Sequence record: OZ335959.1 | Length of the DNA stretch: 64,000 nucleotides | Source: a phage | Strand: one strand, 5' to 3' | Shown: piece by piece, positions 1-64,000 of the stretch | Position numbering within the stretch: position 1 is the first letter of the stretch | Layout of the letters: each line of letters opens with the position of its first letter | Translations under genes and position numbers: made by a program | Notes under the pieces: model-generated | The model's input: the letters and a program-made list of their open reading frames with translations, nothing else | The model's database searches: none | Told to the model about the DNA's origin: nothing

Positions 1-1833
<1,833 letters not shown>

Positions 1834-1864
1834 ATATATTAAAGCATATTAAAGAGGATTAAAA

Positions 1865-3844
1865 ATGACTTTATTATCTCCGGGCATTGAGCTCAAAGAA
1901 ACTACGGTTCAAAGCACCGTGGTTAATAACTCTACTGGTACAGCAGCTTTGGCCGGTAAATTCCAGTGGGGTCCTGCTTTTCAAATTAAACAGGTTACAA
2001 ATGAAGTAGATTTAGTTAATACTTTTGGTCAACCTACAGCTGAAACTGCTGACTATTTTATGTCTGCAATGAATTTCTTACAATACGGAAATGATTTGCG
2101 AGTTGTGCGTGCTGTCGATAGAGATACCGCTAAAAACTCATCTCCGATTGCCGGTAATATTGAATACACTATTTCTACCCCAGGTAGTAACTACGCGGTT
2201 GGAGATAAAATCACGGTTAAGTATGTTTCAGAAGATGTTGAAACAGAATGTAAAGTTACCGAAGTAGATGCTGATGGAAAAATTAAGAAAATTAATATTC
2301 CTACCGCAAAAATTATCGCTAAAGCGAAAGAAGTAGGCGAATATCCAGCATTAGGTTCTAACTGGACCGCGGAAATTTCTTCGTCTTCCTCTGGTTTAGC
2401 TGCAGTAATAACTCTTGGAAAAATTATTACTGATTCTGGTATTTTATTAGCTGAAATTGAAAATGCTGAAGCTGCTATGACAGCTGTTGACTTTCAAGCA
2501 AATCTCGAAAAATATGGAATTCCAGGAGTAGTAGCTCTTTATCCAGGCGAGTTGGGCGATAAAATCGAAATTGAAATCGTATCTAAAGCTGACTACGCAA
2601 AAGGTGCTTCTGCATTACTTCCAATTTATCCAGGTGGCGGAACACGCGCATCTACTGCCAAAGCAGTGTTTGGATATGGACCACAAACTGATTCACAATA
2701 CGCTATTATAGTTCGTCGCAACGATGCTATTGTTCAAAGCGTTGTTCTTTCGACAAAGCGAGGTGAAAAAGATATTTACGATAGTAACATCTATATTGAT
2801 GACTTTTTCGCAAAAGGTGGTTCAGAATATATTTTCGCAACTGCACAAAACTGGCCAGAAGGCTTCTCTGGAATTTTAACTCTGTCTGGTGGATTATCAT
2901 CAAATGCTGAAGTAACAGCAGGAGATTTGATGGAAGCTTGGGACTTCTTTGCTGACCGTGAATCTGTTGATGTTCAGTTGTTTATTGCGGGTTCTTGTGC
3001 CGGTGAATCTTTAGAAACAGCATCTACTGTCCAAAAACACGTCGTTTCAATTGGGGATGCTCGCCAAGATTGCTTAGTACTGTGCTCGCCACCGCGTGAA
3101 ACTGTAGTTGGAATTCCTGTAACTCGTGCTGTTGATAACTTAGTCAATTGGAGAACTGCAGCAGGTTCATACACTGATAATAACTTTAATATCAGTTCAA
3201 CCTATGCAGCAATTGATGGTAACTACAAATATCAGTATGACAAATATAATGATGTAAATCGTTGGGTTCCATTAGCAGCTGATATTGCCGGTTTATGTGC
3301 AAGAACCGATAACATTTCTCAGACTTGGATGTCTCCAGCTGGTTATAATCGTGGCCAGATTCTTAACGTTATTAAACTTGCTATTGAAACTCGTCAGGCG
3401 CAGCGCGACCGTTTATATCAAGAAGCTATCAACCCAGTAACTGGTACAGGTGGTGATGGTTACGTATTGTATGGTGATAAAACAGCTACTTCTGTTCCTT
3501 CTCCATTTGATCGTATTAACGTTCGTCGTCTGTTTAATATGTTGAAAACGAATATCGGACGTAGTTCAAAATATCGTTTGTTCGAATTAAACAACGCGTT
3601 TACTCGTTCATCGTTCCGCACAGAAACTTCCCAGTACTTGCAGGGAATTAAAGCTCTCGGTGGAATTTATGAATATCGTGTAGTTTGCGATACAACAAAT
3701 AACACTCCGTCAGTAATTGATAGAAATGAGTTTGTTGCAACATTCTACATCCAACCGGCGCGCAGTATAAATTATATTACTTTGAATTTCGTCGCAACTG
3801 CTACTGGTGCAGACTTCGATGAGTTAACTGGTCTTGCAGGTTAA
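1865..3844 (+). CDS. 18: Contractile tail sheath protein, 659 aa
   Basis: N-terminus MTLLSPGIELKETTVQ and length match T4 gp18; GAGG ribosome-binding site upstream. Confidence 0.95.
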   Translation: MTLLSPGIELKETTVQSTVVNNSTGTAALAGKFQWGPAFQIKQVTNEVDLVNTFGQPTAETADYFMSAMNFLQYGNDLRVVRAVDRDTAKNSSPIAGNIEYTISTPGSNYAVGDKITVKYVSEDVETECKVTEVDADGKIKKINIPTAKIIAKAKEVGEYPALGSNWTAEISSSSSGLAAVITLGKIITDSGILLAEIENAEAAMTAVDFQANLEKYGIPGVVALYPGELGDKIEIEIVSKADYAKGASALLPIYPGGGTRASTAKAVFGYGPQTDSQYAIIVRRNDAIVQSVVLSTKRGEKDIYDSNIYIDDFFAKGGSEYIFATAQNWPEGFSGILTLSGGLSSNAEVTAGDLMEAWDFFADRESVDVQLFIAGSCAGESLETASTVQKHVVSIGDARQDCLVLCSPPRETVVGIPVTRAVDNLVNWRTAAGSYTDNNFNISSTYAAIDGNYKYQYDKYNDVNRWVPLAADIAGLCARTDNISQTWMSPAGYNRGQILNVIKLAIETRQAQRDRLYQEAINPVTGTGGDGYVLYGDKTATSVPSPFDRINVRRLFNMLKTNIGRSSKYRLFELNNAFTRSSFRTETSQYLQGIKALGGIYEYRVVCDTTNNTPSVIDRNEFVATFYIQPARSINYITLNFVATATGADFDELTGLAG

Positions 3845-3852
3845 TTGATTAT

Positions 3853-3866
3853 GGGGCTTCGGCCCC
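3853..3866 (+). terminator. GC hairpin GGGGC-UUCG-GCCCC immediately after gene 18 (RNA stability element or weak terminator)
   Basis: Perfect 5-bp GC stem with UUCG tetraloop. Confidence 0.5.
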
Positions 3867-3883
3867 TATTCTCGAGGAAACAA

Positions 3884-4501
3884 GTGATTATTTCTAAGTT
3901 TGTTAAAGTGAAAATTGTACCATCAAATTTTAAACATTATCAATCAAAGGGTTATAAATTAACACCTCTTGGAGCGGTTAAACATGGATTTAGGTATTAT
4001 GATATTGATGTTAAAGTTGAAGACATTAAAGGTAATACCGCGTATGTAAAATGCCGTTGCGATAAATGTGGAATTGAATATAACCAACGCATTGGAAGAA
4101 ACACTGATATTTGTCGTGATTGCCGTCATAAAGATAAAATGCGCAATAATTCATATGGTTCCGCGAATAAAGGAAAAACAGTAGAATGTATGCATGGCGT
4201 AAATCATCCAAGATGGAACCCAAATAAATCTGAAATGCGTGAATATATTTCATTGGTATATAAAGAAACTCGTAAGCATAAGAAAATTTGGTCAAAATGG
4301 CCAAATGCTGATAAAATAGGAGTGTGCGGTACAAAAGGTGCTTACCAACTTGATCATAAGGTATCTATCAAATACGGTTTTGATAATTTAATTCCTGCTG
4401 AAATAATTGGCGGTATTAATAATTTAGAAATAATCACTTGGGAATCTAACCGAGAAAAATCAAAAAGAAATAGTGTAGATCTTTGGGATTTACTAGAATG
4501 A
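3884..4501 (+). CDS. HNH-family (HNH_3-like) endonuclease-like protein with N-terminal Cys4 zinc-ribbon-like motif, about 205 aa; start uncertain (GTG 3884 with GAGGAA RBS, or ATG 3851)
   Basis: C-terminal LDHKVS...GGINNLEIITWESNREKSKRN resembles the HNH_3 motif; CRCDKCG...CRDCRH Cys pairs; the ORF-track TTG start at 3845 reads through a GC hairpin. Confidence 0.6.
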   Translation: MIISKFVKVKIVPSNFKHYQSKGYKLTPLGAVKHGFRYYDIDVKVEDIKGNTAYVKCRCDKCGIEYNQRIGRNTDICRDCRHKDKMRNNSYGSANKGKTVECMHGVNHPRWNPNKSEMREYISLVYKETRKHKKIWSKWPNADKIGVCGTKGAYQLDHKVSIKYGFDNLIPAEIIGGINNLEIITWESNREKSKRNSVDLWDLLE

Positions 4502-4508
4502 TTCTAAA

Positions 4509-4526
4509 GGCCTGTTTCGGCAGGCC
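4509..4526 (+). terminator. Hairpin GGCCUG-UUUCGG-CAGGCC after the HNH ORF
   Basis: 6-bp stem. Confidence 0.45.
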
Positions 4527-4527
4527 A

Positions 4528-4535
4528 TATAAATA
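4528..4535 (+). promoter_or_regulatory. T4-type late promoter (TATAAATA) upstream of gene 19
   Basis: Exact TATAAATA. Confidence 0.5.
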
Positions 4536-4586
4536 CACTATATCCTTAATTCTTTAATTCTATATGCCCTAGGTTAAACACAGGGA

Positions 4587-4594
4587 TATAAATA
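4587..4594 (+). promoter_or_regulatory. T4-type late promoter (TATAAATA) upstream of gene 19
   Basis: Exact TATAAATA 15 nt before the ATG. Confidence 0.55.
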
Positions 4595-4608
4595 CTACAG
4601 AGGCTAAT

Positions 4609-5100
4609 ATGTTTGTAGATGATGTAACACGAGCGTTTGAATCTGGTGATTTTGCTCGACCTAACTTATTCCAAGTAGAAATTTCTTATCTTGGACAAAA
4701 TTTTACGTTTCAATGTAAAGCAACTGCTTTACCAGCTGGTATTGTAGAAAAAATTCCAGTCGGATTTATGAACCGTAAAATTAACGTAGCAGGCGATCGT
4801 ACATTCGATGACTGGACTATTACAGTAATGAACGATGAGGCACATGATGCTCGTCAGAAGTTTGTTGATTGGCAAAGCATTGCCGCTGGGCAGGGGAACG
4901 AAATTACTGGTGGAAAACCAGCAGAGTATAAAAAGAGCGCTATTGTTCGCCAATATGCTCGTGACGCTAAAACTGTAACAAAAGAAGTCGAAATTAAAGG
5001 CCTGTGGCCTACTAACGTGGGTGAACTTCAATTAGATTGGGATTCAAACAATGAAATCCAAACCTTTGAAGTAACTCTTGCTCTCGATTATTGGGAATAA
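4609..5100 (+). CDS. 19: Tail tube protein, 163 aa
   Basis: Matches recalled T4 gp19 sequence and length; late promoter motifs and RBS upstream. Confidence 0.95.
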   Translation: MFVDDVTRAFESGDFARPNLFQVEISYLGQNFTFQCKATALPAGIVEKIPVGFMNRKINVAGDRTFDDWTITVMNDEAHDARQKFVDWQSIAAGQGNEITGGKPAEYKKSAIVRQYARDAKTVTKEVEIKGLWPTNVGELQLDWDSNNEIQTFEVTLALDYWE

Positions 5101-5106
5101 AATGAA

Positions 5107-5122
5107 TGGGGAGAAATCCCCA
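5107..5122 (+). terminator. Hairpin UGGGGA-GAAA-UCCCCA after gene 19
   Basis: GNRA tetraloop. Confidence 0.45.
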
Positions 5123-5132
5123 TCCTGCTTAA

Positions 5133-6757
<1,625 letters not shown>

Positions 6758-6758
<1 letters not shown>

Positions 6759-7015
6759 TGGAAGGTTTAATTGAAGCTATTAAATCAAACGACCTCGTAG
6801 CCGCTCGTAAATTCTTTGCTGAAGCCATGGCTGCAAGAACGATTGATTTAATTAAAGAAGAAAAAATCGCTATCGCTCGTAATTTCTTAATCGAAGGTGA
6901 AGAACCTGATGATGAGGATGACGAAGACGAGGATGATGACGAAGATAGCGATGATAACGACGACAAAAAAGACAAAGACACTGACGAAGATGACGAAGAC
7001 GAGGATGATGAATAA
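6758..7015 (+). CDS. 67: Prohead core protein with acidic C-terminal tract, 85 aa
   Basis: Synteny between 20 and 68; D/E-rich tail; TAATG overlap with gene 20 stop. Confidence 0.85.
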
Positions 7016-7440
7016 TGCTTCTGATCCCTGAAACTCATGAATTAGTTCTCGAGAATGTCGAAGCACTTATTCCTGAAGCACAGGGTCGCTTTGACGAATT
7101 GTCTTCTGCTTTAAATAAAGACGATATAAATACAATTGTCGAGAATATGCTTGATGATGAAACTGATTTAGCGATTGCATTAGCTTCTATTAATGAAGAT
7201 ATGCCGCTAAACGAATTCATCGTTAAACATGTTTCTGCTCGTGGTGAAATTACACGTACTAAAGACCGCAAGACGCGTGAACGTAATGCATTTCAAACCA
7301 CCGGGCTGTCTAAAGCAAAACGTAGACAAATTGCTCGCAAAGCTACCAAAACGAAGATTGCCAATCCAGCAGGTCAATCTCGTGCTCAGCGTAAGCGTAA
7401 AAAAGCTCTTAAACGCCGTAAAGCATTAGGATTAAGCTAA
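7015..7440 (+). CDS. 68: Prohead core protein, 141 aa
   Basis: Synteny and size as in T4; basic C-terminus. Confidence 0.8.
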
Positions 7441-8078
7441 TGAATGAACCCCAATTACTAATTGAAACTTGGGGTCAACCTGGCGAAATTATTGATGGCG
7501 TGCCAATGCTTGAATCTCATGATGGAAAAGACCTAGGTTTAAAACCTGGTTTATACATCGAAGGAATATTCATGCAAGCGGAAGTCGTCAATAGAAATAA
7601 ACGTCTTTATCCAAAACGCATATTAGAAAAAGCGGTAAAAGACTATATCAATGAGCAAGTTTTAACTAAACAAGCTCTCGGAGAATTAAATCATCCTCCA
7701 CGCGCTAATGTTGACCCGATGCAAGCCGCTATCATTATAGAAGATATGTGGTGGAAAGGAAATGACGTATACGGACGAGCTCGTGTTATTGAAGGTGACC
7801 ATGGTCCTGGAGATAAATTAGCAGCTAATATTCGTGCCGGATGGATTCCAGGAGTTTCTTCTCGTGGATTAGGTTCATTGACTGACACAAATAAAGGTTA
7901 TCGTATCGTAAACGAAGGATTCAAATTAACTGTAGGTGTTGATGCAGTATGGGGTCCAAGTGCTCCAGATGCATGGGTAACTCCTAAGGAAATTACCGAA
8001 TCACAAACGGCGGAAGCCGATACAAGTGCCGATGACGCCTATATGGCTCTCGCAGAGGCCATGAAAAAAGCGTTATAA
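7440..8078 (+). CDS. 21: Prohead core protease, 212 aa
   Basis: Length and position match T4 gp21. Confidence 0.9.
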   Translation: MNEPQLLIETWGQPGEIIDGVPMLESHDGKDLGLKPGLYIEGIFMQAEVVNRNKRLYPKRILEKAVKDYINEQVLTKQALGELNHPPRANVDPMQAAIIIEDMWWKGNDVYGRARVIEGDHGPGDKLAANIRAGWIPGVSSRGLGSLTDTNKGYRIVNEGFKLTVGVDAVWGPSAPDAWVTPKEITESQTAEADTSADDAYMALAEAMKKAL

Positions 8079-8108
8079 ATATTATTATCTAAACAACAGG
8101 ACTACAAA

Positions 8109-8918
8109 ATGCTTAAAGAACAACTGATTGCTGAAGCGCAAAAAATTGATGCTTCCGTTGCTCTTGATAGTATTTTCGAATCAGTTAATATTTCTCCGGA
8201 AGCAAAAGAAACTTTCGGCACTGTATTCGAAGCTACCGTCAAGCAGCACGCCGTTAAATTAGCTGAATCTCATATCGCTAAAATTGCTGAAAAAGCAGAA
8301 GAAGAAGTAGAAAAAAATAAAGAAGAAGCCGAAGAAAAAGCTGAGAAGAAAATCGCTGAGCAAGCTTCTAAATTCATCGACCATCTTGCGAAAGAATGGC
8401 TCGCTGAAAATAAATTAGCAGTTGATAAAGGCATCAAAGCCGAACTGTTTGAATCCATGCTTGGTGGATTAAAAGAGCTCTTTGTTGAACACAACGTCGT
8501 TGTTCCAGAAGAATCAGTTGATGTTGTAGCTGAAATGGAAGAAGAGCTGCAAGAACATAAAGAAGAATCAGCTCGTCTGTTCGAAGAACTCAATATGCGC
8601 GACGCATATATCAATTATGTGCAGCGTGAAGTGGCATTGAGCGAAAGTACTAAAGATCTGACTGAGTCTCAAAAAGAAAAAGTCTCTGCTCTGGTCGAAG
8701 GTATGGATTATTCAGATGCATTCTCAAGTAAATTGAGTGCCATCGTAGAAATGGTGAAGAAGTCTAATAAAGATGAAAGCACTATTACTGAGGGTATAAA
8801 TACTCCTGATACTGAAGCAGCCGGACTGAATTTCGTCACTGAAGCTGTAGAAGATAAAACTGCACCTGGTGCAGAAGATATTGTAAGTGTATATGCGAAA
8901 GTCGCATCTCGTTTTTAA
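8109..8918 (+). CDS. 22: Prohead core scaffold protein, 269 aa
   Basis: Acidic coiled-coil-rich protein; length and position match T4 gp22. Confidence 0.9.
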   Translation: MLKEQLIAEAQKIDASVALDSIFESVNISPEAKETFGTVFEATVKQHAVKLAESHIAKIAEKAEEEVEKNKEEAEEKAEKKIAEQASKFIDHLAKEWLAENKLAVDKGIKAELFESMLGGLKELFVEHNVVVPEESVDVVAEMEEELQEHKEESARLFEELNMRDAYINYVQREVALSESTKDLTESQKEKVSALVEGMDYSDAFSSKLSAIVEMVKKSNKDESTITEGINTPDTEAAGLNFVTEAVEDKTAPGAEDIVSVYAKVASRF

Positions 8919-8936
8919 TTTTAAAGGTTAACACAA

Positions 8937-10502
8937 ATGACTATCAAAACTAAAGCTGAACTTTTGAACAAATGGAAGCCATTACTGGAAGGTGAAGGTT
9001 TACCGGAAATTGCTAATAGCAAACAAGCGATTATCGCTAAAATCTTTGAAAACCAGGAAAAAGATTTCCAGACAGCTCCAGAATACAAAGACGAAAAAAT
9101 CGCTCAGGCGTTCGGTTCTTTCTTAACAGAAGCTGAAATCGGTGGTGACCACGGTTACAACGCTACTAACATCGCTGCTGGTCAAACTTCTGGCGCAGTA
9201 ACTCAGATTGGCCCAGCTGTTATGGGTATGGTACGTCGTGCTATTCCTAACCTGATTGCTTTCGATATTTGCGGTGTTCAGCCGATGAACAGCCCGACTG
9301 GTCAGGTATTCGCCCTGCGCGCAGTATATGGTAAAGACCCAATCGCTGCCGGCGCTAAAGAAGCATTCCACCCAATGTATGGTCCAGATGCAATGTTCTC
9401 TGGTCAGGGTGCTGCTAAGAAATTCACAGCTCTGGCTGCTAGCACACAAACCACAGTAGGTGATATCTATACTCACTTCTTCCAGGACACTGGTACTGTG
9501 TATCTGCAGGCTTCTGCTCAAGTAACAATTAGTTCTACTGCAGATGATGCAGCTAAATTAGATGCTGAAATTAAGAAACAAATGGAAGCTGGCGTACTGG
9601 TAGAAATTGCTGAAGGTATGGCTACTTCTATCGCTGAACTCCAGGAAGGTTTCAACGGTTCTACCGATAACCCATGGAATGAAATGGGCTTCCGTATCGA
9701 TAAACAAGTTATCGAAGCTAAATCTCGTCAGCTGAAAGCTGCTTACTCTATCGAATTAGCACAAGACCTCCGCGCTGTTCACGGTATGGATGCTGATGCT
9801 GAACTGTCTGGTATTCTGGCTACCGAAATCATGCTGGAAATCAACCGTGAAGTTGTTGATTGGATTAACTACTCAGCTCAGGTTGGTAAATCTGGTATGA
9901 CCCTGACTCCGGGTTCTAAAGCTGGTGTGTTTGACTTCCAGGATCCGATTGATATTCGTGGTGCTCGCTGGGCGGGTGAATCCTTTAAAGCTCTGTTGTT
10001 CCAGATTGACAAAGAAGCAGTTGAAATTGCTCGTCAGACCGGTCGTGGTGAAGGTAACTTCATTATCGCTTCCCGTAACGTAGTTAACGTTCTGGCTTCA
10101 GTTGATACTGGCATTTCTTATGCTGCACAGGGTCTGGCTACCGGCTTTAACACTGATACTACCAAGTCAGTATTTGCTGGTGTTCTGGGTGGTAAATACC
10201 GTGTATATATCGACCAGTATGCTAAACAGGATTATTTCACTGTAGGTTATAAAGGTCCGAACGAAATGGATGCTGGTATTTACTACGCTCCATATGTAGC
10301 TCTGACTCCGCTGCGTGGTTCCGATCCGAAGAACTTCCAACCAGTAATGGGATTCAAAACTCGTTACGGTATCGGTATCAACCCATTTGCAGAATCCGCT
10401 GCTCAGGCTCCGGCTTCTCGCATCCAGAGCGGTATGCCTTCTATTCTGAATAGCCTTGGTAAAAACGCTTACTTCCGCCGTGTATATGTTAAAGGTATCT
10501 AA
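8937..10502 (+). CDS. 23: Major capsid protein, 521 aa
   Basis: Length and sequence match T4 gp23; strong terminator downstream. Confidence 0.97.
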   Translation: MTIKTKAELLNKWKPLLEGEGLPEIANSKQAIIAKIFENQEKDFQTAPEYKDEKIAQAFGSFLTEAEIGGDHGYNATNIAAGQTSGAVTQIGPAVMGMVRRAIPNLIAFDICGVQPMNSPTGQVFALRAVYGKDPIAAGAKEAFHPMYGPDAMFSGQGAAKKFTALAASTQTTVGDIYTHFFQDTGTVYLQASAQVTISSTADDAAKLDAEIKKQMEAGVLVEIAEGMATSIAELQEGFNGSTDNPWNEMGFRIDKQVIEAKSRQLKAAYSIELAQDLRAVHGMDADAELSGILATEIMLEINREVVDWINYSAQVGKSGMTLTPGSKAGVFDFQDPIDIRGARWAGESFKALLFQIDKEAVEIARQTGRGEGNFIIASRNVVNVLASVDTGISYAAQGLATGFNTDTTKSVFAGVLGGKYRVYIDQYAKQDYFTVGYKGPNEMDAGIYYAPYVALTPLRGSDPKNFQPVMGFKTRYGIGINPFAESAAQAPASRIQSGMPSILNSLGKNAYFRRVYVKGI

Positions 10503-10517
10503 TCTTTGACGATTTAA

Positions 10518-10546
10518 GGGACCTTCGGGTCCCTTTAGTTGTTTTT
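10518..10546 (+). terminator. Rho-independent terminator after gene 23
   Basis: GGGACC-UUCG-GGUCCC followed by TTTAGTTGTTTTT. Confidence 0.7.
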
Positions 10547-10550
10547 ATGG

Positions 10551-10558
10551 TATAAATA
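10551..10558 (+). promoter_or_regulatory. T4-type late promoter upstream of gene 24
   Basis: Exact TATAAATA after the gene 23 terminator. Confidence 0.55.
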
Positions 10559-10585
10559 AATCATATAAACCAAAAGGAAAGCGCA

Positions 10586-11869
10586 ATGGCTAAAATCAAC
10601 GAACTTCTGCGCGAATCAACCACAACGAATAGCAACTCAATCGGTCGCCCAAATCTCGTTGCTTTGACTCGCGCTACCACTAAATTAATATATTCTGACA
10701 TTGTAGCAACGCAAAGAACTAATCAACCTGTTGCTGCTTTTTATGGTATCAAATACCTTAACCCAGATAACGAATTTACATTTAAAACTGGTGCTACTTA
10801 CGCCGGCGAAGCTGGGTATGTAGACCGAGAACAAATCACAGAATTAACAGAAGAGTCTAAATTAACTCTCAATAAAGGCGATTTATTCAAATATAATAAT
10901 ATCGTTTATAAAGTATTAGAAGATACACCATTTGCTGATATTGAAGAAAGCGATTTAGAATTAGCTCTTCAGATTGCAATCGTTCTTTTAAAGGTTCGTC
11001 TATTTTCTGATGCTGCAGTAACAAGCAAATTTGAAAGCTCTGATAGTGAAATTGCGGATGCTAGATTCCAGATTAATAAATGGCAAACCGCAGTTAAATC
11101 TCGTAAACTTAAAACTGGCATCACAGTCGAATTAGCACAAGATTTAGAAGCAAATGGATTCGATGCTCCTAATTTCTTGGAAGATTTGCTTGCAACTGAA
11201 ATGGCGGATGAAATCAATAAAGATATTCTACAGTCTTTGATTACAGTATCAAAACGCTATAAAGTTACAGGAATTACTGATACTGGATTCATTGATTTGA
11301 GTTATGCATCTGCACCTGAAGCTGGTCGTTCATTATACCGAATGGTGTGTGAAATGGTTTCACATATCCAGAAAGAATCAACTTATACAGCAACGTTCTG
11401 TGTTGCTTCAGCTCGCGCCGCTGCGATTCTTGCTGCATCAGGTTGGTTAAAACATAAACCAGAAGATGACAAATATCTTTCACAAAATGCCTACGGGTTC
11501 TTAGCTAATGGTTTACCGCTTTATTGCGATACCAACAGCCCATTGGATTATGTAATCGTGGGTGTAGTAGAAAATATTGGTGAAAAAGAAATTGTTGGAT
11601 CAATTTTCTATGCTCCGTATACAGAAGGCCTTGACTTAGATGACCCTGAACATGTAGGTGCATTTAAAGTTGTAGTTGATCCAGAAAGTTTGCAGCCATC
11701 TATCGGTTTATTAGTTAGATATGCTTTATCTGCAAATCCTTACACTGTAGCAAAAGATGAAAAAGAAGCAAGAGTAATTGACGGTGGAGACATGGATAAA
11801 ATGGCGGGTCGTTCAGATTTGTCTGTTTTATTAGGTGTTAAGCTACCAAAAATTATCATTGATGAATAA
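10586..11869 (+). CDS. 24: Capsid vertex protein, 427 aa
   Basis: gp23 paralog; length and position match T4 gp24; TATAAATA upstream. Confidence 0.95.
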   Translation: MAKINELLRESTTTNSNSIGRPNLVALTRATTKLIYSDIVATQRTNQPVAAFYGIKYLNPDNEFTFKTGATYAGEAGYVDREQITELTEESKLTLNKGDLFKYNNIVYKVLEDTPFADIEESDLELALQIAIVLLKVRLFSDAAVTSKFESSDSEIADARFQINKWQTAVKSRKLKTGITVELAQDLEANGFDAPNFLEDLLATEMADEINKDILQSLITVSKRYKVTGITDTGFIDLSYASAPEAGRSLYRMVCEMVSHIQKESTYTATFCVASARAAAILAASGWLKHKPEDDKYLSQNAYGFLANGLPLYCDTNSPLDYVIVGVVENIGEKEIVGSIFYAPYTEGLDLDDPEHVGAFKVVVDPESLQPSIGLLVRYALSANPYTVAKDEKEARVIDGGDMDKMAGRSDLSVLLGVKLPKIIIDE

Positions 11870-11891
11870 AACAAAGGGACCTTTCGGTCCC
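11861..11891. terminator. Bidirectional terminator between gene 24 (+) and rnlB (-)
   Basis: GGGACC-UUUC-GGUCCC with T runs on both strands. Confidence 0.65.
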
Positions 11892-11898
11892 TTTTTAT

Positions 11899-12903
11899 TT
11901 AACTTACCAATTCAATCCAAGCCGGACGAAGTACATCTTGTACCATTTTAACTAATTCCTTCTTAATCAAAGAAGGATTATCCGCTTGAATTAGAGTAAT
12001 ACCTTCACGAGAAGTTTCTTCCAAAATATCTTGAACAGTTAGTCCCATCACCTTTCCAAAATCTTTTGGACCAATTTCGCCAATTTTAGAAATAACGTTA
12101 TTTACTCGGTTCAGTGTAACGTAACAAGCTAAAATTCCCACCAATTTGTTATCAGCTTCTGACAGTTCAACTTTAGCTTTAATAGGCTTATCAGACTTTT
12201 TCTTTTCACTAAATTTAGAGTTCTTGCATTTGATGGCTACACGATTGCGATTAGGCAGCCAAGAAGGATAACAAGGTTTCAATACATATCCTTCAGCGGT
12301 AAATACTTCGCCTTTTGCTTCGGCATTCCAAACGCATTTATTTGCATCAACTAATCCAGCGTGGTCTACCGTAAAATTATAATCTTGGACGACGGAATCT
12401 AAATCATTTGGCAATTTAATAAGTTCTTCAAATTTACCGCGACCTAAAAGTGGAGCCATTTTAAATTTAAATGTATTGCAGAATGATTCCATCATATAAT
12501 CATCGACATAAGTCACATCACCACTTTCTGTAGTAACAATAATGTCAAATACATAAAAATCTTTATCGCCATAATCGACATTCTTCTGAATGCCAGGTCC
12601 GGCGAATTCACCGAAGACTTGATAAGATACAACCGCTGAAGTTTCCATAATATCTTGTACTGCTTTAATGGAATCAGCGTAATTCTTCAAAATAATTTCA
12701 TACCCAAAGAAATCTTCAGCAGGAAGAATAGGACCAGTTCGTTTAGCACAAGTTACTTTATCACGCTCAATAATCAATGAGAAATTTGTGCCATGAATCT
12801 TTTCACGAGCTACCCATTCGCCGCCAGTCAATCCTAAACTGTAAAGTTTTTCAATAAATTTAGAGTTGTAATGATTTTCAAGACTGCTATACTTTTTAAA
12901 CAT
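11899..12903 (-). CDS. rnlB: RNA ligase 2, 334 aa
   Basis: N-terminus [16 protein letters not shown] and KIHGTN nucleotidyl-lysine motif match T4 Rnl2. Confidence 0.9.
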
Positions 12904-12912
12904 AATTAATCC

Positions 12913-13191
12913 TCAAAATGTAATTTCTAACCAATCACCATCACGCTGATCACTATTGACTTTAAAGCTAAATCCTTCTTTTCTCAGCCAATCACCAATT
13001 TCTTCAGTAATCAATTTATCGCGAGCAGTACAATAATAACTAAAATATGTTTTACCTTGTTCAGCTGCTTTATTAGCAAGTTCCGAAAAATCTTTAATAA
13101 AACACTCTAGCTTAAACTGTTTACTTTTAAGTGCTTTTTCGCGTAATCGATTAGCAAAAGATTCATTTTCATAAAGATCATACTGTTCCAT
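12913..13191 (-). CDS. Hypothetical protein (T4 24.2 position), 92 aa
   Basis: ATG start, compact spacing, synteny. Confidence 0.6.
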   Translation of the reverse strand: MEQYDLYENESFANRLREKALKSKQFKLECFIKDFSELANKAAEQGKTYFSYYCTARDKLITEEIGDWLRKEGFSFKVNSDQRDGDWLEITF

Positions 13192-13393
13192 TTTTCACCT
13201 TTTTATTAATATGTCTTTTTCTATAGACAACTTTTTCTCGAGTTTCAAATTTATTCTTAGCAGTCATAGCTCGAGCCCATAATACAGCCACTTCCTTTGC
13301 CTGTAAGTTTAATTCACGAGCAATTTCAATGAATGACTTTCCAGACTCATGAAGAGTAAACACCACAACCTCAGTTCTCATAATCAATCTCAT
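13178..13393 (-). CDS. Small hypothetical protein with possible helix-turn-helix (T4 24.3 position), 71 aa
   Basis: Segment GKSFIEIARELNLQAKEV resembles an HTH; ATG start. Confidence 0.5.
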   Translation of the reverse strand: MRLIMRTEVVVFTLHESGKSFIEIARELNLQAKEVAVLWARAMTAKNKFETREKVVYRKRHINKKVKNGTV

Positions 13394-13450
13394 GTTATCG
13401 AGTTGGTGCCATTATATACATCATTTTCTGAGTGTGTTTTGTGTGCTTTC

Positions 13451-13476
13451 AAAATGAAGAAAGGGGCCGAAGCCCC
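13451..13476 (-). terminator. Terminator after hoc
   Basis: GGGGC-UUCG-GCCCC followed by a U-rich tract on the minus strand. Confidence 0.55.
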
Positions 13477-13482
13477 TTATGA

Positions 13483-14901
13483 TTATGGATAGGTATAGAT
13501 GATACCAGTTTCTAAAGCAGTTTTATGAATGATGTATCCATTACGTGATTCTTGAACATCAACTTCTGGATAGTCTTTCATCATCTTCTGAAGAGTGTAA
13601 CGATGCAGGTAGTATTTACTATCTGGATCTTCAGTTTTCCAATCTTTACCTTCTTCGGTCATTTTTTGGATTTCATCCATAACCCACCAACCGCACCAGA
13701 TATAAGCTGAAGTACGATGTGGAAGAGGATGAACATAAGGCAATTCACCTTCTGGTTCCGGAGCAACTTTATCAGTTACCTGAACTTGGCCTGTTGCTTT
13801 AACTGTTTTACTATCATAGTCGGTTGCTGTAACAGTTGCAGTAACTTCAATAGTTTGACTTCCAATAGATGATGTATCAACGGTGTATACATTAGTTGAC
13901 CCTTCTACAGGAGAAGAATCTTTCTTCCATGAGTATTCGATTTGTGCTTCTTCTGGAGCATCCGTAACATTAGCCGTAAATGTAGCCGAAGCATCTTGCT
14001 GAACGTTAATAGAAGGAGGAGTCAATGTAACCTGTGGATTCATTGTTTTCTTATTAACTGTCAATGATACTTCATTAGAAGTAACTTCCTTTTCATTATA
14101 ATTTTCAGCAGTTACTTGAGCCACACACTTAACTGTTTTAGCTCCAACTGTGGTAGGAGTATAGTTAAATGTAGTAGTAGTTTCTCCATCGACCAGAGAA
14201 TCGTCAACATACCACTGATACGTGGCAGACGCTCCTGGTGGCTGTGAAGCCAAGGCAGCAGTAAATTGAATTGGGGTTCCAATTACTCCGGCAGCAGGAT
14301 TAGCAGGAGTTACGGCTAACGTAGTTGTTTGTGTCTTTTTATTAACAGTCAGTGATACTTCATTCGAAGTAACGCTTAGTGCATCATAATCTGTCGCAGT
14401 TACTTGAGCCACGCACTTAATTCTTTTTACGCCGCTTTCGGCAGGAGTGTAATTGAATGTAGCAGAAGTTGCTTCGCCCACAGGAGAATCATCTACATAC
14501 CATTGATAAGTAGCGTTTGCGCCCGATGGCTGCGAAGCTAAAGCGGCTGTAAATTGAACAGCTGTTCCAATTACTCCAGCGTCAGGGCTATTAGGAGTTA
14601 CAGCTACGGTGGTCGTTTGTGTCTTATTTTGAACTGTGATAGTTGTAGTAGCTTCTGCTGTTTCAGCTTCAGCTTCTGGAACTGTATTTGTTGCAACTAC
14701 TTTAATAGTCTTTTGACCGGCAGGCCCCTTTAATACATAATTAAAAGTTGCTTCAGCTCCATCTTGTGGAACATTATCTACGCTCCAAGCATAGGTAATA
14801 GTTCCACCTTCAGTTTGACCACTGGGTGCAGCAGTAAACTGCTTGGTTTCATCAATAACCCCTGTCGGTGTTTTAGGAGTTATATCAACTGTAAAAGTCA
14901 T
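13483..14901 (-). CDS. hoc: Highly immunogenic outer capsid protein Hoc with an extra tandem Ig-like domain, 472 aa
   Basis: Position between 24.3 and inh; internal 96-aa tandem protein repeat; T4 Hoc recalled as 376 aa. Confidence 0.85.
   Translation of the reverse strand: MTFTVDITPKTPTGVIDETKQFTAAPSGQTEGGTITYAWSVDNVPQDGAEATFNYVLKGPAGQKTIKVVATNTVPEAEAETAEATTTITVQNKTQTTTVAVTPNSPDAGVIGTAVQFTAALASQPSGANATYQWYVDDSPVGEATSATFNYTPAESGVKRIKCVAQVTATDYDALSVTSNEVSLTVNKKTQTTTLAVTPANPAAGVIGTPIQFTAALASQPPGASATYQWYVDDSLVDGETTTTFNYTPTTVGAKTVKCVAQVTAENYNEKEVTSNEVSLTVNKKTMNPQVTLTPPSINVQQDASATFTANVTDAPEEAQIEYSWKKDSSPVEGSTNVYTVDTSSIGSQTIEVTATVTATDYDSKTVKATGQVQVTDKVAPEPEGELPYVHPLPHRTSAYIWCGWWVMDEIQKMTEEGKDWKTEDPDSKYYLHRYTLQKMMKDYPEVDVQESRNGYIIHKTALETGIIYTYP
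14050..14625 (-). repeat. Diverged in-frame tandem duplication inside hoc, 2 x 288 bp (one Ig-like domain each)
   Basis: Protein residues about 93-188 and 189-284 are near-identical (KKTQTTT[VL]AVTP...SNEVSLTVN); DNA offset 288 bp. Confidence 0.8.
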
Positions 14902-14910
14902 AAGTTATCC

Positions 14911-15591
14911 TTATTTTAATGTTACGAAAGAAGAATTACGTGTTTCACGAATTAGAACTGATCCGTCGCGATTAATGTAATAAATTAAGCTAAATAAAGT
15001 TTGGTGCGCAGACGCATGTTCAAAACTAGTTGGGTGAGATTTCCAATCTGGAGTTTCAGCAATCCATTGGTAAATCCACCAAGGAACAGTGCAGAATCCT
15101 GGATTTTTTCCAATCAGCTGAAGATTTGGGCTAAAGTTTTCCGGAAGAGTAAATACGGACGGCTTTTCAGATTCAATAATCTCAGCTACAGCCTGCTCGA
15201 ATTTTTCTTCAACAAAAGGAGTATCTTCAATCAAAACATCGGTATTTTCAGGAATTTTATCCGTTTCTACTACTTCAATTTTAATGTCAGATTTAACCGG
15301 AGAATCAATCAGAAGTGCTGCCTCTGGATTGACTTCTTCATCGTCATATTTTAATCCGTCTGCAGCATCAGCAGCATCAATTAAGTCTTTAATAGATAAC
15401 CCATCAGTCTCTGGCATAGGTTCACTAGCGAGCTTCTGGAGAGCTTCTTCAATATCAACAACGATATTATCAAAAGATTTATTCTTTTTGACCTTTATAC
15501 CAAACTGTTCAGCATATTCAGCTAATTTAGCTTTAGCTTCTTTATTATCATCAAGAGCCTTCAGCTCTGCAATATAATCTTTATCTATCAT
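14911..15591 (-). CDS. inh: Probable inhibitor of prohead protease, 226 aa
   Basis: Synteny downstream of hoc; acidic N-terminal half; length as recalled for T4 Inh. Confidence 0.6.
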   Translation of the reverse strand: MIDKDYIAELKALDDNKEAKAKLAEYAEQFGIKVKKNKSFDNIVVDIEEALQKLASEPMPETDGLSIKDLIDAADAADGLKYDDEEVNPEAALLIDSPVKSDIKIEVVETDKIPENTDVLIEDTPFVEEKFEQAVAEIIESEKPSVFTLPENFSPNLQLIGKNPGFCTVPWWIYQWIAETPDWKSHPTSFEHASAHQTLFSLIYYINRDGSVLIRETRNSSFVTLK

Positions 15592-15604
15592 AATATTTCC
15601 TCAG

Positions 15605-15612
15605 TATAAATA
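15605..15612 (+). promoter_or_regulatory. T4-type late promoter upstream of uvsW
   Basis: Exact TATAAATA 30 nt before the ATG. Confidence 0.5.
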
Positions 15613-15641
15613 TAGATATATTTATTACATGGTATTTAGAC

Positions 15642-17153
15642 ATGACTGACATTAAAGTACATTTTTATGATTTTAGTCACGTGAGAATTGATTGTGAAGA
15701 AAGTACATTTCATGAACTCCGTGATTTCTTTAGCTTTGAAGCCGATGGGTATCGTTTTAATCCAAAGTACAAATATGGTCACTGGGATGGACGAATCCGT
15801 CTTTTAGATTATAATCGTCTTCTTCCATTCGGCTTAGTCGGGCAAATTAAAAAGTTCTGCGATAACTTTGGCTATAAAGCCTGGATTGACCCACAGATTA
15901 ACGAAAAAGAAGAATTATCAAGAAAAGATTTTGATGAATGGCTTTCTAAATTAGAAATCTATTCAGGAAATAAAAGAATTGAACCACACTGGTATCAAAA
16001 AGATGCAGTGTTCGAAGGATTAGTTAATCGTCGTAGAATTCTTAATCTTCCAACATCCGCAGGTAAATCTTTAATTCAAGCTTTGCTTGCTCGGTATTAT
16101 TTGGAAAATTATGAAGGTAAAATTCTTATCATTGTTCCAACAACTGCTTTGACAACTCAGATGGCTGATGACTTTGTTGACTATCGTTTATTCAGTCATG
16201 CAATGATAAAGAAAATCGGCGGTGGAGCATCAAAAGATGATAAATATAAAAATGATGCACCGGTCGTTGTTGGTACATGGCAAACTGTAGTAAAACAACC
16301 AAAAGAATGGTTCTCACAGTTTGGAATGATGATGAATGATGAATGCCATCTTGCTACAGGAAAAAGTATTTCATCTATCATATCAGGTTTAAATAACTGC
16401 ATGTTCAAATTTGGTTTGTCTGGTTCATTACGTGATGGCAAAGCTAATATCATGCAGTATGTTGGAATGTTTGGCGAAATATTTAAGCCAGTAACGACTT
16501 CTAAATTAATGGAAGATGGACAAGTAACTGAGTTAAAAATTAATAGTATTTTTCTTCGCTATCCCGATGAGTTCACTACTAAATTAAAGGGAAAAACTTA
16601 CCAAGAAGAAATAAAAATTATCACTGGACTCAGTAAAAGAAATAAATGGATCGCTAAATTAGCTATTAAGCTTGCGCAAAAAGATGAAAACGCTTTTGTC
16701 ATGTTTAAACACGTATCGCACGGTAAAGCTATTTTCGATTTAATTAAAAATGAATACGATAAAGTTTATTACGTATCAGGGGAAGTTGATACCGAAACCC
16801 GCAATATAATGAAAACCTTAGCTGAAAACGGTAAAGGAATAATTATAGTAGCTAGTTATGGTGTATTTTCTACCGGTATTTCAGTTAAAAATCTGCATCA
16901 CGTTGTTTTAGCACACGGTGTTAAATCTAAAATTATTGTATTGCAAACAATAGGTCGCGTATTACGTAAGCATGGTTCCAAAACAATCGCAACAGTCTGG
17001 GACCTCATCGATGATTGTGGTGTTAAGCCAAAATCTGCTAATACGAAAAAGAAATATGTTCATTTGAACTATCTTTTAAAACACGGCATTGATCGTATTC
17101 AGCGCTACGCAGATGAAAAATTTAATTACGTAATGAAAACAGTTAATTTATAA
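15642..17153 (+). CDS. uvsW: UvsW RNA-DNA and DNA helicase, 503 aa
   Basis: Sequence matches recalled T4 UvsW; helicase motifs LPTSAGKS and DECH. Confidence 0.93.
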   Translation: MTDIKVHFYDFSHVRIDCEESTFHELRDFFSFEADGYRFNPKYKYGHWDGRIRLLDYNRLLPFGLVGQIKKFCDNFGYKAWIDPQINEKEELSRKDFDEWLSKLEIYSGNKRIEPHWYQKDAVFEGLVNRRRILNLPTSAGKSLIQALLARYYLENYEGKILIIVPTTALTTQMADDFVDYRLFSHAMIKKIGGGASKDDKYKNDAPVVVGTWQTVVKQPKEWFSQFGMMMNDECHLATGKSISSIISGLNNCMFKFGLSGSLRDGKANIMQYVGMFGEIFKPVTTSKLMEDGQVTELKINSIFLRYPDEFTTKLKGKTYQEEIKIITGLSKRNKWIAKLAIKLAQKDENAFVMFKHVSHGKAIFDLIKNEYDKVYYVSGEVDTETRNIMKTLAENGKGIIIVASYGVFSTGISVKNLHHVVLAHGVKSKIIVLQTIGRVLRKHGSKTIATVWDLIDDCGVKPKSANTKKKYVHLNYLLKHGIDRIQRYADEKFNYVMKTVNL

Positions 17154-17165
17154 GGGCTTCGGCCC
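17154..17165 (+). terminator. Hairpin GGGC-UUCG-GCCC after uvsW
   Basis: Short GC stem, UUCG loop. Confidence 0.4.
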
Positions 17166-17178
17166 TTTGGAGAAAAAG

Positions 17179-17409
17179 ATGTTACTAGAATTTAAACAAT
17201 TTCTTTATGAAGCTTCTATTGATGAATTTATGGGTAAAATTGCCTCTTGTCAAACAATAGAAGGTCTAGAAGAACTTGAAGCTTATTATAAGAAAAGAGT
17301 TAAAGAAACTGAATTAAAAGATACTGATGACATCTCAGTCAGAGATGCTTTGGCAGGAAAAAGAGCTGAATTAGAAGATTCAGACGATGAAGTAGAAGAA
17401 AGCTTTTAA
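17179..17409 (+). CDS. uvsW.1: UvsW.1 small acidic protein, 76 aa
   Basis: ATG after AGAAAAAG; length as T4; the ORF-track start at 17167 is TTG. Confidence 0.75.
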   Translation: MLLEFKQFLYEASIDEFMGKIASCQTIEGLEELEAYYKKRVKETELKDTDDISVRDALAGKRAELEDSDDEVEESF

Positions 17410-17466
17410 ATTAAAAAAGGCCCAACCAAAAAAAGGAAGGGCCAAAACTATAGACTAAAGGTCACA

Positions 17467-17634
17467 CTATAGCAAAAGTTGTGTTTCATTTAATTGTTCT
17501 TCCGAACTTTCTGAAACTGGTAGTTCTTTAATGTAATTATAACAAGGCCCAGGATGTACAGGACCTTTGTCTGTTTCAACAACCAATGCAGAATCGATTG
17601 GAGTTTTACAGACAACGCAAATCTTATCTGACAT
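17467..17634 (-). CDS. Small Cys-containing protein (T4 uvsY.-2 position), 55 aa; below the ORF-track size cutoff
   Basis: Manual translation MSDKICVVCKTPIDS...GPCYNY; fills the gap downstream of uvsY.-1. Confidence 0.5.
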   Translation of the reverse strand: MSDKICVVCKTPIDSALVVETDKGPVHPGPCYNYIKELPVSESSEEQLNETQLLL

Positions 17635-17662
17635 GATTGTCTCCTCTAAATTATATATCTAT

Positions 17663-17887
17663 TTATATAACTCTCATATGCATATCAATGCCCATATCTT
17701 TAGAATAAAAATATTCATCAAGATATCCGGCAAATTTTCCTTTAACATAAAGTACATCTTCACCACATGGATGATCGGCCAGGATACGAATATCCTGACG
17801 CTTGAGATTATACTTTTTCATTAAGAATTGAATTTCCGTTTCGAATTCTTCTTCATAATTAAAAGCATCATCAATGCTATATTTCAT
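17663..17887 (-). CDS. Hypothetical protein (T4 uvsY.-1 position), 74 aa
   Basis: ATG start overlapping uvsY stop; synteny. Confidence 0.6.
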   Translation of the reverse strand: MKYSIDDAFNYEEEFETEIQFLMKKYNLKRQDIRILADHPCGEDVLYVKGKFAGYLDEYFYSKDMGIDMHMRVI

Positions 17888-18300
17888 TATTTTCCAGCCT
17901 CAAATGCTCGCATGTCTTGAATATGCTTAATAGCAAATCCGCGTGATTTAATAGCATCAAGAGCTCCGCTACAGAAATCCAACAAAATTCCCCAATATTG
18001 TAATGAAGTATCAACTTTTAAAACATCCTTATCAGCTGATAGAACTGTCTTCATTTCTGATTTCTCATAACGGTCCATACTAAATTCATCACCATCTCCT
18101 CGTCCCGAGTAGTAGTCTAATTTAGCTTTAAGGGCAACTTTTTTCTGTGCTTCAATTCTAAGCATTTCCTTTTTAATACTTGAATGCTTATTGAGCCATT
18201 TACTATATAACATCACATTATTAGCTGCTTCATACTGTAATTTAGTCGAATCTATAAACACATCTTTCTTCAATTCTTCTTGAAGATCTTCTAATCTCAT
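17887..18300 (-). CDS. uvsY: UvsY recombination mediator, 137 aa
   Basis: Sequence and length match T4 UvsY. Confidence 0.9.
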   Translation of the reverse strand: MRLEDLQEELKKDVFIDSTKLQYEAANNVMLYSKWLNKHSSIKKEMLRIEAQKKVALKAKLDYYSGRGDGDEFSMDRYEKSEMKTVLSADKDVLKVDTSLQYWGILLDFCSGALDAIKSRGFAIKHIQDMRAFEAGK

Positions 18301-18366
18301 ATTGTTCTCTATTCAATTGTTATTGGATGGACTTAGATTCATTATACCACGTTTATACGTGAAGCA

Positions 18367-18765
18367 TTATACTCTGTTACTAGAAGCCAGTTGCAGTTTT
18401 ATCTGCTCAATATCATCAGGGTTATCGATGACTGAAAAGCGTATTTCTACTATTAGAGTATAATCATCATAAACCGGTATTACATTAACTGCTAATTTAT
18501 CAATACGTGGCTCGTAGTTTCTTACTGCGCTTTCAATGTTACGCTCAACAGTATCAGCAGTAAGAGGAGTCATATTCTCAAAAAGCTGATCAGATAAATC
18601 GCATCCAAATTCTGGGTCAAATGGCCTTGACCCTTTCCTGGTTGTAATAATTCCTAAAAGGCTATTTTTAATTGACCTTAATCCAAGAGATCTTGAAACA
18701 TCTTTGTCCCAATCCATTTTCATTTCTGGGTCAATGTCAGAATAAAGCTTATTAATATTTGCCAT
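18367..18765 (-). CDS. 25: Baseplate wedge subunit, 132 aa
   Basis: Sequence and length match T4 gp25. Confidence 0.9.
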   Translation of the reverse strand: MANINKLYSDIDPEMKMDWDKDVSRSLGLRSIKNSLLGIITTRKGSRPFDPEFGCDLSDQLFENMTPLTADTVERNIESAVRNYEPRIDKLAVNVIPVYDDYTLIVEIRFSVIDNPDDIEQIKLQLASSNRV

Positions 18766-19397
18766 TACAATAGCTCAAAGAATTCTTTGAGCCCTCTTAT
18801 TACATGAGCGTGAGTTTTTCCACACTCTGGACACTTAATTGGAACAGCCAAATAAACAGTAGGCTTTAAAAGCATATCTTTTATAGCTACAATATCTGAC
18901 TCTGTGATGATAGAATATAAATCTTCCAGTTCTTTTTCATTTAAGTCTTCAACTGGAATGCTTTCACCGTTAGCATGAATCGTTTCTATACATGATACTA
19001 TCATGTGGGCTATATTTTTATCATCAAAAATTTTAGGGTAATGGAACTTAATTTTAATGTCACCCAGTGTATACCAGAGGTCTTCTGGTGCATCTATTTG
19101 TGTATGTAATAGGTTTATATGGGTTGGTATTTCAGTTCCACAGGTGCACTTCCAGGAGTTTTCGTGATTAACTTCTCCAAGAGAATGCGCCCATAAATGA
19201 ATCAGCAGTAGTTCTGATTCTTGGCGGTTTAAATCTTTTGCTTTTGCATTTGTACAGTCTTTAATTAGCTTTTTAACGATCTCTTCTACTGAACCGTTCT
19301 TTTTAGCAGTAATAAGTTCTAGATATTCTTTAAGAGTAAATGCGCGACAGTTGATTATTTTAGAACCAACTTTCACATCAAATTTGTATTCATACAT
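18765..19397 (-). CDS. 26: Baseplate hub subunit, 210 aa
   Basis: Synteny and size; divergent from gene 51. Confidence 0.85.
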
Positions 19398-19418
19398 ATT
19401 TAGCTCCTTTATTTATCA

Positions 19419-19430
19419 TATTTATAAATA
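19419..19430. promoter_or_regulatory. Overlapping divergent late promoters for gene 26 (-) and gene 51 (+)
   Basis: tatttataaata contains TATAAATA on both strands. Confidence 0.55.
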
Positions 19431-19447
19431 GAATAAAAGGAGCATCT

Positions 19448-20194
19448 ATGGCAAACATTATTCGTTGTAAATTACCAGATGGTGTTCATCGTTTTAAACC
19501 ATTTACGGTAGAAGATTATCGAGATTTTTTGTTAGTTCGAAACGATATAGAACATCGGTCACCGCAAGAACAAAAAGAAATAATTGCTGATTTAATTGCT
19601 GATTATTTTGGAGACTATCCGAAGACTTGGCAACCATTTATATTTTTGCAGGTATTTGTAGGGTCAATAGGTAAAACTAAAGTACCGGTCACATTTGTAT
19701 GTCCAAAATGTAAAAAAGAAAAAACAGTTCCATTTGAAATATATCAAAAAGAATTAAGGGAACCTGTTTTTGATGTAGCTAATGTTAAAATTAAATTAAA
19801 GTTTCCTTCTGAGTTTTATGAAAATAAAGCAAAGATGATTACTGAAAATATTCATTCTGTTCAAGTAGATGAAATGTGGTATGATTGGAAGGAAATTAGC
19901 GAATCGAGTCAAATAGAACTTGTTGATGCCATCGAGATAGAAACATTAGAAAAAATTCTCGATGCAATGAATCCTATTAATTTAACATTGCATATGTCGT
20001 GTTGTAATAAGTATGTAAAAAAATACACTGATATAGTAGATGTGTTTAAGCTATTAGTTAACCCAGATGAAATATTTACTTTTTATCAAATCAATCACAC
20101 ACTCGTAAAAAGTAATTATAGCTTAAATTCAATAATGAAAATGATTCCTGCCGAGCGCGGATTCGTGTTAAAACTGATTGAGAAGGATAAATAA
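19448..20194 (+). CDS. 51: Baseplate hub assembly catalyst, 248 aa
   Basis: Synteny and size. Confidence 0.85.
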
Positions 20195-20196
20195 TA

Positions 20197-21372
20197 ATGA
20201 GTATGTTGCAACGCCCAGGATATCCAAATCTCAGCGTTAAATTATTTGATAGCTACGACGCTTGGAGTAATAATAGATTTGTTGAATTAGCTGCTACTAT
20301 TACCACATTAACTATGCGGGATTCTCTTTATGGCCGAAATGAAGGAATGTTGCAGTTTTATGATTCTAAAAATATCCATACAAAAATGGATGGGAATGAA
20401 ATAATTCAGATTTCTGTAGCTAATGCAAACGATATTAATAATGTTAAAACACGAATTTATGGATGCAAGCATTTTTCCGTGTCAGTAGATTCAAAGGGCG
20501 ATAACATCATTGCTATTGAATTGGGAACTATTCATTCCATAGAAAATCTTAAATTTGGCAGACCGTTTTTCTCTGATGTAGGTGAATCTATAAAGGAAAT
20601 GCTTGGTGTCATTTATCAGGATCGCACATTATTAACTCCAGCAATAAATGCTATAAATGCTTATGTTCCTGATATTCCATGGACTAGCACATTTGAAAAC
20701 TATTTGTCGTATGTCAGAGAAGTTGCTCTAGCTGTAGGAAGTGACAAATTTGTATTTGTGTGGCAAGACATCATGGGAGTTAACATGATGGACTATGATA
20801 TGATGATAAATCAAGAACCGTATCCAATGATTGTCGGTGAGCCATCTTTAATAGGTCAATTCATCCAAGAATTAAAATATCCATTAGCATATGATTTCGT
20901 TTGGTTGACTAAATCGAATCCTCACAAACGCGACCCAATGAAAAACGCTACTATCTATGCGCATTCATTTTTAGATTCTTCATTGCCAATGATTACTACA
21001 GGAAAGGGCGAAAACTCTATTGTAGTGTCAAGGTCAGGTGCTTATTCTGAAATGACTTATAGGAATGGATATGAAGAAGCTATTCGTCTTCAAACTATGG
21101 CACAATACGATGGCTATGCTAAATGTTCTACTGTCGGTAATTTTAACTTGACTCCTGGCGTTAAAATTATTTTTAATGATAGTAAAAACCAATTTAAAAC
21201 AGAATTTTACGTTGATGAAGTTATCCATGAATTATCCAATAATAATTCAGTAACTCATCTATATATGTTCACTAATGCAACGAAACTGGAAACAATAGAC
21301 CCAGTTAAGGTTAAAAATGAATTTAAATCTGATACTACCACTGAAGAAAGTAGTTCTTCCAATAAGCAATAA
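20197..21372 (+). CDS. 27: Baseplate hub subunit, 391 aa
   Basis: Synteny and size match T4 gp27. Confidence 0.9.
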
Positions 21373-21850
21373 AGAAGTTTCTATTCCTAAAATGGGTCTT
21401 AAACATTATAACATTTTAAAAGATGTTAAAGGTCCTGATGAAAATTTAAAACTTCTTATTGATTCTATTTGTCCAAATTTATCACCAGCAGAAGTTGATT
21501 TCGTTTCCATTCATTTATTGGAATTTAATGGAAAGATTAAATCTAGTAAAGAAATAGATGGTTATACTTATGACATTAATGATGTTTATGTGTGCCAAAG
21601 ATTAGAATTTCAATACCAAGGAAATACATTTTATTTTAGACCTCCTGGAAAATTTGAACAATTTTTAACGGTGAGCGATATGTTATCCAAATGCTTGCTT
21701 AAGGTCAATGATGAAGTTAAAGAAATTAATTTTCTTGAGATGCCAGCATTCGTTTTAAAATGGGCAAATGATATTTTTACAACTTTAGCAATTCCTGGCC
21801 CTAATGGTCCAATAACTGGAATTGGTAATATTATTGGATTATTTGAATGA
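21317..21850 (+). CDS. 28: Baseplate hub distal subunit, 177 aa
   Basis: Synteny and size; overlaps the 3' end of gene 27. Confidence 0.85.
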
Positions 21851-23619
21851 AAAAGCCACAAGAAATGCAAACGATGCGTAGAAAAGTTATTTCAGATAAT
21901 AAACCAACACAGGAAGCGGCTAAATCCGCTTCCAACACTTTATCTGGACTTAACGATATATCTACGAAATTGGATGATGCTCAAGCTGCTTCTGAATTAA
22001 TTGCTCAAACTGTCGAAGAAAAATCGAATGAAATAATTGGAGCAATTGACAACGTAGAAAACGCAGTGAGCGATACTACTGCTGGTTCTGAGTTAATTGC
22101 TGAAACTGTCGAAATTGGCAACAATATTAATAAAGAAATTGGTGAATCGCTCGGGAGCAAATTAGATAAATTAACAAGTTTACTAGAGCAAAAAATTCAG
22201 ACAGCCGGAATTCAACAAACAGGAACTAGTTTAGCCACGGTTGAAAGCGCTATTCCTGTTAAAGTTGTTGAGGACGATACAGCTGAATCCGTTGGTCCTT
22301 TATTATCGGCTCCTGAAGCAGTTAATAATGATCCTGATGCTGATTTTTTCCCTACTCCTCAGCCAGTTGAACCTAAACAAGAATCGCCAGAAGAAAAACA
22401 GAAAAAAGACGCATTTAACTTAAAATTATCTCAAGCTTTAGATAAATTAACAAAGACTGTTGATTTTGGATTTAAGAAATCTATTTCAATTACTGATAAA
22501 ATATCGAGCATGTTATTTAAGTATACTGTCAGTGCTGCTATTGAAGCTGCTAAAATGACTGCAATGATATTGGCTGTTGTTGTTGGAATAGATCTGCTGA
22601 TGGTTCATTTCAAATATTGGTCAGATAAATTTTCGCAGGCTTGGGATTTGTTTAGTACAGACTTTACTAAATTCTCTAGTGAAACGGGAACATGGGGTCC
22701 TTTATTACAGAGCATCTTTAGTTCTATTGATGAAATTAAAAAATTCTGGGAAGAGGGAGATTGGGGCGGTTTGACGGTAGCTATTGTAGAAGGGCTTGGA
22801 AAGGTTCTTTATAATTTAGGAGAACTTATTCAGCTTGGAATGGCTAAATTATCTGCGGCAATTCTTCGAGTTATTCCTGGCATGAAAGACACTGCTGACG
22901 AAGTAGAAGGAAGAGCGCTGGAAAATTTCCAAAATTCTACTGGAGCATCTCTCAATAAAGAAGACCAAGAAAAAGTAGCAAATTATCAAGATAAACGAAT
23001 GAATGACGATCTTGGTCCAATAGCAAAAGGATTAGATAAAATTGCTAATTGGAAAACCCGTGCATCTAACTGGATTCGTGGTGTTGATAATAAAGAAGCA
23101 TTGACAACCGATGAAGAACGCGCAGCAGAAGAAGAAAAATTAAAGCAACTTTCACCTGAAGAAAGAAAAAATGCTTTAATGAAAGCTAATGAAGCTCGTG
23201 CCGCGATGATTCGTTTTGAAAAATACGCCGATTCGGCTGATATGAGTAAAGACTCAACGGTTAAATCAGTTGAAGCTGCCTATGAAGACCTTAAAAAACG
23301 AATGGATGACCCGGATTTAAATAATTCACCGGCAGTTAAAAAAGAACTTGCTGCTAGATTTTCTAAAATTGATGCTACTTATCAAGAGCTCAAGAAAAAT
23401 CAGCCTAATGCCAAACCTGAAACTTCTGCTAAATCGCCAGAAGCAAAACAAGTCCAGGTAATAGAAAAGAACAAAGCACAGCAAGCTCCTGTTCAACAAG
23501 CATCTCCTTCGATCAATAATACTAATAATGTTATTAAGAAAAATACTGTCGTTCATAATATGACACCCGTAACGAGCACGACTGCTCCTGGTGTATTTGA
23601 TGCGACTGGAGTTAATTAA
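21847..23619 (+). CDS. 29: Baseplate hub / tail length determinator, 590 aa
   Basis: Synteny and size match T4 gp29. Confidence 0.9.
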   Translation: MKKPQEMQTMRRKVISDNKPTQEAAKSASNTLSGLNDISTKLDDAQAASELIAQTVEEKSNEIIGAIDNVENAVSDTTAGSELIAETVEIGNNINKEIGESLGSKLDKLTSLLEQKIQTAGIQQTGTSLATVESAIPVKVVEDDTAESVGPLLSAPEAVNNDPDADFFPTPQPVEPKQESPEEKQKKDAFNLKLSQALDKLTKTVDFGFKKSISITDKISSMLFKYTVSAAIEAAKMTAMILAVVVGIDLLMVHFKYWSDKFSQAWDLFSTDFTKFSSETGTWGPLLQSIFSSIDEIKKFWEEGDWGGLTVAIVEGLGKVLYNLGELIQLGMAKLSAAILRVIPGMKDTADEVEGRALENFQNSTGASLNKEDQEKVANYQDKRMNDDLGPIAKGLDKIANWKTRASNWIRGVDNKEALTTDEERAAEEEKLKQLSPEERKNALMKANEARAAMIRFEKYADSADMSKDSTVKSVEAAYEDLKKRMDDPDLNNSPAVKKELAARFSKIDATYQELKKNQPNAKPETSAKSPEAKQVQVIEKNKAQQAPVQQASPSINNTNNVIKKNTVVHNMTPVTSTTAPGVFDATGVN

Positions 23620-23627
23620 GGAATAAT

Positions 23628-24722
23628 ATGGCAATTGTTAAAGAAATAACTGCTGATTTAATTAAAAAGTCTGGTGAGAAAATTTCAGCCGGACAGAGTA
23701 CTAAATCAGAAGTAGCAACTAAAACATACACCGCCCAGTTTCCAACTGGGCGTGCTAGTGGTAATGACACTACAGGGGACTTCCAGGTAACAGATCTATA
23801 TAAGAATGGATTATTATTTACTGCATACAATATGTCATCTAGGGATTCTGGAAGTCTTAGATCGATGAGATCTAACTACTCTTCTTCATCTTCGAGTATT
23901 TTAAGTACAGCTAGAAACACTATTAGTAGTACAGTATCAAAACTATCAAATGGATTAATATCAAACAATAATTCAGGAACAATAAGTAAAGCTCCTGTCG
24001 CAAACATTCTTTTACCGAGATCTAAATCTGACGTTGATACATCATCACATAGATTTAATGATGTTCAAGAAAGTCTTATCAGCAGAGGTGGAGGTACTGC
24101 TACTGGTGTGTTAAGTAATATTGCTTCAACTGCAGTATTTGGGGCACTGGAAAGTATAACACAAGGTATAATGGCTGATAATAATGAACAGATTTATACG
24201 ACAGCCAGAAGTATGTATGGTGGTGCTGAGAATAGAACTAAAGTGTTTACATGGGATTTGACTCCACGTTCAACAGAAGATTTGATGGCTATTATTAATA
24301 TCTATCAATATTTTAACTATTTTTCTTATGGTGAAACGGGCAAATCTCAATATGCTGCTGAAATAAAGGGGTATTTAGATGATTGGTATCGTTCTACGTT
24401 AATTGAACCTTTATCTCCGGAAGACGCAGCTAAAAATAAAACACTATTTGAGAAAATGACATCGAGTTTAACTAACGTTCTAGTAGTTTCAAACCCGACA
24501 ATTTGGATGGTGAAAAACTTTGGTGCAACTTCTAAATTTGATGGAAAAACGGAAATATTTGGCCCATGCCAAATACAAAGCATCAGATTTGATAAAACAC
24601 CTAATGGTAACTTTAACGGATTAGCTATTGCTCCAAACCTCCCTAGTACATTTACTCTTGAGATTACTATGAGAGAAATTATCACGTTAAACCGTGCTTC
24701 TTTATATGCGGGGACTTTTTAA
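23628..24722 (+). CDS. 48: Baseplate tail tube cap, 364 aa
   Basis: Synteny and size. Confidence 0.9.
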   Translation: MAIVKEITADLIKKSGEKISAGQSTKSEVATKTYTAQFPTGRASGNDTTGDFQVTDLYKNGLLFTAYNMSSRDSGSLRSMRSNYSSSSSSILSTARNTISSTVSKLSNGLISNNNSGTISKAPVANILLPRSKSDVDTSSHRFNDVQESLISRGGGTATGVLSNIASTAVFGALESITQGIMADNNEQIYTTARSMYGGAENRTKVFTWDLTPRSTEDLMAIINIYQYFNYFSYGETGKSQYAAEIKGYLDDWYRSTLIEPLSPEDAAKNKTLFEKMTSSLTNVLVVSNPTIWMVKNFGATSKFDGKTEIFGPCQIQSIRFDKTPNGNFNGLAIAPNLPSTFTLEITMREIITLNRASLYAGTF

Positions 24723-25687
24723 TGTATTCTTTAGAGGAATTTAATAATCAAGCAATAAACGCAGATTTTCAACGTAATAATATGTTTAGCTGCGTTTTTG
24801 CGACAACTCCATCAACTAAAAGCTCTTCGTTGATAAGTTCAATTAGCAACTTTTCTTATAATAACTTGGGTCTAAATTCAGACTGGTTAGGATTGACTCA
24901 AGGCGATATTAATCAGGGAATTACCACGCTAATTACTGCTGGCACACAAAAACTGATAAGAAAATCAGGGGTTAGTAAATATCTTATTGGTGCCATGAGT
25001 CAACGTACAGTTCAAAGTTTATTGGGCTCATTTACAGTTGGTACATATTTAATTGACTTCTTTAACATGGCATATAACTCATCTGGGTTGATGATATACT
25101 CTGTAAAAATGCCAGAGAATAGATTATCCTATGAAACTGACTGGAACTATAACTCTCCTAATATTCGTATAACTGGGAGAGAATTAGACCCTTTGGTTAT
25201 TTCATTTAGAATGGATTCAGAAGCATGTAATTATCGTGCGATGCAAGACTGGGTTAACGCTGTTCAAGACCCAGTAACTGGATTGCGTGCTTTGCCACAA
25301 GATGTCGAGGCAGATATTCAGGTTAATCTTCATGCTCGTAATGGATTACCTCATACTGCAGTGATGTTCACCGGATGCATTCCAGTGTCAGTGAGCGCTC
25401 CTGAGTTATCATATGATGGAGATAACCAAATAACTACATTTGATGTTACTTTTGCGTATAGAGTCATGCAAGCTGGGTCAGTTGATAGACAAGCTGCGCT
25501 TGAGTGGCTTGAATCTGCTGCTATAAATGGCATTCAAAGCGTTCTCGGAAATAGTGGAGGTGTTACTGGATTATCTAATTCGCTTTCACGACTTAGTAGA
25601 TTAGGGGGAACTGCTGGAAGCATTTCAAACATTAATACTATGACGGGAATTGTCAATTCGCAAAGTAAAATATTAGGAGCAATATAA
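24722..25687 (+). CDS. 54: Baseplate tail tube initiator (gp19-related), 321 aa
   Basis: Synteny and size. Confidence 0.9.
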   Translation: MYSLEEFNNQAINADFQRNNMFSCVFATTPSTKSSSLISSISNFSYNNLGLNSDWLGLTQGDINQGITTLITAGTQKLIRKSGVSKYLIGAMSQRTVQSLLGSFTVGTYLIDFFNMAYNSSGLMIYSVKMPENRLSYETDWNYNSPNIRITGRELDPLVISFRMDSEACNYRAMQDWVNAVQDPVTGLRALPQDVEADIQVNLHARNGLPHTAVMFTGCIPVSVSAPELSYDGDNQITTFDVTFAYRVMQAGSVDRQAALEWLESAAINGIQSVLGNSGGVTGLSNSLSRLSRLGGTAGSISNINTMTGIVNSQSKILGAI

Positions 25688-25691
25688 CAAT

Positions 25692-25721
25692 GGGGACCTT
25701 TTGGTCCCCATATTTTTATTT
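25692..25721. terminator. Bidirectional terminator between gene 54 (+) and the alt.-3 ORF (-)
   Basis: GGGGACC-UUUU-GGUCCCC followed by ATATTTTTATTT. Confidence 0.65.
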
Positions 25722-26006
25722 ACGGAATGAAATAAAAGCAGCAACTGAAGCAACTAAACTGTCTTCAGTATAAACTTCAATTTTTACCGGAGCTTCTGAC
25801 TCGAATTTACCTGTTACTACACCTTGGAAAATGCTTTCAGTCTGTTCTGGCTTTGAAAAATTTTCAGAAGGAAAAATTCCGAACTTTTTATCTGTTCCAA
25901 AAATTTTGATAAATTCATCGTAAACCGCTTCATTAAAAGCGTTATCAGCAGGAATAACGCCTTCAACTACAAGTTCTTGACCTAAAAAGCGTAAAGAAGA
26001 TTTCAT
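25716..26006 (-). CDS. Hypothetical protein (T4 alt.-3 position), 96 aa
   Basis: ATG start with GAGGAA RBS; early promoter upstream. Confidence 0.6.
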   Translation of the reverse strand: MKSSLRFLGQELVVEGVIPADNAFNEAVYDEFIKIFGTDKKFGIFPSENFSKPEQTESIFQGVVTGKFESEAPVKIEVYTEDSLVASVAAFISFRK

Positions 26007-26037
26007 TTTGTGTTCCTCATGTTATGTCAGTAAGATT

Positions 26038-26067
26038 ATTATAACACAACACGATGGACTTGTAAAC
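26038..26067 (-). promoter_or_regulatory. T4 early-type promoter (GTTTAC, 18 nt, TATAAT) for the alt.-3 ORF; near-identical copy at 41542..41571
   Basis: -35 GTTTAC and -10 TATAAT on the minus strand; about 50 of 53 nt identical to the alc promoter and leader. Confidence 0.55.
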
Positions 26068-28124
26068 TACATCTTGAACTTTTTAGACATTCCATTGATG
26101 TTAACCAAAGAAGCCAAGATTTGAGAAACTTCGTTTTCCTCTTCTTTTGATTCTTCTACAAGGAATTGATTAAACCCAGCCATTGGACGAACTTCCCCAG
26201 TTTCCATTAGATGATCGCCATCATATACCGATTCTTCTAATTGTTCAGAAGGAGGAACGATTGTGCCTTCTATTAGATACTTGTTATAAGCAGTTTCTTT
26301 CATCATGTACGTGCTTACTTTATTAATCTTCAGCAAAATTCCACGCGGCAGAATAACTTCAGCTTCTGATGGAAATCCTGATAAATGACCTGGAACGATA
26401 ACTTTGATTCGCTCAGCCCCTTTAATTACCATACCTACGATAGTTTCATCATCTTCATTAGCATACGCAGAATGACTACCCATATGCATTAAATCTTCAG
26501 CATCAACAGAACCTTCTCCTTCACCAGAAAATACTGCACCTGAATCATCTAGAGCCATATAGTTTTTACCATGCTCACCGAAGATATTTGGTTTAAGCGA
26601 TGTTGATACGAAGTTCTTAAAATAGAACATTTTATTTTCAATATTATGACGTAAAGTTTTAAAAGTAACTTCTTGCCCACGATAAAGCGTAGTTCCTGGA
26701 GGAAGAACTGATCCTTTGGCGAATGCAGAATCCAGCGTCTCGATGTGTTTAATAGCTCGTTCCATGTATTCTTCACGGGTAGAATCTGGTTTACCCAAGA
26801 GGAACGAGTTCATTTCAACATATGAATCTGCACAATAATCTTCAATTACATCAGACTCAGCCTGAGTTAATCCTTTTGGAGTTACTTCGGTGCTTGCGTA
26901 TTCATATGCCTGAGCAGCAGATTCATTAATCAATTTATAAATGCCATTCATGACAAATCGAATAATAGCTGCCTTTTCGTCTGGTGTGGCTTTAGAACCT
27001 TTAACTAAATCATTGATAATTTTCTTAATAACATCAAAGCTATTAGAAATATTAATGTCAGCGAGATCGCTCAAAATTTTATCGGTTTTATAATCAAAAA
27101 ATTCTTTATTCTTTAAATATTCTTGAGAACCTTGATGTGTTATATCGCTCTGCAGTCTGATAGACGGATCACGTAAACGTGCATGGGCCAATGCAATATC
27201 ATTTCGGAAGCTTTCTAGTTCATAATCGTTAGATTTAAAACGAGAAGCACTTCTCATACCACCGATAGCTCCTTTGCCGAAGTTTGAACCAATCTGAATA
27301 ACGCCAGAGTTCATTGGTCCTTCTGCTTTATATACCGGAACTTTAGATTCAAACTCTTGATATTTCTTAGCAGCGAAGCTATCGCCCTGGAGTGAAGCAT
27401 CGACAGTAGAATATTGAGCTTGTGCTGCCAATCGACGACTAATTTTAGTTTTCTGAATAACAGCTTGATCCGTGCGCTTATCATTTTCTAAAGCAATAGA
27501 AGCGGCAACAGCAACAGCTTTAGGAACAGCATTACCTGTTTTAACATCTACATAAACATCACCAACCTTTGATTCAACTTTTGTGAATAACTCAGTTGAA
27601 ATAGGAGGTACACCTGGAATGTCTTCTAAATTGGCATTTTTACGGTAAACCATAATATATGCATACTTTTTATCATAATCCCAGATTTCCTTTAAAAGAA
27701 CATATCGACCTGCTCCTTTAGTACGTACTAAACGGTCAGCAATAACTTGCATTTGACGAGCTGCGCCATTTGTTTTACTTTTTAGTACGCGGAATAGGCA
27801 TGCATCAATTTTATACTGTTTCATTGTTTGAAGAGCAGTATCAAAAACGGCATTAATGACACCAATTGGATTTCCACCCAAGTTTTTAAGTTTAACTAAT
27901 GATAGTTTCTCATTAACACCTATCATTACGATATGCATCATTTTATCGCCTGGCTTAACGTTTTTATTTGTATCACCACCAGAGGTGTATGTACAAAATC
28001 TAAATCCAGGAAGCACGCTTTCTTCACCGGCTTGAATAGCAAAAATTTGAGGTATTTTATGCTTAGGATTTAAGTTAACAACCGGCGCCGAAGCGCCGTC
28101 AAATAATTCTGTAATAAGTTCCAT
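26067..28124 (-). CDS. Alt-like ADP-ribosyltransferase paralog, 685 aa
   Basis: N-terminus MELITELFDG shared with alt; C-terminal R/STS/E triad (YRGQ, FVSTSL, EAEVILPRG). Confidence 0.8.
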   Translation of the reverse strand: MELITELFDGASAPVVNLNPKHKIPQIFAIQAGEESVLPGFRFCTYTSGGDTNKNVKPGDKMMHIVMIGVNEKLSLVKLKNLGGNPIGVINAVFDTALQTMKQYKIDACLFRVLKSKTNGAARQMQVIADRLVRTKGAGRYVLLKEIWDYDKKYAYIMVYRKNANLEDIPGVPPISTELFTKVESKVGDVYVDVKTGNAVPKAVAVAASIALENDKRTDQAVIQKTKISRRLAAQAQYSTVDASLQGDSFAAKKYQEFESKVPVYKAEGPMNSGVIQIGSNFGKGAIGGMRSASRFKSNDYELESFRNDIALAHARLRDPSIRLQSDITHQGSQEYLKNKEFFDYKTDKILSDLADINISNSFDVIKKIINDLVKGSKATPDEKAAIIRFVMNGIYKLINESAAQAYEYASTEVTPKGLTQAESDVIEDYCADSYVEMNSFLLGKPDSTREEYMERAIKHIETLDSAFAKGSVLPPGTTLYRGQEVTFKTLRHNIENKMFYFKNFVSTSLKPNIFGEHGKNYMALDDSGAVFSGEGEGSVDAEDLMHMGSHSAYANEDDETIVGMVIKGAERIKVIVPGHLSGFPSEAEVILPRGILLKINKVSTYMMKETAYNKYLIEGTIVPPSEQLEESVYDGDHLMETGEVRPMAGFNQFLVEESKEEENEVSQILASLVNINGMSKKFKM

Positions 28125-28127
28125 GAT

Positions 28128-30221
28128 TTATCCTTGAACGAACTTGTAAGGCATGTTTGTAATATCTATGCAAGACGCAATAATTCCAAGAGATGATTCG
28201 ACTTTCTGTTTAACATTTGATGAAACAAATGATGCAAAATCAACTCTGTCTTCTATTTCAATATCACCTGTCATTGCAACTACTTCACCAGTTTCCATTA
28301 GACGGTCACCGTCATAAATTACTGATTCGGTGAGTTCTTCCGTAGTCATAACTTCAGCTTGAATGAGTTTTGTATTATTAGATGTTGTTCCGTCATTATT
28401 AGAAGCATCAGTTATTTTATTAACTTTGACCATCAATCCGCGTGGTAGAATAACTTCAGCTTCTGTTGCTATTCCGAGACTTCCTGGATATACAACATTA
28501 ACTTTATGAGCTCCATCAATTGCCCATCCTATTTGAACTTTAACGTATTCAGGATTTTCTTTATACGCTCTTATTTCATTTGGATTAATAGTTATTCCTT
28601 CTTCATTTTTATCAACTGTCAATTCATTACGAGCTTCTGGTTCTAAAAGACCAATACCAGCATGTGTAATTCCAAAACGTCCAAAAATGATAGGAGTTAA
28701 AGAAGTAGATACAAAATTTCTGAAATAGAACACTTTATTTTTAACTAGTGCTTCGTATATAGGAGCAGTCATACTTTGAGCACGATAAACTGTAATGCCT
28801 TCTGGTATACGGTCACCATTTTCAAAAGCTGAATCTAAGTTATTTATAGCAGATTCAATAGCCTTTTCATTCATTACATCATAGTTCTGAGGATTATAAC
28901 GTCCCAAAAGAAGATTATTGATGTCAGTATATCCTGAACCACAATACTCTCTAATGCCGCGCTTTTGTGATGGAGTATATTTAGAACCATCACGGGCAAT
29001 AGTAATATCAATCATTGGACCTGCACCAATTCCAGAAAAACTATAAATCATTCTTTTGAGGAATTTAGTTTTTGTTGCGTTCCAGGAATTTTTAGTTATT
29101 TCTTCCCAGACTTCATCTGGCTGTCCTTTACGTGTTTTATTATGTTTATCAAGCCAATTATCTTTATATTCTTCAAAGAGTTGATTAACGGCTGCTGCGT
29201 ATTTTTCTAAACATTTTATTGAAGTAGTTGGTTCATTTTTAATCGCATTAAGAATTACATCTTTAATTTTTTCAGAAACTTCATCAACTTCACTTTTTGA
29301 AAAGAATTTATAGTCATAGTGAAGTTCATCTGCAGTTCCTTCAGCAATAATTTTTGCTGCCTTAGTTTTAGAAGCTAATGAATTAATTCCAAGTTTCATT
29401 TCTTCTGCTTCGGGAATTAAAGGAGCGGTAGCAGGTTTATTGAAATTAGCTGCGGTAGATTCATACTTCTGGAATAATTCACTTTCAAATCTAGAAGATT
29501 CTAATGATTGACTTTGTGCAATTGCTCTACGGGAAATTTTAACTTTAACGATTACAGCTTGGTCAGAACGTTTATCGTTTTCTTGCGCAATAGATGCTGC
29601 AATGGCCTCATTTTTAGTTACTTGAGCTCCGGTATCTTTATTGATATAAACATCGCCGACCTTCGATTCAACTTTAGTAAAGAGCTCTGTACTAATTTCC
29701 GGAACTCCTGGAATGTCTTCTAATGATACATTTTTGCGATGTATAAGAATATATGCGTACTTTTTATCGTAATCCCAGAGTTCCTTAAGAAGGACGTATC
29801 TGCCACCTGAACGACTGCGGATAAGTCTATCAGCAATAAGTTGAATTTGACGAGCTTGACCAGCAGTTTTAGACTTAAGAATACGGAGCATACAGGCATC
29901 AATTTTATACTGACGCATCGTTTGCATTGCAACAGTAAAAACTGAATTGATGTAATTAATTGGGCTTGGACCGAGACCTTTTAATTTAGCAATTGAACCT
30001 TTAGCAGTTAATGTAAAAGGAACAATATGCATCATTTTATCGCCCATCTTTAAATCGCGATTAGTATCACCTCCAGATGTATAGGTACACAAACGAAAGC
30101 CTGGTTGTTCAATTGCGTCATCAACATGAACTGAAAAAATTTGCGGTATTTTCTTCTTTGGATTTAAGTTTGTAATCGGAAGAGTAGTATCTTCGTCAAA
30201 TAATTCTGTAATGAGTTCCAT
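28128..30221 (-). CDS. alt: Alt ADP-ribosyltransferase (capsid-packaged), about 697 aa
   Basis: Closely matches recalled T4 Alt ends; R/STS/E motifs; second ATG chosen for RBS spacing. Confidence 0.85.
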   Translation of the reverse strand: MELITELFDEDTTLPITNLNPKKKIPQIFSVHVDDAIEQPGFRLCTYTSGGDTNRDLKMGDKMMHIVPFTLTAKGSIAKLKGLGPSPINYINSVFTVAMQTMRQYKIDACMLRILKSKTAGQARQIQLIADRLIRSRSGGRYVLLKELWDYDKKYAYILIHRKNVSLEDIPGVPEISTELFTKVESKVGDVYINKDTGAQVTKNEAIAASIAQENDKRSDQAVIVKVKISRRAIAQSQSLESSRFESELFQKYESTAANFNKPATAPLIPEAEEMKLGINSLASKTKAAKIIAEGTADELHYDYKFFSKSEVDEVSEKIKDVILNAIKNEPTTSIKCLEKYAAAVNQLFEEYKDNWLDKHNKTRKGQPDEVWEEITKNSWNATKTKFLKRMIYSFSGIGAGPMIDITIARDGSKYTPSQKRGIREYCGSGYTDINNLLLGRYNPQNYDVMNEKAIESAINNLDSAFENGDRIPEGITVYRAQSMTAPIYEALVKNKVFYFRNFVSTSLTPIIFGRFGITHAGIGLLEPEARNELTVDKNEEGITINPNEIRAYKENPEYVKVQIGWAIDGAHKVNVVYPGSLGIATEAEVILPRGLMVKVNKITDASNNDGTTSNNTKLIQAEVMTTEELTESVIYDGDRLMETGEVVAMTGDIEIEDRVDFASFVSSNVKQKVESSLGIIASCIDITNMPYKFVQG

Positions 30222-30273
30222 CATATCCTCTCTAGTGTTTATTCTATTTATAAAATTAAAGGCCCGAAGGCCT

Positions 30274-30462
30274 TTAATAATCTATTGGTAAGAGAGTACG
30301 ATATATTTCAAACTTTGGACCTTTTTCATAGGTATCAAATGTTTCTGTGAATTTATTATAAGCATATGCATCTATAAATTCAATCATAATTTGTGATACA
30401 GAAGTAGAAACATCTCCACCTTCTTTTTGAGCCACGACAATTGTTTCTAAGTAAGCTTTCAT
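30274..30462 (-). CDS. Hypothetical protein, 62 aa
   Basis: ATGA overlap with ligase stop. Confidence 0.5.
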   Translation of the reverse strand: MKAYLETIVVAQKEGGDVSTSVSQIMIEFIDAYAYNKFTETFDTYEKGPKFEIYRTLLPIDY

Positions 30463-31919
30463 AGACCAGTTACCTCATGAAAATCACCAAATACATCCTC
30501 AAATGTATTAGCTTTAGTTTTATCTTCACGTAAACGAATCGCAATCGGAAGAAATAATTTAACGTAATCGGTGCGGCCGTCAGATTTTAACCAACCATTG
30601 CATTCACATTCTAGAATTTTTCCAATATAATAATTTTGGTTTTCCATAATGCGAGTACGGTCAAGTTCATGCGATTTTACACCGGCTTTATCTTTTAAGC
30701 CTGAACCAGCATTTACTTTAATTTTTCCACACTCTGATTCAAGAATAAATCCACCTGCTTTAGTAGGGTCTTTACGGTGAGGATAAATTCCTACAATTTT
30801 TAAATCAACATCAATTACTTCTTTAAATTTATAGAGATTTTTTGAACGAGCATTTTCCCATAATCCATCGATATTTTTGAGAATAATACCTTCAAGACCT
30901 TGGTCAATATACTTTTTATAAATTACCTTAGCTTCATCTAGGTTATTTACTACCTGGTTTTCAATTAAAATTACTTTATCATATCCTGATGTCATTTGTT
31001 CTAGTTTAGAAAAACGTGCATCATACTTCAAACGAAACGTCGGAAGACCGTATATTTCTACCAACGGGACATAATCCCAGACCTGAAACTTCATGCATTT
31101 GGCTTCTTTTTCTGAAATAGTTCCCTTTAAAGATTTATTGGCGATTCCATTAGAAGCAGTACGTGATTCAGCTACTTCGGCAAACTCTTTAACTTTACTA
31201 TTTTCAGGAACATCAAAAAGAAAATCTAGGCCTTCTGGCTCCTTTTCAACTTGCTCATGGTATACCAATTCGCCATCGATTAAAACACCTTCTGGATGAA
31301 TCTGGCGGGCTTCAGCGGTCATTTTGATTAACTCTTCCTTAAGAAGATCTAATCCTAGATATTCATTACCAGCTCGTGATAAAAGACGAACATCATCTAA
31401 TTCATCGCCTCGGACTTCAGCAAAACACCGAGCTCCATCTGCTTTTAACTGTGCAAAGGCTGGAAATTTGATATTCTTACTAATGCCTTTTTCATCATAA
31501 GAACTTGCCAGCATTTGAGGTTGTTCAGGAATTAAACCTGGCCAAACTTTATTTGCAATAGATACCGAAGCACCGCATTCGAGGTCTCGCATCATCACTC
31601 GACGCAAAACTTCAACATCATCCTTTTTACCATCGGTGATATATCCAGTTAATTCCTCAATTGCCGCATTTCCAGTCAATTTCCGAGTAGCTAACGTGAA
31701 TTCAATGAAGTCAAGCATATCGGTAATAGTCAGCATTCCAAAACTCTGGGTAGCAATACCAGGTTTAGGCCATTTCTTGATATAATACTGTAACCCACGA
31801 GAATAAGTCAGACGATATACTCGTTTAAGCAATTCATTATCTTTATTCTTTTCAAGAATTGCTTGCTTCTGCTTAGTTGATCCAATAGATGCTATTTCAT
31901 TCAGAATTTTAAGAATCAT
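30459..31919 (-). CDS. 30: ATP-dependent DNA ligase, 486 aa
   Basis: Sequence matches recalled T4 DNA ligase. Confidence 0.95.
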   Translation of the reverse strand: MILKILNEIASIGSTKQKQAILEKNKDNELLKRVYRLTYSRGLQYYIKKWPKPGIATQSFGMLTITDMLDFIEFTLATRKLTGNAAIEELTGYITDGKKDDVEVLRRVMMRDLECGASVSIANKVWPGLIPEQPQMLASSYDEKGISKNIKFPAFAQLKADGARCFAEVRGDELDDVRLLSRAGNEYLGLDLLKEELIKMTAEARQIHPEGVLIDGELVYHEQVEKEPEGLDFLFDVPENSKVKEFAEVAESRTASNGIANKSLKGTISEKEAKCMKFQVWDYVPLVEIYGLPTFRLKYDARFSKLEQMTSGYDKVILIENQVVNNLDEAKVIYKKYIDQGLEGIILKNIDGLWENARSKNLYKFKEVIDVDLKIVGIYPHRKDPTKAGGFILESECGKIKVNAGSGLKDKAGVKSHELDRTRIMENQNYYIGKILECECNGWLKSDGRTDYVKLFLPIAIRLREDKTKANTFEDVFGDFHEVTGL

Positions 31920-32185
31920 TGCTCATCCTTCAAGGTTTGGTTTACAGCTCTATTATAAATCAATTCATCATTAAGCTCAGGCAAAGACCTATGATATGTA
32001 GTTCTAACTTTATTTCCTTGCATCCAGTGCTTGACGTAAATGAAACCTTGCTCTACACATTTTTTAAAAATTCGTTCGTCTTTTTGAGCTCGGAATTCCG
32101 GATTGCATCTAAAAAATTGATTTACGTGACCATAATCACGTGTAGTATTACCTTCATTTTCATAAATAGTGTGAACGACAAACAT
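31916..32185 (-). CDS. Hypothetical protein (30.1 position), 89 aa
   Basis: ATG start; stop overlaps ligase start. Confidence 0.55.
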   Translation of the reverse strand: MFVVHTIYENEGNTTRDYGHVNQFFRCNPEFRAQKDERIFKKCVEQGFIYVKHWMQGNKVRTTYHRSLPELNDELIYNRAVNQTLKDEQ

Positions 32186-33024
32186 TAGAATGCTCCTTGG
32201 AAAATATTATCACCGCTAGTAGGTCTATTATACAAATACTCTATGCCACCAGGTTTAATGTAGTTCCATGTCTGAAACGGATGTGTCTGATATGGATGAT
32301 ATAGATGATTATAAGGATTAAATCCAGGCGTTCTCCAGGTAGTGTTCCAAGGAAAAGAATCGTTTTTAACCATCTTCTCAATTAAATCTTTTATAGCTTT
32401 TTCACTATCAAAACTTTCTTTATTTTCCTTCGGCGAAAAAAGCTTATTTTCTACATCATTCCATGTATAAACTCGCTGAGCAGTTTTTGGAATATTGTCA
32501 CGCTCTCCTCGAGCCATCCAATAAACCGGAACATTTAATATTTCACTCGCATGATCGCAATGGTGAGCGAGATCGTCAATATAACAAATTACGTTATATT
32601 TCTCTTTTGCCTTTTTAAACAACTCTTCTTTTGAAGAATCATGACCACACATCATTACTTCTGAGAAGGCACCAGGAAAAAGAGCATTCAAATTAAATTG
32701 ACGATTCAGCAGAGCGTCAATAGAATCACCCAATGCTGTAACAGCTACAAAATTATAATCTTCTTTTAATTTGTTAATTACACACAGGGCATCTTTATAC
32801 GGAGACAAGTAACGAATAAAATCTGAACGATTGTATTTTTCAATTAGCTTGACACCGAGTTCTTCATCACAATTAAAGAGTTTACCCGGAGAAATAAATT
32901 TCTCATCTTGGATCATTTTTAAAATATGTTCTAACGGAAGATTATATTTCTGAGCAAAATAAGGAAGACCTGATTGCCAGCTTAAACATACTCCATCAAT
33001 ATCAGTTAAAATAGTAGGCTTCAT
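32185..33024 (-). CDS. Putative HAD-superfamily hydrolase (30.2 position), 279 aa
   Basis: N-terminal LTDIDGV resembles HAD motif I; possible motif IV IDD. Confidence 0.55.
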   Translation of the reverse strand: MKPTILTDIDGVCLSWQSGLPYFAQKYNLPLEHILKMIQDEKFISPGKLFNCDEELGVKLIEKYNRSDFIRYLSPYKDALCVINKLKEDYNFVAVTALGDSIDALLNRQFNLNALFPGAFSEVMMCGHDSSKEELFKKAKEKYNVICYIDDLAHHCDHASEILNVPVYWMARGERDNIPKTAQRVYTWNDVENKLFSPKENKESFDSEKAIKDLIEKMVKNDSFPWNTTWRTPGFNPYNHLYHPYQTHPFQTWNYIKPGGIEYLYNRPTSGDNIFQGAF

Positions 33025-33479
33025 AGAGAGTCTCTTAATAGGTTTAACACATCAATAAATTCAGCTTCGGTTAGTATTGTATCATCTTTTGTTAGACCAC
33101 TAGCCATGCTGTGCTTCAAAACTTTTCCTTTCGAGGCTTGTAATGCATCACGAAAGCCCTTATTTTGGAACGCTGCTTCAAAATATGCATTTGTGTATAA
33201 TTCTTTCCACGCTGGAGAGTATCTTGAAAACGGAACTCCAAGCCAGAACAACGTGCCACGGTCCTGAGCTCTAGCATAAGCTCGTCCAGCTTGTTGGGCG
33301 GCAAGCCCGGATAACCCAAATATACGACGTTGCTGTTCAACATTTTTCACCTTACACCCTTGGAGGAATCCTTCGAGACCTCCAAATTGGATACTATCCA
33401 TAACAAAAGGCCATTGGGCGAAATTACTTAATGCGCATGATGGCCATCTAAAATTGCTTCTAATCTCTAACTCAGACAT
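33021..33479 (-). CDS. NADAR / YbiA-like (DUF1768) domain protein (30.3 position), 152 aa
   Basis: ALSNFAQWPF aligns with E. coli YbiA FSNFAAWPI core motif. Confidence 0.6.
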   Translation of the reverse strand: MSELEIRSNFRWPSCALSNFAQWPFVMDSIQFGGLEGFLQGCKVKNVEQQRRIFGLSGLAAQQAGRAYARAQDRGTLFWLGVPFSRYSPAWKELYTNAYFEAAFQNKGFRDALQASKGKVLKHSMASGLTKDDTILTEAEFIDVLNLLRDSL

Positions 33480-33687
33480 CTTTAATACTTATAATTTCAA
33501 CATCAGCCCAATGACCGTAACTTGGTAAACGGTCTTCAATAGATAATCCGCCATCATATTTAAGCATTTTAATTGTCATAATATATGGCTCTAAATGGTC
33601 TTCAGTGAGTGGAGAGACATCAGTCACGCGATAAGTAACTTCGACCATTTCCGTGCCAAGTAATTTCTGGATTAATTTCTTAAACAT
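33472..33687 (-). CDS. Hypothetical protein, 71 aa
   Basis: ATG start, operon packing. Confidence 0.5.
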   Translation of the reverse strand: MFKKLIQKLLGTEMVEVTYRVTDVSPLTEDHLEPYIMTIKMLKYDGGLSIEDRLPSYGHWADVEIISIKDV

Positions 33688-33691
33688 TTTA

Positions 33692-33979
33692 TTAAAATCT
33701 CATCTGAAAACCGTGTGATTTAACATTACCGCCGCCAATATCAGAAATGTTAATTTCACGCGCAATTGAAGGGTCAATGTCAATTTCACGATTGAGTTTA
33801 ATGATAGCTAAAGTATCGCGGCCATTTACAGTACGGAACTCTAAAGGACATACTACATTAACGTAGTTTTTAATCGATTCGCTGGTAGGTTGCAAATGAG
33901 CAGGAAGGTCTTTAGGCGCTTTAGAGAAAACTACTTCACAGAAATTTTTGCGGGTGTCAAAATAAGTAGTCATAAACAT
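33692..33979 (-). CDS. Hypothetical protein, 96 aa (start trimmed to ATG after hairpin and GAGGAA RBS)
   Basis: The ORF-track extension translates the upstream GC hairpin. Confidence 0.5.
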   Translation of the reverse strand: MFMTTYFDTRKNFCEVVFSKAPKDLPAHLQPTSESIKNYVNVVCPLEFRTVNGRDTLAIIKLNREIDIDPSIAREINISDIGGGNVKSHGFQMRF

Positions 33980-34019
33980 AGTATTTTCCTCAGTAAGGGG
34001 CCGAAGCCCCTGTTTTATT

Positions 34020-34385
34020 TTAAATATCAAATTCGTTAAGAACTACATCAAAGATTGCTTCAAGATGCTCAGGTTTAGCTCTGTTACTTAGAATATGACG
34101 AATCCAAGTTTTAACCAGAAGCTTGCGATTAACGCCATTCCAGCAAGGATGAGTCCCTAAATCGCGTTGACGAAAATCATCATCCAAAGCGATTTTGAAG
34201 TTGGAACCTTCCATTGTGATTGAAACCGTGATGCCATTTTCAAATCGCATATAAACGTAGTTAGGAGTCATATACTGTTCAATTTCGCATACTGATCCAT
34301 TTTGATGTTTCCAAAGGCAAATAGTATCAATAGAACCTGCAATACCATTAGAAACATATTTACGTTCAAAGTTGATGTAGTTCAT
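34020..34385 (-). CDS. Hypothetical protein, 121 aa
   Basis: ATG start; early promoter with inverted repeat upstream. Confidence 0.55.
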   Translation of the reverse strand: MNYINFERKYVSNGIAGSIDTICLWKHQNGSVCEIEQYMTPNYVYMRFENGITVSITMEGSNFKIALDDDFRQRDLGTHPCWNGVNRKLLVKTWIRHILSNRAKPEHLEAIFDVVLNEFDI

Positions 34386-34411
34386 TTTTATTCTCCAAGA
34401 TGTTTAATTGC

Positions 34412-34451
34412 GGTACAGGTATATAATATCATATCCTGTACCAAAGTAAAC
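34412..34451 (-). promoter_or_regulatory. Early promoter with 8-bp inverted repeat (GGTACAGG/CCTGTACC) bracketing the -10; PeSL-like
   Basis: GTTTAC at 34446-34451, TATTAT at 34423-34428. Confidence 0.5.
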
Positions 34452-34453
34452 AA

Positions 34454-34786
34454 TTATTTTACTACTTTCCAGTGCTGCATGTCAAGTTTACCAACTTTTT
34501 TCATCTTCTCAATTAAGCGTTCGGCACGTTGGCGAGCTGTAACATAATACCATTCACCCAATTCATTTTGTTCAATTTTTCCAACGATTATTGTATTCAA
34601 TTCATAAATCCAACCAGTAAAGAAATTATGAACTTGAATTGTAAAGGTGAAATCTGTTCCCATACCTTCTGTTGTTTCTACTTCAATAATATCACCTTCA
34701 ACTGCCATTAAGAACCACATAGTTTCATCATATTTACCATTGAAGCATTTAGTTTTAACTGCAGCGTTCAGATTAATCGTTTTCAT
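34454..34786 (-). CDS. Hypothetical protein, 110 aa
   Basis: ATG start; early promoter upstream. Confidence 0.55.
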   Translation of the reverse strand: MKTINLNAAVKTKCFNGKYDETMWFLMAVEGDIIEVETTEGMGTDFTFTIQVHNFFTGWIYELNTIIVGKIEQNELGEWYYVTARQRAERLIEKMKKVGKLDMQHWKVVK

Positions 34787-34800
34787 TTTATTCTCCTTTG

Positions 34801-34843
34801 TTTGTGTAAGATAATACTATCACAAAGGAACTATACTGTAAAC
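34801..34843 (-). promoter_or_regulatory. Early promoter with inverted repeat TTTGTG/CACAAA around the -10
   Basis: GTTTAC at 34838-34843, TAGTAT at 34814-34819. Confidence 0.45.
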
Positions 34844-34860
34844 AACTTTGTGCAATCTTT

Positions 34861-34891
34861 GGAAAATAAAAAAGGACTCCCGAAGGAGTCC
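34861..34891 (-). terminator. Terminator after the small basic ORF
   Basis: GGACUCC-UUCG-GGAGUCC followed by UUUUUUAUUUU on the minus strand. Confidence 0.6.
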
Positions 34892-34896
34892 TCAAC

Positions 34897-35073
34897 TTAT
34901 GCTTTCTGCTTACCAAAACGAGAAGCATCATCTCGAAGAACCGCACGTGCTCGGCGCATGATCTTCTCAACAGTTTGATTGATACGAGAGTTCGACCCAC
35001 GCTTGTAGCCAGCGCGTTTAGAATCACCAACTTTCTTTTCAACTGCTTTCTTTGCTTTAGCTTGTTTTGCCAT
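34897..35073 (-). CDS. Small lysine/arginine-rich protein, 58 aa (internal ATG of the 72-aa track ORF)
   Basis: MAKQAKAKKAVEKK...; terminator hairpin directly downstream. Confidence 0.45.
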   Translation of the reverse strand: MAKQAKAKKAVEKKVGDSKRAGYKRGSNSRINQTVEKIMRRARAVLRDDASRFGKQKA

Positions 35074-35192
35074 TATAAATTCTCTTTTAAATGAAAATGC
35101 AGGACTTATTGGCATTGCCTGCGCAAGCCCTCAAGGGGAACATAGGTTTTGAATATTTACCGACAGGATAACCATAAACCTCGTCAACATAC

Positions 35193-35441
35193 TTACTTCA
35201 GTGTTACCACAAAGTGACGAACTGCTTTTCGTGCAGCAGAAGCCAGTGGCTTAGCATATTTAAGTTCATCTTTTTCCTGAAGCTCAGCAGCTAATGCAGT
35301 TTGAGCAGGATTCAGATGTTTGAAATAACGCAGGATTTCAAGAGCTTCGGCTTCAACATCAATAGATGCGCCATAGTTTTCGTGACCGTTATTCCATGCG
35401 TTTCGTTGCAGTTCAAGAGCGTGTTGTAATTGTTTAATCAT
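35193..35441 (-). CDS. rIII: rIII lysis inhibition accessory protein, 82 aa
   Basis: Sequence and length match T4 rIII. Confidence 0.85.
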   Translation of the reverse strand: MIKQLQHALELQRNAWNNGHENYGASIDVEAEALEILRYFKHLNPAQTALAAELQEKDELKYAKPLASAARKAVRHFVVTLK

Positions 35442-35579
35442 TTGAAAATTCTCGTTAGAGATTAAAACTCGGTAGTCACGTTCTTCTGAATTTCATCTTC
35501 TTTCGACAGATCTCTCAGTTGTAGACTACCACATAGAATTGTTCGGTTAACTTATTATTCCGACACCCAATTCATATTA

Positions 35580-35587
35580 TTATTTAT
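35580..35587 (-). promoter_or_regulatory. Possible late promoter (TATAAATA on the minus strand) upstream of rIII
   Basis: Forward tatttata. Confidence 0.35.
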
Positions 35588-35588
35588 A

Positions 35589-35924
35589 TCACTTATAAAG
35601 ACACGGAATAGCTTTATAGTGACAGGTAACGAATTTTTGTTTAATTTCTTTTGGCTGCTTAAGGCCCAGAGCTACAAAAGGATGCGGAACGTTTCGAATT
35701 TGACCAACTGGAAGAGAAGTCAAATCACCAACTTCACAGAAACCTTCAGGAACATCAGGACCAACAGAGTGAACTACACACAGTTCAGGAACTTCACCTT
35801 GAACACGTTTACCGATAATAAGTCCTGATTCTGTAACTTCTTCATCACCAGCCTGTGCAGGTTCAGAAACTAAAATAACATATTCACCGACAGCACGAAT
35901 TGGTAGCTGTTGTACTTCAGACAT
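35589..35924 (-). CDS. 31: Co-chaperonin (GroES analogue), 111 aa
   Basis: Sequence matches recalled T4 gp31. Confidence 0.9.
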
Positions 35925-35954
35925 CGTTTTTCCTTTTTGTTAGCAGATGAATTA

Positions 35955-35979
35955 ATAATAACAAATAATTCTTAAAGCA
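35955..35979 (-). promoter_or_regulatory. Possible MotA-dependent middle promoter for gene 31
   Basis: MotA-box-like TGCTTTA, 12 nt spacer, then TATTAT on the minus strand. Confidence 0.4.
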
Positions 35980-35980
35980 T

Positions 35981-36280
35981 TTATTTACCAATAAATTGAA
36001 GCAAATGCTCAACTTTCATACCATTAACGGAAATCAATTTGTCAATAGAAAAACCTCGCCATGCACCAAGCTCAACATCAAATACTGGAATCATATCAGT
36101 AGATTCTTTCCGAGCAGATTCAGTCAATTTACCAGTTTGCATAAAGTCCGCATCACGAGTGCCTTTCATAGTACGAATAGTACCATCAGACTTTTCAAAA
36201 ACTACGTTTGAAACCCCCATGGACAATTTAGTTTTCAAAATTTCACGAATTGCTACTTTTTGTTCAGTCGTCAGTTTCAT
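35981..36280 (-). CDS. Hypothetical protein (31.1 position), 99 aa
   Basis: ATG start; synteny. Confidence 0.55.
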   Translation of the reverse strand: MKLTTEQKVAIREILKTKLSMGVSNVVFEKSDGTIRTMKGTRDADFMQTGKLTESARKESTDMIPVFDVELGAWRGFSIDKLISVNGMKVEHLLQFIGK

Positions 36281-36517
36281 TTATTTACCTATTACAGTTT
36301 TAATATGAGTTGTTCCACGTTCTTTAAGAGTGGAAAGCAATTTTTGGCATTTTTCTAAATCAGATTTCCAACTATACGGCCTATCAATACTAGTCCAATC
36401 AGTTTTATAATACTGTTTCCATTTAGAGAAAAAATATTTCTTATACTCTACAGCAAATGAAATGTTCTCGTTAGAATAAGAACTAATTGCTGTGAGCTGT
36501 ACCAAACGAAATTTCAT
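36281..36517 (-). CDS. Hypothetical protein (31.2 position), 78 aa
   Basis: ATG start overlapping cd stop. Confidence 0.5.
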   Translation of the reverse strand: MKFRLVQLTAISSYSNENISFAVEYKKYFFSKWKQYYKTDWTSIDRPYSWKSDLEKCQKLLSTLKERGTTHIKTVIGK

Positions 36518-37098
36518 TATTCACCACAGAATTCGTTGATATTTTCCCAATTTAACTTATTCAAGTTTTTCTTAGGAACATTAAACACTTCAATACCTGC
36601 ATTTCGCAGAATATCATCCCAGCCAGGTTTATTTTTATCGTATGTTTCGCAATAAACCAGCTTTTTAATACCAGATTGAGCTATCGCTTTTGCACAATCT
36701 GGGCAAGGAGAAAGTGTTACATACATAGTAGCACCTTCAATTGAAGAACCGTTTCGTGCAGCAAACAAAATCGCATTTAGTTCAGCATGAATTTCATTTT
36801 TAGATGACCATTCAGAGTGAGCGCTACGGTGTTCTTTCGCCAAGACAAAACGATCAGTTGAACCAAACGATACACATTCAGGCTTATGACCTTGAATGAT
36901 AGTATGTTTAGGCTTATTCAGCAACCAACCTTGCTCAGCAGCATAATCACAACAGTTCACACCCCCGGCAGGTGAACCATTATATCCGGTAGAAATAATA
37001 CGTCCATTCTTTTCAATTACTGCTCCTACCTTCCAGGAGCAACATTTTGATTCTTGCGATACTAAATATGCAATTTGAAGTACTGTACTCGCTTTCAT
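36517..37098 (-). CDS. cd: dCMP deaminase, 193 aa
   Basis: Zinc-binding HAE and PCPDC motifs; length as T4 Cd. Confidence 0.92.
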   Translation of the reverse strand: MKASTVLQIAYLVSQESKCCSWKVGAVIEKNGRIISTGYNGSPAGGVNCCDYAAEQGWLLNKPKHTIIQGHKPECVSFGSTDRFVLAKEHRSAHSEWSSKNEIHAELNAILFAARNGSSIEGATMYVTLSPCPDCAKAIAQSGIKKLVYCETYDKNKPGWDDILRNAGIEVFNVPKKNLNKLNWENINEFCGE

Positions 37099-37433
37099 TT
37101 CATAATCACCAGATAAGCAGATTTAGCAGTTTCAACACGATAAATTTCGTGACGAAGTTTAGTTATACTTTTAATAACAGAACTAATTATATTCTGCCCA
37201 TCTTTAAAGCGGTTTTTCTTATCAATAAAAATTGCGCCAACCATCTTTTTGTGAAGCTCAACTGGGTACTTCGTCACAATAATAGCATCATACACAGAAG
37301 GATGAATACTATTCACTAGAGTGTCATTCATTAAAGTTATTCTAATGAACTGTGCTGTTTCAGAGTCAAGCGCTCTATGATCGCCAGTATCATTTTCAAG
37401 ACAAGTATCAATTATATCAGTTAAATTCATCAT
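37095..37433 (-). CDS. Hypothetical protein (cd.1 position), 112 aa
   Basis: ATG start; packing. Confidence 0.5.
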   Translation of the reverse strand: MMNLTDIIDTCLENDTGDHRALDSETAQFIRITLMNDTLVNSIHPSVYDAIIVTKYPVELHKKMVGAIFIDKKNRFKDGQNIISSVIKSITKLRHEIYRVETAKSAYLVIMK

Positions 37434-37666
37434 AGTACGCCATACACCCTTTGTGCTTCAACTAATCCATCAAAATCCAATTTGAGATGTGTTATTTGAT
37501 CACCATCACCTGGATTCACAATTACTAATACTGAACGAGGAGTTTCGGTAATAACACGAACCGATGTTTCTGGAAATCGTTCAGAAACCTTATTTACCAA
37601 TTCCTGGGCAAATAGTTTAACTTTTTCTTGGAATTCTTTAACAGTAATTGGTTTTTCACTTAGCAT
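37430..37666 (-). CDS. Hypothetical protein (cd.2 position), 78 aa
   Basis: ATG start; packing. Confidence 0.5.
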   Translation of the reverse strand: MLSEKPITVKEFQEKVKLFAQELVNKVSERFPETSVRVITETPRSVLVIVNPGDGDQITHLKLDFDGLVEAQRVYGVL

Positions 37667-38187
37667 GTTGATCCCAGCTCCTTACTTTCAACGTTTTTAA
37701 CTAATTTGACAGAAACTAATTCGGCATCTTGGGTAATCATTACCGGGCCTTCTTCATACTCTTCAAGATATTCTAGAGCTTTCTTTTTAGCTTCTTCCTT
37801 CGTATCAGTTTGAGCATAGATATAAAACATACAACCAGTAATACCTACTACTTTCCACTTAATTTCTTTATCAGTTTTAATTTCAAATTTACTGACAGAA
37901 TCATCTTTTTGAACTTCTTCGAAAAAAGAATATTCTAACATATAAGCAATTGAAAATAACGGGCTAACTTTATAGGATTCTCCCATTACATCAACAGCTT
38001 TATACCAACGGTCATCAATTTCGCGTTTAATGCTAATAACATTTTTCGCAGGATCTATTTTTACTTTAAATGAATTTTCCCCAATAAATTGAGCAATTCG
38101 TTTATTAGCCCCACAGGTTTCATTAAAAATATCTTTATATCCAGCTTTAAAACGATAAACCTTATCTTCTTCAAACCATTCGCTCAT
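37660..38187 (-). CDS. Hypothetical protein (cd.3 position), 175 aa
   Basis: ATG start with GAGGAA RBS; early promoter upstream. Confidence 0.55.
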   Translation of the reverse strand: MSEWFEEDKVYRFKAGYKDIFNETCGANKRIAQFIGENSFKVKIDPAKNVISIKREIDDRWYKAVDVMGESYKVSPLFSIAYMLEYSFFEEVQKDDSVSKFEIKTDKEIKWKVVGITGCMFYIYAQTDTKEEAKKKALEYLEEYEEGPVMITQDAELVSVKLVKNVESKELGSTC

Positions 38188-38208
38188 TTCAATTTCCTCA
38201 TTTATTTT

Positions 38209-38247
38209 GGTAGAGCTATAATATCACAACTCTACCGTAAAGTAAAC
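38209..38247 (-). promoter_or_regulatory. Early promoter with inverted repeat GGTAGAG/CTCTACC around the -10
   Basis: GTTTAC at 38242-38247, TATTAT at 38218-38223. Confidence 0.5.
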
Positions 38248-38249
38248 TG

Positions 38250-38525
38250 TTAAATTGCTTTGAATTCTGATGTCTGCGATTCAAAACGAATATCGCCTTT
38301 GATGACTAGCTCAGCATCAAGACCAAATACGACAATGATATGCGCGGAACCTGGATACAGCGTAATGGCAATAGAATCCACCTGGTCTGGAAGCAAAGTG
38401 TTCAATACATGAGTCACTTGAGCATGAATTCGAAGCTCGGCTGCGTTATCAAGCTTTTCAAACATATTATTAGCGATAATTTGACTAAACACTACTTCTA
38501 CGATTTTAGAATAAGTCGGAAACAT
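38250..38525 (-). CDS. Hypothetical protein (cd.4 position), 91 aa
   Basis: ATG two codons inside the GTG track start. Confidence 0.5.
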   Translation of the reverse strand: MFPTYSKIVEVVFSQIIANNMFEKLDNAAELRIHAQVTHVLNTLLPDQVDSIAITLYPGSAHIIVVFGLDAELVIKGDIRFESQTSEFKAI

Positions 38526-38527
38526 AT

Positions 38528-38728
38528 TCACCCCACATAATTTTCTTCAAGCCAATTAATAACATCCAACGCATTATCAAAAGTTGAACCATCTACTATG
38601 TCTTCTGTTTCATAATCAAGAATATCTAAGTCTATTCTTCCATCAACAATAGGCCATAAACAAAATAGATATTTCTTTTCTTTTTCAATTTTATCGCAAA
38701 GTTGATAAATCTTTTCTATGTTATTCAT
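38528..38728 (-). CDS. Hypothetical protein (cd.5 position), 66 aa
   Basis: ATG start. Confidence 0.45.
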   Translation of the reverse strand: MNNIEKIYQLCDKIEKEKKYLFCLWPIVDGRIDLDILDYETEDIVDGSTFDNALDVINWLEENYVG

Positions 38729-38917
38729 AAGTTTTCCATGGTAAAGGCAGTTTAGTTTTCTTTACTGTTAGTTCAACATCAGGATTCTTTTCTCTTAATT
38801 TAAGGCATTCCTCCCAAGCTCTGATTTCACTAGTGAATACACAAAATTGCCCATTACTAGTACCAACTAAACCACTATTTACAATAACAATAGACCAAGT
38901 TTCATGATGCCACGCCA

Positions 38918-38918
<1 letters not shown>
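38721..38918 (-). CDS. Hypothetical protein, about 65 aa (start moved to the ATG forming a TAATG overlap with pseT stop)
   Basis: The track start would overlap pseT by 30 nt. Confidence 0.4.
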
Positions 38919-40139
<1,221 letters not shown>

Positions 40140-40143
<4 letters not shown>

Positions 40144-40370
40144 CTATTTTTCTCAACCAATGATTGAATATAATCATGTAGGTCTTTAGATGCTTTACCC
40201 CACTTATTTTGGTATTCATTTTTAAGATTAGCACGTGATTGAGCTAATAAAACATCATTAGTTGGAGGTAAAGATTCTAATCGTTGAATCTGGCGTCCAT
40301 AAATCATTGCAGCCATCTCGGATTCATAAATCAATCCTTTGAGATGTTCAAATTGATGCCATGAAATCAT
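40140..40370 (-). CDS. Hypothetical protein, 76 aa
   Basis: ATG start; overlaps neighbours. Confidence 0.5.
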
Positions 40371-40666
40371 TTACATTTATCCTCTTTTAACTCTTGACGA
40401 TAATAACATATCATAGTTTTCTGATCATGTACATATCGTTTTACATCATTAAGCCAAATACGAAATTCCTGGGAATCTTCGAATGGCATACCGACCCAAG
40501 CTTTACCATCAATAACTTTAACTTGCCAGGATAGTTTAGCTTCATCATATGACTTTATCTGCACAGGCCAATTAGGATGAACTGTTTCTTTCTTTACTTC
40601 TAGAGGCTTTGTCGAACAACCAACTAGAAGACCAATAGATAATATTACTGCTGATAGTTTAATCAT
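40367..40666 (-). CDS. Putative outer-membrane spanin lipoprotein, 99 aa
   Basis: Signal peptide with lipobox LLVGC; ATGA overlap with upstream i-spanin-like gene. Confidence 0.65.
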   Translation of the reverse strand: MIKLSAVILSIGLLVGCSTKPLEVKKETVHPNWPVQIKSYDEAKLSWQVKVIDGKAWVGMPFEDSQEFRIWLNDVKRYVHDQKTMICYYRQELKEDKCK

Positions 40667-41016
40667 TTAGAAAGGTCCTGGATGTCTTCTGCGAACTTGT
40701 TGAAGGAGTTGTTGATTTGTTTTTCAACCAATCCTGGCTTATGAGCCACCACATCCGCCTTCTTTGCGTCTTTGCGCAGTTTTTCATTTTCACGCTCAAT
40801 AGCAGCAATTGCCTCACGATTTTTATTATTCATCGCATCAATATAATTATACTGAATTCGCAAATTATTTAATGCTAAAGCGTTTTCATTGGCCGTTTTT
40901 GTAATTTCTACAACAGACGTTTCTAATCTTTCAATTTTATTTTTTAAAATTAAAGAAGTTCCGCCCAATGCAATTACAATTAATAACAAGCCCGTTGTCG
41001 TATTACTTAATTGCAT
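40663..41016 (-). CDS. Putative inner-membrane spanin, 117 aa
   Basis: N-terminal transmembrane helix GLLLIVIALGGTSLIL followed by coiled-coil-like segment. Confidence 0.65.
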   Translation of the reverse strand: MQLSNTTTGLLLIVIALGGTSLILKNKIERLETSVVEITKTANENALALNNLRIQYNYIDAMNNKNREAIAAIERENEKLRKDAKKADVVAHKPGLVEKQINNSFNKFAEDIQDLSK

Positions 41017-41513
41017 AAAGTTTTAATAACCTCTACAATATCGTCTTGAGAAAGACCGTTAATTAAAATATGATGTTCAGCCGGAGATTTAGAAATTTTA
41101 AAGCATGCCTCAACATCTTCTGCCATATCCGACGCGCTACGATTTGGATTACTAATTCCAAGACGATGTTTTCCCGTCAAAGGATTAACGATTATATAGC
41201 ATTTACAGTTGTTGATATGAACATTAGGTTGAGTCTGATTAATGAACACATCACAATCATATTTCGCAAGCTGATTTTCTAAAAAGACTTTCATCTCCTC
41301 AACCGCATCAGGAAGCATATCACGGGCTTGCTCAAGACGACGATTTCGATATTCTTTAATGGTCGTTTTCCGCTTGACTTGTTTAGCTAAATCTTTCTTA
41401 AGATCGGTGATATATCCAACTCGACGATTTCCTTTAAATACAGAAATCCCATCTGTAGTATCACCGTATGCTTCAACGACCATCTCAGTAGTAATAAGCT
41501 GCAAATCCATCAT
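41007..41513 (-). CDS. alc: Probable Alc (host transcription shutoff), 168 aa
   Basis: Synteny between spanins and rnlA; size as T4 Alc. Confidence 0.6.
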   Translation of the reverse strand: MMDLQLITTEMVVEAYGDTTDGISVFKGNRRVGYITDLKKDLAKQVKRKTTIKEYRNRRLEQARDMLPDAVEEMKVFLENQLAKYDCDVFINQTQPNVHINNCKCYIIVNPLTGKHRLGISNPNRSASDMAEDVEACFKISKSPAEHHILINGLSQDDIVEVIKTLCN

Positions 41514-41541
41514 AAAGTCCTCATGTTATGTCAGTAAGACT

Positions 41542-41571
41542 ACTATAACACAACACGAGGGACTTGTAAAC
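41542..41571 (-). promoter_or_regulatory. T4 early-type promoter (GTTTAC, 18 nt, TATAGT) for alc
   Basis: Near-identical to 26038..26067, including the leader. Confidence 0.55.
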
Positions 41572-41574
41572 AGC

Positions 41575-42720
<1,146 letters not shown>

Positions 42721-42751
42721 TTAATATAGTACCACACTCCATGTGGAAGCA

Positions 42752-43162
42752 TCATTTTTTCTTGTGTTGAATATTCCAAGGCGGGTTAAACAGTTTAATG
42801 AATAGTGGCTCCTCTAGGTCAATCGTTGCGATTGTCATTGTACCTAACTCATTTGTCATAGAAAGATTAAAACATTGGCGGGCGTAAAATTCAACTTTGC
42901 TTCCTTCCTTTAGCGCAGCATGAATTAATGCAGATTTAGTAGAATCAGACGTTTTGTCTTTACGGTTAATAGCAGTTCTATAATAGTTTATTCTTTTACG
43001 TAAATTTTTAGTTTTTCCAATATAAACAAGCTCATCATTTATAGCAATAGCATAAATTACATTATACTTGTTTGGAATAGATAATTGTTTTATACTTCCA
43101 TTGTCGTCTAATTCTAGCTCAGTATATTTAATAAATGAATATTCTGTTGCAATTTCTTTCAT
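42752..43162 (-). CDS. denA: Endonuclease II (GIY-YIG family), 136 aa
   Basis: VYIGKT...RINYY GIY-YIG-like motif; start at MKEIATEYS as in T4; the ORF-track GTG start lies in a hairpin. Confidence 0.85.
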   Translation of the reverse strand: MKEIATEYSFIKYTELELDDNGSIKQLSIPNKYNVIYAIAINDELVYIGKTKNLRKRINYYRTAINRKDKTSDSTKSALIHAALKEGSKVEFYARQCFNLSMTNELGTMTIATIDLEEPLFIKLFNPPWNIQHKKK

Positions 43163-43189
43163 AATAAAATGGGCCTTGCGGCCCACTCC

Positions 43190-44359
43190 TTAAAAATATT
43201 TTTTAAAACTCATCATAACTTTATCATCAACATCATTATCAATCTGTGCTACAAGGTAAGATGACAGTTCTACTTCCTGTGGCGCGGATTGAACATTATC
43301 AGAATTAAGGTATTCACGAATCCAAGGATACGGATGTTTAACCGGAGCATCGGTAATTGGGCATGGAAGACCACACTGTTTCATACGAGATACAGTTAAG
43401 TAATCAATAAAGCTCCACATGCTATTTGTATTTAATCCAGGAACATCACCATCTTTAAATAAATGAACTGCCCAGTCTTTTTCTTGACGGTTAACTTCCA
43501 TGAAAATATCAACTGCTTCTTGTTCACACTCTTTGGCGATTTTAACCCATTCATCACCATCAGTGCCAAGTTGAAGTTGACGAATAATATATTGGGTGCC
43601 TTTAAGGTGAAGCTGCTCATCACGTGCAATGAACTTCATAATCTTGGCATTACCTTCCATGATTTCCATGTTCTTATGGAAGTTAAAGGTACATGCGAAA
43701 GATACATAAAAACGAATAGCTTCCAATGCGTTAATTACATGCAAGCAAAGATAAAGAGATTTCATTAGTGCTTGTTTAGTACATTCAACAACTTTGCCTA
43801 ACTCTTCTTTGCGAAATCCTTCTGATAAAATTCCTTCATAATCTTCAACCGCATTCTGATATTCACGAGTCTTAACTAGAACATCATCGTAATAGCGACC
43901 AATGGACTCGGCACGTTTCATAATAGCTTTATCTAATACAATCTCATCAAACACTTTTGACGGATCAGTATAAAGATTTCGCATAATATGAGTGTATGAA
44001 CGGCTGTGAATAGTTTCACTAAAAGTCCATGTAGCAACCCATGTATCAAGGCTTGGGTCTGAAATTAATGACATAAGTACAGCAGACGGTGCACGACCCT
44101 GAATGCTATCTAGAAGTGATTGATACTTCAGGTTATTAGTAAAAATATCTTGCTGATACTGAGGAAGCTTGTTAAATTGCGCAGCATCCATCATCAAGTT
44201 TACTTCTTCAGGACGCCAGAAAAATGATAATTGCTTTTCGGTTAAATCTTCAAAAACTTTATGGCGTTGAATATCATAACGCGCAATACCAAGACCTGAC
44301 CCGAAGAACATAGGTTCTTTTAAAACATCAACTGGATTTGTATTAAAAACTGTGCTCAT
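43190..44359 (-). CDS. nrdB: Ribonucleotide reductase small subunit, uninterrupted, 389 aa
   Basis: Continuous ORF of full length; no intron. Confidence 0.95.
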   Translation of the reverse strand: MSTVFNTNPVDVLKEPMFFGSGLGIARYDIQRHKVFEDLTEKQLSFFWRPEEVNLMMDAAQFNKLPQYQQDIFTNNLKYQSLLDSIQGRAPSAVLMSLISDPSLDTWVATWTFSETIHSRSYTHIMRNLYTDPSKVFDEIVLDKAIMKRAESIGRYYDDVLVKTREYQNAVEDYEGILSEGFRKEELGKVVECTKQALMKSLYLCLHVINALEAIRFYVSFACTFNFHKNMEIMEGNAKIMKFIARDEQLHLKGTQYIIRQLQLGTDGDEWVKIAKECEQEAVDIFMEVNRQEKDWAVHLFKDGDVPGLNTNSMWSFIDYLTVSRMKQCGLPCPITDAPVKHPYPWIREYLNSDNVQSAPQEVELSSYLVAQIDNDVDDKVMMSFKKYF

Positions 44360-44410
44360 AAATTTTCCGCTTAGTTAATAGATAGTGACTCGTCCGTGAG
44401 TCAAATTATA

Positions 44411-46675
44411 TCATAATTTACAGGATGAACAATCTTCAGCTTTTGGAGTTTCTATTTCATAATCATCAGTACCAGAACCGTCACGGGTATTATGATAATA
44501 GAAATTTTTTCCGCCAAAATACCAAAAATACAAAAGGTCATCAATCATTATTGACATTGGAACCTTTCCTTTTGGAAAAATCTGTGGGTCATAATATGTA
44601 TTCGCTGAAGCTGATTGACACACCCATTTAAGCATAATAGCTACCTGCGTAAGATAAGGTTTATTACCTTTCTTAGCTAATTTCCACGTATAATCATATA
44701 GGTCTATGTTATGCTCAATATTGGGCACGACTTGATTAAAGGAACCCTCTTTTGATTCTTTAACAGAGACTGGTCCACGTGGAGGCTCGATACCGTTTGT
44801 ACTGTTAGAAACTTGGGAAGATGACTCACATGGCATAAGCGCTGATAATGTGCTATTACGGATGCCAAAGAGCTTAAGGTCTTCCCGCAGCGACGACCAG
44901 TCACAAACGTATTTTGGAGCTGCGATTTGGTCAATCTTTTTATTGTACCAGTCAATAGGTAATTCGCCTCGAGACCAACGAGTGTCTGAATAATATTCGC
45001 AAGGTCCTTTTTCTTTGGCGAGCTTAATGGATGCTTTAATGAGTCCATACTGTAATCTCTCGAATAGTTCATGTGTTAAATCGTTAGCATCTTCATAAGA
45101 AGCAAAATTACTTGCCAGCCAAGCTGCATAGTTAGTAACACCTACGCCAAGGTTTCGACGCTTTTTAGCTTTTTCTGCTTCAGGAACCGGATATCCTTGG
45201 TAGTCCAAAAGATTATCAAGAGCACGAACTTGGACTTCTGCCAATTCATTAATTTTATCTTGGTCTTGCCAATCAAAGTTATCTAACACAAATGCAGATA
45301 ACGTGCACAATCCAATTTCAGCATCAGGGCTATTCACATCATTTGTTGGAATAGCAATTTCACAACACAAGTTACTCTGACGAATAGGTGTCTTTTCACG
45401 AATAAATGGCGTATAGTTATTCGTATTATCAATGAACTGTACATAAATCCTTGCTGTTCCTGAGCGTTCAGTCATGAGCAATTCAAACAGTTCACGGGCT
45501 TTAATACGCTTTTTACGAATATTAGGGTCTTTTTCTGCAGCTTCGTATAATTCACGGAAACGGTCTTGGTCTTTAAAATAAGAATAGTAAAGTTCGCCGC
45601 CCATTTCATGCGGACTGAACAAAGTAATGTAATCATTCTTTCCAAATCGTTCCATCATCAAATCATTCAGCTGGACGCCATAATCCATATGACGGATACG
45701 GTTTTCTTCTACACCTTTGTTATTTTTCAAAACGAGAAGATTTTCAACTTCCAAATGCCAAATAGGATAATAAGCAGTAGCAGCGCCGCCACGAATTCCA
45801 CCCTGTGAGCATGATTTAACAGCAGTCTGAAAATGTTTCCAAAAAGGAATAACACCAGTATGGCGTACTTCGCCTGTGCCAATCTTAGAACCTTCGGCAC
45901 GAATCATACCAACGTTAATACCAATTCCAGCACGTTTGGAGATATATTCAACAATTGAAGCGGAAGCCTTATTGATAGACTTTAATGAATCACCTGCTTC
46001 AATAACAACGCATGAACTAAACTGTCGAGTCGGAGTACGGCAACCAGCCATAATAGGAGTTGGTAATGAAATCTGTCGAGTAGATACTGCTTCATAAAAA
46101 CGAATAACATGTTTTAATCTATCAACAGGTTCATCTTGATGTAATGCCATTCCAATAGTCATAAATGCAAACTGTGGAGTTTCATAAATTTGACCAGTGG
46201 TTTTATCTTTAACTAGATATTTTTCTTTTAATTGCATCGCCCCGGAATAAGTAAATTCCATATCCCGTTCGTGCTTAATTTTTGATTCTAAAAATGTAAT
46301 TTCTTCTGCTGAATATTTTGACAACAATTCAGGGTCGTATTTACCTTCATTTACACAGTAAGAAATATGGTCAATAAATGAACGTGGTTCATACTGCCCG
46401 TAAACATGCTTACGAAGAGCGAACATTAAGCAGCGTGCAGCTACATATTGATAATCAGGCTCTTCAACTGAAATAGAATTCGCAGCAGCCTTAATTACAA
46501 TGGTTTGAATGTCATCAGTTGTCATTCCATCACGGAGATATGATTTAATATTTTCATATAATTCATAAGGATCTACAGATGTTCCTTCAGCTGCCCAAGA
46601 TAAAACTTTAATAATTTTTTGCGGATCAAAGCTCTGAGAAACACCACTACTTTTGATAACATTAATTAATTGCAT
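44411..46675 (-). CDS. nrdA: Ribonucleotide reductase large subunit, 754 aa
   Basis: N-terminal ATP-cone; length matches T4 NrdA. Confidence 0.95.
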   Translation of the reverse strand: MQLINVIKSSGVSQSFDPQKIIKVLSWAAEGTSVDPYELYENIKSYLRDGMTTDDIQTIVIKAAANSISVEEPDYQYVAARCLMFALRKHVYGQYEPRSFIDHISYCVNEGKYDPELLSKYSAEEITFLESKIKHERDMEFTYSGAMQLKEKYLVKDKTTGQIYETPQFAFMTIGMALHQDEPVDRLKHVIRFYEAVSTRQISLPTPIMAGCRTPTRQFSSCVVIEAGDSLKSINKASASIVEYISKRAGIGINVGMIRAEGSKIGTGEVRHTGVIPFWKHFQTAVKSCSQGGIRGGAATAYYPIWHLEVENLLVLKNNKGVEENRIRHMDYGVQLNDLMMERFGKNDYITLFSPHEMGGELYYSYFKDQDRFRELYEAAEKDPNIRKKRIKARELFELLMTERSGTARIYVQFIDNTNNYTPFIREKTPIRQSNLCCEIAIPTNDVNSPDAEIGLCTLSAFVLDNFDWQDQDKINELAEVQVRALDNLLDYQGYPVPEAEKAKKRRNLGVGVTNYAAWLASNFASYEDANDLTHELFERLQYGLIKASIKLAKEKGPCEYYSDTRWSRGELPIDWYNKKIDQIAAPKYVCDWSSLREDLKLFGIRNSTLSALMPCESSSQVSNSTNGIEPPRGPVSVKESKEGSFNQVVPNIEHNIDLYDYTWKLAKKGNKPYLTQVAIMLKWVCQSASANTYYDPQIFPKGKVPMSIMIDDLLYFWYFGGKNFYYHNTRDGSGTDDYEIETPKAEDCSSCKL

Positions 46676-46992
46676 AAGTCCTCAACTTGAAAATCGTCTT
46701 TAAACAATCGGTTAACTATATGAGCTATTATATCACCATGACACGGCTTTGGTTTACATGTGCATCCTAGCCTCATTCCACGTAAAGGCTCTAAATGTGC
46801 TTTAGTTATTTCTCCGGATTTAATTCGACGTATAAAATCTTTTTTGAATAATTCAATGGCAGCCTCCCGGCTGCCAGCATCTTTACCGACGTAATTTCCC
46901 CAAAATGTACCACGGTGAATATTAACATCAAAGTCGGATTTATATTTATTCACTACCTGGCATAGACGGCCCGCGCGGTGATAATTCGTCAT
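46666..46992 (-). CDS. DUF4326-like small protein (nrdA.1 position), 108 aa
   Basis: GTFWGN...CTCKP..CHGD pattern. Confidence 0.5.
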
Positions 46993-47209
46993 ATTGTTTT
47001 TCCGTTAAAACAGTAATATCATAATAACAGTCAGAAGAAGTTTTAACTGTGGAAATTTTATTATCAAAATACTCACGGGTCATTTTATGAGTATAATATT
47101 TTTTGCCATAAATGATAATAGGCTGATTTGGTCCTGGAACTTCTAACTCACTCGGATTAGGAAGTGTAAAAAGAACTACGCCAGAAGTATCTTTAAATCG
47201 TAAAATCAT
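46946..47209 (-). CDS. Hypothetical protein (nrdA.2 position), about 87 aa
   Basis: ATG four codons inside the TTG track start. Confidence 0.45.
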
Positions 47210-47232
47210 ATATCCTCGCAATTAAATTAAAA

Positions 47233-48092
47233 TTATACCGCCATCTTTCCTTTAATTGGCGGGTGAGATTCGTAACCTTTAAGAACGAAATCTTTAGGTC
47301 TAAGTTTAAGAACATATTTTAATTGTTCTTTAGTAGAAAGATATCGAAATTTATAAGGTAGACCACTTATTACCAGCTCACAAAGCTCTTTAGGTTCACG
47401 ACGCAAAATTTCTTTACATTGTTCTACGTGATTCATATAGATATGAGTATTACCACCAGAAAATATCAAATCTCCCGGAATAAGATTACACATCTTAGCT
47501 ACAATATGAACTAATGCAGCATATGATGCAATATTAAATGGAAGACCGAGGAAAACATCTACCGAACGTTGATACCACTGCAAATCCAAATAGCCATTAC
47601 GCACATTAAACTGATAGAACATATGACAAGGTGGTAATGCCATATATTTAAGTTCAGCTGGATTCCATGCAGAAACAATTTGACGCCTATCATTTGGTAG
47701 TTTTTTAATACGATCAACAACTTCTATAATTTGGTCTACACCACCAAAATCGCGCCATTGTTTTCCATAAATTGGACCAAGTTCACCACTATGGTATCCT
47801 AAATCTTTTGCTTGATTTTCGTAATTTTCATCCCAGACTGTTTTGCCTTGAATTAATGAATCATGTTGAATTAATCGCAAATCATTGACATTTGTGCTTC
47901 CCGATAAAAACCATATTAGTTCAGCAATGCAAGCTTTCCAGGCGAGCTTCTTAGTCGTTACTGCAGGAAAACCTTTAGTTAAATCCCAGCGTAATTTAGT
48001 ACCGAACAAAGCAATTGTTCCTGTGCCTGTTCGGTCATCGGTTTCGTAGCCATTTTCTAGGATATCTTTAATTAAAAATTGGTATTGTTTCA

Positions 48093-48093
<1 letters not shown>
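47233..48093 (-). CDS. td: Thymidylate synthase, uninterrupted, 286 aa
   Basis: Starts MKQYQ as in T4 TS; continuous reading frame, no intron. Confidence 0.95.
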
Positions 48094-49125
<1,032 letters not shown>

Positions 49126-49133
49126 TTTATCTC

Positions 49134-49469
49134 CTAATATAAAGGATCGAGAACATATCCACTAGCTTTAATCATTTTAATTAATGTTAACATTCCTTTA
49201 TTAACTGCTAGTGAAATTTCATCAAAAACTTCATCACTAAAAAGTTCTAACACGCCCTTCTGAACTTTTAGTTTACAGCCAACAATTTCGTCATCGCCTA
49301 TAGTAAATTCGTTTCCGCCAATTCCACCGAAAAACTTAATTACGCCAGTTAACTGTCTTCCACGAGAATATGGGTCGTGCGATAAAGTAATATGAGTCAC
49401 CCCAGGTACAGTTTTAAATTGACAGCGAATGTTTACTTGAGAAATTCCAGTTACATGAATGTCAGACAT
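49134..49469 (-). CDS. Hypothetical protein (frd.2 position), 111 aa
   Basis: ATG start. Confidence 0.5.
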   Translation of the reverse strand: MSDIHVTGISQVNIRCQFKTVPGVTHITLSHDPYSRGRQLTGVIKFFGGIGGNEFTIGDDEIVGCKLKVQKGVLELFSDEVFDEISLAVNKGMLTLIKMIKASGYVLDPLY

Positions 49470-49479
49470 AATATTTTCC

Positions 49480-49722
49480 TCAAACAGACTTTTTCACAGT
49501 TTTCCAATCAGCTTTAAACTGATCAACATCAGAATGGTAAATCCAGAATCCTGCGCTTTCTCCATCTTCATAAAGAGGACATCCATCACATTCATCTTCC
49601 CATCCCATATCACGCAAAAGATGTTCAGCTTTTTCAACAAGTTCAGAATCTTTACCGATGATATTAAAATACCATTTACCTCTAACTTCTGAATCTTTAA
49701 TACTCTGACGTTGTAATCTCAT
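49480..49722 (-). CDS. Hypothetical protein with CxxC pair (frd.3 position), 80 aa
   Basis: ATG start; DECDGCP; early promoter upstream. Confidence 0.5.
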   Translation of the reverse strand: MRLQRQSIKDSEVRGKWYFNIIGKDSELVEKAEHLLRDMGWEDECDGCPLYEDGESAGFWIYHSDVDQFKADWKTVKKSV

Positions 49723-49740
49723 TTTATTCTCCTTAGTTGA

Positions 49741-49777
49741 TAGGGTAATAGTATCACACTACTACCCTACTGTAAAC
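49741..49777 (-). promoter_or_regulatory. Early promoter with inverted repeat TAGGGTA/TACCCTA around the -10
   Basis: GTTTAC at 49772-49777, TACTAT at 49748-49753. Confidence 0.5.
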
Positions 49778-50142
49778 TACTTTTTGAAAGTTTTTCGCAA
49801 AAGTTCAATGATTTCGTCGACGTTATTTTCGTCTACAATGCAGTGAATTTTTGTTACGCCAGAAACCTTGTCTTCGATTTCATCTTCTTCAGAAGTCGGT
49901 TCTTTATATTCACGGAAACAATGAAATTCATCTTCGCAAACGTTAAAGTAAAAATGCTTTCCATTTGCGCATTCAATGTATTTTATTACTCTAAATCCAT
50001 CGGCAAAGAAAGCTTCTTTAACTTCAAACCATCCGCCATTTTCTTGAATAATTTTAACTATTGATGAATTAGAACGTGGGCGATAATTAATAAATGTATT
50101 AATAAGTCTTGGAACAAGCTCATACTTTTTGCCGATATACAT
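49777..50142 (-). CDS. Hypothetical Cys/His-containing protein, 121 aa
   Basis: ATG start. Confidence 0.5.
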   Translation of the reverse strand: MYIGKKYELVPRLINTFINYRPRSNSSIVKIIQENGGWFEVKEAFFADGFRVIKYIECANGKHFYFNVCEDEFHCFREYKEPTSEEDEIEDKVSGVTKIHCIVDENNVDEIIELLRKTFKK

Positions 50143-50185
50143 TGTGTTTCCTCATTTTAATAGGGGCTATAAAGCCCCTTGATAA

Positions 50186-50416
50186 TTATTGTTCAATCAG
50201 TCCCATGTAAAATTCTGCGTCTTCAGAATCCATACCATCACAATATTCATTAGCCATAAAGCGGGTGAGGTCTTCAAGAGGACCTTCAATGACAATAGAA
50301 AAATTGCAATAATTGGGATCATCGTGAATACTTGTGATACTAAGCTCAGGATAACGATTACGAATAATTTCTTCAATATATTCAAAATCAACGATGTCAA
50401 TATCAACTTTAGCCAT
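50186..50416 (-). CDS. Hypothetical acidic protein, about 76 aa
   Basis: Internal ATG with AAGAGGAAA RBS preferred over the track start. Confidence 0.45.
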
Positions 50417-50459
50417 ATTATTTTCCTCTTTAATCATCAGCAGTATTGCCGATAGTTGT

Positions 50460-50489
50460 ATAGTACCACAGTCCTTGTTGTATGTAAAC
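50460..50489 (-). promoter_or_regulatory. Early promoter (GTTTAC, 18 nt, TACTAT)
   Basis: Minus-strand motif upstream of the 76-aa ORF. Confidence 0.45.
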
Positions 50490-50509
50490 CGTTTTGTGAA
50501 AAAATTTTT

Positions 50510-50539
50510 GAAATAAAAAAGGGGACCTCTAGGGTCCCC
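50510..50539 (-). terminator. Terminator after gene 32
   Basis: GGGGACCC-UAGA-GGUCCCC followed by UUUUUUAUUU on the minus strand. Confidence 0.65.
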
Positions 50540-50561
50540 AATTAATTAGTAATATAATCTA

Positions 50562-51470
50562 TTAAAGGTCATTCAAAAGGTCATCCAGGTCCGTGTCATC
50601 AGCACTAGATGAACTGCCAGAGCTTGAGCTCATAAAATCATCTTCAGTTTTTGTATTGAAGTCATCAACATTGAATGCATCCAAATCATCAGCAACTTTA
50701 TCAGCTTTCTTAGCGGCAGTCGCTGCGGCACCACCCATAGCAGCAGTTCCCATAACTTGACTAAACTTAGCGCTCAGTTCTTCAAACGATTTGAATTTAT
50801 CTTTAGAAGTCATTTCAGAAAGGTCAACCATTTGTTCGAACAGTTCTTTCTGGAAAGATTCATCATCAATGTTTGGAATCGCAGATTGATTCAGGAATTT
50901 AGATTCGTCGTAGTTACTAAAACCAGAAACTTGTTTAACTTTCAGTACAAAGTTAGCACCTTCCCACGGACAAGTTACATCAACCGGAGTTTCACCCATT
51001 TCAACATCAACTGCAATCATTGCATTGATTTTATCCCAGATTTTCTTGCCGAAACGGTATTTAAATACTTTACCTTCATTTTCTGGAGCAGCTGGGTCTT
51101 TTACTACAAGAATGTTAGCCCAGTAAGAAGTTTTACGTTTAACAAGACCGTACTCTTTATTGTCAGTATTGTACAAATCATTTTTACTGATGTACTGACA
51201 TACTGGACAAGAATCGTAATCACCGTGGGTAGATGAACAGTTTTCAATATACCATTTACCATTTTTCTTGAAACCGTGATTTACAAGAATTGCGAATGGT
51301 GCTTGTTCATCATTTTTAGACGGAAGAAAACGAATTACTGCTTGACCGTTACCCGCATTGTCGAGTTTCAGTTTCCACTCGCCTTTATCTTCAGAAGAAA
51401 AACCACCTTTATTTCCAGCCAGTTTAGCCATTTGTGCAGCGAGTTCAGCAGTAGATTTACGTTTAAACAT
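50562..51470 (-). CDS. 32: Single-stranded DNA-binding protein, 302 aa
   Basis: Sequence matches recalled T4 gp32, including the Ser/Asp-rich C-terminus. Confidence 0.95.
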
Positions 51471-51540
51471 TTTTATTTCCTTTTTAATTTAATTAACAGT
51501 TGGTGCTATGACGATGTATGACCTCATAGCTGGTCAGTGA
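51471..51540 (-). promoter_or_regulatory. Gene 32 5' leader: autoregulatory translational operator (pseudoknot plus A/U-rich site)
   Basis: Minus-strand GCUAUGAGGUCAUACAUCGUCAUAGC... followed by UUAAUUAAAUUAAAAAGGAAAUAAAAAUG. Confidence 0.7.
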
Positions 51541-51569
51541 GATAATTATAATCTATTTATAATAAGCAA

Positions 51570-52223
51570 TTAATACTTGCAAGATTTCACAGTTTCAATG
51601 AAAACACTTTTAGCTTTCTGCGAATCAATATTTAAAATTTTTCTATAAGCCTTTAACTTTATAGAATAATTATTCCAGACTAAATTATCAGTCTGTTCAT
51701 CATGTTTATCGATTATATTTAAAAACGAATCAAGCAAGATAAACGTCTCAAACGAAATTATATTCGATTGAAGTAGTTTAAAAATATAACTTGATTGAAC
51801 TTTTGGATTATACTCAAAGATTTCTTTAAAAGCAGAAACTTCAACTTTTTTACTAAAATAATAAATGTTGCGAATATCTTCTTCAAACTTAAATTTAATT
51901 TGCTTTAAGCGTCCGATATATTCACGATAAAACACAAGTGCATCAGCGTCAGAGATGTCACCAATCCAAGCATCTTGGTTAGCAACCAAATTACTTATAA
52001 AAATTAAAGCAAGTTCCTTTAATTTATATTTTTCTGATAACTTCTGGAAAAAATACTTATCCCTTCGCTTTTGATAAGCGGCATCAGACACCCGCATGCA
52101 CCAATTATACTTAATTACATCATACTTTCCATTCATATGTTGTTTTATCATTAAGTATAATTTATAAACTGATTTACCATCGATGTATCTTTCACCACCA
52201 GCAGGCATGCGGAGTTTAATCAT
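51570..52223 (-). CDS. 59: Helicase loader, 217 aa
   Basis: Sequence and length match T4 gp59. Confidence 0.92.
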   Translation of the reverse strand: MIKLRMPAGGERYIDGKSVYKLYLMIKQHMNGKYDVIKYNWCMRVSDAAYQKRRDKYFFQKLSEKYKLKELALIFISNLVANQDAWIGDISDADALVFYREYIGRLKQIKFKFEEDIRNIYYFSKKVEVSAFKEIFEYNPKVQSSYIFKLLQSNIISFETFILLDSFLNIIDKHDEQTDNLVWNNYSIKLKAYRKILNIDSQKAKSVFIETVKSCKY

Positions 52224-52558
52224 AGTAGAAAATCTAATGTATTAGTTTTTTCACAACGAACAACAGAAGGACGTAAAAGATTTTCGTCAATAGCTTCTGA
52301 CTGAATTTTTTCAATTATACCCGAAGGAATAAATTTAGCAAATTGAGTTTCAGGAATAGAATTTTCTTCTAAGAATGCTGTTGTAGCTTCAAGATAACTC
52401 ATTCCAAACTCTTCTACCATTTTTTCAATAATAAATCCATTTTCTTGGCGGTCAAGAAGCTTTGCTATTTCATCCTTTTCTTTCTTAATTGAAAGTTCTT
52501 TTTCTGAAAGACCGGTCTCATCGACCGGACGAATATCATTTAGAGAAAACTGTGTCAT
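52220..52558 (-). CDS. 33: Late-transcription accessory protein, 112 aa
   Basis: ATG at the 4th track codon gives the T4 length; synteny. Confidence 0.85.
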   Translation of the reverse strand: MTQFSLNDIRPVDETGLSEKELSIKKEKDEIAKLLDRQENGFIIEKMVEEFGMSYLEATTAFLEENSIPETQFAKFIPSGIIEKIQSEAIDENLLRPSVVRCEKTNTLDFLL

Positions 52559-52805
52559 AAAGTTCAACTACCTCTTCAGTTTCAGCTTCAAACACATCAC
52601 GGTTATCTTTATGATACAAAGCTAACAGACGATTAAACATCTTGCCATCAACACCAAGTTCATCTTTGGCACGAATTCGAATATCTTTAATCAATTCATT
52701 ATAACCAGAAATTTTCAGTTTATGATCAGATGCTTCTTTAATAAATTTAGCCAAGTCTTCGCCATGGATAGCTTCATCAAATTCAACCATTTCTTTTTTA
52801 GCCAT
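52536..52805 (-). CDS. dsbA: dsDNA-binding protein, 89 aa
   Basis: Length and position as T4 DsbA. Confidence 0.85.
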   Translation of the reverse strand: MAKKEMVEFDEAIHGEDLAKFIKEASDHKLKISGYNELIKDIRIRAKDELGVDGKMFNRLLALYHKDNRDVFEAETEEVVELYDTVFSK

Positions 52806-52813
52806 TATTCACC

Positions 52814-53731
52814 TCAAAATTCATTAATGCTATTAGTTAATTTAGAAAGACCCGCTTTTACAAAATATGAATAAATTTTGCCACGCGGTGGTAATTTATA
52901 TGAATTATAATAATTCACAATGTTTGAAGCAATATTATCAGGAATATAATCAAAATCAATTAGAACTAAATTTTCTTTATAACGATTATATTCAGATTCT
53001 GTGAGAAGCACCTTAGCTTGATCACGGTCATTAGCAATAGCTTCGACAATAGATGTTTTCATTGAAGGAGTTCGTTCACCTTCAACTCTGGTAAACCAAA
53101 AGTCAGATCGTACTTTAACTGAAGCAACGTTATCCTTTTTGTCACCTTTAAGGATTTTAGTCATACAGTCAATTTCAGCAGAACCGCTTTTAATTTTAAC
53201 CCATTTCTTGTGCATCGGTGACCATTGCTTAACATTTGGGTATTTATGAAGTTGAGTAAAGTCACCATCCGATGAAATGATTAAAATCTTATGTCCTTCT
53301 AAAGAGAACTTTTTAACAAGAACAGCAATATGGTCATCTGCTTCATACTTATCAATATCCATAACGATGTATGGCATATAAGCTTTCAGTTCATCTATAA
53401 CTTTATGACTGGATTCAAAATAACCTTCCCAGTCCCAAGTAGATTCTTCTCGTGCTTTTCCACGGTTTTTCTTATAATAATAAGCAAAATCACGACGCCA
53501 GTATCCAGATTTCGCGTTATCAATACACAATACAATTTTAGTGTATCCAAGAGTTTTTGCTTTTTTAACATTGAACTTAATTGAGTTCAATATCAAATGA
53601 CGAACCATTGATAAATTAATTTTTTCTTTATCTGGGAAGTTTACCAGAGCAGTTGAAAGCGCAATCTGACTAAAGTCAATTAAGCAAATTCCTTCTTTGT
53701 AATCTTCATCCAGCATCATTTCTAAATCCAT
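52814..53731 (-). CDS. rnh: RNase H (5'-3' exonuclease), 305 aa
   Basis: Starts MDLEMMLDEDYKEG as in T4 RNase H; the track start is 5 codons upstream. Confidence 0.93.
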   Translation of the reverse strand: MDLEMMLDEDYKEGICLIDFSQIALSTALVNFPDKEKINLSMVRHLILNSIKFNVKKAKTLGYTKIVLCIDNAKSGYWRRDFAYYYKKNRGKAREESTWDWEGYFESSHKVIDELKAYMPYIVMDIDKYEADDHIAVLVKKFSLEGHKILIISSDGDFTQLHKYPNVKQWSPMHKKWVKIKSGSAEIDCMTKILKGDKKDNVASVKVRSDFWFTRVEGERTPSMKTSIVEAIANDRDQAKVLLTESEYNRYKENLVLIDFDYIPDNIASNIVNYYNSYKLPPRGKIYSYFVKAGLSKLTNSINEF

Positions 53732-53752
53732 ATGAACCTCGTTCAATTAGTG

Positions 53753-53790
53753 AGATTTCTATTATATACTATCCAAATCTTAAAGTAAAC
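53753..53790 (-). promoter_or_regulatory. Early promoter for rnh with inverted repeat AGATTT/AAATCT around the -10
   Basis: GTTTAC at 53785-53790, TATAAT at 53761-53766. Confidence 0.45.
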
Positions 53791-53793
53791 AAG

Positions 53794-53801
53794 TATAAAT
53801 A
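53794..53801 (+). promoter_or_regulatory. T4-type late promoter upstream of gene 34
   Basis: Exact TATAAATA. Confidence 0.55.
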
Positions 53802-53835
53802 CTTATTATTGAAAACACAATAGGAGCCCGGGAGA

Positions 53836-56800
53836 ATGGCCGAGATTAAAAGAAAGTTCAGAGCAGAAGATGGTCTGGACGCAGGTGGCGATAAAATAAT
53901 CAACGTAGCTTTAGCTGATCGTGCCGTAGGAACTGACGGTGTTAACGTTGATTACCTAATTCAAGAAAACACAGTTCAACAATATGATCCAACTCGTGGA
54001 TATTTAAAAGATTTTGTAATCATTTATGATAACCGCTTTTGGGCTGCTATAATTGATATTCCAAAACCGGCAGGAGCTTTTAATAGCGTGCGCTGGAGAG
54101 CATTACGTACTGATGCAAACTGGACAACTGTTTCGTCAGGACCTTATCAATTAAAGTCAGGTGAATCAATTTCAGTTAATACTGCAGCAGGAAATGATAT
54201 CACATTTACTTTGCCAACTTCTCCAATTGATGGAGATACTATCGTTCTTCAAGATATTGGTGGAAAACCCGGAGTTAACCAAGTTTTAATTACAGCTCCA
54301 GTGCAAAGCATTGTAAATTTTAGAGGTCAGCAAGTACGATCAGTATTAATGACCCATCCAAAATCACAGATAGTTTTAATTTTTAGTAATCGTCTGTGGC
54401 AAATGTATGTTGCTGATTATAGCAGAGAAGCGGTAGTTGTGACGCCAGCAAGTCTCTATCAGGCACAGTCAAATGATTTTATCGTGCGCAGATTTACTTC
54501 TGCTGCTACAATTAATATTAAACTTCCGAGATTTGCTAATCATGGAGATATTATTAATTTTGTTGATTTAGATAAATTAAATCCGCTTTATCATACAATT
54601 GTCACGACATATGATGAAACAACTTCAGTACAAGAAGTTGGAACTCATTCTATTGAAGGTCGTACATCGATTGATGGTTTCTTGATGTATGATGATAATG
54701 AGAAATTATGGAGATTATTTGACGGGGATAGTAAAGCACGTTTACGCGTTATAACAACTAATTCTAATATTCGTCCAAACGAAGAAGTTATGGTATTTGG
54801 TGCGAATAATGGAACAACTCAAACAATTGAACTTCAGCTTCCGACCGATATTTCCATTGGTGATACTGTTAAAATTTCCATGAATTACATGAGAAAAGGA
54901 CAAACAGTTAAAATCAAAGCTGCCGGGGAAGATAAAATTGCTTCTTCAGTTCAATTGTTGCAATTCCCAAAGCGTTCAGAATATCCGCCTGAAGCTGAAT
55001 GGGTGACTGTCCAAGAATTAGTTTTTAACGGTGAAACTAATTATGTTCCAGTTTTACAACTTGCTTATATAGAAGATTCTGACGGAAAATACTGGGTTGT
55101 ACAGCAAAACGTTCCAACAGTTGAAAGAGTCGATTCTTTAAATAATTCTACTAGAGCAAGATTAGGCGTAATTGCTTTAGCTACACAAGCTCAAGCTAAC
55201 GTCGATTTAGAAAATTCTCCACAAAAAGAATTAGCAATTACTCCAGAAACATTAGCTAACCGTACTGCTACAGAAACTCGTAGAGGTATCGCAAGAATAG
55301 CAACTACCGCTCAAGTGAATCAGGACACTACATTCTCTTTTGCTGACGATATTATCATCACTCCTAAAAAGCTGAATGAAAGAACTGCTACAGAAACTCG
55401 TAGAGGTGTTGCTGAAATTGCTACGCAACAAGAAACTAATACAGGTACTGATGATACTACAATCATCACTCCTAAAAAGCTTCAAGCTCGACAAGGTTCT
55501 GAATCATTATCGGGTATTGTAACCTTTGTATCTACCGCAGGAGCTACTCCAGCCTCTAGTCGTGAATTAAATGGTACAAACGTTTACAATAAAAACACTA
55601 ATAATTTAGTTGTTTCGCCTAAAGCTCTAGATCAGTATAAAGCTACTCCAACACAGCAAGGCGCAGTAATTTTAGCAGTTGAAAGTGAAGTAATTGCTGG
55701 ACAGAGTCAAGAAGGATGGGCAAATGCGGTTGTAACGCCAGAAACGTTACATAAAAAGACATCAACTGATGGAAGAATCGGTTTAATTGAAATTGCTACG
55801 CAAAGCGAAGTTAATACAGGAACTGATTATACTCGTGCAGTCACTCCTAAAACTTTAAATGACCGTAAAGCAACTGAAAGTTTAAGTGGTATAGCTGAAA
55901 TTGCTACACAAGTTGAATTCGACGCAGGCGTCGACGATACTCGTATCTCTACACCATTAAAAATTAAAACTAGATTTAATAGTACTGATCGTACTTCTGT
56001 TGTTGCTCTATCTGGATTAGTTGAATCAGGAACTCTCTGGGACCATTATACCCTTAATATTCTTGAAGCAAATGAGACACAGCGTGGTACACTTCGTGTG
56101 GCTACACAAGTTGAAGCTGCTGCAGGGACATTAGATAATGTTCTAATAACTCCTAAAAAGCTTTTAGGTACTAAATCTACTGAAGCGCAAGAAGGCGTTA
56201 TTAAAGTTTCAACTCAAGTTGAAACTGTAGCTGGAACGTCAGCAAATACTGCTGTATCTCCAAAAAATTTAAAATGGATTGTACAGAGTGAACCTACTTG
56301 GGCAGCAACTACTTTGGTAAGAGGTTTTGTTAAAACTTCATCTGGTTCAATTACATTCGTCGGTAATGATACTGTTGGTTCAACACAGTCATTAGAATTA
56401 TACGAGAAAAATAGCTATGCAGTATCTCCATATGAATTAAACCGTGTATTAGCAAATTATTTGCCATTAAAGGCAAAAGCTGCTGACACGAATTTATTGG
56501 ATGGTCTAGATTCATCCCAGTTCATTCGTAGGGATATTGCGCAGACGGTTAATGGTTCACTAACCTTAACTCAACAAACGAATCTGAGTGCCCCTCTTGT
56601 ATCATCTAGTACTGCTACGTTTGGTGGATCAGTTTCGGCAAATAGTACACTAACTATTTCTAATACTGGAACAGCAACTCAATTGATTTTTGAGAAAGGA
56701 CCTCAATCTGGAACGAACCCAGCGCAGACGATGACTGTCAAAGTGTGGGGAAATCAATTTAGTGGGGAATCAGATACAACACGTTCTACTGTATTTGAAG

Positions 56801-57705
56801 TTAGTGATGAAACGTCTAGTCATTTTTATTCTCAGCGCAATAAAGCTGGAAATATAACATTTAATATCAACGGTACAGTAACTCCGATAAATGTTAATGC
56901 TTCAGGAACATTGAATGCAAATGGTGTAGCAACATTTGGTAATTCAGTCACGGCAAGTGGTGAAATTATTTCTCGAAGCGCAAATGCTTTCCGTGCTATT
57001 AACGGAAATTACGGTTTTATTGTTCGCAATGACGGGTCAGTAACGAATTTTATGCTTACTGCATCGGGCGATCAGACTGGTGGATTTAATGGATTACGTC
57101 CATTAACTATTAATAATGCATCTGGTCAAGTAACGATTGGTGAAAGCTTAATCATCGCCAAAGGTGCTACTATAAATTCAGGTGGTTTGACTGTTAACTC
57201 GAGAATTCGTTCTCAGGGTACTAAAACATCTGATTTATATACCCGTGCTCCAACATCTGATACTGTAGGATTCTGGTCAATCGATATTAATGATTCAGCC
57301 ACTTATAACCAGTTCCCGGGTTATTTTGAAATGGTTGAAAAAACTAATGAAGTGACTGGACTTCCATACTTAGAACGTGGCGAAGAGGTTAAATCTCCTG
57401 GTACGTTAACTCAGTTTGGTAACACACTCGATTCGCTTTATCAAGATTGGATTACTTATCCAACGACCCCAGAAGCGCGCACCACTCGCTGGACACGCAC
57501 ATGGCAGAAAACAAAAAACTCTTGGTCGAGTTTTGTTCAGGTATTTGATGGAGGTAACCCTCCTCAGCCGTCTGATATCGGTGCTTTACCATCTGATAAT
57601 GCTATAATGGGGAATCTTACTATTCGTGATTTCTTACGAATTGGTAATGTTCGCATTATTCCTGACCCAGTGAATAAAACGGTTAAATTTGAATGGGTTG
57701 AATAA
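53836..57705 (+). CDS. 34: Long tail fibre proximal subunit, 1289 aa
   Basis: Length identical to T4 gp34; repeated TATETRRG fibre motifs; late promoter upstream. Confidence 0.95.
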   Translation: MAEIKRKFRAEDGLDAGGDKIINVALADRAVGTDGVNVDYLIQENTVQQYDPTRGYLKDFVIIYDNRFWAAIIDIPKPAGAFNSVRWRALRTDANWTTVSSGPYQLKSGESISVNTAAGNDITFTLPTSPIDGDTIVLQDIGGKPGVNQVLITAPVQSIVNFRGQQVRSVLMTHPKSQIVLIFSNRLWQMYVADYSREAVVVTPASLYQAQSNDFIVRRFTSAATINIKLPRFANHGDIINFVDLDKLNPLYHTIVTTYDETTSVQEVGTHSIEGRTSIDGFLMYDDNEKLWRLFDGDSKARLRVITTNSNIRPNEEVMVFGANNGTTQTIELQLPTDISIGDTVKISMNYMRKGQTVKIKAAGEDKIASSVQLLQFPKRSEYPPEAEWVTVQELVFNGETNYVPVLQLAYIEDSDGKYWVVQQNVPTVERVDSLNNSTRARLGVIALATQAQANVDLENSPQKELAITPETLANRTATETRRGIARIATTAQVNQDTTFSFADDIIITPKKLNERTATETRRGVAEIATQQETNTGTDDTTIITPKKLQARQGSESLSGIVTFVSTAGATPASSRELNGTNVYNKNTNNLVVSPKALDQYKATPTQQGAVILAVESEVIAGQSQEGWANAVVTPETLHKKTSTDGRIGLIEIATQSEVNTGTDYTRAVTPKTLNDRKATESLSGIAEIATQVEFDAGVDDTRISTPLKIKTRFNSTDRTSVVALSGLVESGTLWDHYTLNILEANETQRGTLRVATQVEAAAGTLDNVLITPKKLLGTKSTEAQEGVIKVSTQVETVAGTSANTAVSPKNLKWIVQSEPTWAATTLVRGFVKTSSGSITFVGNDTVGSTQSLELYEKNSYAVSPYELNRVLANYLPLKAKAADTNLLDGLDSSQFIRRDIAQTVNGSLTLTQQTNLSAPLVSSSTATFGGSVSANSTLTISNTGTATQLIFEKGPQSGTNPAQTMTVKVWGNQFSGESDTTRSTVFEVSDETSSHFYSQRNKAGNITFNINGTVTPINVNASGTLNANGVATFGNSVTASGEIISRSANAFRAINGNYGFIVRNDGSVTNFMLTASGDQTGGFNGLRPLTINNASGQVTIGESLIIAKGATINSGGLTVNSRIRSQGTKTSDLYTRAPTSDTVGFWSIDINDSATYNQFPGYFEMVEKTNEVTGLPYLERGEEVKSPGTLTQFGNTLDSLYQDWITYPTTPEARTTRWTRTWQKTKNSWSSFVQVFDGGNPPQPSDIGALPSDNAIMGNLTIRDFLRIGNVRIIPDPVNKTVKFEWVE

Positions 57706-57713
57706 GAGGTATT

Positions 57714-58829
57714 ATGGAAAAATTTATGGCAGAGTTTGGACAAGGATATGTCCAAACGCCATTTTTATCGGAAAGTAATTCAGTAAGATATAAAATAAGT
57801 ATAGCGGGTTCTTGCCCGCTTTCTACTGCAGGACCATACGTCAAATTTCAGGATAATCTTGTTGGAAGCCAAACATTTAGTGCAGGTCTTCATTTAAGAG
57901 TTTTTGACCCTTCTACCGGAGCATTAGTTGATAGTAAGTCATATGCTTTTTCGACTTCAAATGATACTACATCAGCTGCTTTTGTTAGTTTCATGAATTC
58001 TTTTTCAAACAACAGACTTGTTGCTATATTAACTAGCGGAAAGGTTAATTTTCCTCCTGAAGTAGTATCTTGGTTAAGAGCAGCAGGAACGTCTGCTTTT
58101 CCATCTGATTCTTTATTGTCAAGATTTGACGTATCATATGCTGCTTTTTATACTTCTTCTAAAAGAGCTATTGCATTAGAACACGTTAAACTAAGTAATA
58201 GAAAAAGCACAGATGACTATCAAACTATTTTAGATGTTGTATTTGACAGTTTAGAAGACGTTGGAGCTACAGGATTTCCTAAAAGAACATACGAAAGCGT
58301 TGAGCAATTTATGTCAGCTGTTGGTGGAACTAATAACGAAATTGCACGTTTACCAACTTCATCCGCGATAAGTAAACTCTCTGATTATAATTTAATTCCT
58401 GGCGATGTTCTTTATCTTAAAGCACAGTTATATGCTGACGCAGATTTACTTGCGCTTGGAACTACAAATGTATCAATCCGTTTTTATGATGAATCGAATG
58501 GATATATTTCTTCAACACATGCCGAGTTTACTGGACAAGCTGGGTCATGGGAATTAAAGGAAGATTATGTAGTTATTCCAGAAAATGCAGTAGGATTTAC
58601 GATATATGCACAAAGAACTGCACAAGCAGGTCAAGGTGGCATGAGAAATTTGAGCTTTTCCGAAGTATCAAGAAATGGTGGAATTTCAAAACCCGCTGAA
58701 TTTGGCGTCAATGGTATTCGAGTTAATTATGTCTGTGAATCTGCTTCACCTCCGGATATAATGGTACTTCCTACACAAGCATCGTCTAAAACTGGTAAAG
58801 TGTTTGGACAAGAATTTAGAGAAGTTTAA
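57714..58829 (+). CDS. 35: Long tail fibre hinge connector, 371 aa
   Basis: Synteny and size. Confidence 0.9.
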   Translation: MEKFMAEFGQGYVQTPFLSESNSVRYKISIAGSCPLSTAGPYVKFQDNLVGSQTFSAGLHLRVFDPSTGALVDSKSYAFSTSNDTTSAAFVSFMNSFSNNRLVAILTSGKVNFPPEVVSWLRAAGTSAFPSDSLLSRFDVSYAAFYTSSKRAIALEHVKLSNRKSTDDYQTILDVVFDSLEDVGATGFPKRTYESVEQFMSAVGGTNNEIARLPTSSAISKLSDYNLIPGDVLYLKAQLYADADLLALGTTNVSIRFYDESNGYISSTHAEFTGQAGSWELKEDYVVIPENAVGFTIYAQRTAQAGQGGMRNLSFSEVSRNGGISKPAEFGVNGIRVNYVCESASPPDIMVLPTQASSKTGKVFGQEFREV

Positions 58830-58834
58830 ATTGA

Positions 58835-58860
58835 GGGAGCCTTCGGGTTCCCTTTTTCTT
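58835..58860 (+). terminator. Terminator after gene 35
   Basis: GGGAGCC-UUCG-GGUUCCC followed by TTTTTCTTT. Confidence 0.6.
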
Positions 58861-58868
58861 TATAAATA
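58861..58868 (+). promoter_or_regulatory. T4-type late promoter upstream of gene 36
   Basis: Exact TATAAATA. Confidence 0.55.
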
Positions 58869-58891
58869 CTATTAAAATAAAGGGGCATACA

Positions 58892-59548
58892 ATGGCTGAT
58901 TTAAAAGTAGGTTCAACAACTGGAGGCTCTGTCATTTGGCATCAAGGAAATTTTCCATTGAATCCAGCCGGTGACGATGTACTCTATAAATCATTTAAAA
59001 TATATTCAGAATACAATAAACCACAAGCTGCTGATAACGATTTCGTTTCTAAAGCTAATGGTGGTACGTATTTAAATAAAGTAATTTTTAATAAAGGAAT
59101 GACTGTTCCTGGTGCAGGGTCAGGTGACAACGGTATTTTTGCTGGTCCTGGTGATAATGCCACGTATGATACTACAAATATGGATATTGTTTCGTGGTAT
59201 GGTATTGGTTTTAAATCATCACAAGGAACAGCAGGTAGAACTGTAGTAATTAACACACGAAATGGAGATATTAGCTCAAAGGGTGTAATTGAAGCATCAC
59301 AAATGCGCGCAACTTCATTATCTCCAGTAAATAATTATGACCTTACGCGGAAAGATTATGTCGATGGTGCAATAAATATTGTTACAGCAAACGCAAACTC
59401 TAGGGTATTACGCTCTGGAGACACTATGACAGGTAACTTAACCGCGCCAAACCTTTTTTCACAGAATCCTGCATCTCAACCTTCGCATGTTCCACGATTT
59501 GATCAAATTGTTATTAAGGATTCTGTTCAAGATTTCGGCTATTATTAA
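58892..59548 (+). CDS. 36: Long tail fibre distal subunit (small), 218 aa
   Basis: Synteny and size; TATAAATA upstream. Confidence 0.9.
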   Translation: MADLKVGSTTGGSVIWHQGNFPLNPAGDDVLYKSFKIYSEYNKPQAADNDFVSKANGGTYLNKVIFNKGMTVPGAGSGDNGIFAGPGDNATYDTTNMDIVSWYGIGFKSSQGTAGRTVVINTRNGDISSKGVIEASQMRATSLSPVNNYDLTRKDYVDGAINIVTANANSRVLRSGDTMTGNLTAPNLFSQNPASQPSHVPRFDQIVIKDSVQDFGYY

Positions 59549-59556
59549 GAGGACTT

Positions 59557-63679
<4,123 letters not shown>

Positions 63680-63709
63680 TTTGAATAAATATCCTTAAAA
63701 GGAGGGTCT

Positions 63710-64000
63710 ATGGCAGCACCTAGAATATCATTTTCGCCCTCTGATATTCTGTTGGGTGTTCTAGATCGCTTGTTCAAAGATAACGCTACCGGGAAGGTTC
63801 TTGCTTCCAGAGTAGCTGTCGTAATTCTTTTATTTATGATGGCGATTGTTTGGTATAGGGGAGATAGTTTCTTTGAGTACTATAAGCAATCAAAGTATGA
63901 AACATACAGTGAAATTATTGAAAAGGAAAGAAATGCACGCTTTGAATCTGTCGCCCTGGAACAACTCCAGATAGTTCATATATCATCTGAGGCAGACTTT
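63710..64000 (+). CDS. t: Holin t, 5' partial (runs off the window end)
   Basis: Translation MAAPRISFSPSDILLGVLDRLFKDNATGKVLASRVAVVILLF matches T4 holin T; AAGGAGGG RBS. Confidence 0.85.
   Translation, partial: MAAPRISFSPSDILLGVLDRLFKDNATGKVLASRVAVVILLFMMAIVWYRGDSFFEYYKQSKYETYSEIIEKERNARFESVALEQLQIVHISSEADF

Follow-up and report, generated by a model that had tools for sequence, protein, structure and literature searches.

Gene context and features

The window, i.e. the whole 64,000-nt stretch of phage DNA that was analysed (sequence record OZ335959.1), carries a hoc gene on its minus strand. According to the ORF order compared with the T4 annotation, hoc is located in the late structural region between inh and 24.3/rnlB, and the gene order rnlB, 24.2, 24.3, hoc, inh, uvsW is the same in the window as in T4. 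The features of the locus, with their coordinates in the window, are as follows.

13451..13478, minus strand: terminator-like hairpin with a T-run, directly after the hoc stop codon
13483..14901, minus strand: hoc CDS (ORF list), 472 aa plus stop, highly immunogenic outer capsid (head decoration) protein, five-domain form
13483..13764, minus strand: C-terminal capsid-binding domain, aa 380-472, plus stop codon; 94/97 identical to T4 Hoc 280-376
13765..14049, minus strand: Ig-like domain equivalent to T4 domain 3, aa 285-379; 80/91 identical to T4 Hoc 189-279
14050..14337, minus strand: repeat unit 2, aa 189-284, domain-2-type Ig cassette of type C (last-position type)
14338..14625, minus strand: repeat unit 1, aa 93-188, domain-2-type Ig cassette of type A (first-position type), from the tandem repeat and the nucleotide-tree clade
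14626..14901, minus strand: Ig-like domain 1, aa 1-92; 83/92 identical to T4 Hoc 1-92
14911..15591, minus strand: inh, prohead protease inhibitor (ORF list and T4 annotation), 9 nt upstream of hoc on the same strand

The hairpin 3' of hoc reads AAGGGGCTTCGGCCCCTT then TCTTCATTTT and has seven pairs, five of which are G-C. Some related records annotate a 'terminator' under their hoc match. The opposite strand within hoc holds no ORF of at least 60 aa (ORF list), no tRNA genes were found, and promoter-like sites were not enriched (8 found vs 9.2 expected from shuffled sequence).

The window protein is an intact, genuine Hoc of a Tequatrovirus-type phage, composed of four Ig-like domains and the capsid-binding domain. 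This assignment is based on the near-identity of the C-terminal domain with that of T4, a match in the PDB, a Pfam PKD match, modelled beta-sandwiches and fold matches to strings of Ig domains. The PDB sequence search yielded T4 Hoc (5vf3_Z) with an E-value of 2.6e-216, the best stretch pairing query residues 273-472 with chain residues 177-376. Pfam PKD scored 41.2 bits (cut-off 23.5), with its best stretch at residues 196-265 in repeat unit 2; the Pfam Ig_3 and I-set stretches at residues 289-374 were both below their cut-offs. An AlphaFold model, built from 30 close homologues only, has four beta-sandwich domains over residues 1-376 (pLDDT mostly 85-95), among them domain 1 (pLDDT 83-94) and the counterpart of T4 domain 3, with modelled beta-strands at residues 290-376. 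The C-terminal domain was poorly modelled (pLDDT 32-61). Its T4 equivalent is the capsid-binding domain of Hoc (PMC10385173), and its dN against T4 is 0.013. Foldseek matches of the model were Ig-domain strings, including the N-terminal part of RB49 Hoc (3SHS; E-value 5.4e-11), which has three Ig domains and shares 16% sequence identity with the window protein.

Tandem repeat and comparison with T4

Tandem Repeats Finder reported one array in hoc (14044-14625, period 288, 2.0 copies, 76% matches, score 661), which is the sole tandem repeat scoring at least 80 in the 64-kb window. An ungapped direct repeat is formed by positions 14044-14331 and 14332-14619 (74%). On the protein level, a self-offset scan from 80 to 109 residues gave 73% identity at an offset of 96 and 10-31% at every other offset. 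In domain phase, units 1 and 2 share 215/288 nucleotides (74.7%) and 70/96 amino acids (73%). The repeat runs head-to-tail and in frame, its period of 288 nt corresponding to 96 aa and to one domain.

Whereas T4 Hoc (NC_000866) has 376 aa, window Hoc has 472. The full-length alignment of the two proteins contains a single gap, 96 residues long and placed within the repeat. This gap corresponds to one unit, and its exact placement is arbitrary owing to the repetition. The initial annotation had given the length difference as exactly 96 aa and had located two 288-bp units at residues about 93-188 and 189-284, and the ORF list, the T4 alignment, Tandem Repeats Finder and the 96-residue offset signal agree with it on these points. 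It had also considered that the repeats might be the ordinary second and third domains of T4 Hoc, with the length difference arising elsewhere. The third Ig domain of T4 pairs with residues 285-379 and the length difference lies inside the repeat, so the repeats are not those two domains. The extra 96 aa relative to T4 are one additional copy of T4's Ig-like domain 2.

With the extra unit excluded, protein identity to T4 Hoc is 92-95%. T4 Hoc (NP_049793; PDB 5VF3, 8T1X) resembles window Hoc in gene position, domains 1 and 3 and the capsid-binding domain, and its domain-2 cassette belongs to the same family as those of the window (78-82/96 identical). It has, however, one such cassette, with a type-B centre and a type-A-like 3' segment, whereas window Hoc has two, one of type A and one of type C.

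Cassette types and copy number

In a neighbour-joining tree built from the nucleotide sequences of 20 units (10 alleles), three clades were obtained, which track position and not phage: type A comprises first units, type B middle or sole units and type C last units. The mean identity was 88% between units at the same position in different phages and 79% between units at different positions in the same protein. Whole-unit trees of this kind simplify a reticulate history, since the T4 unit is itself a mosaic.

Copy number was determined by HMM segmentation of 122 Hoc proteins, i.e. the best 120 of 886 database clusters (90% identity) plus T4 and the window. One unit was present in 84 proteins, two in 30 and three in 8. 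The one-unit class includes two longer proteins (P0041 and P0060), in which the additional Ig domains have diverged too far to be scored as cassettes. Among the best 120 of the 886 cluster representatives, 80 had a length of 376-378 aa, 30 of 472 or 468 aa and nine of 567-570 aa. Typing of the same 122 proteins by short central motifs gave the following orders.

One unit: B 73, A 7, C 4
Two units: AB 22, AC 4, AA 3, BC 1
Three units: ABC 4, ABA 2, AAC 2

Type C never precedes another unit in these motif-typed proteins, and type B precedes A only in the two A-B-A arrays. The A-B-C order is therefore largely fixed, a strong tendency and no rule. The window belongs to the A+C class, which, with the window included, accounts for 4 of the 30 two-unit proteins typed, against 22 for A+B.

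For a genome census, 60 of 682 matching phage records were sampled at regular intervals; 55 of these 60 were classifiable, with classes set by the span from inh to the 3' flank of hoc. Two units were found in 20/55 records (about 36%), one unit in 29 (53%) and three units in two (4%); the remainder were three-domain forms (2/55; PNJ-9 and EP01) and five-domain forms with divergent middle domains (2/55). The percentage of BLAST coverage was dropped as a counter of two-unit genes, as one-unit genes also reach 100% via joined pieces. Alleles with one, two and three 96-aa cassettes occur in otherwise collinear hoc genes, and among sequenced T4-type coliphages the 472-aa form, in which domain 2 is doubled, represents a common allele class of long standing. 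With 20 two-unit genomes in the even sample and 30 proteins of 472 or 468 aa among the best 120 representatives, the architecture is not particular to this genome.

Regarding named phages, 472-aa Hoc proteins with the same five domains and 84-95% protein identity are found in RB27 (YP_009102382), PP01, pSs-1, ime09, PST, Killian and ECp13. Killian is A+C like the window, whereas most two-unit alleles are A+B. Three-cassette Hoc proteins of 568-570 aa are those of P0002, EC101, TOPO13 and UGKSEcP1/2, which differ from the window by an additional middle type-B cassette. RB27 is a RefSeq entry with a two-unit hoc. In the moskry record, a repeat_region is annotated within hoc.

Published work already describes variation in the number of Ig domains in Hoc, with up to ten Ig-like domains in homologues (PMC10385173), and 472-aa Hoc proteins are already present in RefSeq. 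The literature found on Hoc domain number consists of general statements (PMC10385173) and the three-domain variant of PNJ-9 (PMC11853027); no explicit description of domain-2 duplication or of cassette copy-number variation in Tequatrovirus Hoc was found in it.

Age of the two units

The initial annotation had interpreted the repeat as a recent, in-frame tandem duplication of a single Ig-like domain. Taken strictly, this would place the event in this phage or close to it in its lineage, with copies that had only begun to diverge. Such an event would leave a perfect head-to-tail, in-frame repeat of exactly one domain next to a T4 gene with one unit fewer, and this is the arrangement observed. 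The part of the claim that concerns one extra in-frame copy of domain 2 relative to T4 thus holds, but its recency does not. The dS between unit 1 and unit 2 is 0.93 (dN 0.18), against dS values between the window phage and T4 of 0.14 for inh, 0.23 for rnlB and 0.22-0.25 for Hoc domain 1 and for the C-terminal domain, so that the divergence between the units is 4-7 times the synonymous divergence from T4 in neighbouring genes. Nor are the repeats near-identical, as had been stated: in a set of 38 multi-unit Hoc proteins, where identity between units of one protein ranges from 70 to 82/96, they tie for the lowest value (70/96), and in none of these proteins are units more than 85% identical.

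Each unit is also matched at the same position in other phages, with 95-100% identity. Unit 1 is identical at 287/288 nucleotides to the first unit of the three-unit allele L002 and unit 2 at 283/288 nucleotides to the third unit of that allele; the last units of EC101, TOPO13 and Killian moreover match unit 2 at 97%. Same-position units elsewhere are thus up to 287/288 and 283/288 nucleotides identical, in comparison with 215/288 for the neighbouring unit in the window. About one third of related genomes share the architecture. Hypermutation of one copy by a diversity-generating retroelement could in principle produce such divergence, but no element of this kind adjoining hoc was seen in the gene neighbourhood. 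On this evidence a recent duplication is very improbable.

The 288-bp repeats might in principle also have been mis-assembled from short reads, either by wrong expansion of the repeat or by joining of two alleles from a mixed sample. The units differ at 73/288 positions, however, so that reads place uniquely; the hoc frame is intact, and many complete genomes fall in the same length class. An identical gene (1419/1419 nt) is present in an independent assembly (run ERR6183312) with a different gene neighbourhood, in which inh and uvsW are separated by a segE-like GIY-YIG gene and identity to the window is only 94% in the adjoining part of uvsW. This identity in an independent assembly settles the concern about an artefact that had been raised in the initial annotation, and the chance of a mis-assembly is practically negligible.

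It is highly probable that the two cassettes of the window are old paralogues and that the gene is an ordinary variant with no recent duplication; this grading applies to the explanation as a whole, i.e. a five-domain Hoc with old cassettes in an array of varying composition.

Nearest alleles and recombination history

Compared over 24 kb, the window shares 97.9% identity with ECp13, 97.7% with ADUt and 97.6% with pSs-1. The Ig region of hoc is the peak of divergence from the closest genomes, with 85-91% identity against 95-100% elsewhere, and the arrays of the closest genomes differ from the A+C of the window (A+B in ECp13, one unit in ADUt). Among deposited phages, the best nucleotide match over the full length of hoc reaches only 93.4%. 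Closest to the window hoc is a three-unit A-B-C allele (P0002/L002, 568 aa; runs ERR8574958 and ERR11172869). It matches the window at 276/276 nucleotides in domain 1, 287/288 in the first unit, 283/288 in the last unit and 545/567 in the tail, i.e. 98.0% overall after removal of its middle B unit; on the protein level, P0002 minus the middle unit matches the window at 468/472 positions. Killian (A+C) and EC101 (A-B-C) are related to each other in a like manner (94.9%). Since the nearest allele is 98% identical once its middle unit is left out, unit number appears to change by recombination. The hoc tail of the window is nearer to Killian (555/567) than to L002 (545/567), and a simple parent-offspring relation to the latter is therefore not established; by sequence comparison, the window allele is a mosaic.

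Within the cassettes, the ends (KTQTTTLAVTP ... VTSNEVSLTVNK) are nearly invariant, with an entropy of 0.13 vs 0.48 in the core, and the DNA identity between the two window units is 85% at the ends and 72% in the core. Based on these observations, the domain-2 position can be pictured as holding one, two or three 96-residue cassettes, which belong to type A, B or C and are arranged in this order, the number and combination of which would then shift between otherwise nearly identical genomes. The likely mechanism would be homologous recombination, in or out of register, for which the nearly invariant ends of the cassettes would serve as substrate. A single out-of-register event in a three-unit gene could turn it into A+C and leave both flanks in place.

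The A+C array of the window would most simply have arisen by loss of the middle cassette, an origin whose chances we put at about even. It is proposed as the proximate origin because the nearest relative is an A-B-C allele. The opposite course is that A+C is the older state in this sub-lineage and that a neighbour of the L002 type gained its B unit by unequal recombination with a co-infecting A-B or B phage. No trace of a B unit is present at the window junction, the B units of two examined A-B-C alleles are only 82% identical, which fits separate imports, and T4-type phages recombine readily upon co-infection (PMC9271167). However, insertion of B with retention of domain 1 plus A (563/564 nt) and of C (283/288) requires two crossovers within short conserved boundaries, whereas loss requires one out-of-register event in a single genome and is slightly favoured for this reason; the pairing of A+C with A-B-C is, moreover, seen twice in different backgrounds. 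A gain of B by the neighbour is a real possibility that nonetheless falls somewhat short of probable.

The junction between the two units offers little to separate loss from gain. No hybrid unit or crossover signature was found at this junction, where A-like sequence gives way to C-like sequence no more than about 3 nt from the unit boundary. A single informative base (AAG vs AAA) is too weak to decide between the two directions, and the L002 allele has almost no homology at the switch point.

The single T4 unit is a mosaic, type-B-like at nt 0-187 and type-A-like at nt 189-251, which implies that exchange between cassette types occurs as well. Compared with the window, it resembles unit 2 at nt 0-187 and unit 1 at nt 189-251. 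This segment order is opposite to that expected from unequal crossover, and the T4 unit was therefore rejected as a simple deletion product of the window allele.

Under the preferred reading of old cassettes in a varying array, it may further be suggested that the domain-2 position of Tequatrovirus-type hoc is a dedicated variation locus, in which ordered A-B-C cassettes with invariant, recombination-prone ends are turned over in a manner that tunes the fibre, the S-L-T motifs and antigenicity. This suggestion is speculative, and we consider it rather unlikely. It likens cassette turnover to the repeat-number variation of bacterial surface adhesins and, if true, would mean that turnover between one and three cassettes in genomes otherwise 97-98% identical tunes fibre length, the number of glycan-binding S-L-T motifs and the antigenicity of what is the most immunogenic protein of the capsid.

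Origin of the cassettes and distant relatives

In comparisons with more distant T4-like phages, domains 1 and 3 are in most cases 46-57% identical to their Hoc counterparts (50-57% for domain 1). Against any Hoc domain of these phages, the three cassette types each reach only 25-36% identity, compared with 73-83% among themselves, which points to an expansion specific to the Tequatrovirus-type hoc lineage. The array would have expanded after the split from the more distant T4-like phages and well before the sequenced Tequatrovirus phages diverged.

Changes in domain number are also found among the distant phages. In one 471-aa Hoc (L009) domain 3 is duplicated, with copies 78-80% identical, and in another of 472 aa (L008) an older duplicate of domain 3 is 48-57% identical; two further Hoc proteins have 377 aa (L010) and 282 aa (L014). 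These independent changes indicate that gain and loss of Ig domains are recurrent in Hoc evolution. PNJ-9 with a three-domain Hoc (PMC11853027), SP18 with an annotated Hoc of 282 aa and Serratia phage Muldoon with 10 Ig domains (PMC10385173) share with the window the principle of a conserved C-terminal anchor plus a variable number of Ig domains, although the domains lost or multiplied in these three phages, as in L009 and L008, are other than in the window. SP18, one of the distant phages compared, is classified in Gaprivervirus.

Function and constraint

Hoc is implicated in the adherence of phages to mucus, is a major antigen and is used as a display platform for T4-based vaccines and vectors. 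Hoc of T4-type phages is characterised by a single copy seated at the centre of every hexamer of the major capsid protein. The four-domain fibre of T4 measures about 180 Å (PMC10385173); that of the window protein is expected to be longer by one domain, with four Ig-like domains instead of three carried by the same anchor. That a longer fibre would change adhesion, as proposed in the initial annotation, is a reasonable idea.

The motif S-L-T is present at residues 183-185 and 279-281, once per cassette, in the C-terminal strand. In domain 2 of PNJ-9 Hoc, S-L-T (183-185) was reported to be needed for the binding of MUC2 fucose (PMC11853027). By analogy, two cassettes with S-L-T might raise avidity.

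A 472-aa Hoc by itself matters little, given that it represents a common allele class and that variable Ig number is published (PMC10385173). The population picture is mildly useful, as natural alleles with one, two and three cassettes in near-isogenic backgrounds constitute a ready-made series, with which the effects of fibre length or cassette number on mucin binding, immune clearance and display capacity could be tested.

Regarding selective constraint, dN/dS is about 0.19-0.25 in the Ig domains, 0.06 in the anchor and 0.02-0.04 in neighbouring genes. The Ig domains thus appear to be under weaker constraint than the anchor and the neighbouring genes, which fits an exposed, variable surface.

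Possible cassette exchange and domain number in Hoc

The sole domain-2 unit of T4 hoc (nucleotides 0-287 of the unit; gene at 3188-4318 of the T4 record, L001) is a mosaic when compared with the two domain-2-type units of the window hoc, being unit-2-like over nucleotides 0-187, unit-1-like over nucleotides 189-251 and unit-2-like again over nucleotides 260-287. This pattern suggests that sequence has been exchanged between cassettes of different types.

The tandem duplication in Hoc affects domain 3, not domain 2, in the T4-like phages L009 and L008, which are more distant relatives. The domain 3 copies are 78-80% identical in L009 (hoc at 1501-2907) and 48-57% identical in L008 (hoc at 1501-2910), and L014 (hoc at 1501-2340) carries a 282-aa form without domain 2. 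These changes in domain number in L009, L008 and L014 are independent events.

Some five- or six-domain Hoc proteins have a single domain-2-type cassette, and the other Ig domains of their central part are far more divergent. Examples are found in phage records OV877511 (UGJNEcP2) and MZ311865 (LNA2) and in the database proteins P0060 (567 aa) and P0041, the second unit of which matches that of the window at only 53 of 96 positions. The divergent middle Ig domains of these proteins are probably further cassette families.

Some database entries are oddly named or filed: MG010123.1, titled Staphylococcus phage SAJK-IND, contains a T4-type hoc region with 89.8% identity to the window, and phage moskry (MN850651.1), filed under Mosigvirus, has a hoc that is 91% identical to the Tequatrovirus-type gene of the window. 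The 472-aa Hoc cluster P0010 bears the source name 'endonuclease [Shigella sonnei]'.

Gene neighborhood of hoc

Features of the window flanking hoc are:
13178-13393, minus strand, ORF encoding a 24.3 homologue of 71 aa
13451-13478, minus strand, strong terminator-like hairpin (AAGGGGCTTCGGCCCCTT followed by a T-run), immediately 3' of the hoc stop codon
15592-15641, gap without a gene between the end of inh (15591) and the start of uvsW (15642)

The 24.3 product has 67 aa in L002 (the three-unit relative), L003 and L033 (a contig of an independent assembly), and the T4 gene is annotated with 171 nt. In T4, the homing endonuclease gene segE separates inh from uvsW, which are adjacent in the window. 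A segE-like GIY-YIG gene (205 aa, 644-1261) lies at the inh/uvsW position of L033, the hoc of which is identical to that of the window; the uvsW segment beside it shows only 94% identity to the window uvsW. Between uvsW and uvsW.1, L002 contains a NUMOD3 (homing-endonuclease-like) ORF of 230 aa (7060-7752) that is missing in L003 and in the window, where the alignment breaks at 17136-17138.

Follow-up and report, generated by a model that had tools for sequence, protein, structure and literature searches.

The stretch of DNA analyzed here (the window) is 64,000 nt of phage DNA from sequence record OZ335959.1. It carries a 54-nt direct repeat with both copies on the minus strand. Copy A (26014..26067) runs from the stop codon of the second of two alt genes into the gap before alt.-3 and serves the 96-aa alt.-3 ORF (25716..26006, minus strand). 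Copy B (41518..41571) lies in the gap between rnlA and alc. It serves alc (41007..41510, or to 41513 with the first ATG, minus strand), which encodes an inhibitor of host transcription 98% identical to T4 Alc. A preliminary description of this DNA had placed the copies in front of the alt.-3 ORF and alc, and both downstream genes are as named there.

Transcription could enter each copy from upstream. The two tandem alt genes (28128..30224 and 26067..28124, together 26067..30224, minus strand) are the putative read-through source for copy A, and the TAG stop of the second overlaps the G of the copy A GTTTAC. A T4 late-promoter motif, TATAAATA, was located by motif scan at 30245..30252 on the minus strand, 21 nt 5′ of the first alt ATG, and any late RNA reading through into copy A probably originates there. 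A bidirectional terminator-like hairpin detected by terminator scan (25690..25711) closes the alt.-3 transcription unit against gene 54. For copy B, the putative source is rnlA (41575..42699, minus strand), whose TAA stop (41575-41577) precedes the repeat by 3 nt. The sequence TTTTTTGAAAAATTATAAAAAATTTAT occurs some 20-45 nt ahead of copy B and CTAAAAAGTTCAAGATGTA ahead of copy A, both inside coding sequence.

The two copies align at 51/54 positions and were also recovered independently by repeat search (family D8). They differ at three cassette positions, 13 (C/A), 29 (G/A, which distinguishes TATAGT from TATAAT), and 32 (G/A). Identity ends sharply on the 5′ side at the G of GTTTAC and on the 3′ side after GAGGA, and the flanks are unrelated. 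The preliminary description had reported about 50 of 53 shared nt between 26012-26067 and 41519-41571, which is correct in substance, with coordinates 1-2 nt off. Similarity extends beyond the −35 and −10 hexamers, and the entire 17-nt spacer, −10 box, initial transcribed region, and Shine-Dalgarno (SD) sequence are common to both copies. Searching the window with a degenerate 54-mer at ≤3 mismatches returned exactly two sites (0.00 expected; 100 dinucleotide shuffles).

In T4 (NC_000866), both copies are present and are 53/54 alike. Among 496 pairs of T4 early promoters, median identity is 26/54 and the 95th percentile is 36/54; near-identical families exist among other T4 early-promoter cassettes as well, with matches of 49/54, 46/54, and 44/54. 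BLASTN with the 54-mer gave 999 matching places, spread over 500 phage records that all come from T4-like isolates (Tequatrovirus), with two places in every row among the matches listed. This corresponds to about two copies per genome, and a multicopy or mobile cassette within genomes was rejected. Pattern scans of IMG/VR and metagenome contigs yielded only 10 and 8 stretches, numbers that do not suffice to test for concerted evolution at the population level in Tequatrovirus.

In each cassette, a promoter (TTTACA-17-TATAAT/TATAGT, TGn) is followed by a ~13-nt leader and the SD sequence GAGGA. In copy A, the −35 hexamer TTTACA (26061..26066) and the −10 hexamer TATAAT (26038..26043) match the consensus at 11/12 positions, the TGT before the −10 forms an extended −10, and transcription is predicted to start at the A at ~26031, 7 nt downstream of the −10. 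In copy B, TTTACA (41565..41570) and TATAGT (41542..41547) match at 10/12 positions, TG again makes an extended −10, and the start site predicted from the −10 position is the A at ~41535. All these elements are on the minus strand, and the layout given in the preliminary description (GTTTAC, 18 nt, TATAAT or TATAGT) is thus confirmed. Both copies belong to a GTTTAC-N18-TAnnnT family with nine members in the window against 1.5 expected. Judged by consensus match, each copy is a strong T4-type sigma-70 early promoter. T4 early promoters ("uber" UP/−35/TGn/−10; PMC2988021) have the same −35 GTTTAC(A), TGn, −10, and position immediately 5′ of an early gene, and share consensus regions beyond the elements contacted by RNA polymerase (Hinton 2010, PMC2988021). 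Unlike in T4 early promoters generally, the likeness in this pair also covers the whole leader to the SD.

Folding revealed that the cassette is an imperfect palindrome, in which the −35/−10 spacer pairs with the leader and SD, and the −10 box and predicted start site are apical. In copy A, the hairpin (26014..26058, minus strand) has the promoter spacer as its 5′ arm (UCC.AUCGUGUUGUGUUAU) and the leader and SD as its 3′ arm (..GACAUAACAUGAGGA), with a predicted energy of −17.8 kcal/mol (z −3.7). The copy B hairpin (41515..41565, minus strand) has 22 bp and one bulge (AAGUCC.UCGUGUUGUGUU..AGUA / UACUGACAUAACAUGAGGACUU), is predicted at −24.4 kcal/mol (z −5.7), and runs 3 nt past the repeat into alc-specific sequence. 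The corresponding T4 hairpins are predicted at −24.4 kcal/mol for alc (z −6.2) and −23.0 kcal/mol for alt.-3 (z −5.0); the alt.-3 copy in the window is the weakest. The preliminary description did not mention a palindrome or stem-loop, though a stem-loop is the defining "SL" of the promoter-early stem-loop (PeSL) elements that it invoked. Rfam gave no matches at gathering score, the only weak one being a chance miRNA match (E 0.78).

The SD of copy A (GAGGA, 26014..26018, minus strand) is 7 nt ahead of the alt.-3 ATG (26004-26006). The SD of copy B (GAGGA, 41518..41522, minus strand) precedes ATGs at 41511-41513 and 41508-41510, and the second, 7 nt from the SD, is the alc start annotated in T4. 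The leader of both copies also has a short upstream AUG (AUGAGGA...UGA) that overlaps the start codon. Since the spacer pairs with the leader and SD, RNA reading through from rnlA or alt should mask the SD. In such RNA, the predicted mean unpaired probability of GAGGA is 0.02-0.03 for both copies. Predicted energies for opening the ribosome-binding site are 11.7 kcal/mol in read-through RNA versus 2.1 kcal/mol in own-promoter RNA for copy A, and 17.9 versus 4.4 kcal/mol for copy B. Folding of the own-promoter leaders gave no significant structure. The terminator scan found no U-tract and made no terminator-like call at either copy, and an intrinsic terminator was rejected on these sequence grounds. 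Translational masking is indicated instead, because the 3′ arm is the SD itself and these terminator features are absent.

Upstream of alc, the same architecture occurs in other T4-like genera, in 11 sequence groups whose stem sequences have turned over completely with compensation. The layout, GTTTACA followed by an anti-SD spacer arm, a −10 in the loop, and an SD arm, was found in Karam-, Gelderland-, Jiaoda-, Braga-, Dhaka-, Kanagawa-, Marfa-, and Winklervirus and others, with stem sequences unrelated between genera. Across genera, the stem is most constant in the anti-SD (UCCUC/UCUCC), which follows the −35 box directly, and in the SD of its 3′ arm. When 27 alc cassettes were aligned with plain MAFFT, RNAalifold reported no structure, because the 3′ arms are out of register in that alignment. 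It was replaced by an alignment-free swap test and a covariance-model alignment. In the swap test, native spacer-leader duplexes averaged −17.1 kcal/mol and non-native ones −8.5 kcal/mol, and none of 20,000 permutations reached the native value. In the covariance-model alignment of 24 distinct alc cassettes, which is fitted to structure and so biased towards it, 93.5% of cells are standard pairs, compared with 74% in column shuffles (0/500 reached the observed value) and 33-48% when the partner was slid by 1-3 columns. Compensatory double changes affect 12 of the 17 pairs in these 24 cassettes. A covariance model built only from non-Tequatrovirus cassettes matched both window copies at 26.6-26.9 bits (E ~0.003).

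Within Tequatrovirus, alc stem substitutions keep pairing (G>A opposite U, C>U opposite G), and one alt.-3 variant has a 5′ arm re-tuned to GUUCC, which pairs with its own flank GGAAC. SD masking at alc is missing in Tegunavirus and one Kanagawavirus, where the hairpin ends just 5′ of the SD, and Mosigvirus (RB69) has only a mini-hairpin in the spacer. The Tequatrovirus sense RNA is 9.3 kcal/mol more stable than the antisense through three G-U pairs. These pairs single out the mRNA strand only in Tequatrovirus, since across genera the sense strand is not systematically the more stable one (14/27; Wilcoxon p ~0.99). As read from these alignments, the covariation proves that the palindrome is selected and does not fix whether it acts as RNA or DNA.

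In genera other than Tequatrovirus, alt.-3 is served by a cassette of another type, whose mini-hairpin stays within the spacer and leaves the SD free. Masking of the alt.-3 SD is therefore restricted to Tequatrovirus among the genera compared, and the gate proposed below would not be essential for alt.-3. Because the alt.-3 cassette differs in other genera and alc keeps the hairpin type there, the most plausible origin of the alt.-3 copy is ectopic gene conversion in the ancestor of Tequatrovirus, with alc as the probable donor. Global identity discriminates poorly between alc and alt.-3 cassettes (background 0.68), because the hexamers and SD are common to all early cassettes, and the longest common substring was used instead. 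By this measure, the alc and alt.-3 cassettes share 32 nt within the T4 genome and 27 nt within one Dhakavirus genome, versus ≤12 nt between genera. In the Dhakavirus lineage, the leader half appears to have passed independently between the two loci, from alt.-3 to alc. The shared strings of 10 nt in Mosigvirus and 12 nt in Marfavirus do not clearly exceed the 12 nt reached between genera, and conversions are not claimed there. On these comparisons, the near-identity of the two copies probably stems from descent and not from convergence, and the hairpin type is probably ancestral at alc.

We propose that the cassette combines an early promoter with an SD-masking hairpin, that alc and alt.-3 would go untranslated from read-through RNA, and that the two copies are related by descent and conversion; the probability of this reading is put at roughly 0.6. 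Each copy would be a compact regulatory unit of ~60 nt with two functions, its promoter-spacer DNA doubling as an anti-Shine-Dalgarno strand. RNA polymerase arriving from rnlA (for alc) or the alt genes (for alt.-3) would transcribe the entire cassette, and the RNA would fold into a 17-22-bp hairpin that buries the SD and prevents translation of alc or alt.-3. A transcript from the cassette's own promoter would start in the apical part, lack the 5′ arm, and leave the SD free for translation. Since early promoters fall silent a few minutes into infection, translation of the downstream genes would be limited to the immediate-early period. Published omics data (PMC9697503 supplement) place alc and alt.-3 in the early class for both RNA and protein, and rnlA in the early class for RNA and the late class for protein. 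These classes are compatible with the gating model but do not discriminate between explanations.

The mechanism has an established precedent in T4 e, soc, 49, and I-TevI, where a promoter within the hairpin lifts the sequestration of the SD (Uzan and Miller 2010, PMC3014915). There too, the SD lies in a helix in upstream-initiated RNA, a promoter in or at the 5′ strand yields RNA without that arm, and the structure is conserved in related phages. The cassette is predicted to share the first two properties, with an SD sequestered in read-through RNA and an own-promoter RNA without the 5′ strand. In e, soc, 49, and I-TevI, the internal promoter is late (gp55) and the hairpin blocks premature early translation of a late protein. 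In the cassette, the internal promoter is an early sigma-70 one, and motif scans found no late-promoter motif in either copy. The predicted timing is therefore inverted, a mirror image in which later read-through RNA is silenced. Neither alc nor alt.-3 is among the examples in that review (PMC3014915), and the older T4 literature may already describe the alc hairpin. The same design is predicted in T4 at alc, alt.-3, regB, motB.2, nrdC.8, and ndd.4, and more weakly at 30.8. It is conceivable, at somewhat less than even odds, that T4-like phages use a general, so far undescribed "immediate-early-only" translational gate as a unit that spreads by ectopic conversion.

The preliminary description had assigned the cassettes to PeSL elements, defined by a sigma-70-type early promoter after an upstream stop codon, a stem-loop, and an SD and start codon on the 3′ side (PMC2839356, PMC4122927). 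In one published subclass, the stem-loop overlaps the −10 box (Arbiol et al. 2010, PMC2839356; Comeau et al. 2014, PMC4122927). The anatomy bears out this assignment. By consensus match, both copies have −35 and −10 hexamers at 17-nt spacing that fit the PST/T4-pair consensus TTTACW-N17-TAYWAT. Their predicted hairpins, with those of T4, span −17.8 to −24.4 kcal/mol (z −3.7 to −6.2) and enclose the −10 box, the upstream stop adjoins the cassette, and GAGGA lies 7 nt before an ATG. Near-identical copies within one genome and signs of sequence exchange between them are further likenesses. The terminator signature and the location between variable genes did not hold up. Published PeSL stem-loops are short, often G/C-rich, and read and tested as terminators or attenuators, and those of PST/T4 are described as sitting just 5′ of the promoter. 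The cassette stem, in contrast, is an A/U-rich 17-22 bp, has no U-tract, spans from spacer to SD, and is predicted to mask the ribosome-binding site, and by sequence criteria neither copy is a terminator or attenuator. Its neighbors are conserved and not hyperplastic, the gene orders rnlA-alc-pseT.3 and alt-alt.-3-54 being syntenic across the genera sampled. Extra ORFs exactly at the rnlA/alc junction occur only in Gaprivervirus and Acj9.

A role in modular gene shuffling had also been suggested, and comparison of flanking genes between related phages found no cassette-bounded rearrangement; nor is any gene shuffling or mini-circle documented for this cassette. The suggestion that the copies are recombination substrates is borne out indirectly by the cassette exchange between alc and alt.-3, but copy-bounded changes in gene content were not found. 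The single indel nearby, a deletion of ~1.69 kb, turned the second alt gene into T4 alt.-1/alt.-2. Mediation by the cassette was rejected, as the junction falls 11-20 nt outside the repeat, on its upstream side, and no cassette is present at the opposite end. Crossover between the direct copies would excise ~15.5 kb containing ligase gene 30 and gene 31, which makes a viable product unlikely.

These data bear on a classical PeSL interpretation, in which the stem-loop is a terminator or attenuator that insulates the downstream gene and the cassette serves in evolution chiefly as a homology "linker" for recombination, by which neighboring genes are inserted, deleted, or swapped. PeSL stem-loops of RB49 and phi1 have been shown to terminate transcription, and PeSL-PeSL recombination to make mini-circles (PMC2839356). 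The fit to the published anatomy, the movement of cassette sequence between alc and alt.-3 loci at least twice, the other near-identical early-promoter families of T4, and the extra ORFs in Gaprivervirus and Acj9 agree with it. It is nevertheless judged unlikely, given a stem without U-tract or terminator-like call, syntenic flanking genes, a T4 deletion that is not repeat-bounded, and the loss of genes 30 and 31 on copy-copy crossover. A terminator would also not need the SD as its 3′ arm, as it is in most genera. The word "translation" is absent from the text of Arbiol et al. 2010 (PMC2839356). Alternatively, the duplex in read-through RNA may be an RNase III-type processing site or a 3′ protective hairpin for the rnlA or alt message, with SD pairing incidental. 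A 17-22 bp stem directly after the upstream stop codon is long enough for a double-strand-specific nuclease, and covariation indicates selection on the duplex; but the anti-SD and SD are its most constant parts across genera. In addition, T4 class II early-promoter hairpins take in the −10 box but end short of the SD, which shows that geometry does not compel such a hairpin to include the SD. This explanation is considered quite improbable.

If the inverted repeat acted at the DNA level and not in mRNA, as a cruciform or hairpin of double- or single-stranded DNA with effects on promoter opening, the initiation of recombination, or replication, sense and antisense would be expected to fold about equally well, as they do across genera. 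Arbiol et al. speculated that PeSL stem-loops could be targets of a DNA-binding recombination protein (PMC2839356). The three G-U pairs and greater sense stability in Tequatrovirus do not fit this explanation, which also gives no reason for the SD to serve systematically as one arm. Imperfect stems with 12-20-nt loops also extrude poorly as cruciforms, and we regard a DNA-level role as very unlikely. Finally, the cassette might be a neutral leftover, a recent promoter duplicate that functions only in initiation and is palindromic by accident. Tequatrovirus genomes are closely related, and conservation of the repeat among them therefore says little alone. The retention of the hairpin at alc in 11 sequence groups despite complete sequence turnover, the covariation, and the 0.00 chance expectation for the 54-nt match contradict this explanation and leave it with hardly any probability.

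T4 serves as a reference for the timing of gene expression. The stop of immediate-early protein synthesis is partly understood, with promoter shut-off and RegB cleavage as known contributors (PMC3014915). If the proposed gate is correct, the hairpin would add a simple cis-acting off-switch that spares only transcripts from the gene's own early promoter, with candidate targets including RegB and Alc, which shuts off host transcription. PeSL-type stem-loops would gain a second function besides termination. The need to keep the two arms complementary would also account for the inheritance and exchange of promoter, leader, and SD as one block. For genome annotation, a "duplicated promoter" can be a composite RNA/DNA element. 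In phage engineering, moving such promoters without their leaders would alter translational control.

The window phage is a Tequatrovirus, ~98% identical over 4 kb to EPIMAM01, ime09 and similar phages. On its minus strand a 54-nt sequence is directly repeated, at 26014-26067 (copy A) and 41518-41571 (copy B). The two stretches were read and then aligned; 51 of 54 positions are identical, and the flanking sequences are unrelated. Copy A lies between the stop codon of the second, full-length alt gene (26067..28124, minus) and the 96-aa alt.-3 ORF (25716..26006, minus). Copy B lies between rnlA (41575..42699, minus) and alc (41007..41510, minus). A degenerate search allowing up to three mismatches returned only these two sites in the window (shuffle expectation 0.00), and a repeat finder reported the pair independently as D8. 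The preliminary description had proposed a near-identical promoter and leader cassette occurring twice, and the likeness is far beyond chance. It is not confined to the promoter hexamers, since the whole spacer, -10 box, leader and Shine-Dalgarno sequence (SD, GAGGA) are also shared.

The copy A promoter consists of TTTACA, 17 nt, TGn and TATAAT (11/12 matches to the sigma-70 consensus), and copy B has the same arrangement with TATAGT (10/12); both have an extended -10. T4 early promoters are described as UP/-35/TGn/-10 promoters (PMC2988021), which fits both copies, and each copy is almost certainly an early promoter. With an inferred start ~7 nt past the -10 box, the leader is ACUGACAUAACAUGAGGA, as the preliminary description gave it. 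GAGGA is 7 nt from the ATG in both copies. An AUG with no SD ahead of it also lies in each leader (within CAUGAGGA; 26019-26021 and 41523-41525, minus strand). It opens a 4-5-codon mini-ORF whose UGA stop overlaps the alt.-3 start codon (AUGA) or the first AUG of alc.

T4 (NC_000866) carries the pair at the corresponding two locations, with 53/54 positions identical between its copies. A blastn search of 50,697 phage records with the 54-mer matched 999 places in 500 records (~2 per genome). All matched records are T4-like isolates, with two places in each among the matches listed. In the T4 regions scanned there are 32 early-promoter-type cassettes, of which the alc and alt.-3 cassettes form the most alike pair. 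The median pair matches at 26/54 positions and other T4 pairs rise to 49/54, 46/54 and 44/54, so near-identical promoter and leader cassettes are a general T4 trait, of which the alc/alt.-3 pair is the extreme case. A second T4 family of near-identical early-promoter leaders, TACTAT-ACAACTATCAACTACTGATACGGATTTGGAGAATAAAATG, occupies at least five loci (T4 27080, 55384, 70696, 163673 and 167086, in T4 regions L106, L107 and L108), its members matching each other at up to 49/54 positions.

The preliminary description overlooked that the cassette forms an imperfect palindrome. The spacer (AAGUCC-C-UCGUGUUGUGUU) is predicted to pair with the leader and SD (GACAUAACAUGA-GGACUU), with the -10 box and predicted start site in the apical part of the hairpin. 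Predicted energies in the window are -24.4 kcal/mol for alc (z -5.7) and -17.8 kcal/mol for alt.-3 (z -3.7); in T4 they are -24.4 (z -6.2) and -23.0 kcal/mol (z -5.0), each against 200 shuffles. The bulge and apical region hold all three positions at which the window's copies differ. Read-through RNA, which crosses the cassette from rnlA or alt, was modelled from 150 nt upstream, and own-promoter RNA from the predicted start site. The predicted mean unpaired probability of the SD is 0.02-0.03 in read-through RNA, versus 0.76 (alc) and 0.17 (alt.-3) in own-promoter RNA. Predicted opening energies of the ribosome-binding site (RBS) are 17.9 versus 4.4 kcal/mol for alc and 11.7 versus 2.1 kcal/mol for alt.-3. 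Folding prediction found no significant structure in the own-promoter leaders.

Regions upstream of alc were compared in 12 annotated phages of other genera and 45 IMG/VR loci. The distance from GTTTAC to ATG is 60-64 nt in all. Most Tevenvirinae genera have the same layout with different stem sequences, given here as 5' arm/3' arm: Karamvirus TCTCCATTTGGTTGTGT/ACACTAACCAAATGGAGA, Jiaodavirus TCCTCATCAG/CTGATGAGGA, Bragavirus ACCTCTCATTTT/AAAATGAGAGGT, Marfavirus CCTCGTTTGTT/AACAAACGAGG and Winklervirus TCCTCATTTCGTT/AACGAAATGAGGA. When spacers and leaders were swapped across different sequence groups, the mean duplex energy was -8.5 kcal/mol versus -17.1 for native pairs, a value reached in 0/20000 permutations. 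A covariance model trained solely on Karam-, Gelderland-, Kanagawa- and Winklervirus cassettes matches both window copies (26.6-26.9 bits, E about 0.003). In the covariance-model alignment of 24 distinct alc cassettes, which is itself fitted to the structure and leans towards it, 93.5% of cells hold standard pairs. Column shuffles gave 74% (0/500 reached the observed value), and sliding the partner by 1-3 columns gave 33-48%. Compensatory changes occur at 12 of 17 pairs in the same model-fitted alignment. Substitutions in the Tequatrovirus alc 5' arm are pair-compatible, and in one Tequatrovirus alt.-3 variant (comparison loci L076 and L010) the 5' arm is altered to GUUCCUUAUGU and pairs with its own flank, GGAAC. 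The swap test, covariance model and pair counts support selection on pairing, and the hairpin is very likely under selection. The covariation points to a selected palindrome, compatible with action in RNA or in DNA; a strand-asymmetry test between these two gave no decisive signal outside Tequatrovirus.

Several genera are exceptions. In Tegunavirus and one Kanagawavirus the alc hairpin falls just short of the SD on its 5' side, and Mosigvirus (RB69) has only a spacer mini-hairpin. For Aeromonas phage Tulanevirus ZHF and related contigs, the pairing partner of the 5' arm is the opening codons of alc. In place of this layout, Gaprivervirus and one unassigned contig carry G/C-rich terminator-like hairpins surrounding the -35 box, which in Gaprivervirus sits in the loop (AAGGGGTGTACAAGCCCCTTCTTTCT). 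An extra small ORF lies exactly at the rnlA/alc junction in Gaprivervirus (VR7, L014:557-790), where it is annotated as similar to Alc, and in Acinetobacter phage Acj9 (L022:518-739).

T4 was scanned for GTTTAC-N18-TAnnnT followed by an SD and ATG, giving 34 candidates in three groups. Predicted SD-masking hairpins occur at alc, alt.-3, and the early promoters of regB (T4 62740-62797; L107:12841-12898), motB.2 (T4 8163-8218; L106:8163-8218), nrdC.8 (T4 53943) and ndd.4 (T4 166807), and more weakly at 30.8. The spacer-leader duplexes of this group have energies from -20 to -23 kcal/mol, with z from about -5 to -6. The second group encloses only the -10 box (e.g., 20612, 57990, 65799 and 73939), and the third has mini-hairpins within the spacer (2458, 50973 and 167086). 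The best T4 match of the other-genera alc covariance model is the regB promoter (40 bits); the motB.2 promoter scores 30 bits. Further window cassettes with spacers complementary to sequence just 3' of the -10 box are at 34786-34843, 38218-38247, 49748-49777 and 53761-53790 (minus). In the one before 30.8 (34843), TCCTTTG pairs with the SD region CAAAGGA (22.7 bits with the covariance model); in the other three the -10 box alone is enclosed.

A different kind of promoter precedes alt.-3 outside Tequatrovirus, made up of GTTTACA, a short hairpin confined to the spacer (e.g., CACCACAAGGATGTGG), a -10 box and then a free leader that ends with AACATGAGGA. The hairpin type therefore appears to be the original form at alc and an import at alt.-3. 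The most economical history, and quite probably the correct one from these comparisons, is that the alc cassette ectopically converted the alt.-3 promoter in the Tequatrovirus ancestor. The conversion ends fall at motifs already common to both cassettes, GTTTACA and CATGAGGA. In Dhakavirus contig 2706795356, the alc and alt.-3 cassettes share 27 nt of leader plus the ATG (ACCTTACACAAACATGAGGAGAACATTATG, 30 nt); in relatives of this contig the alt.-3 cassette is identical but the alc leader is not the same. The two loci thus appear to have exchanged sequence again in one Dhakavirus lineage. The longest uninterrupted match between a genome's two cassettes measures 32 nt in T4 and 27 nt in the Dhakavirus contig, versus ≤12 nt between genera. 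The 10-12 nt likeness in Mosigvirus and Marfavirus is not clearly above this background.

The preliminary description likened the cassettes to promoter-early stem-loop (PeSL) elements, lying between variable genes and able to serve as recombination substrates. The anatomy agrees with PeSLs, of which a stem-loop overlapping the -10 box is one published subclass, and so does exchange between copies. The stem-loop role probably does not carry over: the terminator scan made no call at copy A or copy B, no U-tract lies 3' of the stem, and the cassette thus bears no terminator signature. Neighboring genes are conserved, not variable, across the phages compared. As for recombination, sequence exchange between copies is indicated in Tequatrovirus and one Dhakavirus, and no gene-content change bounded by the two copies was found among the phages compared. 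The ~1.69-kb alt.-1/alt.-2 deletion of T4 was rejected as a candidate; one endpoint lies 11-20 nt upstream of the repeat, and there is no cassette at the opposite endpoint. Crossover between the direct copies would excise ~15.5 kb, including genes 30 and 31. The PeSL text of Arbiol 2010 does not discuss translation.

The window has two full-length tandem alt (ADP-ribosyltransferase) genes at 26067-30224 (minus; 685 and 698 aa, 72-78% identical in places). T4 retains only fragments of the second, alt.-1/alt.-2, because the sequence corresponding to window 26087-27776 is deleted. Over its central part the first alt gene shares only ~72% identity with T4, which makes this gene a mosaic. An identical G/C-rich hairpin (GGGGCCGAAGCCCC, flanked by A/T runs) occurs at 33995-34024 and 62860-62889, 29 kb apart and inverted relative to each other; a terminator present twice is the probable explanation. 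At 14044-14619 (plus), a coding region contains a 288-nt tandem duplication whose units are 74% identical.

The first alt gene is preceded, at a distance of 21 nt, by a T4 late-promoter motif (TATAAATA), so late alt transcripts should cross both alt genes and copy A. They would end at a bidirectional terminator at 25690-25711, a perfect 9-bp G/C-rich hairpin (ATGGGGACC-TTTT-GGTCCCCAT) between convergent genes 54 and alt.-3 that is called terminator-like on both strands. In time-resolved omics, alc, alt.-3 and regB have early RNA and early protein, and rnlA has early RNA and late protein (PMC9697503 supplement). These classes are compatible with the model and do not discriminate between explanations. 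T4 e, soc, 49 and I-TevI provide the textbook precedent: a helix sequesters the SD, and a promoter in the 5' strand of that helix, late in all cases, bypasses it (PMC3014915). The predicted logic at alc and alt.-3 is the same, with an early internal promoter. Alc is absent from those examples, and older T4 literature may hold an earlier account of its hairpin. Taken from sequence, folding predictions and comparative analysis, the best-supported reading (probability about 0.6) is an early promoter within an RBS-masking hairpin, copied from alc to alt.-3 by gene conversion. With the promoter embedded in this way, the downstream gene would be translated in the immediate-early window only.

Follow-up and report, generated by a model that had tools for sequence, protein, structure and literature searches.

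The analysed window, a 64,000-nt stretch of phage DNA (OZ335959.1), derives from a T-even phage of the genus Tequatrovirus. Its genes follow the order 30 (ligase), alt.1, alt, alt paralog, alt.-3, 54 and 48, and the slot between gene 30/alt.1 and alt.-3/gene 54 matches by synteny that of T4, RB14, T2 and IME341. The DNA of the locus is 97-98% identical to many Tequatrovirus genomes in which two Alt genes are annotated. Coordinates below are those of the window, and all features lie on the minus strand unless stated otherwise.

Gene and regulatory content of the alt locus

The original prediction described two tandem minus-strand open reading frames of 685 and about 697 aa, and the ORF list contains both. 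The upstream gene (28128..30221, 697 aa) is an alt ortholog of a non-T4 allele and the downstream gene (26067..28124, 685 aa) is a full-length alt paralog, each identified by ORF, BLASTP, Pfam and PHROG evidence; 3 nt separate the alt stop codon from the paralog start. The upstream frame is open to 28128..30224 (698 aa) if counted from the first of two adjacent ATGs. This start at 30224 was set aside in favor of the second ATG at 30221, which is the start annotated in T4 and follows the ribosome binding site GAGG (30227-30230) by 5 nt. The downstream neighbor alt.-3 (25716..26006) encodes a 96-aa DUF5498 protein which is not an ADP-ribosyltransferase (ART).

Read directly from the sequence, a terminator-like element closes alt.1 on the upstream side of alt (30258..30275): a GC-rich hairpin, AAAGGCCTTCGGGCCTTT, and then a T-rich run. 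The element is also present in T4, and a terminator is annotated at the equivalent place in phage G50; the AAAGGCCTTCGGGCCTTT hairpin was not flagged by a simple terminator scan. A conserved terminator upstream of alt was reported by Nolan et al. 2006 (PMC1524935). The start codon of alt is preceded at 24 nt by a candidate promoter, TATAAATA (30245..30252), an exact match to the T4 late-promoter consensus; 18 such octamers occur in the whole window against 8.5 expected. The paralog has its own ribosome binding site, AAGGA (28131..28135), located inside the last alt codons and 6 nt before the ATG at 28124. Because the scan found no terminator-like site on the minus strand between alt and the paralog, both genes may be read as a single bicistronic late message from TATAAATA, with the elements themselves seen and their function presumed. 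A second TATAAATA within alt (28841-28848) was considered as a separate promoter for the paralog and rejected, since these letters code for A-I-N and neither phage G50 nor the T4-type alleles preserve the octamer. A strong sigma-70-type, early-promoter-like site (26038..26066) directly follows the paralog stop codon and precedes alt.-3; it consists of TTTACA-17-TATAAT with an upstream TG and matches 11 of 12 consensus positions, and the T4 version has TATAGT. The alt transcription unit likely ends at a bidirectional terminator hairpin (25690..25711, both strands) that separates alt.-3 from gene 54; it was found by the scan and is annotated as a terminator in G50.

Sequence and predicted structure of the two Alt proteins

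By pairwise BLASTP, the 697-aa and 685-aa proteins are paralogs with 41% identity over their full length (E 3e-161), a score which rules out chance. Both contain PF03496 ADPrib_exo_Tox (E 1.7e-37 for the 697-aa and 4.5e-20 for the 685-aa protein), as expected of the diverged alt-type pair proposed originally, and both match PHROG 802 "Alt-like RNA polymerase ADP-ribosyltransferase" from end to end. The proposed common N-terminus, MELITELFD, was seen in both translations, and identity between the paralogs is 68% in the N-terminal module (residues 1-238), 35% in the ART domain and 46% in the C-terminal tail. The centre (239-415) is just 18% identical, in line with the strong central divergence noticed at the outset. 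The stretch inserted between STS and ExE varies, and the two enzymes differ in the residues preceding ExE. In precomputed Pfam annotation, PF26846 Tevenvirinae_ADPRT and PF03496 occur together in all listed full-length homologs, including the 99%-identical P0001; PF26846 was not reported by our local Pfam search of the window proteins. NCBIfam and PADLOC gave no match for either Alt protein or alt.-3.

The catalytic residues of the alt ortholog are R480 (28782-28784), S505-T-S507 (28701-28709) and E587-A-E589 (28455-28463), and those of the paralog are R482 (26679-26681), S507-T-S509 (26598-26606) and E587-A-E589 (26358-26366). An ExE motif is the mark of arginine-specific enzymes. In a 17-sequence family alignment, R482, S507, S509, E587, E589, E6 and E631 (paralog numbering) are invariant; the R/STS/E triad is thus retained by both proteins as first suggested, and neither copy shows loss of catalytic residues in the alignment. 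Mutation of an ExE glutamate inactivates T4 Alt (PMC11404850). On these sequence features, both large genes appear to encode Alt-family NAD+:arginine mono-ADP-ribosyltransferases of the R-S-ExE class, and the pair is read as two full-length, apparently intact Alt-type genes.

T4 Alt is cut at ITE-6 and LTE-619 to yield a mature protein of 68.2 kDa (PMC5694885, PMC9026906), and the mass we computed for its residues 7-619 is 68.245 kDa. The N-terminal I-T-E, suggested earlier to fit the prohead protease motif, corresponds to this experimentally mapped gp21 site (PMC5694885) and is identical in both window proteins (ITE4-6; 30204-30212 in the alt ortholog, 28107-28115 in the paralog). The second gp21 site is also kept, as LTE630-632 in the alt ortholog (28326-28334) and LEE629-631 in the paralog (26232-26240), with an invariant P1 Glu. 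Since [LI]-x-E tripeptides are frequent, at 7-11 per protein, the motif alone proves nothing, and the argument is one of positional homology. By analogy with T4 Alt, we infer that gp21 cleaves both precursors at the homologous sites, removing six N-terminal residues after I-T-E6 and trimming the tail after L-T-E632 (alt ortholog) or L-E-E631 (paralog), which would leave mature proteins of ~70.1 and ~69.1 kDa, respectively.

AlphaFold2 models built from shallow alignments of 17 sequences (pLDDT 75.9 and 72.0) predict a common four-part plan of an N-terminal alpha/beta module, a helical centre, an ART domain and a disordered C-terminal tail. The predicted ART domain resembles Vis, VIP2 and C3, and the ART fold of the paralog is predicted with confidence. 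Both centres are predicted to be all-helical and might thus represent a single function that is evolving rapidly. A PDB sequence search with the full-length paralog returned no match at E 0.01 or better; the ART domain alone gave weak VIP2 and Vis matches (E 0.025 and above), which were used solely for aligning R and ExE. Among the bacterial R-S-ExE toxins (Vis, VIP2, iota/CDTa, Certhrax) and C3 (QxE), the YR and ExE of VIP2 align with those of the paralog; however, sequence identity to these proteins is just 13-26%. In contrast to the toxins, the Alt proteins carry an insert of ~40 aa between STS and ExE, and phage-specific N-terminal and helical modules replace the toxin delivery domains. 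When the paralog centre (residues 239-418) was searched against 1.8 billion cluster representatives, no relatives outside Alt proteins were detectable beyond one weak match (E 2.6e-7, 24% identity) to seven stretches in a 1,088-aa protein, which gives no hint of a target.

The pair in T4 and other phages

T4 Alt is the textbook enzyme injected by a phage to reprogram its host; the alt gene is non-essential, and the textbook picture of T4 holds three ARTs, one of them injected. Alt is a head protein of ~40 copies that is injected (PMC5694885, PMC9026906); its substrates are RNAP alpha Arg265 and further proteins (PMC2988021). The T4 enzymes ModA and ModB are R-S-E ARTs of Alt's clade and are likewise host-takeover enzymes (PMC5512222, PMC10468400); unlike Alt, they are small early-gene products that are not packaged, and neither has the N-terminal Tevenvirinae_ADPRT module or the gp21 sites. 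ModB carries out RNAylation, the attachment of RNA chains, an activity that Alt shows just slightly in vitro (PMC10468400).

T4 Alt (NP_049811.1) occupies the same slot as the window alt, between alt.1 and alt.-3/gene 54, and has in common with both window proteins the four-part architecture, the MELITE N-terminus, a C-terminal L-x-E site and R/STS/ExE. The window alt product and T4 Alt are 72% identical overall; identity is highest at the ends (~99% over residues 1-240, 97% in the tail), drops to 50-70% in the ART domain and is lowest in the centre (14-36%). By this comparison the upstream gene is the T4 alt ortholog, its central and catalytic cassette being of another type. Overall identity to T4 Alt is lower for the 685-aa paralog, at 42-44%. 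In T4, the slot of the paralog contains two fragments, alt.-1 (NP_049810.1, 61 aa) and alt.-2 (NP_049809.1, 67 aa), which are 89-90% identical to paralog residues 1-55 and 62-117 versus 57% identical to T4 Alt. Alignment of the T4 and window DNA revealed a 1-bp deletion in an A-run that breaks the T4 frame, and 1,699 bp missing between two copies of the 9-bp direct repeat CTAAAAAGT, one at the left edge of the T4 deletion (27777..27785) and the other at its right edge (26078..26086). As judged from this alignment, the downstream window gene corresponds to T4 alt.-1 plus alt.-2 in full-length form, and T4 lost the paralog by the frameshift and by deletion between the repeats. The comparison shows alt.-1 and alt.-2 to be, at the sequence level, a deletion remnant of the full-length paralog, correcting the GenBank note, which has them as a duplicated first part of alt. 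The original prediction was unsure whether T4 holds an equivalent paralog; it does so in the same slot, only as this wreck.

Full-length orthologs of the paralog, counted at 80% identity or more, are present in about 403 phage records, including T2 and RB14, and the T4-type deletion is found in 91 records (T4 and 90 others). An intact paralog is the common state among Tequatroviruses. RB14 alt.-2 (YP_002854530.1) and T2 EcT2_00208 (BBF63359.1) are the same gene, at 685 aa and in the same position and orientation, and these and the other Tequatrovirus orthologs have 97-99% identity to the window paralog; many records name the orthologs "hypothetical protein". The pair is already known, with hundreds of GenBank records annotating it, and does not represent a new type of system. 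Duplications of alt were noted by Nolan et al. 2006 (PMC1524935), and we found no functional, biochemical or virion-proteomic study of the second copy in the literature searched.

A tandem pair also occurs in Dhakavirus vB_EcoM_IME341 (YP_010094750.1, YP_010094751.1), in the order ligase, alt.1, alt, second alt, alt.-3, 54. Its Alt proteins, of 694 and 707 aa, are longer and have diverged strongly, the first copy being 66% identical to the window alt product and the second 48% identical to the window paralog. The presence of the pair in Dhakavirus indicates that the duplication is older than the Tequatrovirus/Dhakavirus split. Across five phages, dN/dS was 0.04-0.07 and dS 0.13-0.26 for both genes, indicating that both are under strong purifying selection and that the paralog is functional. 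Contig L008 carries a single hybrid gene in the slot, which is Alt-type to residue 174 and paralog-type from residue 192; the paralog catalytic body can therefore be the sole Alt body of a phage. Among phages that are otherwise nearly identical, the alt ortholog itself comes in two very different alleles whose centres share 14-36% identity.

Proposed roles of the second Alt enzyme

Taken as a whole, these observations are probably best explained by tandem Alt enzymes which are both packaged and injected and which probably differ in part of their substrates. Precursors of ~76-78 kDa would enter the prohead core via the common basic N-terminal module of ~240 aa, a route suggested by its similarity to that of Alt (68% identity) and by the natural hybrid joining an Alt N-module to a paralog body. 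Both proteins would then be injected along with the DNA and modify host proteins by ADP-ribosylation at arginine. That the two enzymes act on partly different substrates is the most speculative step; it is made probable by the low identity of the centres, the variable STS-ExE insert and the differing residues before ExE. We are more tentative on whether the paralog is a second injected effector with host targets of its own, distinct from those of Alt, which we rate at somewhat less than an even chance. Such an effector might, for example, act on another set of proteins of transcription, translation or defence, or use a different ADP-ribose donor, for instance NAD-capped RNA.

The architecture, the catalytic residues and the arginine-specific ExE are the same in both proteins, and T4 is successful despite its loss of the paralog, as would be expected if the paralog were a redundant dosage copy. 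Such a copy would be packaged and injected like Alt, would act on the same main target, RNAP alpha Arg265, and would raise or secure the ART dose, with its divergence being neutral or driven by host evasion. A divergent centre need not mean a new function, since the alt alleles of near-identical phages have very different centres themselves. We nevertheless consider mere redundancy unlikely: the tandem pair has been kept since before the two genera split, dN/dS is low for each gene, and the paralog orthologs are 95-99% identical across ~400 records. Long retention under purifying selection is more easily explained if each copy does something that the other does not.

Late expression, apparent from the putative TATAAATA promoter, would also suit an unpackaged enzyme acting on host or phage proteins in the producing cell. 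The paralog nonetheless conserves with Alt the features of prohead-core cargo, namely the 240-aa N-module, ITE-6 and a C-terminal L-x-E with an invariant Glu, and a single natural gene joins the Alt N-module to the paralog body, all of which makes an intracellular role improbable. The deleted form in T4 and 90 other records indicates that the paralog is dispensable and might be taken as a sign of a pseudoenzyme or decaying gene, either a structural head part devoid of ART activity or one headed for loss as in T4. This we regard as very improbable given a frame that is intact in about 403 records, invariant R, STS and ExE, a dN/dS of about 0.05 and a confidently predicted ART fold.

Any function of the paralog is accessory, since T4 and the 90 other records do without it and Alt is non-essential. 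Most T4 relatives, including classical T2, have a conserved second Alt-type enzyme that T4 has lost; T4 is to this modest extent not fully representative of its genus in its set of injected enzymes. If the paralog is indeed a second effector, the picture of three ARTs with one injected under-describes what natural T-even phages, T2 among them, deliver at infection. T2 and RB14 are ready experimental systems for the paralog.

Organization and relatedness of the two genes

The ORF listing gave two adjacent minus-strand frames, a downstream one of 685 aa (26067..28124, hereafter the paralog) and an upstream one of 698 aa (28128..30224, the alt ortholog), the latter counted from the first of two adjacent ATGs. 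As in T4, alt opens with two in-frame start codons in succession (ATGATG, 30219-30224). The first ATG (30224) is disfavoured as the start, lying 2 nt from the GAGG versus 5 nt for the second (30221). Given this better spacing and the annotation of the T4 alt start at the second ATG, the alt ortholog is taken to be 697 aa (28128-30221), in agreement with the length originally estimated. Only 3 nt separate the alt ortholog from the paralog, and the AAGGA ribosome-binding site of the paralog is embedded in the final codons of the alt ortholog.

The original prediction described two tandem, diverged Alt-type ADP-ribosyltransferase (ART) genes with a common N-terminus, MELITELFD. This N-terminus is present in both proteins, and their pairwise alignment by BLASTP gave 41% identity over the full length (E 3e-161). 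Both also match the Pfam family PF03496, ADPrib_exo_Tox (paralog E 4.5e-20, alt ortholog E 1.7e-37), and PHROG 802, "Alt-like RNA polymerase ADP-ribosyltransferase", covers both from end to end, so that chance resemblance is excluded. Judged by their domains, catalytic residues, N-terminal module, synteny and putative cleavage positions, both genes belong to the Alt family.

The surrounding 5-kb locus is 97-98% identical at the DNA level to many Tequatrovirus phages of Escherichia, Shigella and Yersinia, and in 345 records a single match spans at least 80% of it. Many of these 345 records annotate two Alt genes, as alt_1/alt_2 or as alt and alt.-2. The neighbour order is that of T4: 48, 54, alt.-3 (DUF5498), the two ART genes, alt.1 (Phage_blade), the gene 30 DNA ligase and 30.1. 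Paralogous alt duplications, one of them full-length, have been noted in T4, RB49 and 44RR (Nolan et al. 2006, PMC1524935), and reviews count three T4 ARTs, one of which is injected (PMC10468400). Literature searches found no paper studying the second Alt copy. The gene pair is genuine, looks functional, is a normal feature of the genus and is of modest interest; public records already annotate it, and the literature already notes the duplication. What this analysis adds is small: it defines the T4 remnant precisely, shows the intact paralog to be in the majority, and describes a conserved second, C-terminal putative cleavage position, a hybrid gene and the allele structure of alt.

As read from the sequence, alt.1 ends in a hairpin (30258-30275), past which lies TATAAATA (30245-30252), an exact match to the T4 late-promoter consensus. 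A terminator scan found no terminator-like site on the coding strand between the alt ortholog and the paralog, and a bidirectional terminator at 25690-25711 closes the unit. The simplest reading is that both ARTs would be expressed from one late bicistronic message. Past the paralog, directly after its stop codon and ahead of alt.-3, is a strong sigma-70-type promoter (TTTACA-17-TATAAT with TG, 26038-26066), giving alt.-3 (25716-26006, 96 aa, DUF5498) a promoter of its own. In T4, mutants with a C-terminal extension of Alt.-3 escape CmdTAC defence, and wild-type Alt.-3 is without known function (PMC11618068). A second exact TATAAATA occurs inside alt (28841-28848, minus strand), 720 nt upstream of the paralog start, where it encodes Ala-Ile-Asn. 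It is kept in RB14, ECO07P5 and T2 and is probably fortuitous, since it is absent from G50 and from T4-type alleles.

Predicted processing, fold and catalytic residues

T4 Alt is a prohead-core protein present at ~40 copies per head and injected with the DNA, and mass spectrometry showed that the prohead protease gp21 trims it by six residues at ITE-6 and by 63 at LTE-619 to yield a 68.2 kDa product (PMC5694885, PMC9026906). The computed mass of T4 Alt residues 7-619 is 68.245 kDa; for the length of the Alt propeptide, one review gives 7 residues and another 6. The N-terminal I-T-E that had been proposed to fit the protease motif corresponds in both copies to the mapped T4 Alt site, ITE-6. Together with a second, C-terminal site, this predicts a mature alt ortholog of residues 7-632 (70.1 kDa, cleaved at ITE-6 and LTE-632) and a mature paralog of residues 7-631 (69.1 kDa, cleaved at ITE-6 and LEE-631). 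As [LI]-x-E tripeptides are frequent, at 7-11 per protein, these assignments rest on position and conservation. By homology, both precursors would be processed by gp21 and packaged like T4 Alt.

AlphaFold2 models built on a shallow 17-sequence alignment (pLDDT 75.9 and pTM 0.69 for the paralog, pLDDT 72.0 and pTM 0.54 for the alt ortholog) share one plan. The first 10 residues are disordered and are followed by an N-terminal alpha/beta module up to ~residue 240, an all-helical centre (~248-415), an ART domain (~417-625) whose STS-ExE insert is modelled with low confidence, and a C-terminal tail whose disorder in both models fits the expectation for a propeptide. The N-terminal module is basic (pI ~9.6) and is the part best conserved between the paralogs, at 68% identity.

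The R/STS/E triad was likewise found in both copies: Arg482, Ser507, Ser509, Glu587 and Glu589 (685-aa numbering) are invariant in an alignment of 17 diverse family members, as are Glu6 and Glu631 at the putative cleavage sites. An alignment to VIP2, weak but consistent, places the paralog LYR on the VIP2 VYR and the paralog SEAE on the VIP2 SEKE. E-x-E, not Q-x-E, marks the arginine-specific enzymes of this class. The ExE of T4 Alt is E574/E576 in the RefSeq sequence, versus E577 in the numbering of a published study in which mutation of this ExE glutamate (E577A) abolished ADP-ribosylation (PMC11404850). Pairwise Nei-Gojobori comparisons among the window, RB14, ECO07P5, G50 and U115 gave dN/dS of 0.04-0.07 for the paralog, at dS of 0.13-0.26, and similar values for the alt ortholog in the same five phages. 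Both genes are under strong purifying selection.

The T4 remnant and the states of the locus

The original prediction was unsure whether T4 has an equivalent paralog in this slot; comparison with T4 alt and its neighbours showed that the same paralog is there as a remnant, alt.-1/alt.-2. In T4 (NC_000866), alt (682 aa) is followed by alt.-1 (61 aa), alt.-2 (67 aa) and alt.-3. The alt.-1 product aligns to paralog residues 1-55 and that of alt.-2 to residues 62-117, with 89% and 90% identity, respectively, to the window paralog and 57% each to T4 Alt. A GenBank note explains alt.-1 and alt.-2 as a duplication of the first part of alt. DNA alignment of the T4 and window loci showed almost identical flanks, between which one A is missing from an A-run in T4, breaking the frame and creating the alt.-1 stop, and a single clean block of 1,699 bp is absent from T4. 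In the window, this block is bounded by a 9-bp direct repeat, CTAAAAAGT (27777-27785 and 26078-26086). A frameshift and a 1,699-bp deletion in a full-length paralog rule out the GenBank explanation, and the DNA alignment, which leaves no ambiguity, and the identities together show that alt.-1 and alt.-2 are the wreck of that gene.

A tblastn search with the 685-aa protein recovered full-length orthologs of the paralog at ≥80% identity in ~403 phage records, nearly all of them 95-99% identical, with no match in the 60-80% range. Among them are RB14, whose record names the gene alt.-2 and describes the product as an Alt-like ART, and the classical phage T2, whose record lists it as "hypothetical protein". 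Of 500 matching records, 91 carried the T4-type deletion junction (T4 strains, RB55, RB59, SG1, vB_EcoM_112, G8 and others). With ~403 intact genes against these 91, the intact pair is the majority state and T4 is derived. The same tandem arrangement occurs in Dhakavirus vB_EcoM_IME341 (1945-6156 of its locus), where copies of 694 and 707 aa are flanked by alt.1 and alt.-3; the first shares 66% identity with the window alt, the second 48% with the window paralog. This argues that the duplication is older than the split between Tequatrovirus and Dhakavirus. Mosigvirus-like records appeared at one place only among the matches listed.

The metagenomic Logan contig SRR24155011_2765 carries between alt.1 and alt.-3 a single alt gene (5001-7055, 684 aa), in which the residues up to 174 are Alt-type and those from 192 onward paralog-type. 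This structure suggests a hybrid produced by a single, simple unequal crossover of the two neighbouring genes. Its existence indicates that the paralog catalytic body works, evolutionarily, behind an Alt N-terminal module and, as this is the one gene in the slot, that the paralog body can be the sole Alt body of a phage. The hybrid brings the locus to at least four states: the pair, the pair with a T4-type alt, alt with the remnant, and the hybrid.

Divergence, alt alleles and possible targets

The strong difference originally noted between the central regions of the two proteins amounts to 18% identity in the helical centre, and the ART domains are 35% identical. The STS-ExE inserts differ in length as well as in sequence, and the stretches leading into ExE read GFPSEAE (paralog), GIATEAE (alt ortholog) and APSNEME (T4 Alt); the corresponding GFASEKE of VIP2 resembles the paralog. 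In related toxins (C3-like enzymes), the stretch before ExE contributes to substrate choice. Because the centre, the insert and the pre-ExE residues all differ, it is plausible that the paralog and the alt ortholog have different targets. Caution is warranted, however, as the centres of alt orthologs themselves differ widely between alleles. T4 Alt (6455-8503 of the T4 locus) and the window alt are ~99% identical over residues 1-240 and ~97% over the last ~60, but 14-36% identical in the helical centre and 50-70% in the ART domain, a pattern that marks the window alt as a mosaic relative to T4 alt. Two alt allele classes exist in otherwise near-identical Tequatroviruses: ~321 records have the window type and ~212 the T4 type. 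Since the alt ortholog itself has two alleles, rapid cassette turnover is a general property of the locus. Phage U115 combines a T4-type alt with an intact paralog, indicating that alt alleles assort independently of the presence of the paralog.

Follow-up and report, generated by a model that had tools for sequence, protein, structure and literature searches.

Genes 30.3 (adfN) and 30.2 (a HAD-superfamily phosphatase) of a T4-like phage: co-oriented neighbours that most likely act independently

Does a NADAR (YbiA-like) gene that lies directly beside a HAD-like hydrolase gene in a phage genome form part of a two-gene counter-defence or nucleotide-salvage module, as an earlier note on this DNA had proposed, or are both genes simply neighbours? 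The question arises in a stretch of 64,000 nucleotides from sequence record OZ335959.1 (hereafter, the window), which is of the Tequatrovirus type and shares 99% DNA identity with Shigella phage Sfk20.

Layout of the 30.3/30.2 locus

On sequence grounds, the two open reading frames belong to the T-even '30-rIII' cluster and are the T4-like genes 30.3 and 30.2. They are situated on the minus strand, as are the neighbouring genes of this section and every motif of both proteins located below, at 33021-33479 (gene 30.3, or adfN, for anti-DarT factor NADAR; 152 aa, full length) and at 32185-33024 (gene 30.2, for a HAD-superfamily phosphatase with a C-terminal tail; 279 aa), just where the earlier note had placed them. 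The short motifs that had drawn attention to them are also found in their products, SNFAQWPF at residues 18-25 of gp30.3 and DIDGV at residues 8-12 of gp30.2. Both frames are genuine rather than chance ORFs, the first matching the Pfam family PF08010 (Phage_30_3) with an E value of 2.1e-68 and the second phrog_420 with an E value of 7e-93.

The gene order of the window matches that of T4 and ime09, and near-identical copies of the 30.3/30.2 region are present in 694 phage records. The stop codon of 30.3 and the start codon of 30.2 overlap in an ATGA (33021-33024), as read from the sequence, and 30.2 shares one base (TAATG) with gene 30.1 (31916-32185; DUF3045, PF11243, E 1.6e-63). This gene lies between 30.2 and gene 30 (30459-31919), an ORF annotated in ime09 and T4 as the ATP-dependent DNA ligase gene. 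The proximity of alt genes holds as well: two tandem Alt-like ADP-ribosyltransferase genes, identified as ORFs and from the annotation of their ime09 homologues, are located at 26067-28124 and 28128-30224, with alt.1, the ligase gene and 30.1 standing between them and the 30.3/30.2 pair. A promoter scan returned 22 sites, no real excess over the 19.4 expected from shuffling, and gave no sign of a promoter dedicated to 30.3/30.2, and no terminator-like sites were found on the coding strand from 34872 to 30200.

Gene 30.3 and its place among the NADARs

Over its whole length, gp30.3 is identical to T4 gp30.3 at 148 of 152 residues (97%), and none of the four differences (S29G, A67S, F104I and M125I, relative to T4) affects a catalytic or invariant position. 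Like T4 AdfN, it has the same gene position and length, the residues E36, K43 and H123, and an intact C-terminal helix (residues 139-152, 33024-33065; residues 138-151 in the structural model), its C-terminus being identical to that of the T4 protein.

Searches of the PDB with single sequences gave noise alone. Since direct searches against PF08719 (NADAR), the HAD models of Pfam, NCBIfam and PADLOC returned no matches either (with PADLOC, for neither protein of the window), alignments of the families, scans of their individual members and predicted structures were used instead. PF08719 does not match gp30.3 at E<=1 because Pfam files this protein under a sister family, PF08010, and on account of this filing the absence of a NADAR profile match, which the earlier note would have counted against its own proposal, would have misled. 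The profile check itself is negative for PF08719 and positive for PF08010 (E 2e-68). PF08719 does match 22 of 54 members of the gp30.3 family (best E 1.5e-7), so that the sequence link of gp30.3 to the NADARs is transitive, and the family profile matches E. coli YbiA (2b3w, E 0.0045) over the LSNF...E...K region.

The AF2 model of gp30.3 (pLDDT 93.6, pTM 0.89) displays the NADAR fold, with its core helices and two beta-hairpins (residues 25-32 and residues 76-85). The only significant PDB matches returned by Foldseek for this model were YbiA 2b3w (the best, with E 3e-5 and TM 0.68) and the NADARs of G. lovleyi (8bat) and P. nicotianae (8bau), both with a probability of 0.99. The SNFAQWPF stretch (33405-33428, from the translation) represents the LSNF core motif of the fold and aligns to 'FSNFAAWPIKVDG' of YbiA; A16-L17-S18-N19-F20 and F25 are invariant among the 54 relatives. 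The catalytic residues, supported by mutagenesis of the T4 protein, are Glu36 (33372-33374), invariant in the same relatives, and Lys43 (33351-33353), kept in at least 90% of them, and both fit the catalytic E-x6-K motif that follows the LSNF strand. His123 (33111-33113), also invariant, comes right after the model strand 120-122, at the position that defines the subfamilies. It has been established that this last-strand position is occupied by Glu in the YbiA family, by Asp in the BC4488/DarT1-linked NADARs and by His in the phage gp30.3 NADARs (PMC11125620; PMC11543638), and His123 places gp30.3 in the phage gp30.3/AdfN subfamily. The proposal that the 152-aa ORF encodes a NADAR is thus sustained by the PF08010 match, by the resemblance of the predicted fold to solved NADARs and by the conservation of E36, K43 and H123.

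The T4 orthologue was described in 2024 as the anti-DarT factor NADAR (10.1101/2024.07.11.602962; PMC11825919; PMC11125620). It has been demonstrated that T-even phages require adfN to escape from DarTG1 and that this gene suffices for the escape, that its deletion renders T4 and T2 about 10^4-fold sensitive to this system, and that purified T4 AdfN, alone, strips ADP-ribose from DNA, acting on ADP-ribosylated guanine but not on ADP-ribosylated thymidine (10.1101/2024.07.11.602962; PMC11825919). In RB69, which is sensitive to DarTG1, a frameshift removes the last 15 residues of AdfN including the C-terminal helix; ectopic AdfN rescues this phage, and both E36A and K43A abolish the rescue (10.1101/2024.07.11.602962). 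The knockout and the in vitro de-ADP-ribosylation assay that the earlier note had envisaged are therefore already published for T4 adfN, both with a positive outcome. Its counter-defence reading of gp30.3 is right and already known, since the T4 orthologue de-ADP-ribosylates guanine in DNA and counters DarT1; what the window adds is one more intact allele of a phage NADAR gene whose T4 product was shown in 2024 to undo the DarT1-type ADP-ribosylation of guanine.

According to this model, the DarT1 toxin of a host DarTG1 system would put ADP-ribose onto guanine of the phage DNA. AdfN, as a stand-alone NADAR-fold ADP-ribosylglycohydrolase, would cut the N-glycosidic bond between ribose and guanine by means of Glu36, Lys43 and His123, and this cleavage would free the ADP-ribose and make the template replicable again. 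These steps have been demonstrated experimentally for T4 AdfN. For the window phage, we infer the activity and the protection against DarTG1 from the 97% identity to that protein, from the C-terminal helix, which is intact, and from the conservation of the catalytic residues.

A different substrate would be expected if gp30.3 were a YbiA-type N-glycosidase acting on riboflavin intermediates or other soluble nucleotides, which together with the HAD phosphatase would constitute a nucleotide-salvage pair. YbiA, whose LSNF...E...K motifs align with those of gp30.3, is its top single structural match, and gp30.2 resembles nucleotidases. YbiA has been tied to a riboflavin-intermediate N-glycosidase activity, its gene being part of a LexA-controlled operon (PMC11125620), and soluble ADP-ribose derivatives were earlier proposed as substrates of phage NADARs (PMC9503650). 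On the other hand, the position that defines the subfamilies is Glu in YbiA but His123 in gp30.3, which disfavours the riboflavin reading, and the T4 orthologue has been shown to act on DNA and to have a strong phenotype with DarTG1. A salvage pair of this kind is highly improbable, and the AdfN assignment is the one retained here.

Gene 30.2 and its candidate substrate

The gp30.2 protein is identical to T4 gp30.2 at 271 of 279 residues (97%). It has no direct match in Pfam or NCBIfam, HAD models included, and curated HAD models match a minority of its 41 relatives (PF00702 in 11, PF13419 in 5 and TIGR01509 in 3), all below or near threshold. By fold and motifs, gp30.2 is nevertheless a HAD-fold phosphatase; the earlier note had read it as a HAD-like hydrolase from its first residues. 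Its HAD core with an alpha-helical C1 cap comprises residues 1-195 (32440-33024), the cap covering roughly residues 14-72. Motif I, D8-I-D10-G-V (32989-33003), aligns to NMDGV (D12N) of the deoxyribonucleotidase 2jao, and both D8 and D10 are invariant in the 41 relatives. Motif II corresponds to Thr96 (32737-32739), conserved in at least 90% of these relatives and placed at the end of the strand 91-96, and motif III to Lys132 (32629-32631), which is invariant. Motif IV is formed by Asp150-Asp151, the Mg2+ ligands (32572-32577), likewise invariant and at the end of the strand 145-150. All four motifs occur in the correct order on a HAD core fold, and a Foldseek search with the model gave 92 matches at E<=1e-3, the best 50 of these 92 being all HAD-fold structures. 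A short DxDxV motif by itself is weak evidence for a HAD protein.

The C-terminal tail (residues 196-279, 32188-32439) has a high content of Pro, Asn and aromatic residues, includes the motif GGIEYLYNRPT and is probably disordered, with pLDDT values below 50 at residues 198-204, 222-235 and 240-279 and one short helix at 207-220. It is missing or different in many relatives, a GTGIEYLxxQPT motif being found in 12 of 100 cluster representatives. The tail is fast-evolving.

In mechanistic terms, gp30.2 would be a Mg2+-dependent phosphatase in which Asp8 would serve as the nucleophile and Asp10 as the acid/base, with Thr96, Lys132 and Asp150/Asp151 completing the active site beneath the C1 cap. 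C1-capped HAD active sites normally take small phosphomonoesters. Judged by the nearest relatives of the protein, the most likely substrate is a (deoxy)nucleoside monophosphate. PF06941 (NT5C) matches 6 of the 41 relatives (best E 1.2e-4), with the window protein below threshold, and the best PDB profile match of the family is the 5'(3')-deoxyribonucleotidase 2jao, a weak one (E 0.03) restricted to residues 5-102. Among the Foldseek matches listed, the lowest rmsd values correspond to the human deoxyribonucleotidases cdN/mdN and to 3bwv. In addition, the invariant Trp16 (32977-32979) aligns with the Phe of 'DGVLADF' in 2jao, a base-stacking residue; this alignment provides a lead rather than a test. 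A literature search on gp30.2 found no biochemical or otherwise relevant report, and we infer its activity, substrate and role in infection from sequence and model.

Linkage of 30.3 and 30.2 and comparison with known systems

In IMG/VR, gp30.2-type HADs were found in 79 distinct viral loci, from 123 confirmed matches, and linkage was counted in 6-kb windows around these and around 80 viral loci of gp30.3-family NADARs. A gp30.2-type HAD lies within 6 kb of the NADAR in 21 of the 80 NADAR loci and is not found there in 59. Seen from the HAD side, a NADAR gene is present within 6 kb in 38 of the 79 loci, directly adjoining in 22, and none is found within this distance in 41, while the ligase gene is located within 6 kb in 74 of the 79 and within 600 bp in 67. 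The steadiest companion of 30.2 is thus the ligase gene; the HAD follows the ligase and not the NADAR. In the sample, genes 30.3 and 30.2 adjoin each other in every T-even and RB69-like genome and in some phages of Acinetobacter, but in only a part of the T4-like phages as a whole, and the NADAR genes of jumbo phages have unrelated neighbours. The 254-aa and 235-aa neighbours of two distant gp30.3 homologues (loci L004 and L008, respectively) were considered as cryptic HADs and discarded, as they have neither a DxD start nor any resemblance, and the ORFs upstream of a distant 30.2 homologue (L007) were checked and are not NADARs.

The constant company of a gp30-type ligase gene, which persists in loci of inverted gene order (L165-167, L007), would suit a DNA-end 3'-phosphatase of the PNKP/PseT type that makes nicks ready for the gp30 DNA ligase encoded nearby, and gp30.2 also shows a weak match to phrog_415 'polynucleotide kinase' (E 0.002). 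However, linkage alone is weak evidence because T4-like genomes are broadly syntenic, and a helical C1 cap is inserted between motifs I and II in the gp30.2 model, whereas HAD phosphatases working on the ends of macromolecules, such as PNKP and PseT, are not known to carry a cap. Moreover, the window phage already encodes PseT (38918-39823). A role at DNA ends is consequently quite unlikely, and a (deoxy)nucleoside monophosphate is preferred as the substrate. Also against such a role, hhalign of the gp30.2 family with the phage's own PseT aligned 24 columns, around motif I only, with a probability of 10%, and the idea that gp30.2 and the phosphatase domain of PseT are paralogues was rejected on this result.

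The ATGA overlap, together with the adjacency in T-even and RB69-like genomes, suggests coupled expression of 30.3 and 30.2 but does not in itself argue for a common pathway. It could also be read, along with the common direction of transcription and the 22 directly adjoining pairs, which include divergent Acinetobacter T4-like phages, as the mark of a two-enzyme counter-defence module. In such a module, gp30.2 would either supply the phage factor on which AdfN depends in vivo or remove phosphate from a product or by-product of the de-ADP-ribosylation. It has been shown that T4 AdfN does not relieve DarT1 toxicity in E. coli without infection and rescues phages outside Tevenvirinae only partly, being fully effective only during T-even infection, and according to its authors 'another factor' of phage origin may be involved (10.1101/2024.07.11.602962; PMC11825919). 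The rescue of RB69 by AdfN is compatible with gp30.2 being such an extra factor because RB69 is expected to carry 30.2, as the RB69-like genomes in the sample do. On the other hand, the two genes occur apart in the 59 NADAR loci and the 41 HAD loci mentioned above, purified AdfN de-ADP-ribosylates DNA unaided (10.1101/2024.07.11.602962; PMC11825919), and its authors favour a preference for hydroxymethylcytosine-containing DNA as the explanation (10.1101/2024.07.11.602962). With respect to a dephosphorylation step, the chemistry of NADAR hydrolysis (PMC11543638) would yield free ADP-ribose and intact guanine, and therefore no phosphomonoester to remove. The module reading is quite unlikely.

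Taken together, the proposal of a two-gene functional module is not supported, given a HAD near the NADAR in 21 of 80 loci, a HAD that tracks the ligase and an AdfN that works alone in vitro. Gene 30.3 as adfN and gene 30.2 as a HAD phosphatase gene are very probably co-oriented neighbours acting independently, and gp30.2 is probably not an obligate partner of AdfN. There is a slim chance that AdfN owes its effectiveness in vivo to gp30.2 as the missing T-even-specific factor, or else that gp30.2 is a nucleotidase or phosphatase tied to DNA ligase. The former role would account for both the inability of AdfN to act as an antitoxin without infection and the partial rescue outside Tevenvirinae, and with either role a conserved T4 gene would gain a part in keeping attacked phage DNA replicable. 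Nothing at the 30.3/30.2 locus points to a new kind of mechanism. Roughly 100 T4 genes are still without a function (10.1101/2024.07.11.602962), and a substrate assignment for gp30.2 would fill one of these gaps.

Among known systems, gp30.2 is probably closest to the 5'(3')-deoxyribonucleotidases of PF06941 (human cdN/mdN, S. epidermidis 3bwv and phage PBS1 Dtm, a dTMP phosphatase), which lack its 84-residue tail of predicted disorder. T4 DNA keeps thymine, and dCMP is required as the precursor of hydroxymethyl-dCMP, so the logic of Dtm is not directly transferable to gp30.2. Regarding gp30.3, counterparts besides T4 AdfN are the DarG1/DarT1-associated NADAR antitoxins of the BC4488 family, such as G. 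lovleyi 8bat and the E. coli C7 NADAR. Unlike these, the phage protein lacks an N-terminal extension, has His in the last-strand position where they have Asp, has no DarT gene adjoining it and, as AdfN, cannot serve as an antitoxin in uninfected cells. Common to both are the fold and the Glu/Lys pair, with E88/K95 of the C7 NADAR as the counterpart of E36/K43, as well as the reaction, which takes ADP-ribose off the N2 of guanine in DNA (PMC11543638).

Organization of the 30.3-30.2 locus

The window derives from the genome of a Tequatrovirus, and a nucleotide search with the 1.8-kb region surrounding genes 30.3 and 30.2 matched 694 phage records, chiefly T4-like phages of Escherichia and Shigella, with 99.0% identity to Shigella phage Sfk20. 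The earlier note had described a NADAR (YbiA-like) gene beside a HAD-like hydrolase gene; the two ORFs are exactly genes 30.3 (33021-33479, minus strand, 152 aa) and 30.2 (32185-33024, minus strand, 279 aa), and translation confirmed both motifs, SNFAQWPF at residues 18-25 of gp30.3 and DIDGV at residues 8-12 of gp30.2. The minus-strand gene order is that of T4: rIII and gene 31 lie beyond 30.4 (33472-33687), which is followed by 30.3, 30.2, 30.1 (31916-32185), the DNA ligase gene 30 (30459-31919), alt.1, and two tandem Alt-like ADP-ribosyltransferase genes (26067-28124 and 28128-30224; 685 and 698 aa). A 30.6-like ORF (33692-34030) directly adjoins 30.4. T4 carries 30.5 between 30.4 and 30.6, while the window phage, like phage ime09, is devoid of it (33472-34030); the tandem Alt-like pair is also found in ime09, there as alt.-2 and alt. 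No evidence was found for a functional link between the Alt-like genes and gp30.3 (AdfN), which acts on DNA that a host enzyme has modified.

Genes 30.3 and 30.2 overlap by ATGA, and 30.2 and 30.1 by one base. No terminator-like site was found on the coding strand from 34872 to 30200, and the sites returned by a promoter scan were not above chance. A strong terminator-like hairpin of 9 pairs (GAGGACTCC-TTCG-GGAGTCCTT, then a T-run) is present at 34872-34893 on the minus strand, and may be a boundary of transcription on the upstream side of the 30.8-30 gene block. It lies just downstream of a 72-aa ORF (34897-35115), and promoter-like sites at 34842-34814 and 34485-34456 come after it.

The predicted HAD phosphatase encoded by gene 30.2

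The gp30.2 protein of the window matches neither Pfam nor NCBIfam and belongs to phrog_420, a functionally unannotated family (E = 7e-93); a literature search found no paper discussing it. An alignment of 41 relatives displays the full HAD signature, with invariant Asp8 and Asp10 (motif I), Lys132 (motif III) and Asp150-Asp151 (motif IV), and Thr96 (motif II) conserved in at least 90%. In the HAD superfamily, the second Asp of motif I is the mark of a phosphoryl-transfer enzyme, not of a dehalogenase. Eleven of the 41 relatives match PF00702 and six match PF06941 (NT5C deoxyribonucleotidase). The AlphaFold model is confident over residues 1-195, where a Rossmann-like core carries a helical cap placed after motif I, and a Foldseek search of the PDB returned 92 matches at E<=1e-3, the best 50 of which are all HAD-fold. 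Structure searches agree on the superfamily: by its predicted fold gp30.2 is a HAD phosphatase, and as to the fold the HAD proposal of the earlier note holds.

Among the listed Foldseek matches, the lowest rmsd and best target coverage correspond to 5'(3')-deoxyribonucleotidases (2jao, 2i7d, 1q92 and 3bwv). The family profile also has 2jao as its top PDB match (E = 0.03), the invariant Trp16 aligning to the Phe of the 2jao DGVLADF motif. A characterised phage member of the deoxyribonucleotidase family is the PBS1 dTMP phosphatase Dtm (PMC12697855). We infer that gp30.2 is probably a Mg2+-dependent small-molecule phosphatase acting on nucleoside monophosphates. A DNA 3'-phosphatase role like that of the phage's own PseT (38918-39823) was also considered; only motif I aligns between the two proteins, at an alignment probability of 10%, and this together with the cap in the model makes such a role unlikely.

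The tail of gp30.2 (residues 196-279; 32188-32439, minus strand) is mostly predicted to be disordered, with residues 198-279 of the model mostly at pLDDT <50 except for a short helix at 207-220. Pro, Asn and aromatic residues are abundant in it. Many relatives do not have this tail and all the rest vary greatly in it, with short clade-specific motifs that recur (GTGIEYLxxQPT, GGIEYLYNRPT in the window; LRAYY; LLNKVxANDS; SLRA[ST]F). It may serve as a protein-docking tail.

Linkage of the HAD gene to the ligase

The proposal that both genes form a counter-defence or nucleotide-salvage module was assessed in 80 viral loci with a gp30.3-family NADAR and 79 with a gp30.2-family HAD, each with 6-kb flanks, searched with both family profiles and the window's ligase. 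A HAD gene lies within 6 kb in only 21 of the 80 NADAR loci (T-even, RB69-like and some other T4-like genomes); among the 59 without it are many T4-like genomes of 160-180 kb and jumbo-phage contigs of 250-424 kb. A gp30-type ligase is found within 6 kb in 74/79 HAD loci and within 600 bp in 67/79, whereas a NADAR gene is within 6 kb in only 38/79 and directly adjacent in 22/79. The HAD gene keeps near the ligase even in distant relatives with inverted order (loci L007 and L165-167, ligase upstream). Therefore, the HAD gene tracks the ligase, not the NADAR gene, and a two-gene module is unsupported; given the strong synteny of T4-like genomes, the ligase linkage, too, is no more than suggestive. 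What gp30.2 adds is a widespread, ligase-linked HAD phosphatase with a variable, predicted-disordered tail. In four HAD loci devoid of a nearby ligase, the gene lies among PhoH, PD-(D/E)XK nuclease, gp59-like and UvsX genes.

In jumbo-phage contigs, the neighbours of the NADAR gene are unrelated proteins, Nudix/Thg1 genes or RNA ligases. Family members at about 40% identity occur in loci L004-L006 (contigs of 308, 30 and 17 kb, the 308-kb one a jumbo-phage contig) and L008-L010. One type has Nudix and Thg1-like genes in its vicinity, and a 201-aa NADAR with an N-terminal extension is found near Rnl2-type and T4 Rnl1-type RNA ligases, a setting more suggestive of RNA repair or NAD metabolism than of DarT.

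Gene 30.3 as adfN

The gp30.3 protein matches Pfam PF08010 (Phage_30_3; E = 2.1e-68) and not PF08719 (NADAR) at E<=1, so that the absence of a NADAR profile match, by which the earlier note would have judged its assignment, misfires here as a false negative. NADAR membership follows from other evidence: 22 of 54 metagenome and phage relatives match PF08719 (best E = 1.5e-7), and the family profile reaches E. coli YbiA (2b3w; E = 0.0045) precisely across the LSNF...E...K stretch. The confident AlphaFold model (pLDDT 93.6, pTM 0.89) matches three solved structures only, all NADARs: YbiA 2b3w (E = 3e-5, TM 0.68), and Geobacter lovleyi 8bat and Phytophthora 8bau (search probability 0.99 each), further matches having probabilities <=0.03.

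Schuller et al. 2023 (PMC11543638) found that NADARs reverse DarT1-catalysed guanine ADP-ribosylation and that the residue at the last strand differs between groups: the YbiA family has Glu, the DarT1-linked NADARs have Asp and those of phages His. Among the 54 relatives, Glu36 and His123 are invariant and Lys43 nearly so; His123 disfavours the alternative reading of a YbiA-type enzyme acting on riboflavin intermediates. A 75-codon ORF in another frame of adfN (33116-33343, minus strand) corresponds to 30.3', annotated in T4 as "internal translation in a different reading frame". T-even relatives with AdfN identities as low as 86% keep this frame open over 53-75 codons; three further loci, at about 45%, comprise two without such an ORF and one whose 54-codon ORF is unrelated.

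The counter-defence reading was right, and AdfN activity against the bacterial defence DarTG1 was already known. Purified T4 gp30.3 hydrolyses guanosine-ADPr, not thymidine-ADPr, and was unable to rescue E. coli from DarT1 (PMC11125620). In the preprint that renamed gene 30.3 adfN (10.1101/2024.07.11.602962, PMC11825919), its deletion made T4 and T2 about 10^4-fold DarTG1-sensitive, and purified AdfN took ADP-ribose off DNA. Ectopic AdfN rescued RB69, whose own copy has lost 15 residues by frameshift truncation, and E36A and K43A each abolished rescue. T4 AdfN was fully effective only in T-even infection, an additional phage factor being left open by that work. As 30.2 is present in the sampled RB69-like genomes, these experiments leave room for gp30.2 as such a factor, a role that we consider very improbable. 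The literature on the T4 protein settles what gene 30.3 does: it is adfN and encodes a known NADAR enzyme of counter-defence. The same activity is predicted for the window copy, which is full length, identical to T4 AdfN at 148 of 152 residues, and keeps both the C-terminal helix and every catalytic residue.

Follow-up and report, generated by a model that had tools for sequence, protein, structure and literature searches.

Promoter-early stem-loops (PeSLs) were defined in the T4-type phages RB49/phi1 by Arbiol et al. in 2010, lying most commonly between the -35 and -10 elements or overlapping the -10 box, with G-T pairs drawn in their stems (PMC2839356). The same study proposed that they act as terminators or attenuators for upstream transcripts, reported that one RB49/phi1 stem-loop cut lacZ expression about as much as rrnB T1, and suggested a role in modular gene shuffling (PMC2839356). 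Comeau et al. extended PeSLs to PST/T4 and nt-1/KVP40 in 2014 (PMC4122927); the PST/T4 stem-loops in that study lie only just upstream of the promoter, and correspond to canonical terminators in the present data. A review of prereplicative transcription makes no mention of repeats in early promoters (PMC2988021). A second described system is formed by the T4 genes e, soc, 49 and I-TevI, where promoter and start site lie inside a hairpin: long transcripts bury the Shine-Dalgarno sequence (SD) or the AUG, and promoter-proximal transcripts, without the 5' strand of the hairpin, are translated (PMC3014915).

Here, we describe inverted repeats around the -10 hexamer of early promoters in a 64,000-nucleotide stretch of phage DNA (record OZ335959.1; hereafter the window), together with their counterparts in T4 and related phages. 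The finding rediscovers an element of a kind already described, now in a phage group and a geometry for which it had not previously been set out, and adds no new class of mechanism, PeSLs having been described in 2010 and ribosome-site masking following the T4 lysozyme (gene e) paradigm. As in PeSLs, the stem-loop is carried in or on a strong early promoter of the sigma-70 type, which has AT-rich sequence upstream and lies between small ORFs, and the element is intergenic, with the upstream stop codon abutting the promoter and an SD and ATG following it. Unlike the G-run/C-run stems of RB49/phi1, the arms here are heterogeneous, and the -10-bracketing and anti-SD geometry quantified here for the T4/PST group is absent from the earlier PST/T4 description (PMC4122927); the published reporter evidence, moreover, comes from a single RB49/phi1 stem-loop and not from one of the T4 group.

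Inverted repeats in early promoters

The window is the early region of a Tequatrovirus (T4-like phage): in a megablast search, positions 33000-36000 matched many Tequatrovirus phages at 97-98.6% identity, the matches covering genes 30.3-30.9, rIII and 31. By comparison with T4 (NC_000866), a minus-strand block at about 26-54 kb carries alt, 30, 30.x, rIII, 31, cd, pseT, alc, rnlA, nrd, td, frd, 32, 59, 33 and rnh, and is followed by gene 34 on the plus strand; an Rfam scan of 25500-54500 matched no family. Eight perfect GTTTAC-N17/18-TAnnnT promoters were found on the minus strand of the window, and all sites share, beside this consensus, a TGn motif and A/T-rich sequence upstream.

The initial annotation had reported at least five minus-strand early promoters with an inverted repeat of 6-8 bp flanking the -10, and all five repeats that it listed are present in the sequence. 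P30.7 (34412-34451, minus strand, as are all promoters below) has its -35 GTTTAC at 34446-34451 and its -10 TATTAT at 34423-34428, the latter bracketed by the arms GGTACAGG (34435-34442) and CCTGTACC (34412-34419); gene 30.7 lies downstream with its ATG at 34385, and the promoter, at 34451, is identical in T4 at 129918. P30.8 (34794-34843; 34843 corresponding to T4 130310), with its -35 at 34838-34843, its -10 TAGTAT at 34814-34819 and an ATG at 34784-34786, carries TTTGTG (34821-34826) and CACAAA (34801-34806) around TAGTAT, a 6-bp repeat that is part of a stronger 8-bp pairing between TCCTTTGT (34822-34829) and ACAAAGGA (34794-34801), which covers the SD AAGGAG. The promoter at the cd.3/cd.2 junction, here called the cd.2-site promoter (38209-38247; T4 Pe133295, 38247 corresponding to T4 133331), has its -35 at 38242-38247 and its -10 TATTAT at 38218-38223 between the arms GGTAGAG (38230-38236) and CTCTACC (38209-38215), and counting G·U pairs extends its RNA stem to 12 bp and leaves a loop of 4 nt. 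Upstream of frd.1, Pfrd.1 (49741-49777; 49777 corresponding to T4 146143) has its -35 at 49772-49777 and its -10 TACTAT at 49748-49753 between TAGGGTA (49763-49769) and TACCCTA (49741-49747); the T4 counterpart has AGGGTA/TACCCT, 6 bp. Here alone the coordinates given initially were wrong, by one base, the outer arm ending at 49769 and not at 49770. The weakest of the five repeats is that of Prnh, upstream of rnh (53753-53790; -35 at 53785-53790, -10 TATAAT at 53761-53766), whose arms AGATTT (53775-53780) and AAATCT (53753-53758) recur in T4 at 150763, the counterpart of 53790, with a fold z-score of only -0.09.

We scored the bracketing repeat as the longest perfect repeat whose two arms lie in the spacer and past the -10, respectively, which gave 6, 3, 7, 4, 7, 8, 8 and 4 bp for the eight window promoters. 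Shuffled-sequence controls, named beforehand as the refutation test for the claim that the repeats are not due to chance, failed to give the same frequency: with the spacer and the downstream 20 nt shuffled separately (3000 shuffles), repeats of at least 6 bp in five of eight promoters compare with 0.64 expected, and repeats of at least 7 bp in four of eight with 0.17 expected, and not one shuffle reached either count. At random positions of the same region, the probability was 0.027 for a repeat of at least 7 bp and 0.007 for at least 8 bp.

The same features are general in T4. Among 36 intergenic early promoters, folded from the spacer to about +30, the centres of the inverted repeats peak on the -10 hexamer, and 20 of the 36 have a fold z-score below -2 (mean -2.8, down to -7.8), with folding energies of -10 to -24 kcal/mol. 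Long stems of 14 bp occur at PipII (65799) and at 57990, each with 8 nt between the arms, and stems of 10 bp at 20612, 73939 and PdenV (65413). We then assembled a wider set from 14 loci around gp30.7, 39 T4-like denV loci (IMG/VR), the window and T4, so that 53 related loci together with the window and T4 contributed 256 unique early promoter sequences. Of these, 151 (about 60%) show bracketing repeats with arms of 6 bp or more, where 31.9 were expected; 84 reach at least 8 bp against 2.4, and 51 at least 10 bp against 0.1.

Promoters from related phages are non-independent samples, and the 256 sequences were therefore reduced to 156 families, between which the left and right promoter halves were exchanged in a half-swap control that keeps any position-specific consensus. 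Repeats of at least 7 bp were observed in 66 families against 9.6 after swapping (maximum 19 in 200 permutations), and repeats of at least 10 bp in 23 against 0.6. Since the swap removes the signal, the complementarity is specific to each promoter's own two halves. The inverted repeats are, with high confidence, selected stem-loops.

Two geometries and paired substitutions

Across the promoter set the start of the right arm is bimodal, dividing the repeats into a tight class and an SD class. Right arms of the tight class start 3-11 nt from where the hexamer begins, which places them over the presumed start site; the arms have a median length of 9 bp and a median spacing of 12 nt (range 7-18 nt). 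P30.7, the cd.2-site promoter, Pfrd.1 and, weakly, Prnh belong here. An upstream ORF terminates at the -35 in each of 74 cases (median position -2 nt), the downstream ATG follows at a median of 21 nt past the stem, and the genes downstream encode small early proteins of unknown function. The initial observation that the position of the repeats is conserved while their arm sequences differ is borne out, and fits a structural role.

SD-class promoters have an anti-Shine-Dalgarno sequence, directly after GTTTAC, as their left arm and the SD of the following gene as their right arm, as in the arm pairs ATCTCCTGTAG/CTACAGGAGAT, ATCTCCGTTTG/CAAACGGAGAT and TTCCTCCAAG/CTTGGAGGAA; the left arm is positioned as in the tight class, but the loops are 25-35 nt long. 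Such pairing between spacer and ribosome site is found in the window at P30.8, Palc and Palt.-3. Palc, upstream of alc (41511-41571; -35 at 41566-41571, -10 TATAGT at 41542-41547, ATG at 41511-41513), has a spacer AAGTCC(C)TC (from 41565) that pairs with the SD region GAGGACTT (41515-41522), and its T4 counterpart at 136336 folds with -23.9 kcal/mol (z -5.1). Palt.-3, upstream of alt.-3 (26004-26067; -35 at 26062-26067, -10 TATAAT at 26038-26043), is a near-duplicate of Palc in which TTGTGTT (26043-26049) pairs with AACACAA (26008-26014), located between SD and ATG. The two promoters lie 15.5 kb apart and are near-identical over about 55 nt, reading GTTTACaagtcc[a/c]tcgtgttgtgtTATA[A/G]T[a/g][a/g]tcttactgacataacatgagga, and these direct repeats could support PeSL-type recombination as described in the literature.

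With start sites inferred from the T4 name Pe133295 and from the 7 nt that usually separate them from the -10, the 5' arm is upstream of the start in both geometries, indicating that folding is possible in read-through transcripts alone. When the position in the name Pe133295, given by the T4 record, is read as a start site, it falls inside the 3' arm CTCTACC; a literature search for T4 start-site or 3'-end maps yielded nothing usable. The centring on the -10 can be explained by a lack of other free sequence: from the upstream stop codon to the ribosome site that follows, only the spacer and the start-site region are unconstrained.

Compensatory substitutions maintain the pairing as related promoters diverge. 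Two C-G to T-A exchanges separate the paralogous T4 promoters at 20612 and 57990, and those at 73572 and 70359 have ATAGGGT/ACCCTAT and ATAGGCT/AGCCTAT, respectively. Among cd.2-site orthologues, GGTAGAG/CTCTACC is found in the window, T4 and three loci, GGTAGGACT/AGTCCTACC in four other loci, and GGTGGAGTT/AACTCTACC with a G·U pair in one; three pairs of the alignment are changed on both sides (G-C/A-U), and 86% of its cells are paired, a share that falls to 31-61% on shifting the 3' partner by 1-3 columns. In P30.7 orthologues the stem is lengthened to 9-12 bp, and in one of them a C-to-T change produces a G·U pair.

At PdenV, the anti-SD/SD partners and their register differ between lineages and the SD is buried in every lineage. 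RNAalifold found no consensus structure for 35 PdenV orthologues, as pairing register and partner vary by lineage, and the alignment is still informative by eye. Across several genera (L019-L057, about 9936-10003, and T4 65413) the denV SD is always paired with sequence upstream of the start site, its partner being the start of the spacer, the -10 plus discriminator, or a tight inner stem with an outer CTCC/GGAG stem, depending on the lineage: a striking case of a conserved outcome with changing implementation.

Sense-strand RNA and the proposed fate of read-through transcripts

We examined single mismatches flanked by Watson-Crick pairs, with the promoter consensus excluded. Thirteen internal stem mismatches are G·T and three are A·C, a ratio for which base composition predicts 0.65:1; within the tight class, six independent G·T cases stand against one A·C locus. 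No significant excess of G·T over A·C was seen at the pair next to each perfect stem. This preference for G·T over A·C within stems points to sense-strand RNA. Folds of the T4 promoters are also more stable for the sense than for the antisense strand (mean -13.0 versus -9.8 kcal/mol; Wilcoxon p = 1e-4), an asymmetry that stems partly from the consensus TGTGATAtTAT, which is itself G·U-forming and closes the cd.2-site loop to 4 nt. We conclude that the structures are selected mainly in sense-strand RNA.

We consider it reasonably probable that the repeats are promoter-embedded stem-loops of the PeSL kind working in full as follows. A transcript begun at the promoter itself would lack the 5' arm and stay open, and one arriving from an upstream promoter would contain both arms and fold. 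The SD class would thereby restrict translation to transcripts from the gene's own early promoter, by the logic of T4 e, soc, 49 and I-TevI. The tight class, to which four of the five sites belong, may instead act on the upstream transcript, as an attenuator, a pause site or a barrier at its 3' end, replacing the canonical terminator hairpin in compact junctions.

Access to the SD, taken as its unpaired probability in partition-function predictions, separates the two classes. For the SD class the predicted value is 0.07 in read-through RNA, 0.66 in the promoter's own transcript and 0.34 with the upstream part shuffled, and the individual promoters of the window are predicted to behave alike: 0.01 in read-through RNA versus 0.99 in the own transcript for P30.8, 0.00 versus 0.47 for Palc, and 0.00 versus 0.24 for Palt.-3. 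For the tight class the corresponding values are 0.47, 0.55 and 0.45, and masking of the ribosome site by tight hairpins was rejected, the value in read-through RNA being matched by that with the shuffled upstream part. P30.7, the cd.2-site promoter and Pfrd.1 leave the SD 0.73-0.92 unpaired in predicted read-through RNA (0.77 for P30.7 and 0.92 for Pfrd.1), and are not predicted to sequester the ribosome-binding site. The models thus suggest that the SD class hides the ribosome site only in read-through RNA and that the tight class does not. P30.8, Palc, Palt.-3 and PdenV are accordingly predicted to share the geometry of T4 e, soc, 49 and I-TevI; there, however, the promoters and genes are late, whereas here an early promoter carries the anti-SD in its spacer, and the tight class (P30.7, the cd.2 site and Pfrd.1) differs from these genes in leaving the SD untouched.

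The tight hairpins resemble intrinsic terminators in placing a stable nascent-RNA hairpin at the end of the upstream gene, but differ in having no U tract past the stem and loops of 8-16 nt unless G·U pairs are counted. Averaging 1.4 T over the 8 nt past the stem, they were rejected as canonical intrinsic terminators, and termination of that type is unlikely. A terminator consensus scan of 33500-39000 called no -10-bracketing hairpin at P30.7, P30.8 or the cd.2 site; its sole minus-strand call beside a promoter was a canonical intrinsic terminator a short way upstream of P30.8 (34872-34893, minus strand), in which GAGGACTCC ttcg GGAGTCCTT leads into a run of T, and the same element also precedes T4 130310. 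Another candidate role, shielding of the upstream RNA after RegB cleavage at a GGAG SD, was dropped for lack of enrichment, GGAG being present in 42% of the tight class and in 58% of promoters without an inverted repeat.

A canonical upstream terminator precedes only one of 74 tight promoters, compared to 25 of 182 other promoters (p = 0.002), and at the level of families one of 42 compared to 17 of 114 (p = 0.044). This near-exclusivity suggests that tight hairpins and terminators are alternative ways to deal with the upstream transcript.

In the record OL960580.1 (L001), 'rho-independent terminators' called by WebGeSTer at 4403-4445 and 7997-8009 overlap the P30.7 and cd.2-site promoters; they are the same hairpins, without U tracts, and are probably mis-annotated. 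Hairpins embedded in promoters, seemingly a widespread design rule in T4-type phages, would mark RNA by its origin, one stretch of DNA giving an open or a folded leader depending on the promoter used. This bears on the insulation between tightly packed early genes, on the mis-annotation of such genomes by terminator-prediction tools, and on engineered T4 cassettes, in which genes are moved with or without the promoter spacer.

Alternative roles of the repeats

The repeats might serve primarily as a recombination substrate, stem-loop and promoter forming a short conserved cassette where small early genes would be shuffled by homologous or structure-targeted recombination, which we regard as improbable as a primary role. 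Crossovers inside PeSLs and mini-circles have been reported (PMC2839356, PMC4122927), and the near-identical promoters at 41571 and 26067 agree with such a role. One clear case of a gene swap beside a hairpin is also in its favour: at the cd.2 site promoter and stem are kept and the gene after the SD differs among phages, a 175-aa phrog_3710 protein in the window standing in place of T4 cd.2. Homologous exchange, however, needs shared sequence, and the arms are the least shared part of the promoter and change in a compensatory manner; G·U tolerance and anti-SD pairing, too, have no role in DNA recombination. The recombination reading and the RNA explanation are compatible and can coexist.

A comparison of window positions 37660-38187 with T4 cd.2 (L004, 14032-14262) shows promoter, stem-loop and SD kept and a different gene after the ATG, with the exchange junction directly after the ribosome site. 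The phrog_3710 gene follows this ATG in the window and in three loci, cd.2 follows it in T4 and L009, and other gene starts are found in L010-L018.

At the level of DNA, the inverted repeat could be extruded as a cruciform or alter melting of the -10 on supercoiled DNA, tuning the promoter or shutting it off, which appears distinctly unlikely. A precedent is the cruciform-regulated promoter of Horwitz and Loeb (Science 1988), reportedly an engineered or selected sequence that works on the DNA itself when supercoiling is high. It shares with the present sites an inverted repeat centred on the -10 of a sigma-70 promoter, but the evidence here, namely G·U tolerance, anti-SD partners and long spacers, leads to RNA. 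By established energetics, arms of 6-8 bp that lie 14-16 bp apart are poor candidates for cruciform extrusion. These are the dimensions of the window repeats, which makes the cruciforms envisaged in the initial annotation unlikely for these sites; the long perfect arms and short spacer expected of a cruciform are not found at the window's sites, the equal stability of both strands expected of it is at odds with the more stable sense folds of T4, and the tight-class medians (9-bp arm, 12-nt spacing) also weigh against extrusion. PipII and T4 57990, with their long arms and short spacers, would qualify as cruciform-forming on length alone, and the centring on the -10 together with an early-promoter shutoff whose mechanism is stated as unknown (PMC2988021; PMC3014915) adds to the appeal of a DNA device. 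Against it stand the excess of internal G·T over A·C, the SD class, which shares the left-arm position yet has long loops and an obvious RNA logic, and the exclusivity with upstream terminators, which is not expected of a DNA device. It is very unlikely that the tight -10-centred repeats also act on DNA, with phage topoisomerase and nucleoid changes shifting supercoiling a few minutes after infection, the longer repeats then extruding or stiffening the -10 region and so contributing to the abrupt shutoff of T4 early promoters; the evidence disfavours this DNA-acting reading, though least for the long-armed, short-spacer sites.

The initial annotation had also allowed for 'a structural or operator role'. 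Its structural half is upheld by the compensatory substitutions and the half-swap control, and its operator half, in which a dimeric phage or host regulator would bind the inverted repeat and repress early promoters, is extremely improbable. Dyad symmetry centred on the -10 and the unexplained shutoff of early promoters would suit an operator, but the arms have no sequence in common between promoters and their variable spacing provides neither a shared half-site nor a fixed distance; orthologues change both arms together and keep no recognition sequence, G·T pairs inside the arms are tolerated far more than A·C, and several left-arm partners are the SD of the downstream gene. The repeats could also have arisen by chance or as a side effect of the promoter consensus and the AT-rich composition, a reading favoured by six-bp repeats not being rare at random positions (P = 0.08), by the loose CCTAyC motif common to right arms and by the weak Prnh repeat. 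It has next to no probability as a general explanation, given an excess that shuffle, random-position and half-swap controls do not reproduce and the compensatory changes observed; it is refuted for the whole set and may hold for a single 6-bp case such as Prnh.

Several minor observations concern the same promoters. Window positions 38216-38229 (T4 NC_000866 133300-133313, L004) correspond to 14 bp that were once reported as the inverted complement (T4 RefSeq misc_feature), and these 14 bp are exactly the loop between the GGTAGAG/CTCTACC arms. The entry would fit either a hairpin-related sequencing artefact or a true flip of the loop. Inversion of the loop as a promoter switch was considered and rejected: IMG/VR contained no variant with the loop inverted, nor did 664 matching phage records, whose best identity to the inverted query was 93.8%, and the old report is probably a sequencing artefact.

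The frd.3 promoter (50460-50489, minus strand) has no bracketing repeat (best 3 bp) and belongs to the 'tggTACTATacaactatc' promoter family; its T4 counterpart has a canonical terminator before it. This family, comprising T4 27080, 55384, 70696, 146875, 163673 and 167086 as well as window 50489, has a near-identical -10 and leader (tggTACTATacaactatcaactactgatac) without a bracketing repeat, and several of its members have a canonical terminator or a long stretch of non-coding DNA before them. A further family carries a repeat in the spacer only (for example tACCACaaggatGTGGTa, extending into the -10), at T4 2458, 50973 and 167086 and in L012 and L014-L017 (about 680-980), and in some phages a promoter of this spacer-only type replaces the cd.2-site hairpin promoter at the same locus.

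Follow-up and report, generated by a model that had tools for sequence, protein, structure and literature searches.

An intron-less thymidylate synthase gene of a T4-like phage as a potential target for homing by I-TevI

The stretch of phage DNA analysed here (64,000 nt of sequence record OZ335959.1, referred to as the window) was assigned to Tequatrovirus by megablast, the top 15-kb matches (ESh26, Sfk20) being about 97% identical. The td gene is encoded on the minus strand, which had been left unstated in the original prediction, and extends from an ATG at 48093..48091 to a TAA at 47235..47233, comprising 286 codons plus the stop. With 861 nt, it is exactly as long as the spliced td of T4. 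The program-made list of open reading frames starts the gene at a TTG at position 48105 (290 amino acids); the ATG is preferred as start codon, since the resulting protein begins with MKQYQ as does Td of T4. Residues 2 to 286 of the translation cover all 266 positions (1 to 266) of the Pfam profile Thymidylat_synt (PF00303) without a break (317.7 bits with a cut-off of 24.3, E = 6.7e-95), and a match of this strength in a single stretch places the identity of the protein as thymidylate synthase far above chance. The motifs NDRRQIVSAWN, ALPPCHMFYQF and YQRSVD are found in the translation, as is YQRSVDVFLGLPFNIAS; the cysteine of the PCH motif and the conserved arginines (DRR, QRS) are taken by us to represent the catalytic motifs of ThyA. 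The open reading frame, its translation and the full-length Pfam match bear out the continuous 286-codon frame that had been claimed for td. Judged from its sequence, the gene product would make dTMP from dUMP, with no RNA splicing needed for its formation.

The gene is located in a nucleotide-synthesis cluster of the T4 type (frd-td-nrdA-nrdB). Upstream, frd is 87% identical to T4 frd at the nucleotide level, while downstream nrdA.2 (DUF5496), nrdA.1 (DUF4326), nrdA and nrdB follow (Table 1). A small gene, orf68, is found at the frd-td junction and is coupled to its neighbours at both ends, via ATGA with the frd stop and via TAATG with the td start. It represents a 201-nt insertion specific for the window when compared to T4, which has nothing at this junction. 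No match to orf68 was obtained in Pfam or NCBIfam. It is annotated in vB_SsoM_113 and P922, both with an intron-less td, in PD112, which carries an ORF-less intron, and in UTI-E4 with a full I-TevI intron. The top td match in the phage collection is that of Shigella phage vB_SsoM_113 (96.7%); no record in this collection is identical to the phage or to its td allele.

Table 1. Features of the td region and of other loci in the window (positions with a sign are counted from the intron insertion site; the slash in the sequences marks this site).
Feature	Window position	Strand	Evidence or remark
td, thymidylate synthase	47233..48093	-	ORF, Pfam PF00303, gap-free T4 alignment; uninterrupted
T4 td intron insertion-site equivalent, unoccupied	47544..47545	-	T4 junctions and synteny map
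38-bp I-TevI homing-site equivalent, -27..+11	47534..47571	-	CAACGTTCGGTAGATGTTTTCCTCGGT/CTTCCATTTAA
T4 homing site, -27..+11 (reference for comparison)			CAACGCTCAGTAGATGTTTTCTTGGGT/CTACCGTTTAA
CAACG cleavage motif, -27..-23	47567..47571	-	same as T4
15-bp linker-contacted spacer	47552..47566	-	13/15 as in T4; positions 1 and 4 altered
20-bp primary binding region equivalent, -10..+10	47535..47554	-	16/20 identical to T4
nrdA.2 homologue, downstream of td	46946..47209	-	Pfam DUF5496, E = 1.6e-58
orf68, 68 aa, frd-td junction	48093..48299	-	phrog_9550, E = 1.3e-45; no known domain
frd, dihydrofolate reductase, upstream of td	48296..48877	-	Pfam DHFR_1, E = 5e-18
Two ORFs between frd and frd.1, not in T4	48880..49469	-	81 aa, phrog_3183; 111 aa, DUF7247
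217-aa ORF between genes 18 (tail sheath) and 19	3845..4501	+	phrog_5104 (unknown function); only 7 bp there in T4
175-aa ORF between cd.2 and cd.3, not in T4	37660..38187	-	phrog_3710, faint goF-like match
107-aa ORF between pseT and pseT.1, not in T4	39820..40143	-	phrog_2364

The annotation of T4 (AF158101) gives td as a join of two pieces that enclose I-TevI, in agreement with the earlier statement that a group I intron carrying the gene for this enzyme interrupts td in T4. The T4 gene (143235..145112) is 1878 nt long compared to 861 nt in the window, a difference of 1017 nt. Its exon 1 ends with CTTGGGT, the intron extends from TAATTGAGG to ATAATG, and exon 2 starts with CTACCG. The alignment with the T4 exons that had been proposed for locating the insertion site was run with the spliced T4 td (the T4 gene minus nt 550..1566) and placed the site between nt 549 and 550 of td. 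Both sequences align with 0 gaps; 809 of 861 nucleotides and 278 of 286 amino acids are identical (52 nt and 8 aa differences). The synteny map shows the same, with 1017 nt present only in T4 and a gap of 0 nt in the window between 47544 and 47545. A hidden intron, named beforehand as the observation that would speak against the prediction, was not found in td, which is 861 nt long, gap-free against spliced T4 td and devoid of internal stop codons.

No match to the Rfam family Intron_gpI was obtained at the gathering threshold across the 64-kb window. In control searches, the ORF-less 262-nt td intron of PD112 was detected with 73.8 bits. The td intron of T4 (1017 nt, with the I-TevI ORF) and the nrdB intron were both missed at the gathering threshold in T4 135000..160000. 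Since T4's own introns escape this search, a negative Rfam scan leaves room for group I introns with an ORF, and because of this weak control the colinearity with spliced T4 td is taken as decisive. A homologue of I-TevI was not found in the window either (tblastn with the T4 protein, best E = 0.39), so that nothing in these 64 kb would protect or pre-cut the td site.

Besides the td intron with I-TevI, several other T4 elements are absent from the window, namely segD, segE, segG, the nrdB intron with I-TevIII, and mobE together with nrdB.1. The T4 homing endonuclease proteins of this set gave no tblastn match to the window. The places of segD (between genes 23 and 24, 10514..10573), segE (before uvsW, 15629..15647) and segG (between genes 32 and 59, 51534..51568), which are free-standing GIY-YIG endonuclease genes in T4, hold only 19 to 60 nt in the window. 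As every T4 homing endonuclease gene is absent in the 64 kb, in crosses with T4 the phage would serve as an all-round recipient. The nrdB gene (43190..44359, minus strand) consists of one frame of 389 amino acids and is devoid of the approximately 600-nt intron of T4 carrying the defective I-TevIII; the corresponding junction is near 43693. The gap between nrdA and nrdB comprises only 51 nt, hence mobE and nrdB.1 of T4 are absent too. In T2, nrdB is nicked by MobE, which brings in the nrdB intron (PMC2790892). The nrdB locus of the window is probably a second target for homing or marker exclusion.

Further insertions relative to T4 are listed in Table 1, of which the 217-aa ORF between genes 18 and 19 looks like a candidate for an unannotated free-standing HNH homing endonuclease. 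Homologues are found in 118 phage records, in 48 of them at full length (e.g. RB5, RB10, Sf22 and HY03), and all are annotated as hypothetical. The residues C71, C74, C89, D169, H170, N192 and N201 never vary among 43 homologues, at least 90% of which also retain C92. This residue pattern suggests a zinc ribbon and an HNH-like DH..N..N motif, and it is from these conserved motifs, together with sub-threshold matches of the family to HNH_4 (9 members) and to the treble-clef finger DUF4379 (17 members), that the putative nuclease function is drawn. The protein has no sequence match in Pfam, NCBIfam or PDB, and a Foldseek search of PDB with the AlphaFold model (pLDDT 88.4) returned nothing with E < 2. 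Larger differences to T4 are located in two regions. The alt / alt.-1 to alt.-3 region (26087..29414) shows 69 to 80% identity to T4 with a rearranged gene order, and for the distal tail-fibre region (59744..64000), which follows gene 36, no alignment of at least 150 nt to T4 90-160 kb was obtained. Both probably correspond to the regions that are commonly hypervariable in T-even phages.

I-TevI recognizes a 38-bp site including a 20-bp bound region centred on the point of intron insertion, and cuts 23 and 25 nt upstream of the latter (5'-CA^AC^G-3') (PMC2988022). The critical bases of the CAACG motif (5'-CNNNG-3') are C1 and G5 (PMC5009752). In the alignment to spliced T4 td, 32 of the 38 positions of the homing site are identical, the changes from T4 to the window being -22 C>T, -19 A>G, -6 T>C, -4 G>C, +3 A>T and +6 G>A, all of them synonymous. 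The recognition sequence, for which an intact state had been anticipated, is therefore intact with respect to CAACG, to its native spacing and to the absence of indels, but it is not identical to that of T4, from which it differs at 6 of 38 positions. With 0 indels between cleavage motif and insertion site, the distances of 23 and 25 nt are those of T4. From the T4 geometry, nicks would be expected between 47568 and 47567 in the sense strand and between 47570 and 47569 in the antisense strand.

Within the spacer contacted by the linker of I-TevI, positions 2, 6 and 8 as well as C3 carry the T4 bases in the window. In assays with Tev-TALE fusions (Tev-mTALEN) instead of native I-TevI, one-off changes lowered the activity only at spacer positions 2, 6 and 8, C3T was the only substitution that dropped activity to background, and natural phage td spacers with 53 to 87% identity to that of T4 were cut like the T4 spacer, with the exception of RB32 (PMC4065259). 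Nothing on spacer preferences was found in PMC12663268. The binding region is altered at -6, -4, +3 and +6, while TTTAAT at +7..+12 is kept. The I-TevI operator in the T4 intron likewise deviates from the homing site at +3 and +6, and its affinity for the enzyme equals that of the homing site (PMC2988022). In general, I-TevI is described as tolerant of sequence change (PMC5009752, PMC2988022). With an empty insertion site, an unchanged CAACG, spacer changes at positions reported as tolerant and a binding region about as similar to that of T4 as the one of T2 is, the td of the window may well act as the potential homing target that was proposed originally.

The 38-bp site contains 6 of the 52 nucleotide differences between this td and that of T4 (nominal binomial P = 0.026, range 0.02-0.03, for the 38 nt specified in advance). 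That substitutions might cluster within this site as a sign of selection or escape was considered and rejected, since 91 other 38-nt windows of td differ from T4 at six or more positions each and are thus equally divergent or more so.

The preferred reading is that of a functional, intron-less td which would be a competent target for I-TevI, to which we assign a probability of about 0.8. As the insertion site is empty, the two half-sites for I-TevI are contiguous. In a cell infected jointly with an intron-plus phage, e.g. T4, I-TevI would bind around window positions 47554..47535 and then cut CAACG (47571..47567), 23 and 25 nt upstream of where the intron inserts. The break would be repaired from the intron-plus td, by which the intron would be copied together with at least the roughly 25 nt that separate cut and insertion site in exon I of the donor. 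The co-copied stretch would restore TTGGGT, the partner of the guide sequence of the intron. The identity of the gene, its lack of an intron, the state of the target sequence and the homology on its flanks are shown here, and from these we infer binding, cleavage and homing by I-TevI at this td by analogy.

The homology needed for double-strand-break repair from intron-plus donors is present on both flanks. Upstream of the insertion site, 549 nt are 94.4% identical to T4, followed by the 201-nt orf68 insertion, and downstream 3.1 kb (window 44415..47544, corresponding to T4 140420..143546) are 95.1% identical. The orf68 insertion breaks the homology with T4 549 nt upstream, but not that with UTI-E4 or PD112 as donors.

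A comparison of eight alleles, four of them intron-plus (T4, UTI-E4, ESh32 and PD112) and four intron-less (T2, vB_SsoM_113, P922 and the window), revealed a division at the end of exon I. All four intron-plus alleles end with CTTGGGT (-6T, -4G), whereas all four intron-less alleles have -6C combined with a base other than G at -4. TTGGGT or TTAGGT is also the end of exon I in three td genes of IMG/VR (L037, L043 and L073) that are more divergent and carry an intron at the same insertion site. Their Td proteins share 58 to 77% amino acid identity with that of the window, the tblastn match ends at residue 183, and the exon end is followed by TAATT or TAATG...GGCC. The end of exon I pairs with the internal guide sequence of the intron (P1). 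When a 30-nt segment of exon plus intron was folded with three different exon ends, an in-register 8-bp hairpin (-7.3 kcal/mol) was obtained with that of T4, compared to register-shifted folds with the exon ends of the window (-5.5 kcal/mol) and of T2 (-3.1 kcal/mol). The simplest reading is that positions -6 and -4 are constrained or hitch-hiking in intron-plus alleles and drift silently in intron-less ones. Because the cut lies at -23/-25, homing copies the donor from the cut through the insertion site, so that a matching exon end would arrive with the intron, as deduced from double-strand-break repair as modelled in PMC2988022.

A natural precedent might be seen in UTI-E4, which shares 94.8% identity with the window across 15 kb and combines the frd-orf68-td layout with a full I-TevI intron. 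Scored at the positions that distinguish the window from T4, its td is window-like from -534 to -319 (16/18 sites), T4-like from -313 to -4 (11/12 sites) and again window-like from +3 to +18, at the start of exon II, where the bases are also shared by PD112. The T4-like tract abutting the intron is consistent with co-conversion of exon I, an asymmetric form of which has been described for I-TevI (PMC2988022). UTI-E4 was rejected as a proof of homing into a window-like allele, since the region is mosaic overall and frd of UTI-E4 is T4-like too.

Among T4-like phages td is most often intron-less, which represents already known biology. Of the 589 phage records in which td was matched, 260 also matched the T4 intron to any extent; 197 of these contain at least 80% of the intron and the others include records with a shortened or ORF-less core. 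At least 329 of the 589 records (56%) are thus intron-less. Since the late 1980s it has been known that the td intron is polymorphic and what this implies for the mobility of introns (reviews: PMC2988022, PMC3984707). The presence or absence of the td intron in T-even phages is the textbook system of intron homing, to which this allele alone adds little. It provides a clean empty homing site, one data point on the natural variation of I-TevI targets, and an example of which silent positions would drift once the constraint by P1 pairing is gone.

From its sequence, the td of this Tequatrovirus phage appears functional and either never split or no longer split. A former td intron that was lost precisely, e.g. 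by recombination with an intron-less phage, is rather unlikely, even though intron-plus and intron-less alleles are interleaved among close relatives such as the intron-plus UTI-E4, and degenerate ORF-less introns like the 262-nt one of PD112 exist. Both observations fit a cycle of gain, decay and loss (PMC5009752, PMC3984707). However, the allele has no trace of T4-type co-conversion next to the site, positions -22, -19, -6, -4, +3 and +6 all being non-T4, and it matches the intron-less P922 and vB_SsoM_113 at these positions. Loss by recombination would leave no signature, and an allele that had lost its intron in this way would have the same sequence appearance as one that was never invaded.

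It is less probable still, and altogether unlikely, that the intron is missing on account of poor or resistant substrate properties of the allele, its six synonymous changes reducing binding or cleavage by I-TevI enough to block homing. The relevant bases would above all be -4C and -6C in the binding region as well as -22T and -19G beside the cut. The nominal enrichment of differences in the 38-bp site (6/52, P = 0.026) and the division of the eight alleles at -6 and -4 point in this direction, as does the td of RB32, a natural variant with reduced substrate quality (PMC4065259), from which it is evident that natural variation can matter. Moreover, -19G and -4C are absent from T2. On the other hand, the local enrichment is unexceptional within td, and the division at -6 and -4 is explained more simply by P1 pairing with the exon sequence TTGGGT (-7.3 kcal/mol in the T4 hairpin), a stretch obligatorily co-converted during homing. 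In addition, the enzyme is sequence-tolerant with only C1 and G5 being critical (PMC5009752, PMC2988022), and T2, with -6C and -4T, is invaded efficiently (PMC2790892). The more specific claim that the site variant -22T/-19G/-6C/-4C/+3T/+6A, which is also found in P922 and one IMG/VR contig, constitutes a naturally homing-resistant td allele is very improbable. If it were true, a lineage would have become immune to the T4 td intron through drift at silent sites of the target or selection on it, and such resistance would help to explain why more than half of the T4-like phages are intron-less despite frequent co-infection. Finally, a misleading frame, in which td would be a pseudogene or harbor a small cryptic intervening sequence, has a negligible probability, for which no support was found apart from the blindness of Rfam to ORF-bearing introns of T4, given the exact length of 861 nt, the gap-free alignment to spliced T4 td, the lack of stops, the full-length Pfam match, the catalytic motifs and the fact that a small intron similar to the ORF-less one of PD112 would have been detected by Rfam.

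The competent, intron-less td favoured here can be compared with several known alleles. In T4, td is found at the same genomic place with exons that are 94% identical at the nucleotide level, and it has the flanking genes nrdA.2, nrdA.1, nrdA and frd in common with the window. T4 td contains a 1017-nt group IA intron between nt 549 and 550 with the gene for the 245-aa GIY-YIG endonuclease I-TevI, whereas the window has neither of them. While frd of T4 overlaps td directly (ATGA), orf68 is located between both genes in the window. Escherichia phage vB_vPM_PD112 (PD112) has the frd-orf68-td layout, the start of exon II (CTTCCATTTAATATTGCATCA) and -22T in common with the window, but its td is split by a 262-nt ORF-less group I core (2550..2811 in L004) following an exon I that ends with TTGGGT. 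An ORF-less or shortened intron of about 320 nt is present in the td of Shinka. The closest database alleles are those of vB_SsoM_113, Enterobacteria phage P922 and the IMG/VR contig L007, all with an intron-less td, the same neighbours and a homing site that is identical to that of the window or 1 nt off. The identity extends over a 90-bp site in P922 and over the 38-bp site in L007, while the three td genes differ from that of the window by 28 to 48 nt scattered along the gene.

An experimentally proven recipient for comparison is T2, the classical intron-less partner of T4 in crosses on intron homing, whose td is likewise intron-less and uninterrupted with 861 nt and an intact CAACG, and 95.0% identical to that of the window at the nucleotide level (43 nt differences). 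At the frd-td junction, T2 encodes an unrelated 115-aa ORF (phrog_1928) in place of the 68-aa ORF of the window (phrog_9550). The homing site of T2 differs from that of T4 at 6 of 38 positions as well (-22, -7, -6, -4, +3 and +6), and its binding region is identical to that of T4 at 15 of 20 positions. T2 and the window share -6C, +3T and +6A and both vary from T4 at -22 and -4, the window having -22T, -19G, -7C and -4C compared to -22A, -19A, -7T and -4T in T2. The only bases of the window site found in neither T4 nor T2 are -22T, -19G and -4C; of these, -22T is also present in vB_SsoM_113 and in the intron-plus PD112, and -4C in vB_SsoM_113 and P922. T2 is devoid of mobE and was scored as an intron-less nrdB recipient in crosses (PMC2790892). 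In crosses of T2 with T4, I-TevI was recovered in the progeny at 2.1 +/- 0.3 times the input, which is super-Mendelian (PMC2790892, Table 2). Since T2 is invaded efficiently, a site at least as divergent as that of the window can be invaded.
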